DNA of 64,000 bases from contig CANTYJ010000071.1 of the NCBI GenBank assembly GCA_947854175.1, forward strand, positions 2,010-66,009, in the 5' to 3' direction. The notes under the pieces are model-generated. The model saw nothing but the letters and a program-made list of their open reading frames with translations. It was not told where the DNA came from and searched no databases. Origin of the DNA: an uncultured Turicimonas sp. (GTDB taxonomy: Bacteria; Pseudomonadota; Gammaproteobacteria; Burkholderiales; Burkholderiaceae_F). Of the stretch, positions 1-64,000 are shown piece after piece. Within the stretch, counting starts at the first letter, position 1; every line of letters begins with the position of its first letter. The position numbers were made by a program, and so were the translations under genes.

Positions 1-787
1 AGTGAGTGGATGCTCCGATGGCACAAGCCATATCGAGACCTTCTCCTAGACTCGACGGAGAAGAAAAAGTAGGAGCTCCGGCAAATGAAGGAATGTCTTT
101 ATCAATTCGGTTGACATCACCTGCAAATCCTCCTGTACATAAAATAACCCCGTTCTTAGCTAAAATATTGACCGTCTTATGGTTACGTGTGACTTTTGCT
201 CCAAGTACAGAATTAGAACCGTCAGTTAGAATTTTTTGCGCTTTAGTTTGAAACCATGTCTCAACCCCGAGACGTACGACTTCGGAAAAAAGCACTTCCA
301 CATAACGGGATCCCGTACCTCTGTCACAACCATGCATTCGTTTCAGTCTAAAAGCGAAATTTTCTGCTGGTGTGAGCTCTACACCCTTTTCAGATAACCA
401 ATCTAAGGTAGAAGAAGCATTTTTCACGTAATTAGCCACAAGATGCTTGTCGTTTTTGAAATTCCCTTCTCTAAAGATTTCCATTTCAAACTCTCTAAGC
501 CCTTCTGTATCTATAACTCCATGTTGAATCTGTGAGATCGTTCCTGAAGCGTTAACACTTCCAGCAGAGTAGGCTGTAGAACTAAAAAAAGGAGAAGGAA
601 ATTTTTCAATAAGAATAACTCGCTTGAGCCCCGCTTCCTTTGCAGAGATAGCAGCAAAAAGTCCGGCAGCCCCGGCACCGATAATAAGCAAATCACAAAG
701 TTCTGTGGTACCAGGGTTATCTTGAGCGTGCAAGGAGGGCCCCAATAAAAGCAATGAGCTGCAAATAAATTGTCTTCTTTTTAACAT
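1..787 (-). CDS. FAD-binding flavoprotein reductase (fumarate/urocanate reductase-like, FAD_binding_2 type), N-terminal part; 3' end lies beyond the window edge
   Basis: Own translation from ATG at 787: MLKRRQFICSSLLLLGPSLHAQ...DLLIIGAGAAGLFAAISAKEAG...FRLKRMHGCD...TGGFAGDV. RR-x-F signal-like N-terminus and GxGxxG fold. Clear paralog of the 3276-4790 protein. Missing from the ORF track because it has no stop codon in the window. Confidence 0.75.
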   Translation of the reverse strand, partial: MLKRRQFICSSLLLLGPSLHAQDNPGTTELCDLLIIGAGAAGLFAAISAKEAGLKRVILIEKFPSPFFSSTAYSAGSVNASGTISQIQHGVIDTEGLREFEMEIFREGNFKNDKHLVANYVKNASSTLDWLSEKGVELTPAENFAFRLKRMHGCDRGTGSRYVEVLFSEVVRLGVETWFQTKAQKILTDGSNSVLGAKVTRNHKTVNILAKNGVILCTGGFAGDVNRIDKDIPSFAGAPTFSSPSSLGEGLDMACAIGASTH

Positions 788-797
788 AAGGTGATAG

Positions 798-1418
798 CTA
801 GTATTCTAATTCTGCAGACTCAATCAAAGCAGATAACTCGGCAACTGAGTGCACGTCAAGAAAAGAGTAAATATAAAGGCAATGTGACTCTACAGTTTTT
901 AAATTAATCCCTAGTCTTTCCGCTACTTCTCGCTTCAAAAGCCCTTGGGCAATCAAATTTGCGACCGCAAGACGCCGTGGAGATAATTGTGAGAGAAGTT
1001 TCCGTGCTTGTTCCGATGAAAGGCCAGAGTTCCTTTTTCTGCCGTCTTGCTCCAAAATCGAGGCTAACAGAGCACATAATTTTTTAGCGTCAACTGGTTT
1101 TTCTAAAAAATCCAAACTCCCGTTTTTCATGGCTTCAACAGTAGAAGGAATGTCCCCGTGAGCCGACAGGAAAATTATTGGAACTGTATATCCTCTTTGT
1201 TTTAATTTCGACAAAAGTGTTAGGCCATCCATTTCAGGCATTTGCAAGTCAAAAATACAGCACCCATTTACCCACGGTTCGTCCTCAATTAGAAACCGTT
1301 GTCCGCTTTCAAATTCTTGGACTTCATACCCTGCTGACTCTAGAAGAAACTTAAGAGCACTTCTCTGGTCTGCATCGTCATCTACCAGTCTGATTACAAT
1401 CTTTTCTTTCTTTTTCAT
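798..1418 (-). CDS. Two-component response regulator, REC + LuxR/FixJ-type HTH
   Basis: 206 aa. Receiver motifs (LVDDD, FDLQMPEMDG, FLSAHGD, LEKP). C-terminal HTH: LSPRRLAVANLIAQGLLKREVAERLGINLKTVESH. Overlaps the kinase gene by 41 nt. Confidence 0.85.
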   Translation of the reverse strand: MKKKEKIVIRLVDDDADQRSALKFLLESAGYEVQEFESGQRFLIEDEPWVNGCCIFDLQMPEMDGLTLLSKLKQRGYTVPIIFLSAHGDIPSTVEAMKNGSLDFLEKPVDAKKLCALLASILEQDGRKRNSGLSSEQARKLLSQLSPRRLAVANLIAQGLLKREVAERLGINLKTVESHCLYIYSFLDVHSVAELSALIESAELEY

Positions 1419-3210
1419 TAGGACTCACTATTGGGAATTGAATCGTGACAGACAAACCGCCTTTTTTTAAAGCCTTGTAATTGAGGTATCCGTTCGAATG
1501 GTACACGATCTCAGAAATTATTTTAGAACCTATCCCTGTACCTTCATCCTTATTCGTTTCTAGCCCATGTTTTAGTTTTTCAATTGTCTTTTCTGAGACA
1601 AGACCCCCGTTATCCTCGACAACCAGATCGACAAAGCCAGGTTTATCAGAAGTCCGTATCCAAATATTGATTTGCGCATTTGCCGTCTTCGCCAACGCCT
1701 CGGAAGAATTCCTTAATAAATTGAGCACAAGAAGTTCAAGTTCGAATGGGTCGATATTTATAAAGACTTTTGAGCTGGCATTCAAGTGAATGAGTTCGGC
1801 TCCGTTGCTACTGCTCAAGATGTAACTGTCAATTGAATTTCGAACTGCCTGATTTAATTCAAGAATTAAAGGACTTCTTCCGTACTTTGAAAAGTTTCTC
1901 ACCTTTCTAATAATTTCATCCGCTTTTTGAGTCTTTTTATCGATTTCGAAGACAATATTAGCTATCTTCTCTTGGGGTACTTCTTTCGACTCTAGCTGCA
2001 TGAGCAAACCTCGGGCAAAACAACTGATGGAATTCAGGGGCTGGCGCAATTCATGCGTGATAATGCTTGAAATCTGGGTTACAACGCCCATTCTCTCGTA
2101 AATGGCGTTGTCTTTTTTAAGCACTTCATATTCTTTGCGATATTTACTTTGTCTACTCAGGCTCTGGGAAAGTTGTTTAGTTCTGACTTTGATAAGCTTG
2201 TTGGCGAAAAGCACATAAAGGGCGACTCCTATAAGAACCGCCCCAGCTAGGACAAAAAGTGGAAAGTATTGTTCGATAACCTTCCGTACTGTCCATTCCC
2301 TGAGATAGGCATACTGTTCGACTCTTAGGTCCTTTAGTAGAGCATCTACGTTTTTAAATTGTGTAGAGACTGACCACCAAGATGCATCAATGTTTCTAGG
2401 TTGTAAAAGCAATTGCTGAGCGATATCAGTAGCCTGTTTTATTTTGATAGAGGACGTTATTAAAACAGACCAATTTGGATACAGAGTCGTCGATACGGAA
2501 CATGGAAGTTCAGAGGATCTTAACTGATTAATGACTTTGATTTGTTTATAAACCGAGGGATGCTCTACGGCATACTTTTCTAAAAAACAAGCAGGAAGAA
2601 GACCTGCGGTTATGACCCCATTTTCTACTCGATTGATAATTTCCAAGTTAGTGGCAGAAGTTGCCTGAGTAAATTTAAGAAATTTTTCACTATTGAGGTG
2701 CTGACTTTCTACTTCTCCCAAGATGTAATACAACACATCCATCTTTCTGGTGTGATGATATTCAAACATGGGTTTTTGAAGTTCGAGAAGTTTTTTAAAA
2801 GAGTCTGCCGGATCTTTCCTTCTTACTATTACCACAGCTCCTTCAGCCCGATTAGGATTAGGATTCCAACCACTTTGAAGTGTTACCAAGTCTTTGACTC
2901 CGTATGGAAGGAGAGAGCGATAGAGAACGCTGTTACAAAAAATGAGCTCTACCTGATGCTCTCTTACTTTGTTTTTAATTTGCTCTGGAGTTCCTTCAAA
3001 GACATCTATTTTTGTTGAGCTTGGAAGAGCTTTTTTTACCCCTTCCAACAAATTCTCCACGATTTCTTTATGAAACAAATGTTCTTCAGATTGCATAATT
3101 GCAATTCTAAAAATTGAGGCCGCCTCACTACCCATACAAGCGAGATTTCCAAAAAGCAGCCAAAGAAATATTATTTTTCTCACATAAATGTACATAACTA
3201 GAAAAGACAT
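1378..3210 (-). CDS. Sensor histidine kinase with large extracytoplasmic (periplasmic binding-protein-like) N-terminal domain
   Basis: 610 aa. N-terminal hydrophobic segment, then about 300 aa, then a second TM segment (FPLFVLAGAVLIGVALYVLFA). H-box ITHELRQPLNSI; N/G boxes LLRNSSEAL, DNGGL, GTGIGS. The start could also be ATG at 3195. Confidence 0.8.
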   Translation of the reverse strand: MSFLVMYIYVRKIIFLWLLFGNLACMGSEAASIFRIAIMQSEEHLFHKEIVENLLEGVKKALPSSTKIDVFEGTPEQIKNKVREHQVELIFCNSVLYRSLLPYGVKDLVTLQSGWNPNPNRAEGAVVIVRRKDPADSFKKLLELQKPMFEYHHTRKMDVLYYILGEVESQHLNSEKFLKFTQATSATNLEIINRVENGVITAGLLPACFLEKYAVEHPSVYKQIKVINQLRSSELPCSVSTTLYPNWSVLITSSIKIKQATDIAQQLLLQPRNIDASWWSVSTQFKNVDALLKDLRVEQYAYLREWTVRKVIEQYFPLFVLAGAVLIGVALYVLFANKLIKVRTKQLSQSLSRQSKYRKEYEVLKKDNAIYERMGVVTQISSIITHELRQPLNSISCFARGLLMQLESKEVPQEKIANIVFEIDKKTQKADEIIRKVRNFSKYGRSPLILELNQAVRNSIDSYILSSSNGAELIHLNASSKVFINIDPFELELLVLNLLRNSSEALAKTANAQINIWIRTSDKPGFVDLVVEDNGGLVSEKTIEKLKHGLETNKDEGTGIGSKIISEIVYHSNGYLNYKALKKGGLSVTIQFPIVSPNEKERKDCNQTGR

Positions 3211-3275
3211 AGTGCCAAATATTGTCGCACTATGTCTTATTTAGTTTACCTTAGTAAATAACTTCTTTCTTTAGG

Positions 3276-4790
3276 TTATTTACTCTTAGCGGCATTCTTT
3301 CCCGCAACCAAGCCTAGAGTCAAGCTTGAACCAACCGAATTACCTCCAATGTAAGAGCCACCATGGATGCCTCCAATAGCTTCGCCTGCGGCAAACAAGT
3401 GCTTAATCGGTTTATCATAGACATCCAAGACATTAAGATTTTTGTCTACCTTCAATCCTCCTAAGGAGATTCCTGCAATTGGTTGACCGATAAATCCGTA
3501 ATAAGGTCCCTTTTCAAAAGTGCCTTTCATATATTTACGGTCAAAGTCCTCGTCCTTGCCATTTTTAACGAACTCGTTATAGCGCTTGACAGTGGCTTCA
3601 ACCTCAGCGACTGGTAACCCCATTTTCTTTGCTAACTCGGCGATGGTGTCTGCCTTCACTACAAAAACTTTTTGTTCTTCCAATTCTTTCTTGAAAGTGT
3701 TTTGATCCCATCCAATTACCTGGATTGGATCGTTTTTCATAAAGTCTAAAAGTTGAGCTTCAGTGGCAATCTGGAAGACTTTATTGAAGCCTTTGTGGGA
3801 CATTGCCTGGGAAATAGAAGTGGCGCCTAAATCATCATTGACGAATCTCTTGCCATCAGGACCGACTGTGATTGGACCATAAAGGTTCATCACGTGACCT
3901 CTGAAAATCCAGCCTTTTCTATTATTCTTGTCTTTGGACATAGGAACGCCATAGGCATAAACTGCCGCATAATTCATATGGGTGCTTGCTGCTCCTATCT
4001 TGGTTGCCATTTTCAGCCCATCTCCCTGACTGTTCGCAGAAGAAAAAGTAAGAGCTCCGCGGAAGTCCATGATGTATTTATCGATCATATTAACGTCGCC
4101 GCAGAATCCACCTGTTGCAATAATGACGCCATTTGTAGCTCGAATATAAGTTTCCTTGCCTTTGGAGACGGCTTTGACTCCGAGAACTTCGTCAGCCTCT
4201 TTGTTCGTAATAAGCTCCACTACTTTTGTATTAAGCTTAACGTCTACGCCAATTTCTTTTGCATTTTTAAAGAGAGTGTCAATGTATTGAGCACCCGTAT
4301 GTTTATCGCATCCATGCATTCTCTTGAGTCGGAAGGCTGCATTTGGTTGAGGAGTGAAAACTACACCGTGGTCAGTTAGCCAATCTAATGCCTTGGAAGA
4401 ATTTTCTGCAAAGATCTTGACCAGTCTCGGGTCTGCGATACCTTTTCCGGTTTTTTCAACTTCTTTAGCAAATTCGGCTGTGTTGCCACGGTCTTCAACT
4501 CCGTTTTGGAATTGAGCTTTAGTCCCCGTAGCATTCACACTACCTGCTGAAAGGGATGTTGAGTTCAAGAAAGGTGAAGCAGCCTTTTCTAAAAGCACTA
4601 CTGATTTTGCGCCGTTTTCCTTAGCGGATACCGCTGCAAATAAGCCTGCAGCTCCTGCCCCCACTATTAAAACGTCGCAGGTTTGATCCCACTTGGCAGG
4701 TTGTGTGACGTTTGCCAGTGTCGAAGTGGCTACCGTAGTTGTAACCCCTAAAACAAAAGATTTGAAAAATGTTCTTCTGGAAATGCTCAT
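3276..4790 (-). CDS. Tat-exported FAD-binding flavoprotein reductase (fumarate reductase / urocanate reductase family)
   Basis: 504 aa. Twin-arginine signal MSISRRTFFKSFVLGVTTTVATSTLA. Motifs DVLIVGAGAAGLFAAVSAKENG, FRLKRMHGCD, ATGGFCGDV and a C-terminal FAAGEAIGGIHG motif. AAGGAGA RBS upstream. Confidence 0.85.
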   Translation of the reverse strand: MSISRRTFFKSFVLGVTTTVATSTLANVTQPAKWDQTCDVLIVGAGAAGLFAAVSAKENGAKSVVLLEKAASPFLNSTSLSAGSVNATGTKAQFQNGVEDRGNTAEFAKEVEKTGKGIADPRLVKIFAENSSKALDWLTDHGVVFTPQPNAAFRLKRMHGCDKHTGAQYIDTLFKNAKEIGVDVKLNTKVVELITNKEADEVLGVKAVSKGKETYIRATNGVIIATGGFCGDVNMIDKYIMDFRGALTFSSANSQGDGLKMATKIGAASTHMNYAAVYAYGVPMSKDKNNRKGWIFRGHVMNLYGPITVGPDGKRFVNDDLGATSISQAMSHKGFNKVFQIATEAQLLDFMKNDPIQVIGWDQNTFKKELEEQKVFVVKADTIAELAKKMGLPVAEVEATVKRYNEFVKNGKDEDFDRKYMKGTFEKGPYYGFIGQPIAGISLGGLKVDKNLNVLDVYDKPIKHLFAAGEAIGGIHGGSYIGGNSVGSSLTLGLVAGKNAAKSK

Positions 4791-4958
4791 TTTGTTCTCC
4801 TTGACAAAGAGTTTTGATGGGGGTATGGTAGTGCGCGGTTCGCCTTAAGGTGTTTGATCCAGATCAAACATGATGCAAATTTTCGGGCTCTTCAGATAAA
4901 TTCAATAGACTTTTTTGTTTGCCGACGAAGTAATCTTCGAACGGAATCGAAGAAATGA

Positions 4959-5186
4959 TATGGCGGAATTCAACTCCTCTTTGCGAACTCTTCTTTACTT
5001 CGACTTCCTTTCTGGCCCGTACTGAAGATAGCTTTTCTTTTGGCATATCCAATGCAATTCAATAGTGAAGCATCATACATTGACGATGAAATTAATACTT
5101 TGTTGATGTTTGATGTGCTAAATTTACATAACCCACTCCAATCGGAACTTCTCAATGAAATCAGACGGGATGGAGTAGAACTTTAA
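4959..5186 (+). pseudogene. Decayed minimal nucleotidyltransferase (MNT, HI0073-like) remnant
   Basis: Only the C-terminal frame is readable: ...SEASYIDDEINTLLMFDVLNLHNPLQSELLNEIRRDGVEL*. The expected FGS...D.D NTase motif is scattered over several frames with stops (FSFGISNAIQ* in another frame). No start codon. Sits immediately 5' of the HEPN remnant. Confidence 0.4.
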
Positions 5187-5590
5187 GAGAAAGTTTGAAA
5201 ATTTCAAAAAAGCTCTTAACAACTTGAAAGAGGCAAAAGACCTTTCTCCACCTTATGGAGTGATAGAGCTTGCCGGTGCTATATCACTTTTTTTGATTTG
5301 CTTTGAACAATCATGGAAAGTTTTAAAAGAGGTTTTAAGTGACCATGGCTTCATAGAAGCCCAAACAAGCTCTCCAAAGCAAATTCTTAAGCTGGCTTAC
5401 AAGATCGGATTAATTAAAATGGACAAGTATGCTTGCCTCAAGAAATGAGGCCTCCCACTCTTTCAATGAGGAAGTGGCCTTAAATCTTATCGTCCAAATT
5501 CAAAAAAACTTCATCGGTCTTTTTGAAGAATTGAAAAGAGACTTAGAGGAAAAGTGGCTTGATGATTGCAACTCTAAAGGGACAATGTAA
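5179..5590 (+). pseudogene. Frameshifted, start-less HEPN nucleotidyltransferase-substrate-binding protein (HI0074 family)
   Basis: Frame 1 reads NFKRKFENFKKALNNLKEA...ISLFLICFEQSWKVLKEVL...AYKIGLIK and stops at 5448. The next frame from about 5414 continues WTSMLASRNEASHSFNEEVALNLIVQIQKNFIGLFEELKRDL, containing the RNxxxH HEPN motif. The shift lies near the A-run 5416-5419. No ATG/GTG lies upstream of TTG 5224. Confidence 0.6.
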
Positions 5591-5747
5591 TTCTTCTGAC
5601 CTCCTTCTCTTCATAAACAAAGAGGAAAAGGTCAAAGGTCCTAAATGTGGAATGGACAAGCGTGATCCCATCGACTTGATTCACATCTTTGTATTCCGAT
5701 TTTTCAAATAGTTATTAAGCAATTCCTCTCGGTTTTTAAGCCTAAAG

Positions 5748-6251
5748 TTACACTTTAACTTGTTTAAGTTTTTGTTGGTAGATCTCAGCATCGGGCTCAG
5801 AAAAAGTACATATCACCACTTCTCCGTCAAAAGGATGTTGGGATATTGTTTTTATTGCAATTTCTGCAGCCTCGTCTTTTGGAAATCTAAAAGCACCGGT
5901 CGCAATACTCGGGAATGCAATAGTTTTAAGATTTAGCTTCTCGGCCTCATCCAAAGCGGTTTTATAGCAGGAAGCCAAAGTTTCTCGTTCATTCTTATTT
6001 CCGCCTTTCCAAACAGGTCCGACAGTGTGAATAACATACTTAGCCGGTAATAAATAGCCTTTTGTTCCCTTGCTTTGGCCCGGTTCACATCCGTTCAAAG
6101 TCAGACATTCTTCTAAAAGTTGTTTTCCTGCCGCTTTGTGAATCGCACCGTCAACACCGGCCCCTCCCATAAGCATACGGTTAGCAGCATTAACGATGGC
6201 ATCCACCGGTAGCTTGGTGATATCTCCGGTAATAATCTTGAACTTGCTCAT
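5748..6251 (-). CDS. Macro domain protein (O-acetyl-ADP-ribose deacetylase, YmdB-like)
   Basis: 167 aa. Motifs [51 protein letters not shown]. Confidence 0.85.
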
Positions 6252-6325
6252 TCCAATACTTTTCCAATTTCGGCAAAAAAATAACTTGTTCTGATCCAGT
6301 TTATTCCAACCAAAAATTTGAATGC

Positions 6326-6964
6326 CTAACCTTTCAGCCTCATCTTTAGGAAGTCTTCACTTTCCGGACTATAACGATAGAGATCTCCGGCAGCTAAATC
6401 ATAATAAAGAGCATGTAACTTAAGAGTTCCTTCTTCAACCTTGGTAGAAATCCAGGGATAGGACAAAAGATTATCAAGAGAGACAAGAACGGCTCCTTCT
6501 TCGCAGTGTCTTTCTCTGACATCATGCGGTTCATCTCCGGTCAGCTCTTGAAGTCTATCCAAAGCCGGCGCTGCAATATTGACCCAGTCCTGGATATAGG
6601 TCTCATTTTGAATGCTTTCCGGTTCCATCAATCCGTGAATTCCTCCGCAGTTAGAGTGTCCCAGAATAACAATATGCTCGATGTTTAAGTGTTTTACTCC
6701 ATACTCAATAGCTGCCATCACAGCACTTGGCGTTCCGGCCATCGAAGAAGGAGGAACCAAAGCTGCTACGTTCCGGATGACAAACAAGTCTCCTGGCTTA
6801 CAGTGAAGAAGAAGTGCCGGATCAACCCTAGAATCGCAACAGGCCACAACCATCGTTTTAGGATTTTGAGCTCTCTCCAAGGACTCAAAATATTCACGTT
6901 CCTTTAAAAAATATTTCTGTTTAAAGTTCTGGAATCCTTTGATAAGTTGATGAAAATTGTCCAC
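6326..6964 (-). CDS. can: Beta-class carbonic anhydrase
   Basis: 212 aa. Motifs [10 protein letters not shown] and GHSNCGG (zinc ligands). Confidence 0.88.
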
Positions 6965-7126
6965 TTCAAGTCCTTTCGTGCAGCGTTTTTATAACAATAC
7001 GTTCTCTCTAAATTCAAGCAAGGAACGCAAAAATACATTGCCTTTGAACAGAACAAAGGAAAACAGTTTTAAATCGGGTACTGATTGAATGAAGCCGACT
7101 TGTAAAGCTGTTCCCTTCAACAAGTT

Positions 7127-7807
7127 TTATTGATGTTTTAGACCGTACTTCTCTTTGTATTTTTCAATAGCCTTTCCGTACTGTTTCATCTCCGGAGTAT
7201 CCAAAGATTTCAAATAAAGCATTAAATCTTTCAGGTTCGCTATTGAGACGACCGGCATATCGTATTCTTTTTCTACTTCCTGCACAGCAGACATCGGCTT
7301 AACCTCTTCTGCATTGCCGGCGCATTCCATCCTGTCAAGAGCAATTAACACTCCCGAGGGCGTGGCATTATTCGCTTGAATAAGATTAACTGACTCTCTG
7401 ACAGATGTTCCGGCAGAAATAACGTCATCGATGATAATTACATTTCCTTCTAGAGGGGCTCCGACGATAGTGCCGCCTTCTCCATGATCTTTTGCTTCCT
7501 TGCGGTTAAATGCAAACGGAATGTCACGACCGAGCTCGGCCATTCGGATTGCCACGGCACATCCGAGAGGAATTCCTTTGTATGCCGGTCCAAAAATCAT
7601 GTCGCATTTAACTCTTCCCGTATCAATGGCTGCTATCAGAGATTTTGCATAAAAGTCCGAAAGAGTATGTAACATCATGCCGGTATTAAATAGTCCCGCA
7701 TTGAAAAAATAAGGTGAGAGTCTTCCTGCTTTGGTTTTAAACTCTCCGAACCTTAGAACTTTTGAATCGATACAGAATTTAATAAAGTTTTGTTGTAGAG
7801 TGGACAT
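7127..7807 (-). CDS. pyrE: Orotate phosphoribosyltransferase
   Basis: 226 aa. Motifs VLRFGEFKTKAGRLSPYFFNAG and the PRPP loop IIIDDVISAGTS. Confidence 0.9.
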   Translation of the reverse strand: MSTLQQNFIKFCIDSKVLRFGEFKTKAGRLSPYFFNAGLFNTGMMLHTLSDFYAKSLIAAIDTGRVKCDMIFGPAYKGIPLGCAVAIRMAELGRDIPFAFNRKEAKDHGEGGTIVGAPLEGNVIIIDDVISAGTSVRESVNLIQANNATPSGVLIALDRMECAGNAEEVKPMSAVQEVEKEYDMPVVSIANLKDLMLYLKSLDTPEMKQYGKAIEKYKEKYGLKHQ

Positions 7808-7868
7808 TTCGGTTGGTTAAGTAATTAGCGACTAATTTTTTAATTTTATTTCTTTTTTAGGCTTTAAA

Positions 7869-8657
7869 TTGCTTCGGGTTATCACAATAAATACAAATGG
7901 CATTCGAAGTGCCAAACAAAAAGGTTTTTTTCAATGGTTATCAGCGCAACAGCCGGATTTTGTCTGCATTCAGGAATTGAAGGCTCAGGAAGCAGATTTA
8001 ACCGATGAAATCATGAATTTATCCGGATACCATTTTTATGCTCATTACGCTGTCAAGAAAGGATATTCGGGATGCGCAGTTTACAGCCGGGAAAAAGCTG
8101 ATCAAGTTAAAACCGGATTCGGAGTCCAGGAGTTTGACAATGAAGGAAGATACGTTGAACTAGCCTTCGGCAACCTCATTCTAATTTCCGTCTATTTCCC
8201 TTCCGGAAGCTCTTCGGAAGAAAGACAACAGGCCAAGTTCCGATTTCTAGATGCTTTCCTTCCGCATTTGAGAGCACTCAAAGAACAGGGAAAAGAAGTC
8301 CTGGTCTGCGGAGATGTCAATATCGCCCATAAAGAAATCGATATTAAAAACTGGAAGGGAAACCTTAAAAATTCAGGATTCCTTCCTGAAGAAAGACAGT
8401 GGATGACCAATTTATTCGAGAAGGAAGGATGGCTCGATGTCTTTAGACTCCTCGATAAAAGACCTGAGCAATACACATGGTGGAGTCAAAGAGGCCAGGC
8501 TCGGGCAAAAAACGTCGGATGGCGGATTGATTATCAGATTGGCACTGAAAAACTAGCTCAGTCAGCTTACTGCACTTCCATTTATAAGGAAGAAAAATTT
8601 TCCGATCATGCTCCGTTAATCATTGATTATAAATTTGAGATTAAACATGCAAGCTGA
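7869..8657 (+). CDS. xth: Exodeoxyribonuclease III (AP endonuclease)
   Basis: 262 aa. Motifs ITINTNGIRS, CIQELK, GDVNIAH, WRIDY, SDHAP. The start is TTG at 7869; there is no in-frame ATG upstream. Confidence 0.88.
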   Translation: MLRVITINTNGIRSAKQKGFFQWLSAQQPDFVCIQELKAQEADLTDEIMNLSGYHFYAHYAVKKGYSGCAVYSREKADQVKTGFGVQEFDNEGRYVELAFGNLILISVYFPSGSSSEERQQAKFRFLDAFLPHLRALKEQGKEVLVCGDVNIAHKEIDIKNWKGNLKNSGFLPEERQWMTNLFEKEGWLDVFRLLDKRPEQYTWWSQRGQARAKNVGWRIDYQIGTEKLAQSAYCTSIYKEEKFSDHAPLIIDYKFEIKHAS

Positions 8658-9339
8658 ACAAATTTTGTTTTCTCAGGGATTCGGTTCACGCCATGAGTGC
8701 CTTGGGTTAATTGTTAACGGACGATTTAGTATCGATGGGACGGTTATTAAAGACCCGTTCGAAGACATTCCAACAGAGAACCTCACCTTTGAAGTTGACG
8801 GCCGATCCTGGCGGTACTTCGAAAAAGCCATCATTCTGTTAAATAAACCCGAACACTACGAATGTTCCATTAAACCGCTTCATCACCCAAGCGTTCTTTC
8901 TCTTTTACCTCCTCCTCTAAGAGTCAGAAATGTTCAACCTATCGGACGACTCGACGAAGATACAACCGGTTTACTACTTCTGACAGATGATGGAAAGCTC
9001 AATCACCGCTTAACTCATCCGAAAAGAAAAGTACCGAAAGTCTACCGGGTCTCCGCTAAACATCCTGTCACTGATAAACAAATCCGACAACTACTTGATG
9101 GAGTAAAACTGGCCGACTCTGATGAGATTGTCAAGGCAGCTGACTGTAAACTTGTTGATGAAAAAATCCTGGATCTCACGATTTTCCAAGGTAAATATCA
9201 TCAAGTAAAGCGTATGCTCGCAGCGGTTTCAAACAGAGTTGAAGCACTGCAGAGAATTCAGTTTGGTAAATTGGTTCTTCCCGAGACCCTAAAACTTGGA
9301 GAGTGGACGTGGGTAAACTCTCCTGCAGACATTTATTAA
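8647..9339 (+). CDS. rsuA: rRNA pseudouridine synthase, RsuA family (S4 domain + catalytic GRLDxDTTG)
   Basis: Motifs GRLDEDTTGLLLLTDDG and KVYRV. I chose ATG 8647 (230 aa) over the track start 8623; it overlaps the xth stop. Confidence 0.75.
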   Translation: MQAEQILFSQGFGSRHECLGLIVNGRFSIDGTVIKDPFEDIPTENLTFEVDGRSWRYFEKAIILLNKPEHYECSIKPLHHPSVLSLLPPPLRVRNVQPIGRLDEDTTGLLLLTDDGKLNHRLTHPKRKVPKVYRVSAKHPVTDKQIRQLLDGVKLADSDEIVKAADCKLVDEKILDLTIFQGKYHQVKRMLAAVSNRVEALQRIQFGKLVLPETLKLGEWTWVNSPADIY

Positions 9340-9348
9340 AAATTAAAT

Positions 9349-10743
9349 ATGGCAGATAAGAAATCCTGGAAACAACTCTTTGGAATATATCTTAAACCCG
9401 TGTGTTTAAGGATGTTCCTGCTTGGATTTTCTGCGGGTCTGCCACTACTGTTGGTTCTCGGGACCCTGAGCTTTCGTCTTCGTGAAGCCGACATCGATCT
9501 GAAAACCATTGGCTTTATGACATGGTTCGGTTTAGCCTATGGCTGTAAATGGGTTTGGGCGCCTCTCGTCGATAACATCAGCCTTCCGGTTCTGACTAAG
9601 AAGTTGGGGCAACGTAAAGCGTGGCTTTCTTTTTCCCAGGTCATCATCATTATTGGTCTGATTGGAATGGCCCTTTGTGATCCCCGGACCGGTCTATTAA
9701 GCATCGCCATTTTTGCAGGTATCACTGCGGTGGCCTCAGCAACCCAAGATATTGCATTAGACGCTTACCGGATAGAAAGTGCCGCCGAAGAATATCAGGG
9801 TGCCTTAGCAGCCTCCTATCAGACCGGTTACAGATTAGCCATGATCTGGTCCGGAGCCGGCGCATTTGCTATTGCAGCAATGACTGCTTCAGGTTCAGAT
9901 CCGTTAGCCTATGATCAGAGAGGCTGGATGGTCTCTTACTGCGTCATGGCTTTTTCCATGTTTGTCGGATTATTGACGACTTTGTTGTCGCCTGCCCCCA
10001 GTGAAAAAGATCTGGAAGAAAAAGCTTTACAGCTGTCAGAGACCAGAACAAAAATCATGCAATTCTGTCAGCAGCATCCTTCGTGGCCTTTCCCGCTCGG
10101 AAGACTTGTCGGCTGGTTTAAGGTAATCTGCGTAACACCGCTTGCTGATTTCTTTGTCCGTTATCGTTGGCACGCTGTCGTTATTCTTCTTTTGATTGCT
10201 ACATATCGCATCAGCGATGTTGTGATGGGTGTAATGAGTAATCCTTTCTACCGTGATTTGGGATTCTCTAAAGAAGAAGTAGCGGCCATCTCCAAAGTAT
10301 TTGGTGTCGTTATGACACTGGTCGGCGCCTTTATCGGAGGAGCCGTGGTCATGAAAATAGGGGTTTTAAAAACTTTGTTTATTGGGGCAGTCCTTTCGGC
10401 AGCGACCAATCTGCTGTTTTCCCAGCTGGCAAATGTCGGACATAGTATCCCTTTCCTGGTTCTGACAATTAGTGCCGATAACCTAGCCGGCGGTTTGGCC
10501 AGTGCTGCTTTTGTTGCATATCTTTCGGGACTGACCAATGTTGCATACTCGGCCACCCAATATGCTCTTTTCTCCTCCATTATGCTGATCCTGCCAAAAT
10601 TTTTGGCAGGATTTTCCGGAGTATTTGTCGAAGCAGCCGGTTACAGCAGCTTCTTCATCGGAACAGCCATGTTAGGACTACCTGTACTGTTCCTTATTCC
10701 ACTAATTGCTTATCTTCAGAAGAAATCAGCCCACAAGGATTAA
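9349..10743 (+). CDS. ampG: AmpG-family muropeptide MFS transporter
   Basis: 464 aa, polytopic. N-terminus LGFSAGLPLLLVLGTLSFRL is typical of AmpG permeases. Confidence 0.75.
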   Translation: MADKKSWKQLFGIYLKPVCLRMFLLGFSAGLPLLLVLGTLSFRLREADIDLKTIGFMTWFGLAYGCKWVWAPLVDNISLPVLTKKLGQRKAWLSFSQVIIIIGLIGMALCDPRTGLLSIAIFAGITAVASATQDIALDAYRIESAAEEYQGALAASYQTGYRLAMIWSGAGAFAIAAMTASGSDPLAYDQRGWMVSYCVMAFSMFVGLLTTLLSPAPSEKDLEEKALQLSETRTKIMQFCQQHPSWPFPLGRLVGWFKVICVTPLADFFVRYRWHAVVILLLIATYRISDVVMGVMSNPFYRDLGFSKEEVAAISKVFGVVMTLVGAFIGGAVVMKIGVLKTLFIGAVLSAATNLLFSQLANVGHSIPFLVLTISADNLAGGLASAAFVAYLSGLTNVAYSATQYALFSSIMLILPKFLAGFSGVFVEAAGYSSFFIGTAMLGLPVLFLIPLIAYLQKKSAHKD

Positions 10744-11423
10744 GACTCGTCGTCACTTTCCTCTTCGGCGAGTTTCTCCCGAACTTCTTCGGGCAACGGA
10801 TAACCTTTCATTCCTTCGGCCATTAAAGCTACATTGACGACGATGGCTTCCAGAGCATCATAAAAGTCGTCATAGACCGGTGCAGTTTCATCAACTTCCT
10901 CACCGCCCTCATTAATCTTACTTCCGAGAATACTTTCCAGATTCAATGTTCCGTCTACCAGCGGATAGACGGCATCAATGTCATTAAGGTCTAAATTATT
11001 CGGAACATCATAAATGGCGCTATAAATCCCGTTAACAAAAGGACTTAAATAACTCATCTGGGTATCGTGATCTTCCTTTAGAAGCTCTTCAGTTTCCGGT
11101 TCAAAACGCACCGGATCGATAACCTGTGATGTCTTTAACCTTTGACTGATTTCTTTATACCTCCTCATCAGCAGTTTTCTTAAGGCATTAAAGTCTTCAC
11201 TTTCTGCAATGGGTTTACCATCTTTTGAAAAAATCAGGCTCAACCACTGGCGATGTACCGGCGGATTAGGCAACAAAGCCCAACCGGTTAAAAATCCGTC
11301 AAGAAATGAAGCATCAATATCGTGAGGTCCAACCTGTTCAGCTAGTTTCTCCGTGAGCGCATCCATCTGCTCCAATTCATCCATGGTCAAAGGAATAATC
11401 TCATTTGTCATGTGTTTCCTCAT
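10740..11423 (-). CDS. Acidic hypothetical protein, YecA/UPF0149-like (tentative)
   Basis: 227 aa. DASFLDGFLTGWALLPNP resembles the UPF0149/YecA N-terminal motif. Very acidic C-terminus. Overlaps the ptsI 3' end (11-23 nt depending on start) and overlaps the ampG stop convergently. Confidence 0.4.
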   Translation of the reverse strand: MRKHMTNEIIPLTMDELEQMDALTEKLAEQVGPHDIDASFLDGFLTGWALLPNPPVHRQWLSLIFSKDGKPIAESEDFNALRKLLMRRYKEISQRLKTSQVIDPVRFEPETEELLKEDHDTQMSYLSPFVNGIYSAIYDVPNNLDLNDIDAVYPLVDGTLNLESILGSKINEGGEEVDETAPVYDDFYDALEAIVVNVALMAEGMKGYPLPEEVREKLAEEESDDES

Positions 11424-13218
11424 GCTTTTTCAAAAATTTTTCAATTGTTTCTTTTACATCAGGGGCCGTTTCCTTCCGCAAAAGTAAACGGGCAAACCTT
11501 TCACAATCTTCTTTATTGAGTTTTCTTATCTGTTTTTTGACTTTCGGAATCTGCATAGCCGCCATTGACAACTCTTCACACCCTAACCCTATAAAGAACG
11601 GCGCAAACTTTCTTTTTCCACCCATCTCTCCGCATATAGAAACAGGTTTCCCCAATTTCTTGGCTACTTTAATAGTATTTGCAATGAGATACAAAACCGA
11701 AGGATGACATTCGTTATAAATTGGAGCAACTGACGGATTACCTCTGTCAACTGCTAATGAATATTGCACTAAATCATTCGTTCCCAATGACGCGAAGTCC
11801 ACTTCTCTTAAGAATGCTTCCGGCTTAATAGCCACTGCAGGCACTTCAACCATGATTCCGACCGGAACATCCGGATTATAAGGAATACCTTCGGTTTCAA
11901 GCTGTTTTTTGACTGTTTCGATGTATCTTTTTGCCTCTTTAATTTCAAAGATCGAGCTGATCATCGGAAGCAGTATCTTGACATTTTCTTTGTAAGCGGC
12001 TCTCAAAATAGCCCGTATCTGGGTCATAAAAAGTGTCGGATTTGCCAAAGTAAACCGTATAGCTCTAAGCCCCAATGCAGGGTTTTCTTCTTCCTCATTA
12101 AGGAGACCGGCGGGAACATTGGCCTCTTTTGCTTCCCGGCTCAGAAGCTTATCGCCACCAACATCCAGCGTCCGGATAGTCACAGGGCGACCTCCCATTG
12201 CTTCGATGAGTTCTTTGTAGTTTTCGTATTGTTCTTCCTCATCCGGTAGTTTATTGCGCCCCATGAACAAGTACTCGCTTCTATAGAGCCCCACTCCTTG
12301 AGCCCCCTGGTGAAGAATTTCATCCAATCCGGCTATCATGGCAACATTGGCCATCAGCTTAACTTTATGGCGACGGTCTTTAGTTTCTGCAACACGCCTT
12401 CTTGCACGGTAAAACTCAGAATATAGATTCTCCTGCTCCCGGACTTTTTCTTTAATTTCTTCTGTTTCTTCTGGGGTCGGGTTACAGATGATTTGGCCGG
12501 TGTTCGAATCCACATAAAGCAGATCGCCGTCATCAATCATACTTCTTGCACCTGCTACACCCACAACTGCAGGAATAAACAAAGTCTGAGACAGCACCGC
12601 TGTATGAGAAGTAGGGCCGCCTTTTTCCGTGATAATTCCAACTAAATCGAGAGCTTCGAACTCTGTTAACCAGATCACATCGGCCAAAGATAGATCATTG
12701 GTAACCAGAATTACTTCGTCCAATGCAGATTTGACCTCCGCCTGAAGTCTGCTCCCTTTTCCTAAGAGCTCTTCCTGAAGGCGGTTTACAGCGTGTTCTA
12801 TATCATCTCCGCGCTCAGCCAAATAGGAGTCCGTCATGTTCTCAAACACTGACTTAATTTCTTCTAAGTGCAGTGCAAGAGCCCATTCCACATTGATTAG
12901 ACGATCAGCAATAATGTTCTCGACTTCTTCTTTCATCGTCTGGTCATTGATGAGCATCTTGAACATTTCCAGAAATGACTTCAGCTCTTTAGGAGCTCTC
13001 TTCGGAGTCCTTTTGAGCATTTGGTTTATTTCTTTATTGACTGATGTAATTGCTTTCGCCAACCGGGCCTTTTCTGCAGGAACTTTATCTTTAGTAATGG
13101 AGTATTGCGGCAACTGCAATGGAGCCATCGCCATAACTCTGGCCTTTCCGAAGCCAAGTCCACTAGAGACTCCGATACCTCTTAGCTCCTTTCTGCTGTG
13201 CTCTTTTGTCTCTGCCAT
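11401..13218 (-). CDS. ptsI: Phosphoenolpyruvate-protein phosphotransferase (PTS enzyme I)
   Basis: 605 aa. Active-site region KGGPTSHTAVLS and the C-terminal PEP-utilizer TIM barrel (FASLGTNDLVQY). Confidence 0.9.
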   Translation of the reverse strand: MAETKEHSRKELRGIGVSSGLGFGKARVMAMAPLQLPQYSITKDKVPAEKARLAKAITSVNKEINQMLKRTPKRAPKELKSFLEMFKMLINDQTMKEEVENIIADRLINVEWALALHLEEIKSVFENMTDSYLAERGDDIEHAVNRLQEELLGKGSRLQAEVKSALDEVILVTNDLSLADVIWLTEFEALDLVGIITEKGGPTSHTAVLSQTLFIPAVVGVAGARSMIDDGDLLYVDSNTGQIICNPTPEETEEIKEKVREQENLYSEFYRARRRVAETKDRRHKVKLMANVAMIAGLDEILHQGAQGVGLYRSEYLFMGRNKLPDEEEQYENYKELIEAMGGRPVTIRTLDVGGDKLLSREAKEANVPAGLLNEEEENPALGLRAIRFTLANPTLFMTQIRAILRAAYKENVKILLPMISSIFEIKEAKRYIETVKKQLETEGIPYNPDVPVGIMVEVPAVAIKPEAFLREVDFASLGTNDLVQYSLAVDRGNPSVAPIYNECHPSVLYLIANTIKVAKKLGKPVSICGEMGGKRKFAPFFIGLGCEELSMAAMQIPKVKKQIRKLNKEDCERFARLLLRKETAPDVKETIEKFLKKHEETHDK

Positions 13219-13220
13219 GG

Positions 13221-13490
13221 TTATTGTGCCTCTCCGAACTTTTCGGCAAAGAGTTCAACAATTGCTGCCAACAGCTCATTTTCATCTGTTCCGTCAGCGG
13301 TTAATGTCAACTCTGTTCCCTGAGAGGCTGCCATTAACATCACTCCCATAATCGACTTCCCATTGACTTCACGCTTTCCGTTTGAAATCTTTAAAGTACT
13401 TAAAAATTCGTTGGCTTTTTGTGTCAGTTTAGTTGCCGGCCGGGCATGGAGCCCTAATTTATTTAGCACGGTTACCTTAACAGTTTTCAC
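13221..13490 (-). CDS. ptsH: Phosphocarrier protein HPr
   Basis: 89 aa. GLHARPA His-15 motif and GKSIMGVM Ser-46 region. GTG start. Confidence 0.9.
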   Translation of the reverse strand: MKTVKVTVLNKLGLHARPATKLTQKANEFLSTLKISNGKREVNGKSIMGVMLMAASQGTELTLTADGTDENELLAAIVELFAEKFGEAQ

Positions 13491-13866
13491 GCTCTGACCT
13501 CGTTGATAGTTGAGATGCTTCTATTGCTTTTTCCCTGAGAACATGCAGGGGCTGTTCTCTATAACAGATAAGTTTCATTATCATTGGAAGGCTTAAGGGA
13601 GCAAAGCATTCACAATTTTTTTCTTTTGCAAAGGCACAGACAACATTACCCGGAGTTGCTCCAAAAACATCAACCAGAATTAATTTTTGTTCGCAGGAAA
13701 TCAGGCTCCATGCCTGCTCTAAATCTTTGAACTGTTTTTCCTTAGGTTCATCCGAGAAAATATCGACAGCCTCAACACCTTCCAGATGCCCAAAAATATC
13801 TTCCAGAACCGATTTAAAAGCTCCGGCCAGTGGAGCGTGCCCCACTAATAAAAATCCAGTGCTCAA
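13477..13866 (-). CDS. PTS EIIA component, mannose/fructose family (regulatory, PtsM-like)
   Basis: 129 aa. N-terminal LLVGHAPLAGAF (phospho-His loop). TTG start preceded by GGGAG. No EIIB/C/D genes are nearby. Confidence 0.7.
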   Translation of the reverse strand: MSTGFLLVGHAPLAGAFKSVLEDIFGHLEGVEAVDIFSDEPKEKQFKDLEQAWSLISCEQKLILVDVFGATPGNVVCAFAKEKNCECFAPLSLPMIMKLICYREQPLHVLREKAIEASQLSTRSERENC

Positions 13867-14202
13867 TTTTTTGCTCCCAATAGTAATCGTTCAATTGTAC
13901 TGAGTGCCATTAACAATATGAAGAATAGAGACTGAAATATTCCATCAAAACATTTTCTATACTACAGATCTCCTTAAACTCCTATGTTCCATTCATGCCT
14001 TGTATATCAGAGGATCATAACTTTCTTTGCGATCAAAGTGACTTGAATAAACGAATGTAAGCGCATACAAAATAAGCACAATGTTCTTTATCACGACAAC
14101 ATAGCACTAAGAGGGCACTACAACAAATTACGGAAAGAAAATTTTCACCTTAACTAACAGGTGTCCTACGAGATAGAGATGGGAGGGAGAACCATTAGAA
14201 AA

Positions 14203-14514
14203 TCAGAGTTCTTTTTGAAGGAAAATTCCGTTCTTTTGCATTTCTTGGATGAACATTAATGCTTGACGTGAAAGAACAGGTGTTTTCTCAAAACCTTCAA
14301 TAACCCTTCGGAACACATCAGGTTCAAGCATTCCGTAATCCTTCATTTCCTTATTATCAACTTTTCTTTCTAGTTTGAGAACATTCATCGGAACAGCAGC
14401 CTGATAAAAGCAAAAACTTTTATGTTTTATGAAAAAATGATCTCCGACTTCAAGAATACAGGAGGAATCATTACTTTGCGCTCCATCATGCCATGATGAG
14501 ACATTTACTGTCAA
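14203..14514 (-). CDS. Hypothetical protein downstream of the Panacea-domain gene (candidate toxin partner; start uncertain)
   Basis: 103 codons from TTG. No in-frame ATG until MNVLKLERK. An overlapping frame offers ATG 14504 (MSHHGMMERKVMIPPVFLKSEIIFS*), which would join this frame by a 1-nt slip in a T6 run. I recognise no motif. Confidence 0.3.
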   Translation of the reverse strand: MTVNVSSWHDGAQSNDSSCILEVGDHFFIKHKSFCFYQAAVPMNVLKLERKVDNKEMKDYGMLEPDVFRRVIEGFEKTPVLSRQALMFIQEMQKNGIFLQKEL

Positions 14515-14627
14515 AATTGCGTCCGCTCCGATTTAGGGATAAAACATCGGTTGACTACAAAGGATAATCAAATGGTCACTAAATCCGGAGACGCCGAACA
14601 CCGTACCCCCTCTTAAAGCAGAATAAC

Positions 14628-15191
14628 TCATGAGACTAAATCTGCAATCAACCTGTCATACTCATCTTGCTCCTGCAGAGATTGCATTGTAGCTATGGTT
14701 TCTTGTTGATTTCTACCATGATTCCTCAAAATATCCTCAATTCTGAGAGGTAAACAAGATTTTCCAGGGTTTTGCCATTCAGGACAATGTTCTTGAGTGT
14801 GAGTCAAATCTACCAAGTCAAAGGCTTCATAGTGTCCATATTTTTGGTACACCCTGTCGAGAATTTTCATCTGAGCATCACTTAAAAAATTAAAAGACTC
14901 CCTGCAGAAATTTGCCTTCTTATGAATAAATTTGTTGTCTTCTACACATTTAATCCAACGAGACCAATATGTATCAGAATCGATCACGTGAAATTTATCT
15001 AAAGTGTTAGAAAGTACCGGGCCGTACGGAAGTGAATAAAGTTCATCACCGGTTAACCGACTTCCATGGCTTAAAAGGAACTCACGTTCAGCCAGATACA
15101 TAAGTTTCATAAGTTTGATGTACTTGACAGGTTCTTTAGCTTTCCAGAGGAAGTAAGCCGCAACTTGAGCCGCTGTACGCTCTTTATACAT
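14628..15191 (-). CDS. Panacea / DUF4065 domain protein (PanA / SocA-like antitoxin)
   Basis: 187 aa from ATG 15191, with AGGAGG 6 nt upstream. IKLMKLMYLAEREFLLSHGSRLTGDELYSLPYGPVLSNT matches the DUF4065 core (KLxKLxY...G.pl....f.a...GPV). Confidence 0.75.
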   Translation of the reverse strand: MYKERTAAQVAAYFLWKAKEPVKYIKLMKLMYLAEREFLLSHGSRLTGDELYSLPYGPVLSNTLDKFHVIDSDTYWSRWIKCVEDNKFIHKKANFCRESFNFLSDAQMKILDRVYQKYGHYEAFDLVDLTHTQEHCPEWQNPGKSCLPLRIEDILRNHGRNQQETIATMQSLQEQDEYDRLIADLVS

Positions 15192-15681
15192 ATTCTTCCT
15201 CCTAACTGAGCAACTTGAGACCTTACTACCTGTTTGGCACAGAGTCAAAGTATTAGAAATATCTAAAGTGGCTTTGGCAAACCCTTCTAGTTTCTACTCT
15301 ATGAAACCAGAAAGAAGATAAACACGAGGACCAACTCTAAAAATTAAGTCGTGCAATAAGGATTCTGTCGTGAAACACTCTCAACCGACACGCCTTTATC
15401 TCCCCTCCCATGTTAGCGAAATTATCCGACAAAAGCGATATTGTTGTCAATTTTCAAGGAACCTTCTCTATTACCTTGATAGGTGTAGCAATTGTTCTAC
15501 TAGCTGTAAAACGATAGGACAAACAAGTCCTGGAGGGTCACTGAAGTGACAAACTTTGTGGTTTGTGCAGACAATCATCGCCTCACTCCGTTCTGAGAAC
15601 GTCCTTCTCCTATTTGGGTTCAGTGCTTCTATACTACTCAAATATCAAATAAAACAATTTAATCGGTTTATGGAGAAGGTC

Positions 15682-16038
15682 ATGGCAATTGTTACTTTCC
15701 GTTCTAAGGCAGCGGGAGAAGTCTATATGTTTAGAGAAACTGCTGAGGAAATCTTCAAGGTAATCGGAAAACCTTTAGGAATCCGAGGCGTTATCACTCC
15801 TGAAGAAATTCCTGCGGCTCTTGATGCACTAAAAGAAAGGATCGCGAAGGAAAAAGAACTGCTCAAAGAACTTAGAGATAAAGAAGACAAAATGTTCCGG
15901 GAAGGAAAGGATCTGGATAAAGAAAAGAAACCGGCCATGGAACAACCTGTTTACTTTACCCAGAGAGCTTATCCTTTTATGGAGATTCTTGAGCTTTCCT
16001 TGAAAGACAATACCCCGGTTACTTGGGGTGTCCCTTAA
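15682..16038 (+). CDS. DUF1840 family protein
   Basis: 118 aa from ATG 15682 (GGAG upstream). MAIVTFRSKAAGEVYMF...TQRAYPFMEILE...VTWGV fits the DUF1840 pattern. The track start 15556 looks like a spurious extension. Confidence 0.55.
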   Translation: MAIVTFRSKAAGEVYMFRETAEEIFKVIGKPLGIRGVITPEEIPAALDALKERIAKEKELLKELRDKEDKMFREGKDLDKEKKPAMEQPVYFTQRAYPFMEILELSLKDNTPVTWGVP

Positions 16039-16076
16039 AATTTAACAATAAAGTTTTCTTCTAATGTCCTTGATAA

Positions 16077-16110
16077 TTAATCTCACCGGAAACGATGAGA
16101 TTAATTTTTT
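16077..16110 (+). terminator. Intrinsic terminator after the DUF1840 gene (also lies 3' of trkH)
   Basis: 9-bp stem TTAATCTCA/TGAGATTAA, 10-nt loop, then T6. Confidence 0.7.
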
Positions 16111-16117
16111 AAACTCA

Positions 16118-17590
16118 TTAGGCTCTCCAGAATCCTCTTGTAAAGAGAACCAAAACTGTGAAGAGTTCCAGACGTCCTATGATCATCAGGAACGTACAGA
16201 AAATAACTTGGAAATCTGTTAGAGAAGCAAAGTTATAGGCAGGCCCAAGTGAGCCGAGTGCCGGACCAAGATTGTTTAGACAAGCAATCGCGGTTGAAAA
16301 AGCAGTCAATCCGTCCATGCCTGTAAATAGGAAAATCATCGTGCTTGTGAAAGCAATCGCGATATACAACATAAGAAATGCCAAAACCGCGAAAATCACC
16401 TGACTTGAAATCGGTTTGTTGCCAATCTTCAGAGGAATAACCAGTCTCGGATGAAGTATTTTCTTAAATTCCAACCCTCCCTGTTTAACCAACGCAATGG
16501 CTCGAATCATTTTGATACCGCCACCGGTTGAACCTGCACAGGTAGCAAAGCAGGAACCGAAAAGCATCAGTAATTGAACTAAAAGTGGCCAGTCACCATA
16601 GTTTGTATTGGCAAATCCGCTGGTACTGACAACAAACACAACATTGGTCAATGAATAGTAAAAAGCATCCTCAATTTCAGTATAGGTCTCCGTGCTCATC
16701 AATAAGAATGTTGTGAGTGCAGTAATGACTGCTGCAGTCAATAGCCAGCTAAAGCTTTCAACGTCTTTAAAGTACAGTCTGGGATCTAGTTTTCTCCACA
16801 CTAGAAAGTGCATTGAAAAGTTAATACCCCCAATCAGCAGGAAAACGACCGCCACATAATCAACTGCTCTTGTCGACCAGTATGCAAATCCGGCATCATG
16901 GCTGGAAAATCCGCCCAGAGAAACCGTGGTGAAGGTATGCATCACCGCATCATCCCATTCCATCCCGGCCAGGTGGTAACAAATGGCACAAACCACGGAA
17001 AGCGCAAAATAAATGTTATAGAAAGCTTTCGCAGTATCAGCAATTCGCGGTGTAAGACGCCCTTCTTTAATTGGACCGGAAGATTCAGCACGGAAGATCT
17101 GCGCACCACCGACGCCCAACAATGGCAATACTGCAACGGCCATTACCAGAATTCCGATACCTCCCATCCAGGCTAGAAAACATCTCCAGAAATTGATACT
17201 CATCGGAAGATCGTCTAACCCTCTCAAGATCGTTGCACACGTCGTTGTAATGCCTGAGACCGCTTCAAAGAACGCATGTGTAAAGGGGATTCCGTCAATC
17301 TGCAGATATATTGGCAATGTGGCATAAAACGCCAGAAGCACCCACGCCATGGTCACAAGTAAAAAACCGTCCCGGGGAATAAGCTCCCGTTTAAAGCTGC
17401 GGGTCGAAATCCAAAGAATAAAACCTGAGAAAAAGGTAATTAAAAACGAAGTGACAAAACTATCTAAGGCACCGTCTGCTTTCCAATATGATAAAGCCAT
17501 CGGAATAAGCATCGATAATGAAAACCCGATGACAATCGGTCCCAAAACATTGAGGACCGGTAAAAGCATGAGACGAAGGACCGGATGCAT
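16118..17590 (-). CDS. trkH: Trk-type potassium uptake protein, membrane subunit
   Basis: 490 aa, polytopic. Repeated selectivity-filter-like GGxGG/STGG segments (GSTGGGIKM). Adjacent to trkA. Confidence 0.9.
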   Translation of the reverse strand: MHPVLRLMLLPVLNVLGPIVIGFSLSMLIPMALSYWKADGALDSFVTSFLITFFSGFILWISTRSFKRELIPRDGFLLVTMAWVLLAFYATLPIYLQIDGIPFTHAFFEAVSGITTTCATILRGLDDLPMSINFWRCFLAWMGGIGILVMAVAVLPLLGVGGAQIFRAESSGPIKEGRLTPRIADTAKAFYNIYFALSVVCAICYHLAGMEWDDAVMHTFTTVSLGGFSSHDAGFAYWSTRAVDYVAVVFLLIGGINFSMHFLVWRKLDPRLYFKDVESFSWLLTAAVITALTTFLLMSTETYTEIEDAFYYSLTNVVFVVSTSGFANTNYGDWPLLVQLLMLFGSCFATCAGSTGGGIKMIRAIALVKQGGLEFKKILHPRLVIPLKIGNKPISSQVIFAVLAFLMLYIAIAFTSTMIFLFTGMDGLTAFSTAIACLNNLGPALGSLGPAYNFASLTDFQVIFCTFLMIIGRLELFTVLVLFTRGFWRA

Positions 17591-17602
17591 ATCGTCTCGC
17601 CT

Positions 17603-19018
17603 TTAAAAGAATCCTACCGAAGGTGAAAATAGTTTTTCTATCTCCGGTATCTGTTTTCTGTTTCCAACATAAAGAATGACATGATCTCCGTCTTCAATTG
17701 TCAACCCTTCATCGGATGCCATTAAGACTTCCTGATCGTCAGATGCTCCACGGATGATACAACCGATAGAAACGCCGGCAGGTACACCAACTTTTTTAAC
17801 CGGTTTACCAATCACTTTAGAATTTTTTGGAGTTCCGTGAGCAACCATTTCCATGACTTCGCCAGCATCCCGTCTTAAATTATGAGCAGAGACTACATCT
17901 CCCTGCCGGATATGCCTTAAGAGATCGGACAACACGGACTCATTTGGAGAAAAAACGATGTCAATATCCGTTGAATCAACCAAATCGATATAGCTTGCAC
18001 GGTTGATTAATGCAATAGTGCAGTGAGCTCCTAGTCTTTTTGCCAGCAGACAGCTCATAAAGTTGTCTTCATCATCATTGCTGACTGCAACAAAGACATC
18101 AATGTTTGCGATACCCTCGTTGATAAAAAGAGTCTCGTCTGTCATGTCTCCGTTTAAGACAAGAACAGAGCTGGACAAATGTTGGGACAGATATTGACAG
18201 CGGGTTACATCTTCCTCAATAATTTTAATGTTATAAGCGTCCCCATAAGGTGTCTCCATATTGTCCAGAGCTTTTGCCAGTTGGAGACTCAGTGATCCGC
18301 CTCCTGCAATCATAACCCGATCACTTCGTCTGACTTTCTTTCTAAACTGTCTTATGACGGTCGGAGCATCCTGCTTTAATGTCAAAAAGAAGACTTCATC
18401 CCCGGGTTCGAGAACCGTTGAGCCTTTTACATTAGTCACTTTAAATTTTTTCTTGCAGATAGAGACAATGAAAACGCGGCAGTCCGGAACGAGGATATGG
18501 ATATCTTCAACCGGACAGTTGGCGATTCTTGACTCAGAGGCAACCTTGACAGAAACCAATATCAAATCTGCTGTTGAAAAATCGATAACCTGAAGAGCCT
18601 CCGGATGCTGAATCAGTTCAACAATAGACTTTGTCACAGCATCTTCCGGCCAGATAACTGAAGTAGCTCTAAAACCAGCGGTGGAAAGAAGTGCGGGATA
18701 CTCCCTGAGCTCCTCGTTACGGACACGGGCAATTCTTGCCGGCACATTAAAAAGCTGTTCTGCAATAAGCGTGGTTACCAGATTCGTCTCATCGCTGGCA
18801 GTCACCGAAATGACCATATCAGCATCGGCCGCACCAGCTTCTGCAAGCACAGAGGGAGAAGTGGCATCACCGACGATGCCCTGCAAATCATACTGGGACT
18901 GAATTTCGTTGATCTTATTTTTATCTTTATCAACGATAGTGATGTCGTTGGATTCCGAAACCAGATTTCCGGCAACCGAGGAACCAACTTTCCCGGCCCC
19001 CAGAATCAGTATTCGCAT
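17603..19018 (-). CDS. trkA: Trk system NAD-binding subunit
   Basis: 471 aa. Two RCK modules (MRILILGAGKVGSSV and VMIAGGGSLSLQLA Rossmann starts). Confidence 0.9.
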   Translation of the reverse strand: MRILILGAGKVGSSVAGNLVSESNDITIVDKDKNKINEIQSQYDLQGIVGDATSPSVLAEAGAADADMVISVTASDETNLVTTLIAEQLFNVPARIARVRNEELREYPALLSTAGFRATSVIWPEDAVTKSIVELIQHPEALQVIDFSTADLILVSVKVASESRIANCPVEDIHILVPDCRVFIVSICKKKFKVTNVKGSTVLEPGDEVFFLTLKQDAPTVIRQFRKKVRRSDRVMIAGGGSLSLQLAKALDNMETPYGDAYNIKIIEEDVTRCQYLSQHLSSSVLVLNGDMTDETLFINEGIANIDVFVAVSNDDEDNFMSCLLAKRLGAHCTIALINRASYIDLVDSTDIDIVFSPNESVLSDLLRHIRQGDVVSAHNLRRDAGEVMEMVAHGTPKNSKVIGKPVKKVGVPAGVSIGCIIRGASDDQEVLMASDEGLTIEDGDHVILYVGNRKQIPEIEKLFSPSVGFF

Positions 19019-19036
19019 TTTTCCCCCAAACAGTTG

Positions 19037-19825
19037 TTAGATTTCAGGCAGAGAGTCGCCTTTATCTTTCGAACGACTGCCGCGTCCGACTTCCAATCCA
19101 AGTTGCTTCAACTTTCTATAAAGATGCGTTCTTTCCAACCCGGCAGAACTCGCAACTCTCGTCATACTATTATTTTCCTTTTTGAGAAGATTCAGAAAAT
19201 AGATTCTCTCAAACTGGTCTCTGGCCTCCCTCAATGGTGCATTAAAGTCAATTGCCGACATCAGTGAGGTCAATGAATCATGCTTGTGTTCTATGACATG
19301 AGGTATACCGTAACCGGGTTGTTGTACCGGTTGCTGGTAATGTGGCATTGGTTGTGCTTCCTGTCTAATCGGACGCATCTGTTGCGGATAATCGTTCTGC
19401 GAACCCAACGGACGGCGCGGTATAGGCTGTGGCTGGTGTGATACGCCAATTCGCGGCTCTTTAGAACTTCTTTCCAAGACAGACTTCACCGATGAAATCA
19501 GTCTTGAAAGAGCAATTGGTTTTTCCAGAAAATCGACTGCACCGAATTTGGTTGCTTCTACTGCAGTATCTAAAGTAGCATGCCCGCTCATCATGACCAC
19601 CGGCATAGTTAGCTTGCCGGTAGAACTCCATTCTTTTAGCAACGATACTCCGTCATTGTCCGGCATCCAGATATCTAATAAGACTAAGTCAGGATGCTGG
19701 TTTATAGCTATCCGTGCTGCACTTGCGTTTTCGGCAAGAATTACCGAATATCCCTCATCGGTCAGGATCTCAAAGAGAAGTTCTCGGATCCCGACTTCGT
19801 CATCCACTACTAAAATTACCGCCAT
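19037..19825 (-). CDS. ntrX: NtrX-like response regulator: REC + Q/P-rich linker + Fis-type HTH, no AAA+ module
   Basis: 262 aa. REC motifs (VVDDE, LLDIWMPDNDG, MMSGHAT, LEKP). Linker PQPIPRRPLGSQNDYPQQMRPIRQEAQPMPHYQQPVQQPGYG. C-terminal HTH NSMTRVASSAGLERTHLYRKLKQLG. No Walker A motif anywhere. Confidence 0.7.
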   Translation of the reverse strand: MAVILVVDDEVGIRELLFEILTDEGYSVILAENASAARIAINQHPDLVLLDIWMPDNDGVSLLKEWSSTGKLTMPVVMMSGHATLDTAVEATKFGAVDFLEKPIALSRLISSVKSVLERSSKEPRIGVSHQPQPIPRRPLGSQNDYPQQMRPIRQEAQPMPHYQQPVQQPGYGIPHVIEHKHDSLTSLMSAIDFNAPLREARDQFERIYFLNLLKKENNSMTRVASSAGLERTHLYRKLKQLGLEVGRGSRSKDKGDSLPEI

Positions 19826-19889
19826 ATTTTTATAACAAACTATTTTTATCCATTTTACTAAAGTATTTCCGCTGTGAGTAAATCCTCGC

Positions 19890-22154
19890 TCATGCTAACT
19901 GTCTAAATACAATAGTAACTTTCGCTCCCACAATAATTCCGTCTTCCGCCACATTTTCAACCATAACGGTGCCACGGTGTTCAGAAACTATTTTCTTAAT
20001 CATTGGCAATCCCAGGCCGGTTCCGGAGGATTTGGTTGTCACATACGGCTCAAAAGCATGTTCCAGAATCTTGGCCGAAAATCCCGGTCCGTTGTCAGTA
20101 ATCGTTAATTCCACAGCCTCGGGACTGCCGCTATCCTTATCGTACAAAGTTCTAACCTGGATGAGAATTCTCATCTTATCTTTATCGACAGATGCCTCGA
20201 TCGCATTCGAAACAAGGTTATGAATAACTTGACGAAGCATGTTGGCATCAGCTTCTATAAGCGGAACGCCCGGATCCAGATCGAGGTAGACTTTAATATC
20301 ACCGGCCAGATATAGATTGCAGACTTCCTGAACGAATTTTGAAAGATTGATACTCTCAAATCTTGGAGAACCAATCTTGGCATACAACCGGAAATCATCA
20401 ACCATTTGCTTCATAGCCGTCACTTGACTGACAATTGTTCTTGTAGCCTTCTGTAGGATCTCTTCCTCTTTTCCATTAACTTTATCTTGTAGTTTCATTT
20501 GCAACCGCTCTGCGGCCAACTGAATTGGTGTTAACGGATTTTTGATTTCGTGTGCAAGGCGCCTTGCTACCTCCGTCCAGGCCTCAGCCCTTTGAGCAGC
20601 GGCGAGTGAAGAAATATCATCAAACAACAATAAATAGCCTTCGCCTCCTCCCAGAGAAAGAGAAGAACCACGGGTAAACAGAAATACCCGCTTATGAGAT
20701 TTTCCGTTTCCTACCAACACTTCGCTTTGCAACGAGACATCAGGATACTTACCATGCACCGGTTTTCCAAGTTTTTCCAGGATCGGCTCAATAAAATCCG
20801 GTAACACTTCGGATAGAGGCTTACCTAAGTCTTCCGCTAAATCCTTTTTCATAATTGCAGAGGCTCCGGCATTAACCGAATAGATATTCCAGTGCTGATC
20901 TGTCACGATTACTCCTGAGGACATTTTTGACAAAATGCTCTCTAGATAATCCTTTGCCTGTTCGAGTTCTTCTCCGCGTTTCTCAATGTCTGCCCTGGCA
21001 TCGGCCAGTTGAGTGGTCATAATATTAAAAGAACGGGTAAGCTCTTGGACTTCATCATTGGTTTTCGATTCCGGCAGTAAATCATAATGACCGCTTCCTA
21101 ACCTGCGAGTCCCTTCTAGAAGCAACATCAGAGGTTTTGTAATCCGGGACGCCATAATGACCGAAAGAGCAATGGAGGCAAACATGGACATTAAAAGCAC
21201 TAAGGTCAAAGAAATCAGATAGATTGTACGCAGACCACCTCTGGCCAAAGTCATCTCCTGATAATCCCGGTAACCGTTCATCAGTACTTCTGCGTTGTGG
21301 GCCAGTGAAGGTGGAATGTTATCTGTTACCTCTAAAAAAACAGGCTCTCCATTCTGCCCCTGCTGTTCGATCATGCTCTTGCCCAACAGCAGACCGCCTG
21401 CCGTCTGACTAGGTTCGGTTATGGAAGACAACGACAAACCGGGGACATTCGGTAACTCAATAGTCGGTACCAGAACAATTGTCTTAGCCTGAAGGGCACC
21501 TCCCTCTTTTTCTTCAAGCCCTTCCCAGTACCCCTCTGTGCGGGCTACTTGAATATTCCTTAAAGACGGAACCACCGGTGCCAAGAGATTAAATGAGGAA
21601 CCGCTCACTCCGATTAGCCGGCCTCTGGCGGTAACTATCATCGCTTCATCCAGGCCTTCTCTTTCTCTTAAGGAGTCCAGTTTAGATACCCACTCGGCAG
21701 GAGGAGTCTCTGCCAACTCAATAGCCAAAGATCTGGCTTGTTTGAGCTGAGCCTGTTGGTAAGTCTCCAGAACTTCACGGCCCAGAGTCAGTCCGGAATC
21801 TAAGGCCCGTTCAACTTTTTGGTCAAACCATGAATCCACTGACCCATATAAAAACTGCACGGATACTATAAAAATCAGGACGCCGGGTAAAAGACCGGTA
21901 AGGCCCAATGCAATGGCAAACTTACTCAGAATTTTTACACCGTACTTTTTCCTCCTGGCTGATTTTAGAAGGCGGTAAAGTAAGAGTGATACAAGGACGA
22001 GAAATCCTAAAGCAACAATAGAATTGACCCAGAGTATCAGCGTGTAATAACGTTCAAAGACAACCGTATTACGGCTGGCATTAACCAGTAAAAAAAGTAA
22101 TACACAACTGACGCCCACCAGGATGAGGAGCACGATTCTAAGGTACTTGGACAC
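19890..22154 (-). CDS. ntrY: NtrY-like sensor histidine kinase (TM-HAMP-PAS-HisKA-HATPase)
   Basis: 754 aa. H-box LAHEIKNPLTPIQLAAERL; N/G boxes NLVSNAIEA, DNGPGF, GTGLGL. N-terminal TM segments. Confidence 0.8.
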   Translation of the reverse strand: MSKYLRIVLLILVGVSCVLLFLLVNASRNTVVFERYYTLILWVNSIVALGFLVLVSLLLYRLLKSARRKKYGVKILSKFAIALGLTGLLPGVLIFIVSVQFLYGSVDSWFDQKVERALDSGLTLGREVLETYQQAQLKQARSLAIELAETPPAEWVSKLDSLREREGLDEAMIVTARGRLIGVSGSSFNLLAPVVPSLRNIQVARTEGYWEGLEEKEGGALQAKTIVLVPTIELPNVPGLSLSSITEPSQTAGGLLLGKSMIEQQGQNGEPVFLEVTDNIPPSLAHNAEVLMNGYRDYQEMTLARGGLRTIYLISLTLVLLMSMFASIALSVIMASRITKPLMLLLEGTRRLGSGHYDLLPESKTNDEVQELTRSFNIMTTQLADARADIEKRGEELEQAKDYLESILSKMSSGVIVTDQHWNIYSVNAGASAIMKKDLAEDLGKPLSEVLPDFIEPILEKLGKPVHGKYPDVSLQSEVLVGNGKSHKRVFLFTRGSSLSLGGGEGYLLLFDDISSLAAAQRAEAWTEVARRLAHEIKNPLTPIQLAAERLQMKLQDKVNGKEEEILQKATRTIVSQVTAMKQMVDDFRLYAKIGSPRFESINLSKFVQEVCNLYLAGDIKVYLDLDPGVPLIEADANMLRQVIHNLVSNAIEASVDKDKMRILIQVRTLYDKDSGSPEAVELTITDNGPGFSAKILEHAFEPYVTTKSSGTGLGLPMIKKIVSEHRGTVMVENVAEDGIIVGAKVTIVFRQLA

Positions 22155-22157
22155 TGT

Positions 22158-22739
22158 TTACTCCTTGGAGGGCACGATGTCTACTTGAAACCATCCTGTA
22201 TTAAGATCCCAGCCGTCATCCTTTTTCAGAGTAACTTGGAAGGGTTTTGGCAATCTCTCAGTATCCAGATAAAATCTTGCAGATACTTCATAGTCTTCGG
22301 GGTTGATATTTCGGTATGGCGCGACATACAGGCGAGAAATAGTGGTCATAAAAAAGACCGCTTGATCCAACGAATCAAAATTTTGAGTCATCGCACCAAC
22401 GCTGACACGGTATTGTCTGGTCAGAGGATTATAAGAAAGACGGATTCTCTCAACGACTTTGCCGATTTGACGATCAAACCAGTACCATCTTTTTTTATTG
22501 ACTTCTACTTCCAGATTAAACACAAGAGGAATACCGCGCTCTAAAACTTCTTTGACTTCAGAGGAAAGTTCAAGCTCAAAACTTCCCTCAAAATATATTC
22601 CACTGACTTCATCTTTGATCGCGGTAACCTGAGTATGAATAGGGACAATTCCTTCAGCTAACGCGCAAGTCATTACCGCAAAAAACAGCGACACCGCTGT
22701 CACCACGGTAAAAATCATGTTCATTAGCTTTTGTTTCAT
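22158..22739 (-). CDS. DUF4390 domain protein (secreted)
   Basis: 193 aa from ATG 22739, with a signal peptide (MKQKLMNMIFTVVTAVSLFFAVMTCALA). Its start overlaps the rsmB stop (TGATG). Its position between rsmB and ntrY is typical. Confidence 0.55.
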   Translation of the reverse strand: MKQKLMNMIFTVVTAVSLFFAVMTCALAEGIVPIHTQVTAIKDEVSGIYFEGSFELELSSEVKEVLERGIPLVFNLEVEVNKKRWYWFDRQIGKVVERIRLSYNPLTRQYRVSVGAMTQNFDSLDQAVFFMTTISRLYVAPYRNINPEDYEVSARFYLDTERLPKPFQVTLKKDDGWDLNTGWFQVDIVPSKE

Positions 22740-24040
22740 CAATGTTTCTCTAATAATGCGTAGAAAAATCCGTCCCGGACCCATGGCATAAACGCGTCAT
22801 TTGCCTGAGCCTGATGGGGTGCTAATGTAATGTACCCTTTAGGTGCACCCTCAAACGGTACTAGTTCTGCATCGGCATGGGAAGCCACAAATTTTTCAAT
22901 TTGTTCTACTCCTTCCTCCGGCATCACTGAGCAGACGACATATAACATTCTGCCTTGTTTTGCAAGAATTTTCCACATTTGCTCCAATAAATGGGCCTGT
23001 GTTTTTGCCAGCTTCCTGACATCACGCAAATCTTTGAGCCAAGGAATATCCGGATGCCGTCTCAAGATTCCGGTGGCCGAACACGGAGCATCCAATAAAA
23101 TTCTGTCATAAAGTTTGCCGGCTTTATGCCACTCTTCAATTTTGCCTACATCAGCAACTTTAACATCTGCGTCTAAACCGAGACGCTCGAGATTTTCATA
23201 AATTCTTTTGGCACGGATTGGATCTTTTTCTATCGCATCCAGCTTTATATCTGCAGTTTCCAACAAATGGCCGGTTTTACCGCCCGGAGCAGCACAGGCA
23301 TCCAACACAACCATTCCGTCCTGCGGAGCTAGAACCTGAGCGGCCAGTTGACTGCCTGCATCCTGAACGGATACTTCGCCGTCCTTAAACCCCGGAATAT
23401 CCGACACAGGCAGAGGATTCATTAGTGCAACGCCTTCAAGTCCTACCGGCAGTGCCCCCTGAACTCCGGCTTCCTCTAATTTTTTAAGATAGCCTGCCCG
23501 TGAGATCTTCTTCCGATTGACTCTGAGAACCAACAAAGGATGTTCTCTCTGGAGAGTCAGAATGTGATCGGCGTCTTTCCCAAAAATCAACCGGTATTTC
23601 TCTATCCACCACCTCGGAGCATTAAATCGAATCTCTTCGTCTTTTTGTGCTTCTTCCAGCAGAGACTGCTTTTCCCTATAAAACTTCCGGAGAACCGCAT
23701 TGCAGAAATTAGCCGCAGCCGCGGTAGAGCGTTGTGACTTAATTGCAGCAACGGCCTGATTGACTAAGGTAAAGGGCTTTTCTCCTTCAACAATAGCCTG
23801 TGCCAAAGCAATTTCAAGAATAGCGGCAACCTGTGGTTTCGGCTCTCTTAATGCAAGTTTTTTAACAATCCAGGATACCAGCATGCGGTTACGCACCACA
23901 GCATACAGAAGACTCTGGACAACGGCTCTGTGCTCTGCAGCAACTTCAGAGAGGGCTTTATCGATGGAGGTGCCGTCTTTAACTTTCTGCCACGCTGCAG
24001 CAGCCGGTATCAATAAGTGGGATAACGGACTATTGCTCAT
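22739..24040 (-). CDS. rsmB: 16S rRNA (cytosine967-C5)-methyltransferase
   Basis: 433 aa. N-terminal NusB-like domain. SAM motif DACAAPGGKT and catalytic DAPCSATG. Confidence 0.9.
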   Translation of the reverse strand: MSNSPLSHLLIPAAAAWQKVKDGTSIDKALSEVAAEHRAVVQSLLYAVVRNRMLVSWIVKKLALREPKPQVAAILEIALAQAIVEGEKPFTLVNQAVAAIKSQRSTAAAANFCNAVLRKFYREKQSLLEEAQKDEEIRFNAPRWWIEKYRLIFGKDADHILTLQREHPLLVLRVNRKKISRAGYLKKLEEAGVQGALPVGLEGVALMNPLPVSDIPGFKDGEVSVQDAGSQLAAQVLAPQDGMVVLDACAAPGGKTGHLLETADIKLDAIEKDPIRAKRIYENLERLGLDADVKVADVGKIEEWHKAGKLYDRILLDAPCSATGILRRHPDIPWLKDLRDVRKLAKTQAHLLEQMWKILAKQGRMLYVVCSVMPEEGVEQIEKFVASHADAELVPFEGAPKGYITLAPHQAQANDAFMPWVRDGFFYALLEKH

Positions 24041-25008
24041 TTCAAAACTTCATTTTCTTTAATCGAATGTCCGGCCAAAAACTCTCTTGCCTTCAATTTC
24101 TTTCCGCCCGGTCTTTGAAGCTCCTCAAGACAGACAATTGCTCCGTCACCTGCGGCGACACACACCCCCTTTGCATCCGCCTTGATAACGGTACCGGCCG
24201 ACTTTGTCGTTTTTTCTCCCTTATCAACACTGGCAAACCAGGCTTTGAGAACTGTCTCTCCATGGTTGAAGGTCGTCCCCGGGTATGGATTAAAAGCCTT
24301 AATCTTATTGGCAATACTCAAGGCGCTTTGGTTCCAGTCAATAACTCCTTCACTCTTTTCCAGTTTATGAGCATAGGTAGCTCCTTCAGGTTGTTCAACC
24401 GGAGAATATTGTTCAGGAGCTTTCAGATACTCTGAAAGCATCTCGGCTCCCAACCTTCCTACTTTTTCCGTCAGACTCAGAGCCGTATCCGAAGAACTGA
24501 TCTCAATCGCTTTTTTATAAAGCATCGGCCCGGTGTCAAGACCGGCATCCATTTGCATCAGAGTTACTCCGGCTTCTTTGTCACCGTGTTCTAAACCACG
24601 GGCAATCGGGGCAGCACCTCGCCATTGCGGCAATAGACTACCGTGAATATTCACCGCCTTAAGATTCGGATAGTTTGTCAGAATTCCTTTTGGAATATCC
24701 AACACTTCCTGAGGGAGAATGAGTCCGTAGGCAGCAACAATGAGCAGATCCGGCTGAATATCTTTTATTTTCTGAAGAACTGCTTCTGTTTCTTCTCCGC
24801 CTTTATTTCTTCTAAGGGTTAGCGGTGTTTCAACAGGGATACCGGCTTTGAGTGCTGTTTCTTTGACAGCGCTGCCTTTTAACTTGCGTCCGCGCCCTGA
24901 CGGTCTGTCAGGCTGGGTTAGGACCAAGGAAATTTCATGTCCGTCTTCGACTAATTTTTCCAAAGCATAAGCAGCAAATTCAGGGGTACCGGCAAAAACT
25001 AATTTCAT
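24037..25008 (-). CDS. fmt: Methionyl-tRNA formyltransferase
   Basis: 323 aa. Motifs MKLVFAGTPEFA and NIHGSLLPQWRGAAPI. 4-nt overlap with the rsmB start. Confidence 0.92.
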   Translation of the reverse strand: MKLVFAGTPEFAAYALEKLVEDGHEISLVLTQPDRPSGRGRKLKGSAVKETALKAGIPVETPLTLRRNKGGEETEAVLQKIKDIQPDLLIVAAYGLILPQEVLDIPKGILTNYPNLKAVNIHGSLLPQWRGAAPIARGLEHGDKEAGVTLMQMDAGLDTGPMLYKKAIEISSSDTALSLTEKVGRLGAEMLSEYLKAPEQYSPVEQPEGATYAHKLEKSEGVIDWNQSALSIANKIKAFNPYPGTTFNHGETVLKAWFASVDKGEKTTKSAGTVIKADAKGVCVAAGDGAIVCLEELQRPGGKKLKAREFLAGHSIKENEVLK

Positions 25009-25132
25009 GTAAAAACTTTCCTTTTCTTCTAAACTGAGCAGATCATCTCAACGAATAATAGAAACTTTGTTTGTTGATTGTAGGACAATGAAGCCTCAAA
25101 ATATTGAGATTGACCCGATTCGGAATTAATTC

Positions 25133-26029
25133 ATGCCCATAGCAAAGTTAAAAAACGTCACGCTTTCTTATCACGAATATGGAGATAAGCATTTACCGAC
25201 CGTCGTTATGATTATGGGGCTTGGCATGAGCTCTGCCTCCTGGCCCCCGGAATTAATCCGCAATCTGGTCAAAAAAGGTCTGCGGGTCATCACGTTTGAT
25301 AACCGGGATGTCGGCAAATCACAGTATTTCCCAACTGACAAAAATTTCCAGTCAACCGCCTTGGCCATTGGAAGAGCTCTTCTCAGACTCCCTGTAAAAG
25401 CTCCTTATAGACTTGAGCACATGGCGATGGACCTGATTGAACTGTTGGACTATTTAAATGTTGATGCGGCTCATTTAGTCGGTGTTTCTATGGGAGGAAT
25501 GATCGCGCAGGTAACCGCTACCATTCATCCCTCAAGGGTCAAGTCACTGACTTCCATCATGTCTGCATCCGGCAATCCGCGCACGGGCACAGGAAAAATT
25601 AAAACCATTTACTCTCTATTTCTTCAGCCGGAGAAGACCGATAGTCAGGAAGGTCTGAAAGAGCATTACAAAAAACTATTTAATGTTCTCAAGAGTCCAA
25701 AATACGACTATCCGAGAGAAGAGTCGGAAAATTTATTTTCCCGTTTGTCCGAGGAACCTTTTAACGAAAAAGCGGTTGAAAGACAACTTCTGGCAATTCT
25801 GGCAAGCGGAGATCGCTCCTCTCAATTGTCGAGATTAACTATTCCGACACTTGTTATTCATGGAGAGGATGATCCTCTGTTGCCGTTGGCTGCCGGAAAA
25901 GAAGTCGCCGACTTAATCTCCAACTCAAAATTAAAGGTCATGCCTCTGATGGGACATGACCTTCCTCCGATTCACTACGAGCAGTTAGCGACCGATATCG
26001 CTAAACACGTTTGGGATAGCGAGAACTAA
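25133..26029 (+). CDS. Alpha/beta-fold hydrolase
   Basis: 298 aa. Nucleophile elbow GVSMGG, late GEDDP and GHD motifs. Confidence 0.8.
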
Positions 26030-26568
26030 TTCGACTCTTCCTTAGCAGCTTTTGCAGCTTCTGCTTTTTGCTTACGGATTTTCGTGCAAATGCGGTTTCG
26101 TTTAAGCAAACTAAGATGATCAACAAAAACAATGCCCTCGAGATGATCCATCTCATGCTGGACACAAACAGCTAAAAGACCGTCGCATTGCATTTCGAAG
26201 GTATTACCGTCTAAATCCTGTGCCTTGATCTTGACTTCTGCAGGGCGTTTTACTTTGTCATAGATTCCCGGAAGAGATAAACAACCCTCTTCCCAGGGCT
26301 TGGTCTCTTTACTGGCTTCAATGATTTCAGGGTTAATCAAAACCTTTAAGTCATTTTTTTCTTCTGTCACGTCGATCACAATCATGCGAATGTGTTTATC
26401 GACCTGGGTTGCAGCCAAACCCACACCCGGTGCCTTGTACATTGTTTCAGCCATATCCGCAGCCAGCTGTTTGAGTTCATCATTGAACTCAGTAACTGCT
26501 TTTGCTTTTGTTTTTAATCTTTCGTCGGGATACTTCAAAATAGGAAGAATTGCCACCTGATACTCCAT
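26026..26568 (-). CDS. def: Peptide deformylase
   Basis: 180 aa. Motifs [23 protein letters not shown]. Confidence 0.92.
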
Positions 26569-26743
26569 TTTTCAATTTGGATTAATTTTAGTCAGCTCCG
26601 TCAAGTTTTAATCCTTTCTAAGTATTTATTGAGAAACTTTCTCACAAAAAACTAGTGAATTATTGAATTTTCCTGATATTGGTCCATATAATGATTTGCA
26701 CTATTCAGATTTTGTACGTTCTAACGATTACAGCAGAGGCAAA

Positions 26744-26809
26744 ATGAGAAAGCAGATAACTTACGCAATATTGCTAAGCGGTTGCTATACCTGCTGTTGT
26801 CTCTGTTAG
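26744..26809 (+). CDS. 21-codon Cys-rich ORF upstream of cysK (candidate regulatory leader peptide)
   Basis: GAGG at 26736-26739, 4 nt before the ATG. Translation MRKQITYAILLSGCYTCCCLC*. Five Cys codons among the last eight sense codons. Same strand as cysK, 108 nt upstream. Confidence 0.4.
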   Translation: MRKQITYAILLSGCYTCCCLC

Positions 26810-26835
26810 TCCTTTCAGTTTCTTTTTTCCTTTGT

Positions 26836-26890
26836 CAGCCGAATGTAATCTTTCTTGCTTATCGGCTGGAAACCTGATTTTCCTTTTCAT
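26836..26890 (+). promoter_or_regulatory. Two adjacent hairpins in the cysK leader (possible attenuator elements)
   Basis: CAGCCGA (26836-42) pairs with TCGGCTG (26862-68), 19-nt loop. GGAAA (26868-72) pairs with TTTCC (26879-83) and is followed by TTTT. The surrounding spacer is pyrimidine-rich and G-poor. Confidence 0.25.
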
Positions 26891-26917
26891 GTATTCCTTT
26901 CTTTGCGGAGAAGTCAT

Positions 26918-27844
26918 ATGACCGTCTATCAATCAATTTCAGAGTTAGTGGGAAATACCCCGCTTTTACAGCTGAATAGCTATTCCAAAAATCATGAATT
27001 AAAAGCCAACGTTCTGGCCAAACTCGAATATTTAAATCCTGCCGGTTCTGTCAAAGATAGAGTTGGCCTGGCAATGCTCAACAAAGCTCAAAAAGAAGGA
27101 CTGCTTAATAAGGATACAGTCATTATTGAGCCAACCAGCGGAAATACAGGGATTGGTCTGGCAGCCATTGCCGCCTCAAGAGGCTTAAAAGTTGTTTTGA
27201 CTATGCCGGAAACTATGAGCGTTGAAAGACGAAATCTTTTAAAAGCTTATGGTGCCGAAATCGTATTAACCGATGGCAAACTCGGCATGAAAGGAGCAAT
27301 TGAAAAAGCGAATGAACTGGCTGCTCAATATCCAAACTCTTTCATTCCCGGCCAATTTGTTAATCCTGCTAACCCGCAAGCCCATTTCGATACTACCGGA
27401 CCGGAAATTTGGGCAGACACTCAGGGCAATATTGATTTCTTTGTCGCCGGAGTAGGCACGGGCGGAACAATTTCAGGAACAGGGAACTTCCTGAAATCAA
27501 AAAATAAGGACATACAAATTGTCGGCGTAGAGCCGGATACTTCAGCCGTAATTAGCGGCGGTAGACCCGGGCCTCATAAACTGCAGGGAATCGGCGCCGG
27601 ATTCATTCCCGAAACCTTATCCGTGAAAGTTCTAGATGAAGTCTTGCCAATCAGCGCTGAAGAAGCCTTTGCTGCAGCAAAAGAGTTAGCGTTAACTGAA
27701 GGAATTCTTGTAGGCATCTCTTCCGGTGCCGCTTTGGCTGCTGCCACAAAAATTGCGGAAAAAGAAGAAAACGCAGGAAAAACCATCGTCGTTCTTCTTC
27801 CTGATACCGGTGACAGATACTTGTCCACAGAATTGTTTCAATAA
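26918..27844 (+). CDS. cysK: Cysteine synthase A (O-acetylserine sulfhydrylase)
   Basis: 308 aa from ATG 26918 (GGAG 7 nt upstream). PLP-lysine motif NPAGSVKDR, plus TSGNTG and GVGTGGT. The track start 26855 is an upstream extension. Confidence 0.9.
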   Translation: MTVYQSISELVGNTPLLQLNSYSKNHELKANVLAKLEYLNPAGSVKDRVGLAMLNKAQKEGLLNKDTVIIEPTSGNTGIGLAAIAASRGLKVVLTMPETMSVERRNLLKAYGAEIVLTDGKLGMKGAIEKANELAAQYPNSFIPGQFVNPANPQAHFDTTGPEIWADTQGNIDFFVAGVGTGGTISGTGNFLKSKNKDIQIVGVEPDTSAVISGGRPGPHKLQGIGAGFIPETLSVKVLDEVLPISAEEAFAAAKELALTEGILVGISSGAALAAATKIAEKEENAGKTIVVLLPDTGDRYLSTELFQ

Positions 27845-27891
27845 CTGATACAACAGCCCGGTACTTATTTCTGAAGACCGGGCTAACTTCT

Positions 27892-27914
27892 CCGTCAGAA
27901 TTGACGGTATTTTT
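27892..27914 (+). terminator. Intrinsic terminator of cysK
   Basis: CCGTCA/TGACGG stem, GAAT loop, then TATTTTT. Preceded by a second 8-bp hairpin at 27855-27884. Confidence 0.7.
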
Positions 27915-28114
27915 CTATCGGGAAGAAAATACGGAAAAAACTTAGACTCCTCGGCCCGGTTTCTACCTGCACTGACCTCCACCTTCCATATTTCTGTCAG
28001 CCAATTATTCATTTTGAGATACAACCTTCATTCAGAGACTGCCTTCAATCTTCGACAAAGTTTTGAAAAGGTGATAATTTAGAAAAAAGAACTTTAAAAA
28101 TTAAGAGAATACGA

Positions 28115-30646
28115 ATGGCCAAAACTCTGGTTATTGCTGAAAAACCGTCAGTTGCGACTGATATTGCTAAAACCCTGGGCGGGTTAAAAAAAGTCACTGA
28201 TTATTATGAAGGCGATGAATACATCGTCGCCTCTGCAGTCGGTCACCTTTTAGAAATAAAGGCACCTGAAGAGTATGAAGTTAAAAGAGGGAAATGGAGT
28301 TTCGCTCATCTTCCTGTCATTCCTCCCCATTTCGATTTACAGCCTATTAAAAAATCGGAAGCCAAGCTAAAAACTTTGTCTAAATTAATAAAGCGCAAAG
28401 ACGTCGACAAAATCATTAACGCATGCGACGCGGGACGCGAAGGTGAGCTGATTTTCCGTTATATCATCGAAGCCGTTAAAACGAAAAAAACGACAGAAAG
28501 ACTCTGGCTTCAATCCATGACAAAAGATGCTATCAAGGCTGCTTTCCATCACTTGAGAACAGCTGAAGAAATGCAACCGTTGGCCGATGCTGCTAAAAGC
28601 CGCTCGGAAGCCGATTGGCTGGTCGGCATTAACGGAACCAGAGCCATGACTGCTTTCAATAGCAAAGACGGAGGATTCTTTTTAACGACCGTCGGACGTG
28701 TTCAAACCCCTACTTTAGCCCTTGTAGTCAAACGTGAGAACCTGATCCGTAACTTTGTCCCGAAAGACTACTGGGAAGTTCATGCTGACTTCGGAGTTTC
28801 TGCCGGCTCTTACCATGGAAAGTATTTTGATCCGAACTTTAAAAAATCAACAGATAACACTTTGAAGGCCGATCGCCTTTGGTCTGCTGAAGAGGCACAA
28901 AAAATCGTTGATGCCTGTAAAGGTAAAAAAGGCAAAGTTTCTGAAACTTCCAAACCTTCAACAACAAGTTGCCCTCTTCTTTATGATTTGACAACTCTGC
29001 AGAGAGAAGCCAACTCTCGTTTCGGATTCTCAGCCAAAACTACGCTGGCTATTGCCCAGGCCCTTTATGAAAAACATAAAGTATTGACTTACCCTAGAAC
29101 AGATGCCAGAGCATTGCCGGAAGACTACATTCCGTCCGTTAAAAATATTCTCGGAATGCTCGAATCAACCGGCTGGGGACACTTTGCGACCAAGGTCCTG
29201 AAGAACAATTGGGTCACTTTTAATAAAAAGATTTTCAACAATTCAAAAATCAGCGACCACTTTGCAATTATTCCGACAACTCAGGTTCCTCCTGCTTCTC
29301 TAAGTGAAGCCGAACAAAAAATTTATGACTTGGTTGTCAGACGCTTTATCGCTATTTTTTATCCGTCAGCGCAATTTAAAAATATTTCCCGGATAACTGA
29401 AGTCGAAGGCTATAGTTTTCTTAGTGAAGGAAAGCTCTTAGTGGATCCGGGCTGGATGGCTGTTTATGGGAAAGTTGCCGACACGTCCGGTGAACCAATC
29501 ATGGTTCCGGTAAAAGCCGGTGAAGCGGCTTCCGTCGAACAAATTCATTCAGAACAGTTGGCAACAAAACCGCCTGCCAGATATACCGAAGCTACTCTTT
29601 TGAGTGCTATGGAAAATGCCGGCAAGGAAATTCAGGAAGCTGAATTACGGGATGCCATGAGAGAAAAAGGGATCGGTACGCCGGCCACTCGCGCCTCTAT
29701 TATTGAAGGGCTGGTCTTTCAGAACTATATGATCCGCGAAGGCCGCGAACTCGTTCCGACGGCTAAAGCCCAGCAATTACTGACATTGCTTCATGGGTTG
29801 CATATCAACGTATTATCAGAGGCTGAGTTGACAGGCGAATGGGAGTATCAACTCTCTCAAATCGAAAAAGGCAAACTCTCGCGCAAAGACTTCATGAAGG
29901 AAATTGCAAAACTAACCGAAGAGATTGTTGATAAGGCTAAAAGTTACGGCGCAGATACGGTTCCTATTGAACAACCGGCTGACCTTACGGCTAAATGCCC
30001 GAAATGTCATTCTCCGATGGTTGAGCAATACAAGCGCTTTGCTTGCTCACACTGTGATTACAGCATTACCAAGCACCCTGGCGGCAGAATGCTTGAACCT
30101 AAAGAAGTAGATCAACTATTTAAAGAAGGACAAATCGGACCCTTAGACGGATTTATCAGCAAGATGGGTCGTCCCTTCTCAGCTATTCTTAAGCTTGGTC
30201 CCGCTCCGGATTACAAACTCGATTTCGACTTTGGGAATAAAGAGGAAGAAACTCCTAAGGAACCGGTTGATATCACTAAGCTTGAATCTATCGGTACCTG
30301 TCCAATCTGTGGCAAACGGGTATTAGAAACAGAAAACGCTTACGTCTGTGAGAATGCCCTTGATCCGAATGCCAAGAAGAAATGTACCTTCCGCAGTGGT
30401 AAAGTCATCCTTCAGCAACCGATCGAGGCGGAACAGATGAAGAAGTTGTTGTCGACAGGCACGACAGACTTGTTGACCAAATTTATTTCTAACCGTACAA
30501 AACGTCCCTTCTCAGCTTATCTGGTTTTAGAAAAAGGCGGTAAAGTCGGATTTAAATTCGAAGAAAAAAAGCCTAAGACAGCTGCAGCTAAGACAACAAC
30601 CACCGGTCGGGCAAAAACCGTAAGAAAAACCGCCGAACCGGGTTAA
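28115..30646 (+). CDS. topB: DNA topoisomerase III with C-terminal zinc ribbons and repeat domains
   Basis: 843 aa. Motifs LVIAEKPSVA, Toprim DAGREGELIF, active-site LTYPRTD. CxxC...CxxC fingers, two GRPFSA-type C-terminal repeats and a K/T-rich tail. Confidence 0.85.
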   Translation: MAKTLVIAEKPSVATDIAKTLGGLKKVTDYYEGDEYIVASAVGHLLEIKAPEEYEVKRGKWSFAHLPVIPPHFDLQPIKKSEAKLKTLSKLIKRKDVDKIINACDAGREGELIFRYIIEAVKTKKTTERLWLQSMTKDAIKAAFHHLRTAEEMQPLADAAKSRSEADWLVGINGTRAMTAFNSKDGGFFLTTVGRVQTPTLALVVKRENLIRNFVPKDYWEVHADFGVSAGSYHGKYFDPNFKKSTDNTLKADRLWSAEEAQKIVDACKGKKGKVSETSKPSTTSCPLLYDLTTLQREANSRFGFSAKTTLAIAQALYEKHKVLTYPRTDARALPEDYIPSVKNILGMLESTGWGHFATKVLKNNWVTFNKKIFNNSKISDHFAIIPTTQVPPASLSEAEQKIYDLVVRRFIAIFYPSAQFKNISRITEVEGYSFLSEGKLLVDPGWMAVYGKVADTSGEPIMVPVKAGEAASVEQIHSEQLATKPPARYTEATLLSAMENAGKEIQEAELRDAMREKGIGTPATRASIIEGLVFQNYMIREGRELVPTAKAQQLLTLLHGLHINVLSEAELTGEWEYQLSQIEKGKLSRKDFMKEIAKLTEEIVDKAKSYGADTVPIEQPADLTAKCPKCHSPMVEQYKRFACSHCDYSITKHPGGRMLEPKEVDQLFKEGQIGPLDGFISKMGRPFSAILKLGPAPDYKLDFDFGNKEEETPKEPVDITKLESIGTCPICGKRVLETENAYVCENALDPNAKKKCTFRSGKVILQQPIEAEQMKKLLSTGTTDLLTKFISNRTKRPFSAYLVLEKGGKVGFKFEEKKPKTAAAKTTTTGRAKTVRKTAEPG

Positions 30647-30649
30647 AAA

Positions 30650-30702
30650 CAAAGCAAGGAAGGATGATGTATTAGATTTTCCTTCCTTATAACCTTGCTT
30701 TG
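30650..30702 (+). repeat. Long interrupted inverted repeat directly after the topB stop
   Basis: CAAAGCAAGG (30650-59) pairs perfectly with CCTTGCTTTG (30693-702). Inner AAGGA (30660-64) pairs with TCCTT (30684-88). 4-nt bulge ATAA. No T-run follows. Confidence 0.8.
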
Positions 30703-30716
30703 TAGGGAAATACCAA

Positions 30717-30738
30717 GGCCGGAAAACCTCCGGCCTTT
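30717..30738. terminator. Hairpin terminator between convergent topB and the FmdE-like gene
   Basis: GGCCGGA/TCCGGCC stem, AAACC loop, TTT on the plus side. Confidence 0.55.
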
Positions 30739-30750
30739 ACTTACTGAGCT

Positions 30751-31281
30751 TTAACCGACAATTTCAATTTTCATGAGATCAGGAATTTCGCTGTTCAAAA
30801 CGGCATCATAGAGTTTGCCTTTAAAGCCAATCCATGTCTCTGTCTCCTCGGCCGTAGCTGTACCGGTATAAAACTTTCGTCCGGCCGCTAAAAATTCAGG
30901 AGATACAATTCCATCAACAGCTGTGAGTTTCATGACCTTATTGCCGTAGCCGATCTCAAAATACAGTTTTCCAAAAATACATTCCGGTGCTTTGATATCC
31001 TCAGCCGGTAACGCCATAAATCGTTTGCGGGTCACACATCTGCCTATCATCTCGGCAGAATCTGTAATGCCGGGTCCCGGAAAAGCCGTTTTTAACGTAA
31101 TTAGATCGCGCCTGGCAACTTCTCCTTCAGAGACGAGTTTGTCCAGGGCATACTTCATCATACGAAAGCATAATGCCAAACCGCCGCAGCGTTTCAAACC
31201 ATGGTACTGTTCACAGTCAGCAAGAGTTAACGTAGTAACTGTCTTTCCGTCCTGGGTTACTTTAATTTCTTCAGTTTTCAT
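30751..31281 (-). CDS. Hypothetical protein, FmdE-like (tentative)
   Basis: 176 aa. YHGLKRCGGLALCFRMMKYAL and GITDSAEMIGRC loosely resemble the FmdE-domain HGHxCPG / CxxD regions, but key residues differ. Confidence 0.3.
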   Translation of the reverse strand: MKTEEIKVTQDGKTVTTLTLADCEQYHGLKRCGGLALCFRMMKYALDKLVSEGEVARRDLITLKTAFPGPGITDSAEMIGRCVTRKRFMALPAEDIKAPECIFGKLYFEIGYGNKVMKLTAVDGIVSPEFLAAGRKFYTGTATAEETETWIGFKGKLYDAVLNSEIPDLMKIEIVG

Positions 31282-31305
31282 TGCAATATCCTTGTAAAGT
31301 CCTGT

Positions 31306-32247
31306 TTATTGAAAGGCAATTGGGAGCACGAGCTTTTCGATATCTACATCGTGTCTAATCATTCCATTGTCCCGAAGGAACTTTTCATTAACTTTTAGGT
31401 CCTCGATGTCCTTCTGATTCATTTTGTCGAAATAATGGCTTCTGGCAATTAAAGTCTTGGCATCTTCAACAGAAATTTTGTGTTCTTTGGCGCCCATCTC
31501 TGCCGTTTCCTGCGGGTGCTGTTTCATCCATGCCAATGATTCTTTGTAAACCTTATTTATCCGTTTCACAATTTCGGGATGCTCTTTAGCAAATTTCTCT
31601 GTCGTCGTCATAACCAGTGTCGGTTCCACTAAGCCTTCAGCACTGATGATCGTTTTGGCGCCGCCCTTGTTGGCCTTTATCAATGCACTGGAAGCAACCA
31701 AAGCAGCATCTGCTCTGCCGGCCATAACGGCACTCAGAGCCTTTGGAATACCCATGCTGACAAAATTAACGTCACTTTCCTTCATTCCTTCTTTTTCCAA
31801 GGCAGCAACCAGAAGCTGATGTAAGAAAGTTCCTTTCGGACCAACAACCTGCTTACCTTTCAAGTCTTTGACGGTTAAAGTTGTGCCGGGTTTTGAGACG
31901 ATTGCAAAGTTAGATGTCGGATGTGCTGTTCCGGTAACCACTCTCACAGGCAACCCTTCAGAATTAAGCATTAGAAGAGCAGCTGTGTTCATGTTGCCGG
32001 CAATGTCCAGACTTTCTGCAGCCATTGCTTTAGCGGCCTCAGGACTTGTTCCCATGTTGTGCCAATTAATTTTTATGCCGTCTTTTTCAAATTCTTTTTC
32101 CAGAAGCTTGTGATCTTTCATCACAAGCAACTGCAGAACAAACGGTGGTTTGACGTAGGAAATATTCAATTCCTTGAGTGGAGTTGCAGCCAAGGCCAAG
32201 GCAGAAAATGTCAGTAGCCCGGCAGTTAATACAGATTTCAAAAACAT
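31306..32247 (-). CDS. Periplasmic substrate-binding protein, NMT1/THI5-SsuA/TauA-like (NitT/TauT family), orphan
   Basis: 313 aa. Signal peptide MFLKSVLTAGLLTFSALALA. Type-2 PBP pattern. No permease or ATPase gene adjacent. Confidence 0.7.
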   Translation of the reverse strand: MFLKSVLTAGLLTFSALALAATPLKELNISYVKPPFVLQLLVMKDHKLLEKEFEKDGIKINWHNMGTSPEAAKAMAAESLDIAGNMNTAALLMLNSEGLPVRVVTGTAHPTSNFAIVSKPGTTLTVKDLKGKQVVGPKGTFLHQLLVAALEKEGMKESDVNFVSMGIPKALSAVMAGRADAALVASSALIKANKGGAKTIISAEGLVEPTLVMTTTEKFAKEHPEIVKRINKVYKESLAWMKQHPQETAEMGAKEHKISVEDAKTLIARSHYFDKMNQKDIEDLKVNEKFLRDNGMIRHDVDIEKLVLPIAFQ

Positions 32248-32373
32248 CTAACTCTCCTTAAGAGTTTTGGTTCCGGGAAAAATTTAGTAAGCAGGTAGCC
32301 AGCTAAACAGTAATGAGAATTATATTCATTATTGTTTATTAGGATAAAAATCAGAATATTAAAATTACGCATA

Positions 32374-32406
32374 CAAAAAAATCTCCCGCGTACGGCAAGG
32401 AGATTT
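32374..32406 (-). terminator. Intrinsic terminator of the CNNM/CorC gene
   Basis: On the minus strand, AAATCTCC/GGAGATTT 8-bp stem, 12-nt loop, U-run of 7. Confidence 0.75.
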
Positions 32407-32426
32407 AACTTTGATTCGTATGTTTT

Positions 32427-33743
32427 TTAATTCAATGTTTCGGTTTCATCCGGACTTGATTCGACTTTTGTCACCAGAATTTGGTCTATTCGGTTTCTTT
32501 CGACGTCGATCACTTCAAACTTATAGCCCTCATAAATGAAACTATCCGTCAGTTTCGGCACTTTTCTTAGCATGTACATCATGAAGCCGGCGACTGTTTC
32601 ATAGGTTTCATCATCAGGAAGTTCCCCGAAATCAAAAACTCTTTCGACGTCATCAATCGGTGTTGACCCGTCGATCAGCCACGATCCGTCCGCTCTCTGA
32701 ACTATCTGAGCATCTTCTGGTGTCGACACAAAGTCTCCCATCACAGTACTCATGATGTCATTTAAAGTAATGACACCGACTGTCAGCGCATACTCATTGA
32801 CGACCACTGCAAAATCGCCTCGTTTATTTTTGAACAGTTCCAGAACCTCTGAAAGAGACAATGAGTCCGGAACGGCGGGAAGAGGATTAATAAAATTCTC
32901 ATCCTTAAGTGAGAATTTTTGCCCTTCAATTACTTTTCTAAGCAATTCTTTCGAATCAACGTAGCCGATCACATGATCGATATCTCTGTCGCAGACCGGG
33001 AACTTGTTGTGCGGGCTTCCGGCAATCTTTTTTGCAATACTGTCATAGGATTCGTCCAGCGTGAAGTACACAATAAAATCTCTGGCAGTCATTGCGCTGG
33101 GGACTAAACGACTTTCAAGATCCATCACATTTTCAATGGCAGCCTGCTCGCTTGGAGCCAACAAACCGGCTTCTCCGCCTGCTTCTACTGTTGCAACAAT
33201 ATCTTCTTCAGTCAACTTGTTATTGTTCTTAGTCGGCAAACCTAACATTTTTAAAATGGCTGTCGACAGTGCTGTTAAAACCCAAACTAATGGTTTGAGA
33301 AGCATAATCAGCAACAGCATTGAGCGGATAAGTTTGACTGAGATGGTCTCCGGACGGCTAAGGCCGACACGCTTAGGAATTAAGTCTGCAAACATGATGA
33401 ACAAGAACGTCACCAGTACAAACGATGCTCCCACAGAAACCGTTCTCACGATATCCGCCGGCAGAAACGGTGCAAGAAACTCTTCAAAAATGACGGTAAA
33501 AGTCGGTTCACCGACGATACCGCCTAAGATGGCAACCGCATTGATGCCGATTTGAATAACGGAGAAAAACGGACCCGGTTTCTCTTGAAGTTTGAGAACA
33601 AGACGGGCCCTTTCATCCCCGGCCTCTTCCATTTGTGTTAGACGGACTTTTCTGGAACCGGCCAGGGAGATTTCGGCGATCGCGAAATACGCGGCCGCCA
33701 TAATCAACAGAACTATTCCAATTAATCTTAGAGTTATATCCAC
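32427..33743 (-). CDS. Hemolysin-family / CNNM transporter (DUF21 TM domain + CBS pair + CorC_HlyC)
   Basis: 438 aa. N-terminal 4-TM DUF21 (FAIAEISLAGSRKVRL), a CBS pair and the C-terminal transporter-associated domain (DGSWLIDGSTPIDDV). Confidence 0.85.
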   Translation of the reverse strand: MDITLRLIGIVLLIMAAAYFAIAEISLAGSRKVRLTQMEEAGDERARLVLKLQEKPGPFFSVIQIGINAVAILGGIVGEPTFTVIFEEFLAPFLPADIVRTVSVGASFVLVTFLFIMFADLIPKRVGLSRPETISVKLIRSMLLLIMLLKPLVWVLTALSTAILKMLGLPTKNNNKLTEEDIVATVEAGGEAGLLAPSEQAAIENVMDLESRLVPSAMTARDFIVYFTLDESYDSIAKKIAGSPHNKFPVCDRDIDHVIGYVDSKELLRKVIEGQKFSLKDENFINPLPAVPDSLSLSEVLELFKNKRGDFAVVVNEYALTVGVITLNDIMSTVMGDFVSTPEDAQIVQRADGSWLIDGSTPIDDVERVFDFGELPDDETYETVAGFMMYMLRKVPKLTDSFIYEGYKFEVIDVERNRIDQILVTKVESSPDETETLN

Positions 33744-33806
33744 AATCTTCCTCTTGTTTAACCTGACATTATCTCAGATTGAGGAAAATTCTCCCAATTG
33801 AGAGCT

Positions 33807-34115
33807 TTATAAATAAGGATTAGTCCTATATATCCTCCTGATTTGGTTACGCAACTGTTGGGTCTCTCCTATGAAATGAATCAACAGCGCTAATGAATTG
33901 GCATCCAACTGGAAGCTGTTTCTCAACCGGGCAGCCTTTTTAAAAACCACTACGGTACTGACGGAGGTGACGCCGTCAGACATAAATTCATCCAAGGCAC
34001 CCAGCTCTCTTAATTCATTAAAAACATCTTCCGGAATACCGCTTAATTTCTGAAGTTCATCCATGTTCAGAGTTTCTAATGAAGTTTGAATCTGTGTTAC
34101 TAAAGCCTGACTCAT
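33807..34115 (-). CDS. cbpM: Chaperone modulator CbpM (MerR-like)
   Basis: 102 aa, immediately downstream of cbpA. Size and position are typical; the sequence motif itself is weak. Confidence 0.65.
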   Translation of the reverse strand: MSQALVTQIQTSLETLNMDELQKLSGIPEDVFNELRELGALDEFMSDGVTSVSTVVVFKKAARLRNSFQLDANSLALLIHFIGETQQLRNQIRRIYRTNPYL

Positions 34116-34127
34116 ATTATTAACTCC

Positions 34128-35066
34128 TTATAGATCAGCTCTGGGATTAAAACTCGAAATCTCAGATAGTTTCTTATAAAGCTCTTTCTCTTCTTCGGTC
34201 GGTTCAGGTGGAACCACGATAGAAAGAACGAGATAGAAGTCGCCTGGGTCTCCCTTCTTATTCGGGAATCCTTTACCGGGGATTCTGATCTTTTGTCCTG
34301 CCCTCGCACCGGCCGGAATCTTGACCGACACCTTCTTACCGGATAACAACGGAATAACCGCTTCTGTGCCAAGAACAGCTTCGTAAGGTGCTAATGGCAC
34401 GGACAAATAAACATCTCGGCCTTCGACCTTAAACTTACCGCTTTCAATGATATTAATTGTGATGTAAAGATTGCCGTTGGGACCTCCGTTATATCCTAAG
34501 CCACCTTTACCGGTTAATCTCAGCCTCTGTCCGTCTATTGTTCCGGCAGGGACCTTGATTTCAAGAGTCTTGGTCACATGGCGGACACTACCGTCGGCTT
34601 GCTCTTCGGGTTCTCTTAGAGACAGGCTGACAGAAGTACCGTTAAAGGCTTGTTCAGGCGTAATTTCAACAGCTGCCTCCAAGTCTTCCCCTGCCATTGC
34701 TCTTTGTCTGGAAGCTCTGGCACCGCCCATCTGACTAAACAGATCAGCAAAATCAAATCCTGCGCCTCCGAAATCAAAGTTTGAAGCTCCGCCTTCACCG
34801 AATCCACCGAATCCGCCCCAACCCGGAGGCGGTTCAAAATGGCTTCCGCCGGCCCGTTGCCCTAATTGGTCATAGGCCGCTTTCTTTTCAGGATCGGATA
34901 AAGTCTGATAGGCTTCATTGACGTCCTTGAATTTGGCTTCTGCGTCTTTTTCTTTTGAAACATCCGGATGGTACTTATGCGCTAATTTCCGAAAAGCTTT
35001 CTTGATATCGGCTTCGCTGGCATCTCTTTCAAGACCCAGAATCTTGTAATAGTCTTTGTATTCCAT
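34128..35066 (-). CDS. cbpA: Curved DNA-binding protein CbpA (DnaJ-like co-chaperone without zinc finger)
   Basis: 312 aa. J domain [33 protein letters not shown]-rich linker, C-terminal substrate-binding domains. No CxxCxGxG repeats. Confidence 0.85.
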
Positions 35067-35322
35067 AACACAAACCCTTCTGAAGTCCCAATAGTTTGTG
35101 CGATTTTTAAAGTAGTAACCGGTTCATTGAGTAAAAATGGGTTATGAGTGCTTCGATTTCTTTTTTTGTAGCCTCAAATAGAAAAATTACTGCATATTTT
35201 TTGATTGACTGCATAATTCTTTCTTACATTTTTCGATCTCTTACATCAATGCTGTAAACTTTTCTCAATGGGGCCGAACAACCCCAAAGATAGGATTCCT
35301 CTCAAATCAAAAGGACAAATAG

Positions 35323-36345
35323 ATGAAAAAACTTGTAATTTCTGCTGCTGTTGCAGCGACATCCTTGATGTTCAGTCAGACCGCTCTGGCCGGTGCCGTC
35401 CTGGATAAGATCAAGAAAGACGATGTCGTTGTGTGTGGTGTTAACACAGCAGCTCCCGGATTCTCAAATGCTGACAGTCAGGGAAAATGGTCCGGTCTGG
35501 ATGTTGATTATTGCCGCGCTTTAGCCGCAGCAGTTCTCGGCGATGCAAATAAAGTCAAATTTGTTCCTTTGAGCTCTCCTCAGAGATTCTCTGCTTTGCA
35601 GGCAGGTGAAATTGACGTTTTGGCCCGTAATACAACCTGGAACCTAACACGTGACGCATCTCTCGGCGCTGTGTTCGTCGGCACTATTTATTACGATGGC
35701 CAGGGCTTTCTTGTTCCTAAGAAACTTGGCGTTAAGTCTGTCAACGAATTAAACGGCGCAACTATCTGCGTTCAATCCGGAACAAGTAGCGAACCAAGCG
35801 TTGCAGATTACTTCAAAGCTCATAACATGAAGTACAAAGCAGTTATTTTTGATACAACGGAAGCTACCCAGGGAGCATTCCTCTCCGGACGTTGCCAGGT
35901 TTATACAACTGACATGAGCGACTTGGCCGGCGCAAGAACAAAAGCCGCCAACCCGGATGACTACGTCATTTTGCCGGAAGTTATTTCTAAAGAACCGCTC
36001 GGACCTTCCGTCAGACGCGGAGATAACGAATGGTTCCAGATCGCCCGTTGGGTTCTCAATGCTTTCATTGAAGCAGAAGAGTATGGAATCACTAAGGAAA
36101 ATGTCGACCAGCTTAAGAAGACCAGCACCAACCCGAACGTTCAACGTCTGGTCGGTAGCGGGGAAGATATGGGCAAACTGCTCGGTCTCGATAAAGACTG
36201 GTCTTACAGAATCATCAAACAAGTCGGCAATTATGGCGAAAGCTTCGAGAAGAACCTCGGACCAAAAACTCCGTTGGCTCTCCCACGCGGTGTAAACAAC
36301 CAGTGGACAAAAGGCGGTATTCTTTATGCTCCTCCGGTCCGCTAA
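35323..36345 (+). CDS. aapJ: General L-amino acid ABC transporter, substrate-binding protein
   Basis: 340 aa. Signal peptide MKKLVISAAVAATSLMFSQTALA. AapJ/BztA-like PBP followed by two AapQ/AapM-like permeases. Confidence 0.8.
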   Translation: MKKLVISAAVAATSLMFSQTALAGAVLDKIKKDDVVVCGVNTAAPGFSNADSQGKWSGLDVDYCRALAAAVLGDANKVKFVPLSSPQRFSALQAGEIDVLARNTTWNLTRDASLGAVFVGTIYYDGQGFLVPKKLGVKSVNELNGATICVQSGTSSEPSVADYFKAHNMKYKAVIFDTTEATQGAFLSGRCQVYTTDMSDLAGARTKAANPDDYVILPEVISKEPLGPSVRRGDNEWFQIARWVLNAFIEAEEYGITKENVDQLKKTSTNPNVQRLVGSGEDMGKLLGLDKDWSYRIIKQVGNYGESFEKNLGPKTPLALPRGVNNQWTKGGILYAPPVR

Positions 36346-36363
36346 TAATTAGCTAACCTACAG

Positions 36364-36389
36364 AATGGCGGAATTCTCCGCCATTTTTT
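36364..36389 (+). terminator. Intra-operon intrinsic terminator between aapJ and aapQ
   Basis: AATGGCGGA/TCCGCCATT stem, ATTC loop, then T-run. Confidence 0.75.
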
Positions 36390-36407
36390 ACCTTGAATAA
36401 AATCGAT

Positions 36408-37574
36408 ATGGCAGGACCAAAAGGTGATGCTTCCTGGAGACGCCGGGAAAGAAGCAGAAAATTAAAAGAAGGCTTGTGGCAGGGAATTCTGCTATTAATA
36501 TTGATCGCTATTTTCGGATCGTTTGTTTTTAATGTTTCGGAAAATCTTCAAGCCAGAAATATTCATTCCGGGTTCGGTTTCCTTTTTGAACGATCCGGCT
36601 TCGAAATCGGTGAATCTCTTATTACTTTTAACTCTTCCGAAGCATATTTCAAAGCATTCCTTGCCGGAATGCTCAATACCATTAAAGTTTCGGTTTTATC
36701 TATCATCACCGCAACGGTACTTGGTATCATTATCGGGCTGATGCGACTTTCCAAGCATCCCATCCTCAGGTTCCTGGGAGCAGCACACGTTGAGTTTTAC
36801 CGCAATATCCCGCTGCTGGTTCAGCTTCTGTTGATCTATTTACTCATAACTGAACTTCTTCCTGACTCTTTTGATCCTTTACATTTCGGTTCTTGGGCAG
36901 TCTTGTCAAAAGCAGGATTTCAGTTTGCTATCCCACAAAACTGGCATATACCTTTTTTAATAACAACTTTCTCTTTTGGATTTTGTTGGTGGCTCGTCCG
37001 CAAAATTCTCATGAGAAAAATGACCGGCCTTGTTTCCACCACAATCGGCCTAGGCATTGCGTTCGTTTTTTCGATCATAGTCTGGATAATTTGCGGATAT
37101 AGCTTTGGCTGGTCTAAACCTGAAGTACAACGATTTGCTATCGAGGGAGGAGCCTCTCTTTCACCTGAATTTTTAGCGCTTTGGATTGGGCTAACTTTCT
37201 TTACGTCTGCATCCATTGCAGAAATCTTCAGAGCAGGATTCCTGGCGGTTCCAAAAGGTCAATGGTCGGCCGCTTCTGCCTTGGGTATGTCCAAATCTGA
37301 GGTTGTCAGCTATATTGTCTTTCCACAGGCGCTTAAGCTGGCAGTTCCTCCACTGGCCAGTCAATACATGAACCTAACTAAAAACTCTTCCTTAGCGGTC
37401 GTTGTCGGTTACCCTGATCTGGTTTCCATCGGTAATTCAACGATTAACCTCAATGGTCAGGCACTGGAAGTTATTGTCATTGTGATGTCAGTTTTCCTGA
37501 CATTAAACCTGATCACGGCAGTTTTTATGAACTGGCTAAATGCCAAAGTAACGAGGGGGACACATGGGGCGTAA
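36408..37574 (+). CDS. aapQ: Amino acid ABC transporter permease (AapQ-like)
   Basis: About 388 aa, polytopic, with the EAA-type loop region (SAASALGMSKSEVVSYIVFPQAL). Start uncertain (ATG 36408 versus TTG 36393); neither has a clear RBS. Confidence 0.78.
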   Translation: MAGPKGDASWRRRERSRKLKEGLWQGILLLILIAIFGSFVFNVSENLQARNIHSGFGFLFERSGFEIGESLITFNSSEAYFKAFLAGMLNTIKVSVLSIITATVLGIIIGLMRLSKHPILRFLGAAHVEFYRNIPLLVQLLLIYLLITELLPDSFDPLHFGSWAVLSKAGFQFAIPQNWHIPFLITTFSFGFCWWLVRKILMRKMTGLVSTTIGLGIAFVFSIIVWIICGYSFGWSKPEVQRFAIEGGASLSPEFLALWIGLTFFTSASIAEIFRAGFLAVPKGQWSAASALGMSKSEVVSYIVFPQALKLAVPPLASQYMNLTKNSSLAVVVGYPDLVSIGNSTINLNGQALEVIVIVMSVFLTLNLITAVFMNWLNAKVTRGTHGA

Positions 37575-38670
37575 CCGGTTTTTAAAATACTCTGTCCGCC
37601 TCTGGAGAGCTTTTTTCTACTCTCCTCTGGCTTCCGTTTTAACGATAGGTCTATTGCTGTTTTTTGGCTTAGCCGGATGGTATGTTTGGCAATGGGGAAT
37701 TGCAGACGCTGTTTTTAGAGCAGACTTTAAAGCCTGTATGCAAGCTCAAGACGGAGCTTGTTGGGGCTTCGTCACTGAAAAATGGAGGCTCATTATTTTC
37801 GGCCGCTTCCCTTATGAGCTTCAGTGGCGGCCTGCCGCCGGGACAGGTGTTGTCCTTTTAATGCTCATTATCTCTGCGTTTCCTCAGACCTGGACAAAGC
37901 GGGGAGCAAAGTGGTTAGCTTCCGGCTGGGTTTTGGCCTTAGCAATATTTTTTATACTGATGAAAGGCGGAATCTTCGGTCTTGAGGAGGTCGACTCAGA
38001 CAGTTGGGGAGGCTTGCCTCTTACTATTATCCTGACCCTATTAGGCATGACTCTGTCTGCTCCTATCGGAATAGCTCTGGCAATCGGAAGACGTTCAAAA
38101 ATGACTGTCATCCGCAATCTGTCTATCGGCTACATCGAACTCATCCGCGGAGTCCCTTTAATCACTGTTCTATTTGTAGCCTCTTTTATATTTCCTCTTC
38201 TTCTTCCTGCCGGCTGGCGGATTGATGCCTTCTGGCGCATTGTTGCCGGCATCGTGCTTTTTCAGGCTGCATATATGGCGGAAACCATCCGCGGAGGATT
38301 GCAGACAATACCGGAAGGTCAATTCTATGCAGCAGACTCTTTGGGATTAAACCGTTTTCAGGTATATGTTTATATCATTTTGCCTCAGGCTTTCGTCACG
38401 ATCATCCCGGCCTTTGTCAACAGTCTGCTCTCGACATTTATGGATACTTCTCTGGTGACGATTGTCTCAATGTATGATTTAACCGGCAGCCTCAGACTTG
38501 CTCTGGGCGATCCCAATTGGCGCAATTTCTTCCTTGAAGGCTATTTATTTATTGCCATAATCTACTTTGTCTTCAGTTTTATTATGTCCAGATATAGCAT
38601 CTGGCTTGAGAAGAGGATTGAAAGAAAGAAACAAGGCGCCATGGTTCAAACCGGCACCGCATCAGCATAG
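37564..38670 (+). CDS. aapM: Amino acid ABC transporter permease (AapM-like)
   Basis: 368 aa. Motifs GIALAIGRRS, IELIRGVPLITVLF, YAADSLGLNRFQVYVYIILPQA. Overlaps the aapQ end by 11 nt. Confidence 0.8.
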   Translation: MGRNRFLKYSVRLWRAFFYSPLASVLTIGLLLFFGLAGWYVWQWGIADAVFRADFKACMQAQDGACWGFVTEKWRLIIFGRFPYELQWRPAAGTGVVLLMLIISAFPQTWTKRGAKWLASGWVLALAIFFILMKGGIFGLEEVDSDSWGGLPLTIILTLLGMTLSAPIGIALAIGRRSKMTVIRNLSIGYIELIRGVPLITVLFVASFIFPLLLPAGWRIDAFWRIVAGIVLFQAAYMAETIRGGLQTIPEGQFYAADSLGLNRFQVYVYIILPQAFVTIIPAFVNSLLSTFMDTSLVTIVSMYDLTGSLRLALGDPNWRNFFLEGYLFIAIIYFVFSFIMSRYSIWLEKRIERKKQGAMVQTGTASA

Positions 38671-38678
38671 GATAAGAA

Positions 38679-39179
38679 ATGCAAAAGGTTCATGAACATA
38701 TCATTCGGATGTCGAAACCTTCCGATGAGGCTTCACTGCAAATTACAAGACAAGATTTATGGGGGGCGTTGATGTTTTTTGCAACACACCCGGAGGACTT
38801 CATTGAGGCACTTGACTCAGCAGAAATTGATGAAGATCTGCACCCGGACGGTAAAGTCACTCTATCAAGAACTTTAGACTTCGGGCCTTATCATGTTAAA
38901 GACAAGGTATTAACAGAACCGGAAAATAAAATCACTTTTGAGATTCAGGAGTCTGAATCAATTCCGGCAAGCAAATTTGAAATTCAGATCGAGGAGCCGG
39001 AGCAGAACGTCTTCTTCCTTCGGTTCACATACTATGAAGACACTGCCCACAAGTCACTTGAAGGGGCCGCACAATATCAATCACTGAGAACTCAAGCTTG
39101 GGAAAATAAAGACTTAGACGTCTGCCAAAAACTGATTTTGATGATTACTGACGGAGCTTTCGCTAAAACTAAGCACTAA
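38679..39179 (+). CDS. DUF1857 / SRPBCC-like protein (tentative)
   Basis: 166 aa. ITRQDLWGALMFFATHPEDFIEALDS resembles the DUF1857 N-terminal signature. Sits where an ABC ATPase would be expected. Confidence 0.4.
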   Translation: MQKVHEHIIRMSKPSDEASLQITRQDLWGALMFFATHPEDFIEALDSAEIDEDLHPDGKVTLSRTLDFGPYHVKDKVLTEPENKITFEIQESESIPASKFEIQIEEPEQNVFFLRFTYYEDTAHKSLEGAAQYQSLRTQAWENKDLDVCQKLILMITDGAFAKTKH

Positions 39180-39199
39180 AAAATCCACCTAAAAAACTT

Positions 39200-39230
39200 A
39201 AGCTCCGCACCTGTCAAAAGTACGGAGCTT
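39200..39230. terminator. Bidirectional terminator between the DUF1857-like gene and ahpC
   Basis: AAGCTCCG/CGGAGCTT stem flanked by an A-run (39191-39196) and a T-run (39229-39233). Confidence 0.65.
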
Positions 39231-39253
39231 TTTATTTAGGCCGAAGGCTTGAA

Positions 39254-39817
39254 TTAGATCTTACCGACGAGATCAAGACCCGGTTTCAAAGTCTTCTTAC
39301 CAGGTTGCCATTTGGCTGGGCATACGAGGCCAGGGTTGGCTTCTACGAACTGTGCAGCTTGAACCTTACGAAGGAGTTCAGTTGCGTCACGACCGATACC
39401 ACCGTCATGAATTTCGCAAACAACAATCTTGCCGCTCGGATTGATAACGAATGTACCGCGCTGAGCCAAGCCTGCATCTTCAATCATGACACCGAAGTTA
39501 CGTGTTAACTTACCTGTCGGATCACCTACCATCGGGAACTGTACTTTCTTGATGGCAGGAGAATTGTCATGCCATGCTTTGTGTGTAAAGTGTGTATCTG
39601 TAGAAACAGAGTAGATTTCTACGCCGATCTTCTGGAATTCAGCATATTGTTCAGCCAAGTCTTCCAATTCTGTCGGGCAAACAAATGTGAAGTCAGCCGG
39701 ATAGAAGAAAACGACAGACCATTTGCCGAGCAAATCTTTTTCTGTGATAGAAACAAATTCGCCGTTCTTGAATGCTTCAGCCTGGAACGGCTGTAATTGA
39801 GTACCGATTAAAGACAT
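39254..39817 (-). CDS. ahpC: Alkyl hydroperoxide reductase C (typical 2-Cys peroxiredoxin)
   Basis: 187 aa. Peroxidatic FTFVCPTE and resolving VCPAKW. No ahpF adjacent. Confidence 0.92.
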
Positions 39818-40032
39818 TGTTGTCTCTCCTTTAAAAATTTCTGAGTAGTCTAAGGAAGCATTAGGGTTTTGTCCAATAAATGTTGACTATATTTGTCATC
39901 GAATTTTTCTATCGCAACATTTGAGCACGCTTTCCTCCTCTTACATTTTTCTCACATTTGGTTTGAAAATTTTTGTTGCTAATAGGTGTGTTACCTCTAT
40001 ATGATTACGACATTACCACTCAGGAGATTTAA

Positions 40033-41304
40033 ATGGCTGAAGAAATTAAATTGCCTCCCCTTCCCAACCAGGTTGTAGAAGCTTTCAATCAAATCAAAAC
40101 TTTTGAACCGGTTATCAAAGCGATTGCTGCTGCAAAAGACGAACAGGAAAGAACCCTCAAAGATCAGGTGGAAATTACAGAAATAGAAGCGGCCCCTTTC
40201 CACGAAGAAACGAGAGCAAAAGACTTTGCCCGCAGACTACAAGATCTTGGCCTGACTAATGTCAGGATCGACCAGGAAGGTAACGTCATTGGTATTCGCC
40301 CGGGAGTCGGTAACGGTCCTCGTCTTGTGCTTGCTGCTCACCTGGATACAGTTTTCCCGATGGGAACCGACGTAAAAGTACGCCGTGAAGGCAACAAATT
40401 CTTCGCTCCGGGGATCTCTGACGATGCCAGAGGTTTGGCAGTTATCCTCGAAGTTCTCAGAGCAATTCAGGAAAATAATATTGAAACCGTCGGAGATCTT
40501 CTCTTTATTGGATCTGTTGGCGAAGAAGGCAATGGCGACCTTAGAGGTACAAAGTATCTCTTTAAAACAAATGAAGAACACGTTGACGGATTCGTCTCTG
40601 TCGACGGAGCCAACGTTAACAGAATTCTTCACGGTTCAACCGGTTCACGCCGCTTCCGTGTAACTTTTGAAGGCCCCGGCGGACACAGCTGGAGTGCTTT
40701 CGGTACAGCCAGTGCGATTCATGCACTCGGCAGAGCAATTGCCAAGATCTCTGATCTTCAGGTTCCGGAAGAACCAAAAACAACTTTCACCGTTGGAACG
40801 ATTGTCGGTGGTACCACTGTTAACTCCATTGCAGCATCAGCCACTATGGAAATTGACACCCGTTCTGTTAACAATGAAGAACTCAACAAACTGGTTGATC
40901 GTGTTCTCCCGTTGCTTCAAGAAGCTGCTGATGAAGAAAACGCCCGCTGGAAAGCTGAAGGCGATATGCAGATCAAAGTCAAGATTGTCCCGATTGGCGA
41001 ACGTCCTGCCGGTGATCAGAAAGATGACTCTCCGGTTCTTCTTGCAGCCCGTGGAGCCATGGATGCGCTTGGCATTGAATTAAAGAAATACACCTGCGCA
41101 AGTACCGATCAGAATGTTCCAATTAGCCTTGGCATTCCTGCAACCACTCTTGGCGGTGGCGGCACCGAAGGATTCAATCACAATGTTAAGGAATGGTTCG
41201 ATGCAACAGATGCTTTCCTCGGCCCACAGTTAGCATTGATGACCGCCTTATCGTTAGTTGGCATCAAAGGTAGATCCGAACCGCTTCTTCCTAAGAGAAA
41301 CTAA
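40033..41304 (+). CDS. M20-family metallopeptidase (peptidase T-like)
   Basis: 423 aa. Motifs AAHLDTVF, GISDDARG, GSVGEEGNGDLRG, and HS in GGHSWS. Confidence 0.78.
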   Translation: MAEEIKLPPLPNQVVEAFNQIKTFEPVIKAIAAAKDEQERTLKDQVEITEIEAAPFHEETRAKDFARRLQDLGLTNVRIDQEGNVIGIRPGVGNGPRLVLAAHLDTVFPMGTDVKVRREGNKFFAPGISDDARGLAVILEVLRAIQENNIETVGDLLFIGSVGEEGNGDLRGTKYLFKTNEEHVDGFVSVDGANVNRILHGSTGSRRFRVTFEGPGGHSWSAFGTASAIHALGRAIAKISDLQVPEEPKTTFTVGTIVGGTTVNSIAASATMEIDTRSVNNEELNKLVDRVLPLLQEAADEENARWKAEGDMQIKVKIVPIGERPAGDQKDDSPVLLAARGAMDALGIELKKYTCASTDQNVPISLGIPATTLGGGGTEGFNHNVKEWFDATDAFLGPQLALMTALSLVGIKGRSEPLLPKRN

Positions 41305-41324
41305 CAATAATCTTGCTTAATCAG

Positions 41325-41349
41325 AGAGCTCCTTTTCGGAGCTCTTTTT
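41325..41349 (+). terminator. Intrinsic terminator of the M20 peptidase gene
   Basis: AGAGCTCC/GGAGCTCT stem, TTTTC loop, T5. Confidence 0.8.
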
Positions 41350-41508
41350 CATGGTACATCACTGGACTGTCTAGATTTGCATTTTTTCTTCTCACAGATG
41401 AATAACGATCCCAACTCCAACCGATTGGACATTCAATAGTTCGTTTGTTAGCCATAAATACATTATTTCGGAAATCCAACTTACTCCTTGAATCAAACAC
41501 ATTTTTAG

Positions 41509-41530
41509 CCGAACTTAATCCGAACTTAAT
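41509..41530 (+). repeat. Perfect tandem duplication, 2 x 11 nt (CCGAACTTAAT)
   Basis: Read directly at 41509-41519 and 41520-41530, in the AT-rich leader of the SNF2 gene. Confidence 0.95.
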
Positions 41531-41605
41531 TTAATTACTCATTAAGCCTGATTAAACGTGCAAAATAACAGGTCAGGAGAAAACTGGACTTTAAGGATCT
41601 TTGTA

Positions 41606-44600
41606 ATGGCAAGAACAGAATACGGAACTACCTGGTGGGGACAAAAGTGGCTTGAAGCTCTAAACGGAATGGACTACAGTGGCCGACTACCCAGAGGTAA
41701 AAGTTATGCCAACACGGGTAAAGTCTTGTCTTTCACTATAGATGAAAATAAAGGACTGATTAAAGCAAAAGTTGCAGGGCATTACGAACCGTTCTACCGT
41801 ATCAAAATCTCATTACCTCCGATTACCGAGCAGCAGCATAAAAAACTGATAGCCGAAATCAATAAATCTCCTCTAGTTCTTGCCAAATTAACCGCCCGCC
41901 AATTAGATCCTTCCGTTCTCACTATTTGCGATAAATTACACATTAAGCTGTTCCCAAAATCTTGGCAGGATTTAGATCTGTCATGCTCTTGTCCTGATTA
42001 TGCGGTTCCTTGCAAACATATTGCCGCCGTAATTTATAAAATTAGCCAGGAAATTGATGCCAACCCGTTTGTGCTTTTCAAATTACGGGGTATCGATTTA
42101 ATTTCAGATTTACAAAAAAACGGGCTTTCCATTGAACGTGCAACTCATGCCGAACTGCCGACATGGAAAGAGCTAATACATACTGAAAAAACCATTCCTG
42201 ACGGAATTGAGCCCGAATCGTGGGAAGTATATACACCACAGGGGCGACAAGAATGGCTACGAAATATTTCAAATCTGAGTTATACACAAATTAATTTCGA
42301 TCCCGAATCCATCGTAAAAATTCTGTCTCCTGCACCTGCCGGTTATGTCCATGGAGACTTACGAGAGTTTGTCCGTAAAGTCCTTAATAAAGCTTCTAAA
42401 CTTGCCTCTGAACAGATAAAAAACACTTCCGAAAGAACACCTCCCTCCTATCACGGCGAACACGCTATGCTTTGTGTTAACACCTGGGGTCAGACTATTG
42501 CTGAAGAAGGTTTGTCATGGAAAGAATTTGATCCTTACAAAGGTGGACTGGTAGATAGAAGCATAGGAGCACTCCGACATGACGGCACACAGGTTGCCCT
42601 TCATGAAATGTTCTCCGGCTATATAAATCCCGAGCGACTTGCGGACAGTTCCGAATTCATAGAGGCTCTCTATAACGCGTGGCTTATCGCTTCCAAATTA
42701 ACCGTCGCTTCTGCTGTTATTCCAAGAATCTATGAACCGACAGAGGAGTGTTTTACAGTCGATTGGATACCGGCTACTTCCAATCTAGAGATTCAAAAAC
42801 TAACCATTCTTCTAGGCAACCTTTTGGAAGGTATTCCCTCTTACTATGTCGATATCTTGGATCGTCCTGAATACTTCTCTCCCCAGACATTAGGAGAAAT
42901 CTTTTTAGGAATGTTCATCCAAAGCTACATCAAGGCAGCCTATGAAGAGTTAATGTCGGAGCGGGAACCACTTTTAGAGCAGGACGCACTTTTTGCAGGA
43001 CAATTTATCGATTGTGAAGACGATAAAACGCTGCAAGCTACTCGTCTTAGACTAACGGACTGGCTCAGTGCACTAACCATCGCCCGTGTAAATTTATTGC
43101 CCGTACTGACAGTCAAAGACCTGGAAAATCCGGGTGCTAAAGCACGCAGTGCCATAGACGCTTTTGGCAGGGCGGTTTCCATTGAATTAGGTTTTGAAAT
43201 TCCGTCTGAGAAAGAGGACGACGTAGCACCATATTTTTCATTTGGCCAATTTCTACGTGATTCAGAACTTTCAGATTTGAAATTCGATGCAATGAGAGCG
43301 AGCGCAAAACTCTCCGATTATTGCCCTGAGCTATCAAAAATTTTAGAAGACGCTTCAGCACGGACCTCTTTAACGATGGAGCAGTTGACTCCATTAATGT
43401 TCAACTCATTACCGGCTCTGTCCATGTTAGGCGTCAAAGTTATATTGCCTAGCTCTCTCAAACATCTTTTGACTCCGCAAATGAGTCTTAACATGGATAT
43501 TGAGCAAGATTGGGACAAAAGCACCGGTCTGATGGGATTGGCCAGTCTCTTGGATTTCAACTGGCAAATAGCCATCGGTATGAATACGTTAACAGCACAG
43601 GAATTTGCCCGCATCTCAGGGAATGCCGGTCAAATCGTTAAATTCCATAATGAATTTGTGTACGTAGACCCAAAACAAATTTCTGATATTCAGAGAAAAC
43701 TGCGTAGCAAAGGGACGCCACCCAGCCGAGGAGCCCTTATACGAGGATTGTTAACGGGACAATTAGACAAAACAAATGTCCTGCTTAGTGACTCAGTTAA
43801 AAAATCTCTGGCAGAACTCTTCGAAGAAAAACGCATCGATACACCCAAGTCATTGAACGCAAACCTGCGACATTATCAGGAACGAGGATATCAATGGCTA
43901 ATGCGAAATATGCAAATCGGAGTTGGTTCTATTCTTGCCGACGATATGGGGCTGGGTAAAACTATTCAGGTCTTAACTTTTCTCGATAAATTAAGAGAAA
44001 ATGGGCTACTGACTAAAAAACCCGGTCTAATTGTTGTCCCAACCTCTCTATTAGCAAACTGGCAAAGGGAGGCGACTAAATTCACGCCTAAATTAAAAGT
44101 ACAGCTTTACTATGGGCAATCAAGGGATTTTGATCCACAGAAGACCCATGTTGTGTTAACCACTTATGGAACATTGCGCAGAGACACTTCTCTTCAGAAA
44201 CAAAAATATTCTGTTTTAATCATCGATGAAGCCCAAGCCATAAAAAATCATAAGACATCTACTTTCAAGACCGTTAAAAACATCAAAGCCGATCACTGTG
44301 TTGCCATGAGCGGAACACCGGTCGAGAACCGTCTCTTGGAATACTGGTCAATTATGGAAGCAGTCAACCCTGGACTTCTGGGTTCAGAGACAGGATTCAA
44401 GAAAGAGTTTGCGGATCCTATTGAGGTCCGACACGATCTTCCTTCAGCAGAAAGATTCAAACAATTAACTGCGCCGTTTATTCTCAGAAGACTCAAGTCT
44501 GATAAAAAAATCATCAGCGACTTACCTGACAAAATTAGTATCGATGAATTCTGCACGTTGACACCTGAGCAGGTTGCACTCTATAAGGAGACAGTCGATC

Positions 44601-45283
44601 GCGCGATGGACAAACTCAACGCCGGCTTGCAAGATTTTGCACGCAGAGCCTTAGTTCTTCAACTCATAACACAGTTAAAGCAGATCTGTAATGCTCCGCT
44701 TCAATACGAAAAAAATTCTCCCTATAAAGAACCTCATTATTCAGGCAAAATGGAGAGACTTTTTGAAATTCTAGACAACGTTATATCCTCAGGAAAGAAA
44801 GCTTTGATCTTTACTCAATTTAAAGAAATGGGAACTCTATTGCAGAAATGGATCGGTGAACGCTATAACAAAAAGCCCAACTTCATCCATGGTGGAGTGG
44901 GAGTTAAACGTCGCCAGGAAATCGTGGATTCATTTCAAACAGATAGAAGCGACAAACTGCTAATACTCTCGTTAAAAGCCGCCGGTACCGGCTTGAACCT
45001 TACGGCAGCTTCCGCTGTCATCCATTATGATTTATGGTGGAATCCTGCAGTTGAGGCTCAAGCCACTGACCGTGCCTATCGAATTGGTCAAAAAGATAAT
45101 GTCACTGTCTACAGACTGATTTCTGCAGACACGTTTGAGGAAAAAATTAATGCGTTAATTGAGTCTAAGAAAGCTTTAGCAGAAATGACTGTTGCAACAG
45201 GCGAACACTGGTTAACGGATTTAACAGACAAACAACTCAACGAGATTTTTACTATTAACAAAAAATTGACCGAAGCTGATTAA
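41606..45283 (+). CDS. SWIM zinc-finger + SNF2-associated domain + SNF2/Rad54-family ATPase
   Basis: 1225 aa from ATG 41606 (AAGGA 8 nt upstream). SWIM CSCPDYAVPCKH at 41984-42019. Helicase motifs DDMGLGKT, DEAQAIKN, SGTPVENR and QATDRAYRIGQ. Confidence 0.85.
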   Translation: MARTEYGTTWWGQKWLEALNGMDYSGRLPRGKSYANTGKVLSFTIDENKGLIKAKVAGHYEPFYRIKISLPPITEQQHKKLIAEINKSPLVLAKLTARQLDPSVLTICDKLHIKLFPKSWQDLDLSCSCPDYAVPCKHIAAVIYKISQEIDANPFVLFKLRGIDLISDLQKNGLSIERATHAELPTWKELIHTEKTIPDGIEPESWEVYTPQGRQEWLRNISNLSYTQINFDPESIVKILSPAPAGYVHGDLREFVRKVLNKASKLASEQIKNTSERTPPSYHGEHAMLCVNTWGQTIAEEGLSWKEFDPYKGGLVDRSIGALRHDGTQVALHEMFSGYINPERLADSSEFIEALYNAWLIASKLTVASAVIPRIYEPTEECFTVDWIPATSNLEIQKLTILLGNLLEGIPSYYVDILDRPEYFSPQTLGEIFLGMFIQSYIKAAYEELMSEREPLLEQDALFAGQFIDCEDDKTLQATRLRLTDWLSALTIARVNLLPVLTVKDLENPGAKARSAIDAFGRAVSIELGFEIPSEKEDDVAPYFSFGQFLRDSELSDLKFDAMRASAKLSDYCPELSKILEDASARTSLTMEQLTPLMFNSLPALSMLGVKVILPSSLKHLLTPQMSLNMDIEQDWDKSTGLMGLASLLDFNWQIAIGMNTLTAQEFARISGNAGQIVKFHNEFVYVDPKQISDIQRKLRSKGTPPSRGALIRGLLTGQLDKTNVLLSDSVKKSLAELFEEKRIDTPKSLNANLRHYQERGYQWLMRNMQIGVGSILADDMGLGKTIQVLTFLDKLRENGLLTKKPGLIVVPTSLLANWQREATKFTPKLKVQLYYGQSRDFDPQKTHVVLTTYGTLRRDTSLQKQKYSVLIIDEAQAIKNHKTSTFKTVKNIKADHCVAMSGTPVENRLLEYWSIMEAVNPGLLGSETGFKKEFADPIEVRHDLPSAERFKQLTAPFILRRLKSDKKIISDLPDKISIDEFCTLTPEQVALYKETVDRAMDKLNAGLQDFARRALVLQLITQLKQICNAPLQYEKNSPYKEPHYSGKMERLFEILDNVISSGKKALIFTQFKEMGTLLQKWIGERYNKKPNFIHGGVGVKRRQEIVDSFQTDRSDKLLILSLKAAGTGLNLTAASAVIHYDLWWNPAVEAQATDRAYRIGQKDNVTVYRLISADTFEEKINALIESKKALAEMTVATGEHWLTDLTDKQLNEIFTINKKLTEAD

Positions 45284-45293
45284 GAATGTTAAT

Positions 45294-45326
45294 AAAGAAT
45301 AAGAGGCCCGGGGCCTCTTATTCTTT
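45294..45326. terminator. Strong bidirectional hairpin between convergent SNF2 and DAACS genes
   Basis: AAAGAATAAGAGGCCC/GGGCCTCTTATTCTTT near-perfect palindrome, about 14-16 bp stem. Confidence 0.8.
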
Positions 45327-45339
45327 CTAATTTTGTTGC

Positions 45340-46596
45340 TTAAGGCTTATTACCGAATAGATCCTTATTGACGGCTGTTGCTACTGTACCGTCCGAGAAA
45401 ACATTGAGCGTTGTTTCGATCATATCGACAACCGCATAGAACGGAAGAATAACACCCATCAGAAGGATTGGAACATCCATACTGGCCAACAAACTGGCAG
45501 AAAGGAAGAAGCATCCCATTGGAACTCCGGCATTACCGATAGCTGCGACAGTTGCAATAAATATCCAGAGGAGCATAGTCGTTCCCGTAATTGGGATTCC
45601 GGCATTCTGCATCAGATAAATTACTGTGATGAAAATAAAAGCTGCACAACCGTTCATGTTGATTGTTGTACAAATCGGCAATACGAATCTGGAAACTTCC
45701 GGATGAATTTTCAGATTGTTTTCTGCGCTTGCCATAGTGACAGGTAGCGTGCCCGCAGAAGACTTGGAAAAGAATGCAACCGCTAAGGCCGGGAACATTC
45801 CTTTAACCACCTTGATAGGATTAATTCCCTTGACCAACAGGAAAGCCGGTAAAACGATAAACATCTGAATAAGGTTGGCGCATATAACAACCAGGAAATA
45901 GGTTGCTAAGCCTCCGAGTTGAATTCCACTGGATAACTCTTGGGCTAAAGATGCAATAAAACCAAAAATACCCAACGGCAGAATTACAATCAGCCACTTG
46001 ACCATAATAAATAAGATCTGTTGGCAGGCTGTAAAGAAGTTTGTAATAACGTCTTTTGGTTTTGTATGTGGAGGTAACTTTGAAATAGCGATACCCACTG
46101 CAACTGACACTAGTAATACCGATAGAACATTAGCTGTCTGAAACGGAGTTATAAAGTTATCAGGAATGACTGACTGTACGTAATCAAAGTAAGAACGTTT
46201 TGCAATATTTCCTACATCAGCAACACCCTCTTGAGGAAGTGCTACATTGGCCGGAGAAAAAATAAGATACAACACAGCGGCCAATCCTGCAGCCAATAAG
46301 GTCGTCAAAAGGGTATAAAAAATTGTGTGTTTAAAAATTCTTCCCGACTCTTCCGAATCTGAAATTGACGCTAGTGTTGAAATAATTGAAACCGCAATAA
46401 TCGGAATACTAATAAATTTAAATAACTTGACAAAAACGGTACTCAAGAAATGAGCCACATTATTGAGAAACTCGCCTCCCCAGACACCTACCCATATTCC
46501 AAATGCAATTGCAACAAAGTAAGCTATCAAAGTGGCGATACCGGCTCCATTCAGTTGGGGCCGCATTAGATTAGGTGTTTGATTGTCGGCGGACAT
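45340..46596 (-). CDS. Dicarboxylate/amino acid:cation symporter (DAACS family)
   Basis: 418 aa, polytopic. Motifs SKSSAGTLPVTM and PICTTINMNGCA (HP1/HP2-type reentrant loops). Confidence 0.85.
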   Translation of the reverse strand: MSADNQTPNLMRPQLNGAGIATLIAYFVAIAFGIWVGVWGGEFLNNVAHFLSTVFVKLFKFISIPIIAVSIISTLASISDSEESGRIFKHTIFYTLLTTLLAAGLAAVLYLIFSPANVALPQEGVADVGNIAKRSYFDYVQSVIPDNFITPFQTANVLSVLLVSVAVGIAISKLPPHTKPKDVITNFFTACQQILFIMVKWLIVILPLGIFGFIASLAQELSSGIQLGGLATYFLVVICANLIQMFIVLPAFLLVKGINPIKVVKGMFPALAVAFFSKSSAGTLPVTMASAENNLKIHPEVSRFVLPICTTINMNGCAAFIFITVIYLMQNAGIPITGTTMLLWIFIATVAAIGNAGVPMGCFFLSASLLASMDVPILLMGVILPFYAVVDMIETTLNVFSDGTVATAVNKDLFGNKP

Positions 46597-46908
46597 TTTC
46601 GTCTCTTCTCCCGCAAATGTTAGTTAATGTTTCAGTCCATTATGAAAGAATCATTAGCTATATAAAAGTTTTTGGATAGTTTTTTATCAAAATAGCCTCG
46701 ATTTAGGGTTGTAAGCTGACACCGCACCAAACCACTGTACACTTCCAGTATGTTTTTGATTGTTTGATTCTGTAGGCCAGAACAGAATTGAAAACAATGA
46801 ACCTTGAGAAAATATTTAACCGAGAAGTGTTTCAACTTTCTATACGTTGTAATGAAAATCCTCTCAAGTACAGATATAAGAAATGTTGTTAATTAGTGCA
46901 TTCATGTA

Positions 46909-47301
46909 ATGAAATACATAACTGGACTACACGCTCTAAACCTGGATTGCTCATTGAATACCTGTGGTGACTGGCATACGTCCGGTATTCAGTGGGAAAG
47001 CCCCTTTATAAAAGAGAGCATAAATAGTACATTCGGCAATTATGGAATTGAGGACAATTGCAGAGTTCCGCAACATCCAGGTTCTCATAAAGTCGCCAAC
47101 CATATTCGGTACTTCTGGATCTATTGGAGGATGGCAATTTCGGTTATGCACAAGGAATGTATTTGTACCGATGAATACAACTCAGAAATATTTGAAAAAA
47201 TTCTTCTATTAAAGAGTCACGAGAATGGGAAAACGGTAAATTCTTTTATGGGTAAAGAATACGGCCGTAAATGGCTAGATTTCATTAAATATCATGGATA
47301 A
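46909..47301 (+). CDS. Hypothetical protein, upstream partner of the AbiEii-like gene (not AbiEi-like); possibly damaged by compensating frameshifts
   Basis: 130 aa, MKYITGLHALNLDCSLNTCGDWH... The stop overlaps the downstream ATG by 8 nt. The internal stretch YFWIYWRMAISVMHKEC is compositionally odd, while another frame over the same nt reads VLLDLLEDGNFGYAQGM. Confidence 0.4.
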   Translation: MKYITGLHALNLDCSLNTCGDWHTSGIQWESPFIKESINSTFGNYGIEDNCRVPQHPGSHKVANHIRYFWIYWRMAISVMHKECICTDEYNSEIFEKILLLKSHENGKTVNSFMGKEYGRKWLDFIKYHG

Positions 47302-47916
47302 TTGGCAAGAGGATCACGGAAAGATAATTACTAATTTTCTTTCTTTACTGAACAAAACCACAGTTCAATTTGTTTTAAAGGGAAGCACCGCTCTTTCTTG
47401 TTGTTACGGGTTAGATCGCTTTTCTGAAGATATAGATCTAGATGGAAAAAACAAGACATTAAAGAGATTATTAAAAGATTCTGTACAAGACATGGTTTCA
47501 CAATGAGAGTCGCAAAAGATACGACGACGGTTAAGAGGTGTTTAATTGACTATGGCGGCATTAAACCACTAAAAATTGAGGTTTCATACAGAAGAAAAGA
47601 AATACCGGATGAGGAAATCACTGTCATTAACACCATCCGCGTTTATAAAACAGACACTTTAGCGTCCATGAAATCATATGCCTATCAAGGAAGAGACAAG
47701 TTAAGAGCTTTATATGACTTGGCGTTTATCTGCGATCACTTTTATGACCAGCTGTCATTAACTACAAAATTCGGAATTCAAACAGCGTTGTCGTACAAAG
47801 GTTTGGAACAATTGGATTACTTATTAGCAACTCAAAATGATCCCCTGATACATGGACCAACGCTCACAGACAAATTTCTCAAGATGTATGAAAAAATGGG
47901 ATTGCTCTCTGATTAG
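47294..47916 (+). pseudogene. AbiEii/AbiGii (DUF1814)-like nucleotidyltransferase toxin, split by a frameshift in an A6 run
   Basis: ORF 47294-47506 carries LKGSTALSCCYGLDRFSEDIDLDG (the NTase G[ST]...D.D motif). ORF 47503-47916 carries KIEVSYR...KSYAYQGRDKLRALYDLAFI. The second frame is already open from 47428. One extra A at 47446-47451 would fuse them: ...DIDLDGKKQDIKEIIKRFCTRHGFTMRVAKD... Confidence 0.6.
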
Positions 47917-47955
47917 CTCATTCGTGATGTAAATTATTCTCTAGAAGGTTTGGAA

Positions 47956-47984
47956 GCTGAGGCAATCATTTATATCACCTCAGC
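47956..47984. terminator. Hairpin between the AbiEii-like gene and the amtB 3' end
   Basis: GCTGAGG/CCTCAGC stem, 15-nt loop, only weak T tracts. Confidence 0.35.
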
Positions 47985-48014
47985 TCATTTGTTCATTAGT
48001 CAGTAAATCAGAAC

Positions 48015-49750
<1,736 letters not shown>

Positions 49751-49987
49751 TCAATGTATTTAAAGGCTTTTAAGCAATTGAAAAAAGATAACTAAGGTAA
49801 TAACGGTTTGTTTAAGAAACATTGACTGCTCTTTTTCTGTGCACAGGTAATTACACCTAAAAATCATCCGGTTATTTAATGCCTCATTTGTAATGTTTTT
49901 TCTATAACGACTCAGAAGAAAGTTTGAGTGTGCTTCGCCGAAACTACTAAAATACGTTAAGAATAAACCTCAACCTCGGAGAAACTA

Positions 49988-51394
49988 ATGTACGACTTAC
50001 TCCTTAAAAATGCTTGGGTCGTTGACCCGTTAAATAGTGTCAACGGCATTGCAGATGTTGCCATTCAGGATGGAAAAATTGCCAAAGTTCAACGCGATAT
50101 CAGCGGGACTGCGAAAGAAACAATTGATTTCACAGGAATGACTTTGCAGCCCGGTATCATTGACAGTCACGTTCACCTCGGAACAATGTGGGGTTCTCCT
50201 TTTGGTCCTCGTATGCTCGCCATGAACGGTGTAACAACCTGCCTGGATATGGCCGGTCCGTTAAATGATATTCTTGACAACGTACCTCAATACGGTGTTG
50301 GCATCAACATGGCAATCCTGCAGTTTGCCTCCCCTCCCTTTACCTTCAAGAATTCAAATCCGACCCAGCAGGAAATGATCGACCTTATCGATAAATCCTT
50401 GGAAGATGGTGCGCTTGGTGTAAAACTTCTCGGCGGTCACTATCCTCTGGAACCTGAAGTCTCATCATTGCTGATTAAGACAGCTCTTGAAAGGCGTGCT
50501 TATGTTGCCTGGCATGCAGGAACTACGAAAAATGGCTCCAATATCAATGGCATGATCGAAGCCGTTAAAATGGCTGACGGTTATCCGCTTCATCTCGCAC
50601 ACATTAATGCATACTGCCGTGGCGCTATTCATGAAGCAATGGAAGAAACTGCAATCGCCATCGATTTGCTCAAAGCCAATCCCAATATCTTCTGCGAAAG
50701 TTACATTTCTCCAAAGAACGGAACACGCTTGACCTGCAATCCCGATGGAACCATACAGTCTAAAGTCACCGGAAACTGCTTGCGCGCATTCGGTTTTTCA
50801 GAAGATGCTGAAGGTGTACGCAAGGCTTTACTGGCTGGCAAAGCATTTGCTGTATACGATGCCGGCGGATACTCCGATCTTATGACCGGTGAAGATGCAC
50901 TCAAGATGTGGGAAGAAGCAAATACTGATGTCGGCGGCAGTTTCAACATTAATCCTCCGCTTCCAAGAATTGCACTGGCTCAGGCTAAAAGAGATGACGG
51001 CGCATTTGTCGTTGATGCCATCTCTACTGACGGCGGTTGTATCCCACGTAACGTCATTCTCTCTCAAGGTCTGTCTTTAGTAAAACTCGACATCCTTACT
51101 CTGAGCGAGTTCGCCCAAAAGACCTCACTGAATCCTGCCCGGATGTTAAGACTCAAAGACAAGGGACACCTTTCAGAAGGTGCTGATGCCGATATCACTG
51201 TCTACAACCTCGATACACAAAAACCGGTCGCTTCTTTCATCGATGGTAAGAAGATTCTCTTTAACGGTGAGCTGGTCTCCAAAGGTGCCACAGTTATTTG
51301 TACCAAACACGGTAAAGATGCAATTGAAAACCGCGGCATGAAAGCGATTGTTGTCGATCCAGGTAAACAGATTGAAAGAATCTCTGCTCTTTAA
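49988..51394 (+). CDS. Amidohydrolase-superfamily metallohydrolase (substrate unknown)
   Basis: 468 aa. N-terminal beta-sandwich (LLLKNAWVVDP...DVAIQDGKI) and the HxH motif IIDSHVHLG. Confidence 0.72.
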   Translation: MYDLLLKNAWVVDPLNSVNGIADVAIQDGKIAKVQRDISGTAKETIDFTGMTLQPGIIDSHVHLGTMWGSPFGPRMLAMNGVTTCLDMAGPLNDILDNVPQYGVGINMAILQFASPPFTFKNSNPTQQEMIDLIDKSLEDGALGVKLLGGHYPLEPEVSSLLIKTALERRAYVAWHAGTTKNGSNINGMIEAVKMADGYPLHLAHINAYCRGAIHEAMEETAIAIDLLKANPNIFCESYISPKNGTRLTCNPDGTIQSKVTGNCLRAFGFSEDAEGVRKALLAGKAFAVYDAGGYSDLMTGEDALKMWEEANTDVGGSFNINPPLPRIALAQAKRDDGAFVVDAISTDGGCIPRNVILSQGLSLVKLDILTLSEFAQKTSLNPARMLRLKDKGHLSEGADADITVYNLDTQKPVASFIDGKKILFNGELVSKGATVICTKHGKDAIENRGMKAIVVDPGKQIERISAL

Positions 51395-51418
51395 TTTTTT
51401 CTTGCTATTGTTTGATTT

Positions 51419-51444
51419 GGAAGGACCTTCGTCCTTCCTTTTTT
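51419..51444 (+). terminator. Intrinsic terminator of the amidohydrolase gene
   Basis: GGAAGGAC/GTCCTTCC stem, CTTC loop, T6. Confidence 0.85.
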
Positions 51445-51535
51445 AATGAGTCAATGTGCACAAAGTAGTTCGGAATCAACGCAAACTGCTCGTTAACTCG
51501 TATAAACTTTCGGATCGTGTTTAAGGCAAGGGAAA

Positions 51536-53299
51536 ATGCGTTTCAGAAGATTAGTTAGTGTTGTTGGGCTAACAGCCATGGTAATGTTTGGCTGTTCGCT
51601 GCCTGCTGTCTCTACAGCTGCTCCCGCAGCCAACCAGGACGCAAGAGTAGTGTTTGACCCTCCGAAGCCTCAAAAATTTTCGGAAGATGTACTCCCGGAG
51701 CTTGAGCTTTCAGGAAGCTTATTGTTCCAGATTTTGGCTAGTGAAATTGCTCTTCAAAGAGGAGAGCTCGGAGCCGCCTTTACAACTTACATGAAAGTGG
51801 CCGAGGAGACCGGAGATCCTCGTCTGGCTGAAAGGGCGTTTGAAATCGCACAATTGGCTCAGGCTCCGAAAGAACTGCTCAAGGCTGTCTTGCTCTGGAA
51901 CAAACTCGCACCCGGCAATAAAAAAGCCCAGGAAATGCTCATTCGTTTAGGAATTCACTTTGAGCAATACAATAGAGTCCTTCCAACAGTTATCTCTTAT
52001 CTTTCACAGGTCCCTAAACCCGGTGAAGAAATCTCACGTATTCAAAGCCAGCTCCTGGTCGGTAAAGACCGTAAAAAAGCATTGTCATTCTTCAAAAGAG
52101 CGACTGCCAAGTACAAGAATCTAGTAGAAACAAAGTTGGGTCTTGCACGCCTGGAAAGTCTTGCAGGTAACCGCAAGACGGCGGAAAGCCTTGCTAAGGC
52201 GGCCTACAAGCAGAGTCCGAATTCTGAAACGGTTATGGCCCTGGCCACGGTTCTTTTGAGAAGCAAATCCGCTACAGCACAAAAAGAGGCACGCCAGGTT
52301 CTTGCACAATACCTTTCGAGGAATCTGAAAGATACAAAAGTACGAGATTCCTATGCTCAGTTGTTGCTGTTAGCCAATGATTACGATCAGTTCTTATCAT
52401 TGGTAAAGAAATACCCCCAGGATCATGCATTTGAACTAAGTGCGGCTGTTTCCCTTCTACAAAATGGTAAGGAAGAAGATGGCAAAGCTATCCTGTTAAA
52501 GCTCTCAAAGCTGCAACAGGATAAAAATGATCAAAGCGTACCTCAGAAAGCTTTGCTTCTGTTAAGTGAGCTGGAACTTGAACAGAAGAACTACAAGCAG
52601 GCGTTGGACTATACCGGCATGGTAACCGGTTTAATGCGTCCTGCAGCCCTGATCCAAAAAGCCAATATTTACTCAAAACAAGGCAACTACGAACAGGCCC
52701 TAACAACTCTGAAGGCGGTTGACTCAACAGACAATCCTGCAATTGCCGAAGAAGTGGCGATTGTAGAAGCCAGGTTAATAACCGAGATTAAAGACGATAA
52801 AGCGGCTTTGGCTCATCTTGAGAGTTTCTTAAAAAAACAACCGGAAGCTAAAAATGCTCATTATGAAGCCGGTATGTTGGCAGAACGGCTTGACGATATC
52901 AAAAAAACGGAAAGTCACTTAAGAGAAGCGATAAAAATCGATCCGGGTTTTGCCAATGCATTCAACTCGTTGGGATACACACTTCTGGAGAGAACGAACC
53001 GCTTGAAAGAAGCTGAAGAATTTATCAAGGCGGCCTACCGGTTAGAACCCCAGAATCCGTATATTTTGGATTCCATGGGTTGGCTATACTACAAGCAGAA
53101 GAAGTATGCTGAAGCTATTAATTACTTGAATGACGCTCTTCTTCAGCTCGAAAGTGAAGATATCATGCTTCATCTGGCAGAGGTCTACTGGATCTCCAAT
53201 CAGCATGATGAAGCGCGCCTTACTCTAAAAAGAGCAAAGGAATTGTGGCCCGACTCTGAGGATATCGATGCTCTGGTTAAAACTCTCGGTATTAAATGA
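51536..53299 (+). CDS. Tetratricopeptide-repeat protein (probable lipoprotein) upstream of lolB
   Basis: 587 aa. Signal/lipobox MVMFGCS. Multiple TPR-like A/L/Y-rich repeats. 4-nt overlap with the lolB start. Confidence 0.7.
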   Translation: MRFRRLVSVVGLTAMVMFGCSLPAVSTAAPAANQDARVVFDPPKPQKFSEDVLPELELSGSLLFQILASEIALQRGELGAAFTTYMKVAEETGDPRLAERAFEIAQLAQAPKELLKAVLLWNKLAPGNKKAQEMLIRLGIHFEQYNRVLPTVISYLSQVPKPGEEISRIQSQLLVGKDRKKALSFFKRATAKYKNLVETKLGLARLESLAGNRKTAESLAKAAYKQSPNSETVMALATVLLRSKSATAQKEARQVLAQYLSRNLKDTKVRDSYAQLLLLANDYDQFLSLVKKYPQDHAFELSAAVSLLQNGKEEDGKAILLKLSKLQQDKNDQSVPQKALLLLSELELEQKNYKQALDYTGMVTGLMRPAALIQKANIYSKQGNYEQALTTLKAVDSTDNPAIAEEVAIVEARLITEIKDDKAALAHLESFLKKQPEAKNAHYEAGMLAERLDDIKKTESHLREAIKIDPGFANAFNSLGYTLLERTNRLKEAEEFIKAAYRLEPQNPYILDSMGWLYYKQKKYAEAINYLNDALLQLESEDIMLHLAEVYWISNQHDEARLTLKRAKELWPDSEDIDALVKTLGIK

Positions 53300-53823
53300 A
53301 ACTAAAATTTTTACGACTCTTTTTCGTTATTCCTTTTTTTTGTTTTCTGGTTGCTTGTTCGACTCCAAAAGTTGAACAAATGGCCGGCCAGAATTCTTGG
53401 CAGGGGAAATTCTCTTTATTAACCAAAAAAGACGGTTATACCGACCGGAACACCGGCACTTTTCTTCTGACTGATACCGGCAACCAAACTGAACTGCTTT
53501 TAAAAGGCCCTCTGGGAGCAACGGCTGCATCTCTGACGGAAAATGCGGGAGGAGCGGTTCTTCTTATTCCCGGAGAAGATCCCCTTCGAGGGAAAAACAG
53601 TGAAGAAATCATTGCCAGAATCATAGGTGCACCACTTAATCTGCAGGATTTAATCAGCGGACTGACCGTCAATAATTTCTCCAAGGATGTTTTAAAAGAA
53701 TTGGAAAGGACCGGATGGTCAGTAGCCGCACAAAAAGAAAAAGACAAAATCACCAGAATTACAGTCTCAAGAAAAGAAACCTCTAGGTTGCCTGCAGTGA
53801 CTCTCATATTTCTTATTCGATAG
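53296..53823 (+). CDS. lolB: Outer-membrane lipoprotein receptor LolB
   Basis: 175 aa. Lipobox FLVACS. WQGKFSL...GTFLL pattern and conserved position before ispE. Confidence 0.7.
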   Translation: MKLKFLRLFFVIPFFCFLVACSTPKVEQMAGQNSWQGKFSLLTKKDGYTDRNTGTFLLTDTGNQTELLLKGPLGATAASLTENAGGAVLLIPGEDPLRGKNSEEIIARIIGAPLNLQDLISGLTVNNFSKDVLKELERTGWSVAAQKEKDKITRITVSRKETSRLPAVTLIFLIR

Positions 53824-53865
53824 AATGAGACATTAGAAAAAGTCTTTTTGGTTACAAAATTATTC

Positions 53866-54723
53866 ATGCTCAAAAATTATCTGGATCTTCCCGCTCCTGC
53901 AAAAGTTAATCTGTTTCTGCATATCGTTGGAAGACGCCCTGACGGCTACCACCTTTTGCAGTCGGTATTCCAGCTTATCGACTTGTGTGATTATCTTTCT
54001 TTTGAAGAAACTGACAACGGAAAAATAGAGAGATGCGGAGACATCGACTGGCCGAAGGAAACAGACCTCTGTTATAAAGCGGCTCTCTTACTGCAACAAA
54101 GCTGCCCGCAAAAGGGTGTCCGTATTACCGTAAAGAAAAATATTCCTCATGGTGCGGGGCTTGGCGGAGGTTCCTCAGATGCGGCTACTACTCTGATTGC
54201 ATTAAACCGGATGTGGGAGCTGGATCTGCCGAGAACAAAATTAATGAAAATCGGAGAAAAGCTTGGAGCCGATGTTCCTTTTTTTATATTCGGACAGACT
54301 GCTTTTGTGGAGGGAATCGGTGAAATCATGCAGGAAATAGACGTTCCTGATCTCCAGTTCCTAATGATTTTTCCGGGAATTTCGATCCCAACTTTAGAAC
54401 TATTTAAAAATCCCCAGTTGACACGAAATTCAAAAATGTGCAGAATATCGCACCTTAGAGAATTCATGAAGAATTTTGATCAATCGCCATGGGGGCGAAA
54501 CGACATGCAAAAAGTCGCTCGAACCCTGTATGCTCCGGTTGACGAAGCTTTGAGAATGCTCGCTCCGTACGGGAGTCCGCGGATGACAGGATCAGGTTCT
54601 GTTGTTTATGCGGCGGGGAAGAATATCGGTGAAAAATCGGTTAAAATAACGCTTCCTAATAACTGGCGACAGTGGACTGTCGACGGTTTGAAAAAACATC
54701 CGTTATGGAGTTGGACTCAGTAA
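53866..54723 (+). CDS. ispE: 4-diphosphocytidyl-2-C-methyl-D-erythritol kinase
   Basis: 285 aa from ATG 53866 (TTG 53848 is possible). Motifs PAPAKVNLFLHIVGRRPDGYH, IPHGAGLGGGSSDAA, MTGSGS. Confidence 0.9.
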   Translation: MLKNYLDLPAPAKVNLFLHIVGRRPDGYHLLQSVFQLIDLCDYLSFEETDNGKIERCGDIDWPKETDLCYKAALLLQQSCPQKGVRITVKKNIPHGAGLGGGSSDAATTLIALNRMWELDLPRTKLMKIGEKLGADVPFFIFGQTAFVEGIGEIMQEIDVPDLQFLMIFPGISIPTLELFKNPQLTRNSKMCRISHLREFMKNFDQSPWGRNDMQKVARTLYAPVDEALRMLAPYGSPRMTGSGSVVYAAGKNIGEKSVKITLPNNWRQWTVDGLKKHPLWSWTQ

Positions 54724-54749
54724 GGGTCCGATGAAAATCTGGATACAGC

Positions 54750-54826
54750 AGGGGAGTAGCCAAGTTGGTCAAGGCACCGGGTTTTGATCCCGGCATGCGT
54801 GGGTTCGAGTCCTTCCTCCCCTGCCA
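54750..54826 (+). tRNA. tRNA-Gln (anticodon UUG), CCA encoded
   Basis: Hand-folded cloverleaf. Acceptor AGGGGAG/CTCCCCT; anticodon stem CCGGG/CCCGG with loop TTTTGAT; T-loop TTCGAGT; 77 nt. The T-stem has one U-U mismatch and one G-U pair. A T7 run follows. Confidence 0.88.
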
Positions 54827-54878
54827 TTTTTTTCAGGCCGGCATCAGTTCCGGTCTTTAATTTATCGAGCATACAGTC

Positions 54879-55838
54879 ATGGTCCAAATGGTCCCCGAAA
54901 ACCTGATGATTTTTTCAGGCAATGCCAATAGAAAGCTTGCAGAAGCAGTAGGCGCACATTTACACATCCCTCTTGGAAGAGCAAATGTTTCCCGTTTTTC
55001 TGACGGAGAAGTCCAAGTTGAGTTATTAGAAAACGTCCGCGGCAAGGACGTTTTTATCGTCCAACCGACTTGCAAGCCTACCAATGATAACCTGATGGAA
55101 CTCGTTATCATGGTTGACGCTCTGCGCAGGGCATCTGCCGCCAGAATTACAGCAGTTATTCCTTACTACGGTTATGCACGCCAGGACAGACGTCCCCGTT
55201 CTACCCGTGTTGCAATCAGCGCCAAAGTTGTTGCCAATATGCTCCAGGCTGCCGGCATTGACCGAGTCCTGACGATGGACTTGCACGCTGATCAAATCCA
55301 AGGTTTCTTCGATGTTCCGGTCGACAATATTTATGCCAGCCCAATCCTTCTCGGAGACCTCTGGACAAAAAACTACAATGATCTCGTTGTCGTTTCACCG
55401 GACGTCGGTGGTGTTGTCCGCGCCCGTGCAGTGGCAAAGAGAATGGAAACAGACTTGGCTATCATCGACAAACGTCGTCCGAGAGCCAATGTGTCCGAAG
55501 TTATGAATATCATCGGTGAAATTGAAAACCGCACCTGCGTTATCGTTGACGATATCGTTGATACAGCCGGTACGTTATGTCATGCCGCCGATGCTTTGAA
55601 GGAAAGAGGAGCCAAACGGGTGTTAGCCTATGCAACCCATCCGGTTTTCTCTGGGAATGCTGTAGAAAAAATTACAAAATCAGCACTTGATGAAGTTGTA
55701 GTTACTGATACAATTCCACTCCGCGAAGATGCGTTGAACTGCTCTAAAATTAGACAGTTATCCTGCTCTTCATTAATAGGCGAAACAATTTCGCGCATTG
55801 CTTGCGAATCATCGGTAAGCAGCTTGTTTGCCGAATAA
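54879..55838 (+). CDS. prs: Ribose-phosphate pyrophosphokinase
   Basis: 319 aa. Motifs [14 protein letters not shown], and the PRPP loop [12 protein letters not shown]. Confidence 0.92.
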
Positions 55839-55860
55839 TAAGCATTAATTTTTTACCCTG

Positions 55861-55893
55861 CTACTGGCTGGTCGCGGTCAGTAGTTTTGTTTT
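55861..55893 (+). terminator. Probable terminator after prs
   Basis: CTACTG/CAGTAG stem, then TTTTGTTTT. Confidence 0.5.
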
Positions 55894-55906
55894 GGAGTTT
55901 TTTTAA

Positions 55907-56545
55907 ATGAAATTTACTGCATCTACACGTAAAGACCAAGGTACGGGTGCGAGCCGCCGCCTTCGTCGTGCCGACAAACTTCCCGGAATCGTATACGGCG
56001 GAAAAGTGCCGGCAACTCCTATCGAGCTCGATCACAATGAAATTTTCCACGCTCTTCGCAAGGAAAAATTCCATGCATCTATTCTCGATATGGAATTAGA
56101 TGGTAAAGACGAAAAAGTATTGCTTCGTGCTTTCCAGATGCATCCTTACAAACCGCAAGTATTGCACATCGACTTCCAGCGTATTGCTGCTGATGAACCG
56201 ATTCATATGCATGTACCTCTTCACTTCGTTGGCGAAGAGAAGTCTCCTGCAGTTACAATTGATAAGGCTAACGTTAACCACGCTATCACCGATATCGAAG
56301 TTTCCTGCTTGCCGGCTCAATTGCCTGAGTTCATCGTTGTTGATCTGTCCGGTTTGACAGTTCAGGAACCTGTTCACGTTTCTGACTTGAAGTTGCCGGA
56401 AGGTGTTACAGCAGTTCTGAAGCCGGAAGAAGATCCGACTGTTGCCTCCGCTGTTGTTCTCTCTGAAGAAACAGAAAGCGAAGAACCGACAGTTGCTCCT
56501 GACGCAGTTCCTGCTACAGCAGAAAAATCTGAGTCTGCCCAGTAA
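55907..56545 (+). CDS. rplY: 50S ribosomal protein L25 / general stress protein Ctc form
   Basis: 212 aa. Motifs RRLRRADKLPGIVYGG and HPYKPQVLHIDFQR. Acidic C-terminal extension. Confidence 0.9.
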   Translation: MKFTASTRKDQGTGASRRLRRADKLPGIVYGGKVPATPIELDHNEIFHALRKEKFHASILDMELDGKDEKVLLRAFQMHPYKPQVLHIDFQRIAADEPIHMHVPLHFVGEEKSPAVTIDKANVNHAITDIEVSCLPAQLPEFIVVDLSGLTVQEPVHVSDLKLPEGVTAVLKPEEDPTVASAVVLSEETESEEPTVAPDAVPATAEKSESAQ

Positions 56546-56565
56546 TTAAAATCTGCTCAAAAAGG

Positions 56566-56594
56566 CCCCGCTTCCTCACGGTTGCGGGGTTTTT
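56566..56594 (+). terminator. Intrinsic terminator of rplY
   Basis: CCCCGC/GCGGGG stem, then T5. Confidence 0.7.
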
Positions 56595-56656
56595 CTGTTC
56601 ATAATGCTCAGACTATTGACAGTCGCGCCTTAGAGCGTGACATTGGAGATCTATAA

Positions 56657-58405
56657 ATGTCTGAAAATCTTTTTGAGAAATTAGGGCTCGACGAAAAGCT
56701 TGCTAATTCTCTTTCTAGACTTGGTTTTGAAGAACCTACTCCGATTCAGGAAAAAGCCATCCCGGCTCTTCTTGAAGGAAGAGATGTCCTCGGACAAGCC
56801 GCTACAGGTACCGGAAAGACAGCTGCTTTTTCATTACCGTTAATTCAAAGATATTGTTTAAATACAGAGCCGAAGTCACCTAAAGTTCTGATTCTTACAC
56901 CAACGAGAGAACTTTGTATTCAGGTTTCTGAAGCTATTCTCAGTTACAGCCGCGACTCAGGTGTTTATGTCACACCTATTTACGGCGGTCAGGACTATAG
57001 TCGCCAGATCAAGGCATTAAACCGGGGTGTTCATATTGTTGTCGCCACACCGGGCCGTGCTCTCGATCACATTAGACGGGGCACTTTACAGCTTGATAAG
57101 ATTGAAGCAGTTGTCTTAGATGAAGCCGACGAAATGCTCGACATGGGATTTGCTGAAGACTTGGATGCAATTCTCAGCTCGTTGCCAGAAACACGTCAAA
57201 CAGCCCTCTTCTCTGCAACGCTGCCGGCCAGAATTACTAAGATGGCTGAAAATCAGCTGGAGGATCCCTACAGGATTTTAATTCCGAAGGAAAAGCTTCC
57301 GGAAGGTGAACAACCTAAAGTCAGACAGTCCGCCTATATCGTTGGTAGAAATTACAGAGTCGCTGCACTGGGCAGAATTCTTGATATTGAAAGTCCTAAA
57401 CTGGCAATTGTTTTTGCAAGAACCAGAAATGAAGTTGACGAATTAGCCGAAAGCCTCAGAGGCCGTGGCTACAGCGTTGAACCTTTACACGGTGGTCTTG
57501 ATCAGGCTCAAAGAGACCGTGTTATGAAACGTGCCCGTGCCGAGCAGGTTGATGTTATTGTTGCAACTGACGTTGCCGCCCGAGGCATCGATATTGAGCA
57601 TCTTACCCACGTCATCAATTATGGTATTCCGGCTACAACCGAAACTTATATTCACCGTATCGGACGTACTGGACGTGCGGGCCGTGAGGGAACGGCAATC
57701 ACAATTCTCGAACCGAGAGAAAGCCGTTTGCTGAAAAATATTGAACGAGCCACAAAACAGAAGATCCAGATTCTCTCTGTTCCGACCGCTACAGACGTTC
57801 ATGCCAAGAGACTGGATTTAACCCGAGCTTCCATTCATGAAATCCTGGTTAACGAAAACGAACTCGGAAGATATCGTTCCATCGTTGAAACTTTGAGCAA
57901 CGATTTTGACGTCCTTGACGTTGCAGCCGCAGCTGTAAAACTCGCCAATGAAAACAACTGGAAGGATTCTTATGACGTTGAGATTCCGAGCCAGATTGGA
58001 ATCAAGGAAGAGTCAAGAAAGCCTCGTAAATCAGCTTCTTCTAAGACACGTCGTACTTCCGAAGGAATGATTCGTTTGTTTATCGGAACCGGCAGAGACT
58101 CCGGCATTCGTCCTCAGGACTTGGTCGGCGCAATCGCCAATGAAGCCGGCGTTTCCTCTAAACTTATCGGTTCAATTGATATTGCCGACCGTTACTCTTT
58201 AGTTGAAGTTGACGAAGAAATTGCCCAAAACGTTATTTTTGCTTTGAGAAATGCTTACATCAAGGGAAAACAGTGCGTTGTAAGGTATGATCGTCCGCCT
58301 GAAGGGAACAACTTCCTTGAAGGAAAAGAACCGAGCTTTTCTAAGAGAGGTAAGAAATCTCCTTCACGTGATAAGAAAAAGAGTAAATCGTCAAAGAGTA
58401 AATAA
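56657..58405 (+). CDS. deaD: DEAD-box ATP-dependent RNA helicase (DeaD/CsdA-like with DbpA-type C-terminal RNA-binding domain)
   Basis: 582 aa. Q motif PTPIQ, plus AATGTGKT, DEADEM, SAT and HRIGRTGRAG. K/S-rich tail. Confidence 0.85.
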   Translation: MSENLFEKLGLDEKLANSLSRLGFEEPTPIQEKAIPALLEGRDVLGQAATGTGKTAAFSLPLIQRYCLNTEPKSPKVLILTPTRELCIQVSEAILSYSRDSGVYVTPIYGGQDYSRQIKALNRGVHIVVATPGRALDHIRRGTLQLDKIEAVVLDEADEMLDMGFAEDLDAILSSLPETRQTALFSATLPARITKMAENQLEDPYRILIPKEKLPEGEQPKVRQSAYIVGRNYRVAALGRILDIESPKLAIVFARTRNEVDELAESLRGRGYSVEPLHGGLDQAQRDRVMKRARAEQVDVIVATDVAARGIDIEHLTHVINYGIPATTETYIHRIGRTGRAGREGTAITILEPRESRLLKNIERATKQKIQILSVPTATDVHAKRLDLTRASIHEILVNENELGRYRSIVETLSNDFDVLDVAAAAVKLANENNWKDSYDVEIPSQIGIKEESRKPRKSASSKTRRTSEGMIRLFIGTGRDSGIRPQDLVGAIANEAGVSSKLIGSIDIADRYSLVEVDEEIAQNVIFALRNAYIKGKQCVVRYDRPPEGNNFLEGKEPSFSKRGKKSPSRDKKKSKSSKSK

Positions 58406-59001
58406 TGAGTAAGGAAGTAATGCCTCCGGTGAAATTAATCGTCGGACTTGGAAATATCGGTCAAGCTTATGTTGACACCAGACATAATGTCGGTTTCATG
58501 TTTACCGATGAAGTTCTAATCAAATTCGGGGGCTTCTTCCATGACAATAAACGTTATTTCGGACAGACTGCAACCACCAGGATTGCAGGTCGTGACGTAA
58601 TGGTGCTACAGCCATCAACTTTGATGAATCTGTCTGGGAAAGCGGTTTCTGCCTTAGCTACTTTTTATAAATACAAACCGGAAGAAATTCTTGTCGTTCA
58701 TGATGAGCTTGATCTTCCGCCCGGCGTTGTTAAATACAAAATTGGCGGCGGTTGTGCCGGCCATAATGGTTTAAAAAGTATCGCATCCCTGTTGGGAAGT
58801 CAAAATTTCCAGCGTCTTCGTCTTGGAATCGGCCATCCTAGAGATAAGCAGCTTCAGACTCCGGTCGCTGATTATGTATTAAGCCGTCCTAGCCGCGATG
58901 ACAGGATCTTAATCTCACAGGCCATTGCCAAGGGAATTGAATATCTACCTTTAATAATTGAGGGTGACACTCAGAAAGCTCTTCAAGATATCAATACATG
59001 A
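58405..59001 (+). CDS. pth: Peptidyl-tRNA hydrolase
   Basis: 198 aa. Motifs LIVGLGNIG, TRHNVGF, GGCAGHNGLKS. Confidence 0.92.
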   Translation: MSKEVMPPVKLIVGLGNIGQAYVDTRHNVGFMFTDEVLIKFGGFFHDNKRYFGQTATTRIAGRDVMVLQPSTLMNLSGKAVSALATFYKYKPEEILVVHDELDLPPGVVKYKIGGGCAGHNGLKSIASLLGSQNFQRLRLGIGHPRDKQLQTPVADYVLSRPSRDDRILISQAIAKGIEYLPLIIEGDTQKALQDINT

Positions 59002-59465
59002 GAAGACTTAAAATTGCAGTAAGTGCTTGCTTACTTGGTGATAACGTCCGTTATGACGGACAATCAAAGCAATGTGAGCAGGTTGTAAATTTATGCTCTC
59101 TAGATGATATTGAAGTTTTGAAAATCTGCCCTGAAATGTCAGGCGGCCTTCCTTGCCCGAGAGAACCTTCAGAAATTGAAAAGAAAACTTTCAGGATTTA
59201 TTCTTCTTCGGGAAAAGATGTAACCAATCAGTTCAATACAGGCGCTCAGCGCACCTTAAAATATTGTCTTAACAACAAAGTTACTTTTGCTGTTTTAAAA
59301 TCCAACAGTCCCTCGTGTGGAAAAAATCACGTTTATGACGGAAGTTTTTCAGGAACGTTAGTTGAAGGTTCCGGAGTAACAGCCAAACTTTTGCAAGAAA
59401 ACGGAATACAAGTTTTTGATGAAACGGAAGTAGAGGAACTTCTAAAAATATTAAGTAAAGAATAG
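58998..59465 (+). CDS. DUF523 family protein (YbbK / thiouracil desulfurase TudS-like)
   Basis: 155 aa. Signature [17 protein letters not shown] plus the later SPSCG cysteine motif. Confidence 0.65.
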
Positions 59466-59473
59466 GAAATAAA

Positions 59474-60568
59474 ATGGGTTTGAAATGTGGAATTGTAGGT
59501 TTACCAAACGTCGGTAAATCTACTCTTTTTAATGCGTTAACGAAAGCCGGGATTGCCGCAGAAAACTACCCCTTCTGCACTATTGAACCAAATGTAGGTA
59601 TTGTTGAAGTTCCTGACCCCCGGTTAGCTAAATTAGCTGAAGTCGTTCATCCCCAAAAAATTATTCCGGCCACTGTTGAATTTGTTGATATTGCAGGATT
59701 GGTTGCCGGAGCCAGTCAAGGCGAAGGCCTGGGAAACAAGTTCCTGGCCAACATCCGTGAATGTGATGCGATTGCCCATATCGTCAGATGCTTCGAAGAT
59801 CCGAACATCACGCACGTTGCCAATCATGTAAATCCGTTAGAAGATATTGAAGTTATCAATACTGAATTGGCTCTTGCTGATTTAGCAACTGTTGAAAAAC
59901 AATTGGCCAAGTATTCCAAACAAGCTCGTTCAGGCGGTGACAAAGAAGCATTGAAACTGGTTAAAGTCTTAGAAAAATTACAACCGGCTTTGAATGAAAA
60001 TATGCCGGCAAGAAGCGTTGATCTCTCTGACGACGAAAAGGAAACCATTAAAGGCTTATTCCTTTTGACAATGAAACCGACCATGTATGTTGCTAATGTC
60101 GAAGAAGGTGGTTTTGATAACAATCCATTATTGGAACAGGTCAAAGAACATGCTGCAAAAGAAAACTCCATTGTCGTTGCAGTCTGTGCAAAAGTTGAAG
60201 CTGAAATCTCTGATCTTCCGTTAGAAGATAAGCTTATTTTCTTAGAAGATTTAGGAATGGAAGAGCCGGGATTGGATAGAGTCATTAGAGCGGCTTATCA
60301 ATTATTAGGTTTGCAGACTTATTTCACTGCCGGAGAAAAAGAAGTCCGGGCCTGGACAATTCACATCGGCGATCTTGCTCCACAAGCTGCCGGTGTCATC
60401 CACACTGATTTTGAAAGAGGTTTCATCAGAGCTCAAACAATCAGCTATGATGATTACATCAAGTTTAAAGGCGAAAACGGAGCCAAAGAAGCTGGAAAAT
60501 TAAGAGTTGAAGGAAAGGATTACGTTGTCCAGGACGGAGACGTAATGAACTTCTTATTTAATGTGTAA
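59474..60568 (+). CDS. ychF: Ribosome-binding ATPase YchF
   Basis: 364 aa. Motifs [23 protein letters not shown], and the C-terminal TGS-like [12 protein letters not shown]. Confidence 0.93.
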
Positions 60569-60576
60569 AGGATAAT

Positions 60577-60960
60577 ATGGCGCTAACAAGCACCAAACAG
60601 AAAAAAGAAATTGGCGAACGTCTGAAGTTTGAGAGGGAGCGTCTTGGCTACTCTGAACTTCAGATAGCTCAACTTCTCGGAATCCCTCTTGAAACCTATC
60701 AGCGGTTTGAAGCGGGAGAAGCTGATCCCGGCATTTTCAGAATGCCCAGACTCTTTGCTATCGGCTTTGACATTCTTTTTATTATTGCCGATGAACGTCA
60801 TATTCCCGGGGTGGAAGAGGACGTTTTGCTAAAGAAATTCAGAACCCTTTCTTTGAGAGGAAAAGCCTCTGTTTTCAACACGATTGATGCATTAGAAAGA
60901 CTCGGTCCGAACATCAAACGTAAAATTAGAAACGCCACGAGAAACAGTGACAATTCTTAA
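60577..60960 (+). CDS. XRE-family helix-turn-helix protein
   Basis: 127 aa. IGERLKFERERLGYSELQIAQLLGIPLETYQRFEAGE is a Cro/C1-type HTH. Confidence 0.6.
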   Translation: MALTSTKQKKEIGERLKFERERLGYSELQIAQLLGIPLETYQRFEAGEADPGIFRMPRLFAIGFDILFIIADERHIPGVEEDVLLKKFRTLSLRGKASVFNTIDALERLGPNIKRKIRNATRNSDNS

Positions 60961-61033
60961 GATTCCTCTCTAAGCGATTTGGCTACTTAACTGTGATTCC
61001 GACATAAAAGTCTTCTATCAGGAGCAAATCAAA

Positions 61034-61978
61034 ATGACTAAATCTCCGGCGGATATCTCTAGAATGAATTTAGAACATTTGAAGACTTTTCATGTTGTAG
61101 CCAGTCTCGGCAGTTTTACCGAAGCAGCCAAAGTTTTATTCCTTTCGCAGCCGGCGGTTTCCCAGCAAATCCAAGGTCTGGAATACGCTCTAAAAAATCC
61201 TCTGTTTGATCGTGGAAGAAGACAAATTAAACTGACTGCCAGAGGAAAAATATTATTTAGTCATACCCAAAGACTTTTTGGAATTTTTAAAGAGATAGAA
61301 AACGTATTTAACGATCTTAACCATCTTCAGACCGGTGAGATTACGTTAGCCGCCAGTGCGGTAATGGGAAATTATTTTCTTCCCACAATCATTTCTGAAT
61401 TCTCTAAAACTTATCCTCTCGTTTCAATTCGCCTGGAAATGGGAGATTCCTCGTACGTTACAGGCCTCGTGGAAAAAGGTTCAGCTGATTTGGTTTTAAG
61501 CAGGCACATTGAAAACCTAAAAAGTTGCAGACAAGAGTTATTTTCTAAAGAGCCATATGTCTGTGTATGCTCACCTTCGTCCCCGTTTGCCACTACGAGC
61601 AAATCTATCAGTCCCGAAGAATTTGCAAAAAACTACCTCGTATTACGACAACGGGGAAGCCGAATGAGATCTAAACTTGAGGAATGGTTTAAACAAGTAG
61701 GAGCCTTTGAGGCCTTATCGGCACCATTAATTGAGGTCAATAGTCTAGAAAGCTCCAAACAATTAATACAGAAGGGATTGGGTCTAGCCGCTTTTCCACG
61801 TATCGCTGTTAAAGAAGAGCTGAAACAGGAAAAACTTATTGAGGTTCACGTTAGAGAATTTTCAGTGACCGCGGATTATTATCTTGGAACTAATCCTAAT
61901 CAAGACCTATCTCCTGCTGCTTTTAAATTTATATCCTTATTGAAGACGAACAAAAGTTGTAATTTGGCTGAAGCATAA
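61034..61978 (+). CDS. LysR-family transcriptional regulator
   Basis: 314 aa. MNLEHLKTFHVVASLGSFTEAAKVLFLSQPAVSQQIQGLE (probable true start ATG 61064) plus a type-2 PBP effector domain. Confidence 0.85.
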   Translation: MTKSPADISRMNLEHLKTFHVVASLGSFTEAAKVLFLSQPAVSQQIQGLEYALKNPLFDRGRRQIKLTARGKILFSHTQRLFGIFKEIENVFNDLNHLQTGEITLAASAVMGNYFLPTIISEFSKTYPLVSIRLEMGDSSYVTGLVEKGSADLVLSRHIENLKSCRQELFSKEPYVCVCSPSSPFATTSKSISPEEFAKNYLVLRQRGSRMRSKLEEWFKQVGAFEALSAPLIEVNSLESSKQLIQKGLGLAAFPRIAVKEELKQEKLIEVHVREFSVTADYYLGTNPNQDLSPAAFKFISLLKTNKSCNLAEA

Positions 61979-62089
61979 GTACAGCTTATGAGTTCTATAG
62001 GATTTAATAATTTTTCTTTTCTTTCCCAAAAGCTCACAATTTCTCTCAATGAATAAATAGTGATCCAAAAAATTCTTAAGGAGTAAATC

Positions 62090-62563
62090 GTGTCCAAAGA
62101 AATTGAAAGAAAATTTTTAGTTATCGGTGACGATTGGCGCAAAGGTGCGGTCGGTACTTTATATCGTCAAGGATATCTAAACAGTGCTAAAGAAAGAACT
62201 GTTCGTATCCGCACAATTGATGACAAGGCATTCATGACTGTCAAAGGTTTGACTATCGGCTGTACACGCATTGAATTTGAATACGAAATTCCCCACGCCG
62301 ACTGCGTCAAGATGTTAGATGAGTTAGCCGAAAAACCAATTATTGAAAAAACACGTTATAAAATTTCGGCCGGTAACGGCCTAACTTGGGAAATTGACGA
62401 ATTTCATGGCGTCAATGAAGGTTTAGTCGTTGCTGAAATAGAACTGCCTTCTGAAGATACTGACTTCCAAAAACCAAACTGGATTGGAGAGGAAGTTTCT
62501 TCAGATCCTCGTTATTTCAATTCCAATTTAGTAACCAACCCGTTTACTACTTGGAATAAATAG
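62090..62563 (+). CDS. CYTH-domain protein (triphosphate tunnel metalloenzyme / CyaB-ThTPase family)
   Basis: 157 aa. GTG start with AAGGAG upstream. Motifs EIERKFLV (ExExK), RIR, TVKG, EFEYEI, WEIDEF, VAEIEL. Confidence 0.8.
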   Translation: MSKEIERKFLVIGDDWRKGAVGTLYRQGYLNSAKERTVRIRTIDDKAFMTVKGLTIGCTRIEFEYEIPHADCVKMLDELAEKPIIEKTRYKISAGNGLTWEIDEFHGVNEGLVVAEIELPSEDTDFQKPNWIGEEVSSDPRYFNSNLVTNPFTTWNK

Positions 62564-62572
62564 GAGGAGAAC

Positions 62573-63211
62573 ATGGCAAATCCATACGACAAAAACCAGG
62601 CAATCAGCGCCAAAGAAGCTTCCAAAATCGTGCCACGCGCTGAATTCAGAGTATTCGGAAAAGACATCATCAAATCTGTTCAGGAACATATGTGGCAGTG
62701 TAAAGCGACTCTTTTCGCAGCTCGCGTAATGCCGGCAGAAACTTATTTTCTTTCCCGCAATACCAACGATGCCAACGTGAAAGTCCGAGATGGTTTACTT
62801 GATATCAAGACAAAAGTCGGCGAAACACCGGAAGGTTATGAAATTTTCCAACCAAGAGGAAAATTCCAATTTCCGGTCAAGAAAGAAGAGCTCGAAGAAA
62901 TCTTATCTCATTTAAAAGTTTCCATGAAACTGGATGAAGACTCTTATTCTTTGGAAGAGTTCATCGAAATGGCTAGAAAGACTAATGAGCTTTCTGTCGT
63001 TCAAGTCGAAAAGAAACGGTTCGGCTTTTCAGTCAACGGCGTAATTTGTGAGTATGCAAAGGTCTGGTTTAACGGTGCCATGGTCGAAACAGCCTGTTGT
63101 GAAAGTGAAAATTACGAAAATATGAAAGCCGCGACAACAGCACTTGGTATCTCAGAATTGCCTAATACAAACTATCTCAAGGCCGCGAAAAAAGTGCTTG
63201 GGATGTTATAG
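62573..63211 (+). CDS. Hypothetical protein, divergent CYTH-like (by-eye strand pattern only)
   Basis: 212 aa, 9 nt after the CYTH gene, AGGAGGAG RBS. RAEFRVFG / VKVRDGLLDIKTKV / KFQFPV / VEKKRFGF...ICEYAKVWFNGAMVETACCES parallels the CYTH strand order, but several acidic or basic catalytic positions are replaced. Confidence 0.35.
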   Translation: MANPYDKNQAISAKEASKIVPRAEFRVFGKDIIKSVQEHMWQCKATLFAARVMPAETYFLSRNTNDANVKVRDGLLDIKTKVGETPEGYEIFQPRGKFQFPVKKEELEEILSHLKVSMKLDEDSYSLEEFIEMARKTNELSVVQVEKKRFGFSVNGVICEYAKVWFNGAMVETACCESENYENMKAATTALGISELPNTNYLKAAKKVLGML

Positions 63212-63241
63212 GCATTCCTAGCTCTGTTGGATTACAAAAGG

Positions 63242-63262
63242 ATGGCGGTTAAAGACCGCCAT
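63242..63262 (+). terminator. Hairpin after the CYTH-like gene
   Basis: ATGGCGGT/ACCGCCAT 8-bp stem, TAAAG loop. No clear T-run. Confidence 0.4.
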
Positions 63263-63269
63263 AAAGATT

Positions 63270-64000
63270 ATGACAACAAATGCAACCCAGCAAAAATTTG
63301 ATCCTCTCGATCTAAATTCCTACTCTTTAAACCAGCTTCCAAAAAAGAAATTAACCAAGACCGGGGAGTTTTTTAAATCTTGGGGGATACCGATAGCAGC
63401 TGCTCTTTTTGTGGTCTTGGCATACTTTGTTCAATTTCCGATATTGAATGAAAAACAGCAAATAATGTTTGCTCTATTTGCTACAGCATTATTTCTTTGG
63501 ATTAGTGAAACGTTACCGAACTACGTAACCTCCATGCTACTTATCTGTGGCTTGGTTCTGACTGGTATTGTTAAGGCCAAACCGGCCATGGCTACCTTAG
63601 GTGATCCGGTTATTTGGTTGAACGTAGCTGCATTTATTCTTGCAAGCGCATTAGTTAAAACACAACTAGTTAAACGTGTAGCGTTGTGGCTCATTCTCCG
63701 TTTCGGAAAAAACGCTTCGGCAATATTCTTAACTTTTCTAGGAATTAATGTCATATTGGCAGCCTTTATTAATGCGACCGCCGCCAAGGCAGCTTTGATG
63801 ATGCCATTATTTATGGTTATTTCCGCTGTCTATGGAGCACCGGGTACTGATAAAACAAACAATTTCTCAAGAAATCTTGTTCTTTATAACCTGGTTATGA
63901 TCAATGCTAGCTGTAATGCCTTTATGACCGGTTCAGGAGCCAATCTTCTTGCCATAGCATTGCTTGCAGGAGCCGGCTGCACTATTTACTACTTTGACTG
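63270..64000 (+). CDS. DASS/SLC13-family anion:sodium symporter, N-terminal part (continues beyond window)
   Basis: Own translation: MTTNATQQKFDPL...ALFATALFLWISETLPNYVTSMLLICGLVL...GDPVIWLNVAAFILASALVKTQL...RFGKNAS. Typical DASS N-terminal half. No stop before the window end, so it is absent from the ORF track. Confidence 0.72.
   Translation, partial: MTTNATQQKFDPLDLNSYSLNQLPKKKLTKTGEFFKSWGIPIAAALFVVLAYFVQFPILNEKQQIMFALFATALFLWISETLPNYVTSMLLICGLVLTGIVKAKPAMATLGDPVIWLNVAAFILASALVKTQLVKRVALWLILRFGKNASAIFLTFLGINVILAAFINATAAKAALMMPLFMVISAVYGAPGTDKTNNFSRNLVLYNLVMINASCNAFMTGSGANLLAIALLAGAGCTIYYFD

Follow-up and report, generated by a model that had tools for sequence, protein, structure and literature searches.

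A putative cysteine-sensing leader peptide upstream of cysK in gut Sutterellaceae

We describe a short open reading frame (ORF) that immediately precedes the cysteine synthase gene cysK and ends in a run of cysteine codons. On comparative sequence grounds we estimate a probability of roughly three in four that this ORF, at positions 26744-26809 of the window (the whole 64-kb stretch of DNA analyzed here), encodes a cysteine-sensing leader peptide, that is, a ribosome-mediated attenuator for cysK. Expression of cysK would most likely be turned up when charged Cys-tRNA runs low. A coupling between Cys-tRNA charging and cysK had been suggested in the initial annotation of this DNA, and the evidence that now supports it is comparative in nature.

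The textbook regulation of cysK relies on CysB and N-acetylserine in Proteobacteria, and on CymR and the T-box in Firmicutes. Cysteine is reactive and tightly controlled, and a ribosome-based sensor ahead of cysK would, if the proposal is correct, add a direct read-out of tRNA-Cys charging in both Proteobacteria and Firmicutes. The hosts are common gut bacteria and include two cultivable models, Turicimonas muris, a member of the Oligo-MM12 mouse consortium, and Parasutterella excrementihominis, so that the prediction is directly testable. The leaders amount to many independent solutions, with 1 to 9 Cys codons and varied hairpins, and this variation would provide a natural series for defining the minimum number of hungry codons and the RNA context sufficient for attenuation. 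Being unannotated and only 5-29 codons long, these ORFs would otherwise escape genome annotation or be mis-called by it.

The leader ORF and its genomic context

The locus comprises the following elements:

26026-26568, minus strand: def (Pep_deformylase match).
26663-26692, plus strand: promoter-like element, TTGAAT (-35) and TATAAT (-10) separated by an 18-nt spacer, with 10 of 12 consensus matches.
26736-26739, plus strand: Shine-Dalgarno (SD)-like GAGG serving the leader ORF, whose ATG 26744 lies 4 nt downstream (direct reading).
26744-26809, plus strand: leader ORF of 21 codons and a TAG stop, reading MRKQITYAILLSGCYTCCCLC (direct reading of the sequence).
26783-26806, plus strand: Cys-codon cluster, TGC 26783, TGC 26792, TGT 26795, TGT 26798 and TGT 26804 (direct reading).
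26918-27844, plus strand: cysK, encoding O-acetylserine sulfhydrylase A, the gene proposed as regulated (PALP match, 1.3e-80).

The downstream gene is a bona fide cysK: it exceeds the TIGR01139 equivalog cut-off (444.7 bits vs 350.95), and the top solved-structure matches of its product are all cysteine synthases. The gap between def and cysK, singled out at first reading as unusually long at some 350 nt, measures 349 nt. Within it, the -10 hexamer of the promoter-like element ends at 26692, 52 nt before the leader ATG, and transcription is predicted to start near 26699, which would place the start site about 45 nt ahead of the leader ORF. A similar -10 context is found 50-75 nt upstream of the leader ORFs of relatives (CATATAATGGATT in loci L085/L087, CCTATAATGGATT in L091 and CCTATAAT in L088).

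The start codon and the GAGG preceding it were both found where the initial annotation had placed them, as were the five Cys codons that it had counted among the final eight sense codons, and every one of its coordinates that we checked proved right. The Cys codons occupy ORF positions 14, 17, 18, 19 and 21; three are consecutive (TGC-TGT-TGT, 26792-26800) and the last abuts the stop. The ORF thus combines elements expected of an attenuation leader: an SD and start codon, the same strand as cysK, a location downstream of a promoter-like site, and a cluster of codons for the pathway's own amino acid ahead of the biosynthetic gene.

The Cys-codon cluster exceeds chance expectation. Under a first-order Markov model, clusters with at least five Cys in eight codons are expected 0.095 times per 64 kb in six frames, and about 3e-4 times in the three sense frames of the 350-nt gap. 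Two such clusters are present in the window; the second (35331) lies off-frame inside a coding gene, over its signal-peptide coding region and with no SD, and is probably a chance occurrence. Of 15 window loci with at least four Cys in eight codons, only the leader is located outside a long ORF.

Recurrence of the Cys run upstream of cysK

Close relatives were gathered through homologous CysK proteins and then through the contigs that encode them. In four other lineages of the Sutterellaceae, whose CysK shares 72-75% identity with that of the window, a short Cys-rich ORF lies between a -10 box and cysK. The leader reads MRAQTISFERRAFCSALCCLCSCRMCC in the Parasutterella muris type (L088/89), and of two further P. 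muris-type contigs, L090 has the same sequence but for the ending CRMCCC and L180 reads MRARTISFERKAFCSALCCLCSYRICC. It reads MNARTTKFELEALLSASCCSCCFCMC in the P. excrementihominis type (L092-95), MNLKDRKVRRSSQRENCCN in Turicimonas muris (L085/86) and MNLNYRKLHRNSQRECCCICNFLNSAKAC in a relative of the latter (L091). The Cys runs sit at the same relative place in L088/L089, L090, L180, L091, L085/86 and L092-95, and a Cys-rich C-terminal part is present in every Sutterellaceae upstream ORF retrieved from cysK relatives with an intergenic leader. Near-identical contigs (L081-L084) also retain the leader ORF; in L084 its TAG is replaced by TAA, preserving the stop.

The initial annotation had recommended aligning the upstream regions of related genomes, with loss of the ORF or its Cys codons in close relatives as the outcome that would count against a leader. 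The outcome favored a leader: the four lineages carry the Cys-rich ORF, and the comparison reveals a Cys run maintained amid nucleotides that are unalignable across genera and a changed gene order. Cross-genus nucleotide alignment of the leaders is unreliable (61% mean column identity, with many gaps), and the upstream neighbor of cysK changes as well: the window has def there, the P. muris type a 189-aa ORF, the P. excrementihominis type serS, and Turicimonas a tRNA. The leaders measure 19-29 aa and vary freely in sequence; what stays constant is that a Cys run adjoins the stop and that the ORF precedes cysK. Conservation of the Cys run and of its stop-adjacent position, but not of the peptide, is the mark of a regulatory leader and not of a functional peptide. 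This pattern of retained regulatory codons in a drifting peptide has exceptions in L087, which has a single Cys codon, and in L177 (CysK 73% identical), where we found no Cys-rich upstream ORF. The Turicimonas muris leader has only two Cys codons, and no Cys-rich upstream ORF was found at the spirochaete cysK loci L178/179. Among the matches listed, at least four Cys in eight codons occur within 400 nt upstream at 12 of 19 close cysK loci versus 8 of 150 distant ones, and some of these eight are themselves leaders.

Scans of genome and metagenome contigs with CysK extended the comparison to more distant genes, the matches listed being Clostridia-type loci 59-68% identical, with no close relatives. 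Among them, an upstream ORF (uORF) ending in Arg-Cys-stop or containing Arg-Cys-Cys precedes cysK at 25 of 153 loci; its minimal form is Arg(CGA)-Cys(UGU)-UGA at the uORF end, and the shortest example is MFKRC followed by the stop. SD-preceded uORFs with a Cys-Cys pair were detected in 15 of 150 sense upstream regions of the Clostridia-type loci listed, compared with 3 in antisense, 4 and 2 in downstream controls, and 0.95 +/- 0.98 in shuffles, an excess over shuffles of about 15-fold upstream of these distant cysK genes. Considering all 20 amino acids, CC is the commonest XX dipeptide in the uORFs of the Clostridia-type loci listed. One candidate homologue of the window peptide, in L042 (MRKQPCGVFCC...), was discarded, because its position is ahead of the promoter and within the terminator of the gene before it.

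We tentatively raise the possibility, to which we assign less than even odds, that the window leader represents one branch of an extensive and so far undescribed family of leaders ahead of cysK, common to Sutterellaceae and gut Clostridia and perhaps co-travelling with Clostridia-type cysK by horizontal transfer. The core of such a family would be UGU-UGN at the uORF end, with Arg(CGA)-Cys(UGU)-stop(UGA) as its minimal version and Cys-Cys runs in Sutterellaceae. A single stop-adjacent Cys codon would be enough, and the leader would read ribosome residence time, not a position-dependent choice between terminator and antiterminator.

RNA folding, alternative explanations and proposed mechanism

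Four further elements bear on how the leader could act:

26730-26810, plus strand: leader hairpin, 5' arm 26730-26742 (leader SD) and 3' arm 26797-26810 (last Cys codons and stop), predicted fold.
26810-26889, plus strand: pyrimidine-rich, G-poor stretch of the leader-cysK spacer (base composition).
26816-26888, plus strand: compound stem-loop with a U-rich tail, predicted fold (-22.5 kcal/mol, z -1.8).
26883-26913, plus strand: cysK ribosome-binding region, with SD GGAG 26907-10 and GAGAAG 26908-13 predicted to pair with CUUUUC 26883-88 (predicted fold, no stronger than the pairing of SDs of other genes).

The leader hairpin has a folding energy of -24.2 kcal/mol (z = -2.08; 5 of 200 shuffles equally stable) and an inner stem-loop predicted around 26760-26778. 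Hairpins likewise spanning the whole ORF are found in L088 (z -2.96) and L092 (z -3.14). In the Parasutterella lineages, small hairpins that differ in sequence overlap with the final Cys codons and the stop codon; a U-rich block comes next, nearly identical in L088, L180 and L090 and merely U-rich in L092. Pairing between GAGAAAGCAG (26747-56) and CTGTTGTCTC (26794-803), noticed at first reading, holds at 9 of 10 positions. The complementarity between the 5' arm and the Cys window was equaled by none of 1500 random genomic 21-mers; against composition-matched shuffles it is marginal (p 0.05, 0.08, 0.11), and we downgraded this pairing for that reason. As a whole, the 231-nt leader is not unusually structured (z -0.96), and no Rfam family matched the leader, the whole window or the loci of relatives.

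The spacer from the leader stop to the cysK ATG (26810-26917) is 108 nt long and, in agreement with its original description, pyrimidine-rich and G-poor: its first 80 nt are 71% pyrimidine and 14% G, with a C/G ratio of 1.7 (1.1-3.1 in relatives), and rank in the top 0.1% for pyrimidine content among all 80-nt windows of the sequence. A rut-like composition, a property of low specificity, is thus found next to the leader stop. The U/C-rich tract at 26811-26835 immediately follows the leader hairpin and stop codon and could be where transcription terminates, where Rho loads (a rut site), or both. The compound stem-loop pairs CAGUUUC (26816-22) with GGAAAC.CUG (26868-76) in its outer stem, encloses an inner hairpin (26836-42 with 26862-68) and ends in AUUUUCCUUUUC (26877-88). 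Two hairpins reported earlier in this region were recovered, one of 7 bp formed by CAGCCGA (26836-42) and TCGGCTG (26862-68) and a smaller one formed by GGAAA (26868-72) and TTTCC (26879-83) and followed by TTTT (26884-87). Folding suggests that the compound stem-loop may be a weak terminator-like or pause element; it was not flagged by the consensus terminator scan and is not conserved in relatives. That scan detected no plus-strand terminator between the leader ORF and cysK, and scan and folding together revealed no terminator and antiterminator structures that exclude each other and have a G+C-rich stem and a U-run, bearing out the initial failure to find a textbook pair by eye.

Masking the Cys codons lets the 5' arm pair with the poly-pyrimidine tract instead, a complementarity that reaches only the 6% level, and raises the mean unpaired probability of the cysK SD in constrained folding from 0.18 to only 0.27. 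Across lineages we found no consistent effect of masking on cysK SD accessibility, and we therefore did not adopt unmasking of the ribosome-binding site as the main mechanism. Direct pairing of the Cys tract with the cysK SD, in the style of mycobacteria, is predicted at -9.9 kcal/mol and is not exceptional, the SDs of 17% of other genes pairing equally well.

Several explanations other than a leader peptide have to be weighed. The ORF might encode a functional small peptide that merely lies beside cysK, either a tiny lipoprotein (lipobox LLSGC, mature peptide CYTCCCLC), the alternative offered in the initial annotation, or a thiol- or metal-binding Cys-rich peptide. Its SD and ATG accord with this idea, and MRK, a hydrophobic stretch and LLSGC do resemble a short lipoprotein signal peptide, although one of 13 residues, which is very short compared with typical ones. 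The lipobox [LVI][ASTVI][GAS]C occurs only in the window leader; LLSGC is absent from the leaders of relatives, which have AFCSALCC (P. muris type), ALLSASCC (P. excrementihominis type) or no counterpart (Turicimonas), and its lack of conservation leaves the lipoprotein reading unsupported. The residues that the window and Parasutterella leaders share (MR.Q.I at the start, A.LS in the middle) could point to a constrained peptide, but at the N-terminus the resemblance may be due to base pairing with the Cys codons, and both length and sequence drift between lineages. The Clostridia counterpart, which can be as short as MFKRC, is then too short for a secreted peptide. We regard a functional peptide as very improbable. 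Even less credit is due to a functionless chance ORF in a T-rich intergenic region. Short ORFs are abundant, U/G-rich sequence favors TGT and TGC, and about 5% of unrelated cysK upstream regions among the matches listed reach four Cys in eight codons; yet this is the sole intergenic cluster of the window, in a gap with so low an expected count, four other lineages have such a cluster as well although their DNA cannot be aligned and the synteny differs, and Cys-Cys uORFs are enriched over shuffles before distant cysK genes. The chance reading is strongly disfavored.

Somewhat more serious, if still improbable, is the view that the conserved entity is an RNA structure and not a translated ORF. 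The UG-rich hairpin arm would then be bound by a protein or act as a pause or terminator, reading as Cys by accident, and control of cysK would fall to a transcription factor (a repressor of the CysB-like or Rrf2/CymR-like type) or to RNA alone. The negative hairpin z-scores in three lineages fit such a view, as does the fact that what the Clostridia-type loci conserve is a word of nucleotides, CGAUGUUG, in which the Arg codon is always CGA; hairpin significance is, however, weak after composition control, and the absence of Rfam matches also argues against it. Many Clostridia-type loci carry a repressor-operator-like palindrome, AACCTAC..GTAGGTT, by the -10 box, and a LysR-family gene adjoins cysK in L090, but a transcription factor may well act in addition to a leader and is compatible with it. 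The UG-rich tract of every lineage shares its reading frame with a start codon further upstream, mostly one with an SD, and the stop follows 0-4 codons after the tract (10 codons in L091, where the ORF ends in another Cys codon). A pure RNA element leaves this maintenance of frame and stop position unexplained, and hairpin sequences and pairing partners differ by lineage while reading frame and Cys content persist.

For the preferred reading, a leader peptide, the ORF, its Cys run and the recurrence of that run next to cysK, the predicted hairpin and the spacer composition are in evidence; that the ORF is translated, that ribosomes stall on it, which way cysK responds and how the signal is passed on are inferred. 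Transcription would start at the promoter-like site near 26699, and a ribosome would load at GAGG/ATG (26736-26746) and translate the 21 codons. With plentiful Cys-tRNA(Cys), it would pass the five Cys codons, terminate at TAG 26807 and depart, whereupon the leader hairpin would close, pairing 26730-42 with the Cys codons and stop at 26797-26810. The exposed U/C-rich spacer would then end or silence the transcript ahead of cysK expression, by termination at the U-rich tract or by Rho loading, with the cysK SD remaining paired to CUUUUC. With scarce Cys-tRNA(Cys), the ribosome would be parked on codons 26792-26806, holding the hairpin open and covering the start of the spacer, and transcription and translation would proceed into cysK. 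Since the stop comes directly after the Cys codons, such a switch would read ribosome residence time and not the downstream segment reached. If the ORF is a leader peptide, the output we consider the leading candidate, at somewhat under even odds, is transcription termination by the hairpin and U-rich tract with direct occlusion by the ribosome; a Rho-dependent output would come close behind, and a purely translational one is the least likely of the three.

Relation to known attenuation systems

Short leader ORFs with runs of pathway codons, such as trpL, hisL, leuL, thrL, ilvL and pheL, are the classical attenuators of Proteobacteria. The window ORF resembles them in being promoter-proximal, SD-led and rich in codons for the end product, in lying on the same strand just upstream of a biosynthetic gene, and in having its regulatory codons included in an RNA hairpin. 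It differs in that these codons abut the stop and form the 3' arm, the 5' arm being the leader ribosome-binding site, and in that we found no exclusive terminator/antiterminator pair in the window. A further analogy is with tnaC of the Escherichia coli tna operon, given the proposed stall at the leader end and the C-rich, G-poor spacer that begins at the stop codon; by this analogy, a ribosome stalled there could keep Rho from loading. TnaC, in contrast, responds to free tryptophan by way of its nascent peptide and switches on a catabolic operon, whereas the signal here would be uncharged tRNA-Cys at hungry codons and the controlled gene is biosynthetic.

Polycysteine short ORFs (sORFs) have been shown experimentally to attenuate mycobacterial cys operons (Canestrari et al. 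2020, bioRxiv 10.1101/834739, Mol Microbiol 114:93), and in the case of Ms5788A sensing was attributed to a ribosome that pauses on the Cys codons and so prevents RNA base pairing in which the Cys tract takes part (bioRxiv 10.1101/834739). In Actinobacteria, leader peptides with Cys near the stop codon and without terminators had been predicted earlier, with Rho proposed for their poly-pyrimidine spacers and an analogy drawn to tnaC (Seliverstov et al. 2005, PMC1262725). The window ORF shares with these leaders a Cys-codon run near the stop in the 5' region of a cysteine-biosynthesis transcript, a poly-pyrimidine spacer and the lack of an obvious intrinsic terminator, and with the mycobacterial sORFs the presence of at least two consecutive Cys codons. 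The mycobacterial sORFs are leaderless, whereas the window ORF has an SD and, judging by the predicted promoter, a 5' UTR; its host is a betaproteobacterium, it has no sequence similarity to them, and its proposed target is a monocistronic cysK instead of a cys operon. Unlike the Ms5788A type, the strongest predicted partner of its Cys tract is its own leader SD region and not a downstream ribosome-binding site.

Within Proteobacteria, a precedent is uORFC-8-2, a predicted tandem-Cys uORF that precedes cysS in Rhodobacterales (Brewer et al. 2021, PMC8632094). Both are proteobacterial uORFs with tandem Cys codons in a stem and a proposed sensing of Cys-tRNA by ribosome stalling. Nevertheless, uORFC-8-2 controls a tRNA synthetase gene and has two Cys codons (14-15), two covarying stems and a clear U-run terminator, whereas the window ORF precedes cysK and has five C-terminal Cys codons and no clean U-run terminator. 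The initial annotation knew of no described Cys leader peptide for proteobacterial cysK. Our literature searches agree, having turned up no account of one ahead of cysK in either Betaproteobacteria or Clostridia. The general class of Cys leader peptides is, however, already on record, from Actinobacteria and, as a prediction, from Rhodobacterales cysS, and cysK of Betaproteobacteria and Clostridia would be a new setting for it.

The cysK locus and its putative leader ORF

The def and cysK genes of the window are divergent and separated by a gap of 349 nt, within which the initial annotation had proposed a Cys-sensing leader peptide for cysK, a reading that is supported by the comparative evidence reported here. 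Re-reading of the sequence recovered the short ORF, its Shine-Dalgarno (SD) element, its Cys codons and the def-cysK gap as originally described, and all of the hairpins and the T-run noted at the time were located at their coordinates.

Features of the window bearing on the cysK leader
26026-26568, minus strand: def, Pep_deformylase match
26663-26692, upstream of the leader ORF: promoter-like TTGAAT-18-TATAAT
26736-26739, cysK strand: SD-like GAGG, 4 nt ahead of ATG 26744
ATG 26744 to TAG 26807-26809, cysK strand: leader ORF, translation MRKQITYAILLSGCYTCCCLC
26783, 26792, 26795, 26798 and 26804, cysK strand: Cys codons of the leader ORF, from sequence reading
26918-27844, plus strand: cysK, PALP match and TIGR01139 cysK equivalog
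35268-35408, plus strand: second Cys-cluster ORF, MGPNNPKDRIPLKSKGQIDEKTCNFCCCCSDILDVQ..., with four consecutive Cys codons, overlapping the start of gene 35323-36345

The promoter-like site at 26663-26692 would put the start of the leader ORF approximately 45 nt from the 5′ end of a leader some 220 nt long. The cysK product passes the TIGR01139 cut-off (444.7 bits against 350.95), and its best matches among solved structures are all cysteine synthases. An SsuA-family substrate-binding protein of the aliphatic sulfonate or taurine type (31306-32247, minus strand), encoded roughly 3.5 kb downstream, places a second sulfur-acquisition function near cysK.

A first-order Markov model predicts 0.095 clusters of five or more Cys in 8 codons per 64 kb when all six frames are counted, and two instances were observed in the window; with the threshold lowered to 4 Cys in 8 codons, 15 loci qualify, of which the leader ORF is the sole one outside a long ORF. 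In the 80 nt that follow its stop, pyrimidines make up 71% and G 14%, and for pyrimidine content this stretch ranks within the highest 0.1% of the window. The second cluster (35331) covers, in another frame, the signal-peptide codons of an amino-acid ABC-transporter binding protein (35323-36345), whose associated permeases show weak resemblance to those for cystine and glutamine. The ATG of this overlapping ORF is not preceded by an SD, and GCT-rich Ala codons probably account for the cluster as a by-product; less probably, the ORF may act as a Cys-sensing overlapping upstream ORF (uORF) on a possible cystine importer.

Cys-rich leaders in Sutterellaceae relatives

Four metagenomic contigs (L081-L084) carry a near-identical copy of the window CysK and keep the leader ORF, with TAG changed to TAA in L084. 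The next CysK relatives, 72-75% identical, belong to the Sutterellaceae and include Parasutterella muris or uncultured Parasutterella, as named in protein records, Turicimonas muris, and a third lineage, whose SerS and RarA, encoded near cysK, cluster at 90% identity with proteins named Parasutterella excrementihominis or Parasutterella sp. Gene neighbourhoods of cysK differ among these relatives, and their upstream DNA yielded no reliable alignment with the window. Conservation of the ORF and its Cys codons in relatives had been proposed as a check on the leader reading, and both are kept in the Sutterellaceae relatives tabulated despite the unalignable upstream DNA: in each, a short ORF whose C-terminal part is rich in Cys lies downstream of a -10-like box and upstream of cysK.

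Leader peptides of Sutterellaceae relatives, with start relative to the cysK ATG
L088/89 (P. muris type): MRAQTISFERRAFCSALCCLCSCRMCC, -208
L090 (P. muris type): as L088/89 but ending ...CRMCCC, -212
L180 (P. muris type): MRARTISFERKAFCSALCCLCSYRICC, -210
L092 (P. excrementihominis type; L093-95 carry L8F): MNARTTKLELEALLSASCCSCCFCMC, -350
L091 (relative of T. muris): MNLNYRKLHRNSQRECCCICNFLNSAKAC, -163
L085/86 (T. muris): MNLKDRKVRRSSQRENCCN, -163
L087 (Turicimonas type): as L085/86 but ending ...ENCSN, -161

Across these leaders the Cys run, its nearness to the stop and its place ahead of cysK are kept, while length and sequence vary. A regulatory leader would be expected to retain a Cys run in an otherwise drifting peptide, and at the level of sequence comparison the assignment of the window ORF as a regulatory Cys leader for cysK is supported. 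All four Turicimonas-type contigs (L085, L086, L087 and L091) break at the same point, about 496 nt upstream of cysK, and open with GGTGTGTCTACCAATTTCACCACGTCGGC, which is the 5′ end of a tRNA gene in reverse complement; this is presumably a tRNA-Leu gene, a repeated gene of this kind fragmenting assemblies there.

The window CysK is not of the enterobacterial type: its scores against cysteine synthases of plants and mycobacteria exceed those against CysK of Salmonella, E. coli or Haemophilus. Among the matches listed, its nearest relatives outside the Sutterellaceae lie on the L177 contig (73%) and among spirochaete-type (70-72%) and Clostridia-type (59-68%) proteins. There are hints that the Sutterellaceae lineage acquired cysK horizontally, and this relatedness makes co-transfer of gene and leader possible. 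Both L177 and the spirochaete pair L178/179 have short leaders with no Cys-rich ORF; in the latter, cysK is followed two genes on by an Rrf2-family gene (seen in L179). In a further relative, L096, cysK occupies the second position in an operon.

Leader RNA structure and proposed mechanism

No Rfam family matched in the leader, the window or the relatives' loci, and a consensus terminator scan returned nothing between the leader ORF and cysK, in agreement with the earlier failure to find a textbook terminator/antiterminator pair. The most reproducible structure across leaders is a hairpin that encloses the leader ORF from end to end. Its arms in the window are 26730-26742, a segment that includes the leader SD, and 26797-26810, which takes in the last Cys codons and stop (-24.2 kcal/mol, z -2.08), and comparable hairpins occur in the P. 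muris (z -2.96) and P. excrementihominis (z -3.14) types. By folding z-score the hairpin is not outstanding in Turicimonas leaders, and arm complementarity is marginal against composition-matched shuffles (p 0.05-0.11); on these folding results, the hairpin is probably real. The Parasutterella lineages have a second, small hairpin over the last Cys codons and stop, of lineage-specific sequence.

Small stop-codon hairpins of Parasutterella leaders
L088: GUGCUG...CAGCAC
L180: the L088 hairpin weakened to UUGCUG...CAGCAC
L090: UGUUGUUAAC...GUUAAUAACA
L092: GUAUGUGUUG...UAACUCAUAC

A U-rich block lies 3′ of each (CACUCGUCUUUUCAUUU in both L088 and L180, with a close variant of it in L090, and UCUCUUUAUUUUCC in L092), and the combination looks like a weak terminator that would be blocked by a ribosome parked on the Cys codons. 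The terminator scan also flagged an inner hairpin inside Parasutterella leader ORFs (L088 2318-2347, L092 2184-2197), AACGCAGGGCATTCTGCAGTGCCTTGTGTT followed by GTCTGTGTTC, whose U/G-rich tail is the Cys codons themselves; it could be a transcriptional pause site synchronising RNA polymerase with the leader ribosome.

In the window, the terminal Cys codons lie inside the large leader hairpin, which is followed by CCUUUCAGUUUCUUUUUUCC, with a compound stem (26816-26876) farther downstream, ahead of AUUUUCCUUUUC. The pyrimidine tracts of the spacer between leader stop and cysK are rut-like (C/G ratio 1.7) and anti-SD-like; the minimum-free-energy fold pairs CUUUUC 26883-26888 with the cysK SD. 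Masking the Cys codons in silico moved cysK SD accessibility from 0.18 to 0.27, giving no clear unmasking and inconsistent results among lineages, and the Cys tract showed no exceptional pairing with the cysK SD.

Because the Cys codons abut the stop, the putative switch would sense whether the ribosome stays there. A ribosome resident at the Cys codons would hold the leader hairpin open and shield the start of the U/C-rich spacer; once it had gone, the hairpin would close and leave the spacer naked, leading to termination (intrinsic or Rho-dependent), masking of the ribosome-binding site, or both.

Clostridia-type uORFs and known Cys leaders

The matches listed in two collection scans with CysK were all Clostridia-type loci, 59-68% identical, which were taken as controls. 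Among the matches listed, SD-preceded uORFs (up to 40 codons) with Cys-Cys were found in 15 of 150 sense upstream regions, against 3 in antisense regions, 4 and 2 in regions 3′ of cysK, and 0.95 +/- 0.98 for Markov-shuffled sequence; CC is the most frequent doubled residue of all 20 amino acids in the uORFs of these loci. The word GATGTTG, mostly as CGATGTTG, occurs in 28 of the 153 upstream regions listed, at 0.95 per kb versus 0.069 per kb in the remainder of those loci (an approximately 14-fold enrichment). It reads either as Arg(CGA)-Cys(UGU)-stop(UGA) ending uORFs (MFKRC*, MTLKRC*, MKSLHFDTRC*, MKQILSGFRC*) or as Arg-Cys-Cys (...YRCCRCQ*, ...FRCCPGA*, ...HRCCPCLCLS*), one or the other being present in 25 of the 153 loci listed. 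Sequence patterns of this kind look like a conserved minimal uORF family preceding Clostridia-type cysK genes, of which no description was found in Rfam or the searched literature, and the window leader looks like a member of a sizeable unannotated family of cysK leaders.

Minimal uORFs, short, SD-led and built on the word CGAUGUUG within 200 nt upstream of cysK, were seen among loci L001-L080 and L097-L176, in 25-28 of the 153 listed (for example L004, L009, L010, L028, L106, L137, L145, L115, L126, L129 and L142, the last with a clear terminator after the uORF). A palindrome of the AACCTAC-N-GTAGGTT type lies between the cysK promoter and the uORF, just downstream of the -10 box (L115, L109, L142, L043, L014, L126, L042, L178/179). 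It resembles the operator of an Rrf2/CymR-type repressor, and palindrome and uORF together suggest dual control of cysK by repressor and Cys leader.

The initial annotation knew of no Cys leader peptide for proteobacterial cysK; our literature search agrees for Betaproteobacteria and likewise found no description in Clostridia. For actinobacterial cys operons, a 2005 study predicted leader peptides with Cys codons near the stop, poly-pyrimidine spacers and no terminators, and suggested a tna-like Rho mechanism (PMC1262725). Polycysteine leaderless short ORFs of M. smegmatis have been experimentally shown to be cysteine-responsive attenuators, the single locus dissected, Ms5788A, acting by a translational mechanism (10.1101/834739), and in Rhodobacterales a tandem-Cys uORF with a terminator has been reported upstream of cysS (PMC8632094). 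The window ORF follows the logic of all of these but lacks what specifically defines them: it is neither leaderless nor upstream of cysS, and its leader is without canonical attenuator hairpins. Cys leader peptides are already known as a kind, to which the putative cysK leader of the window adds a member.
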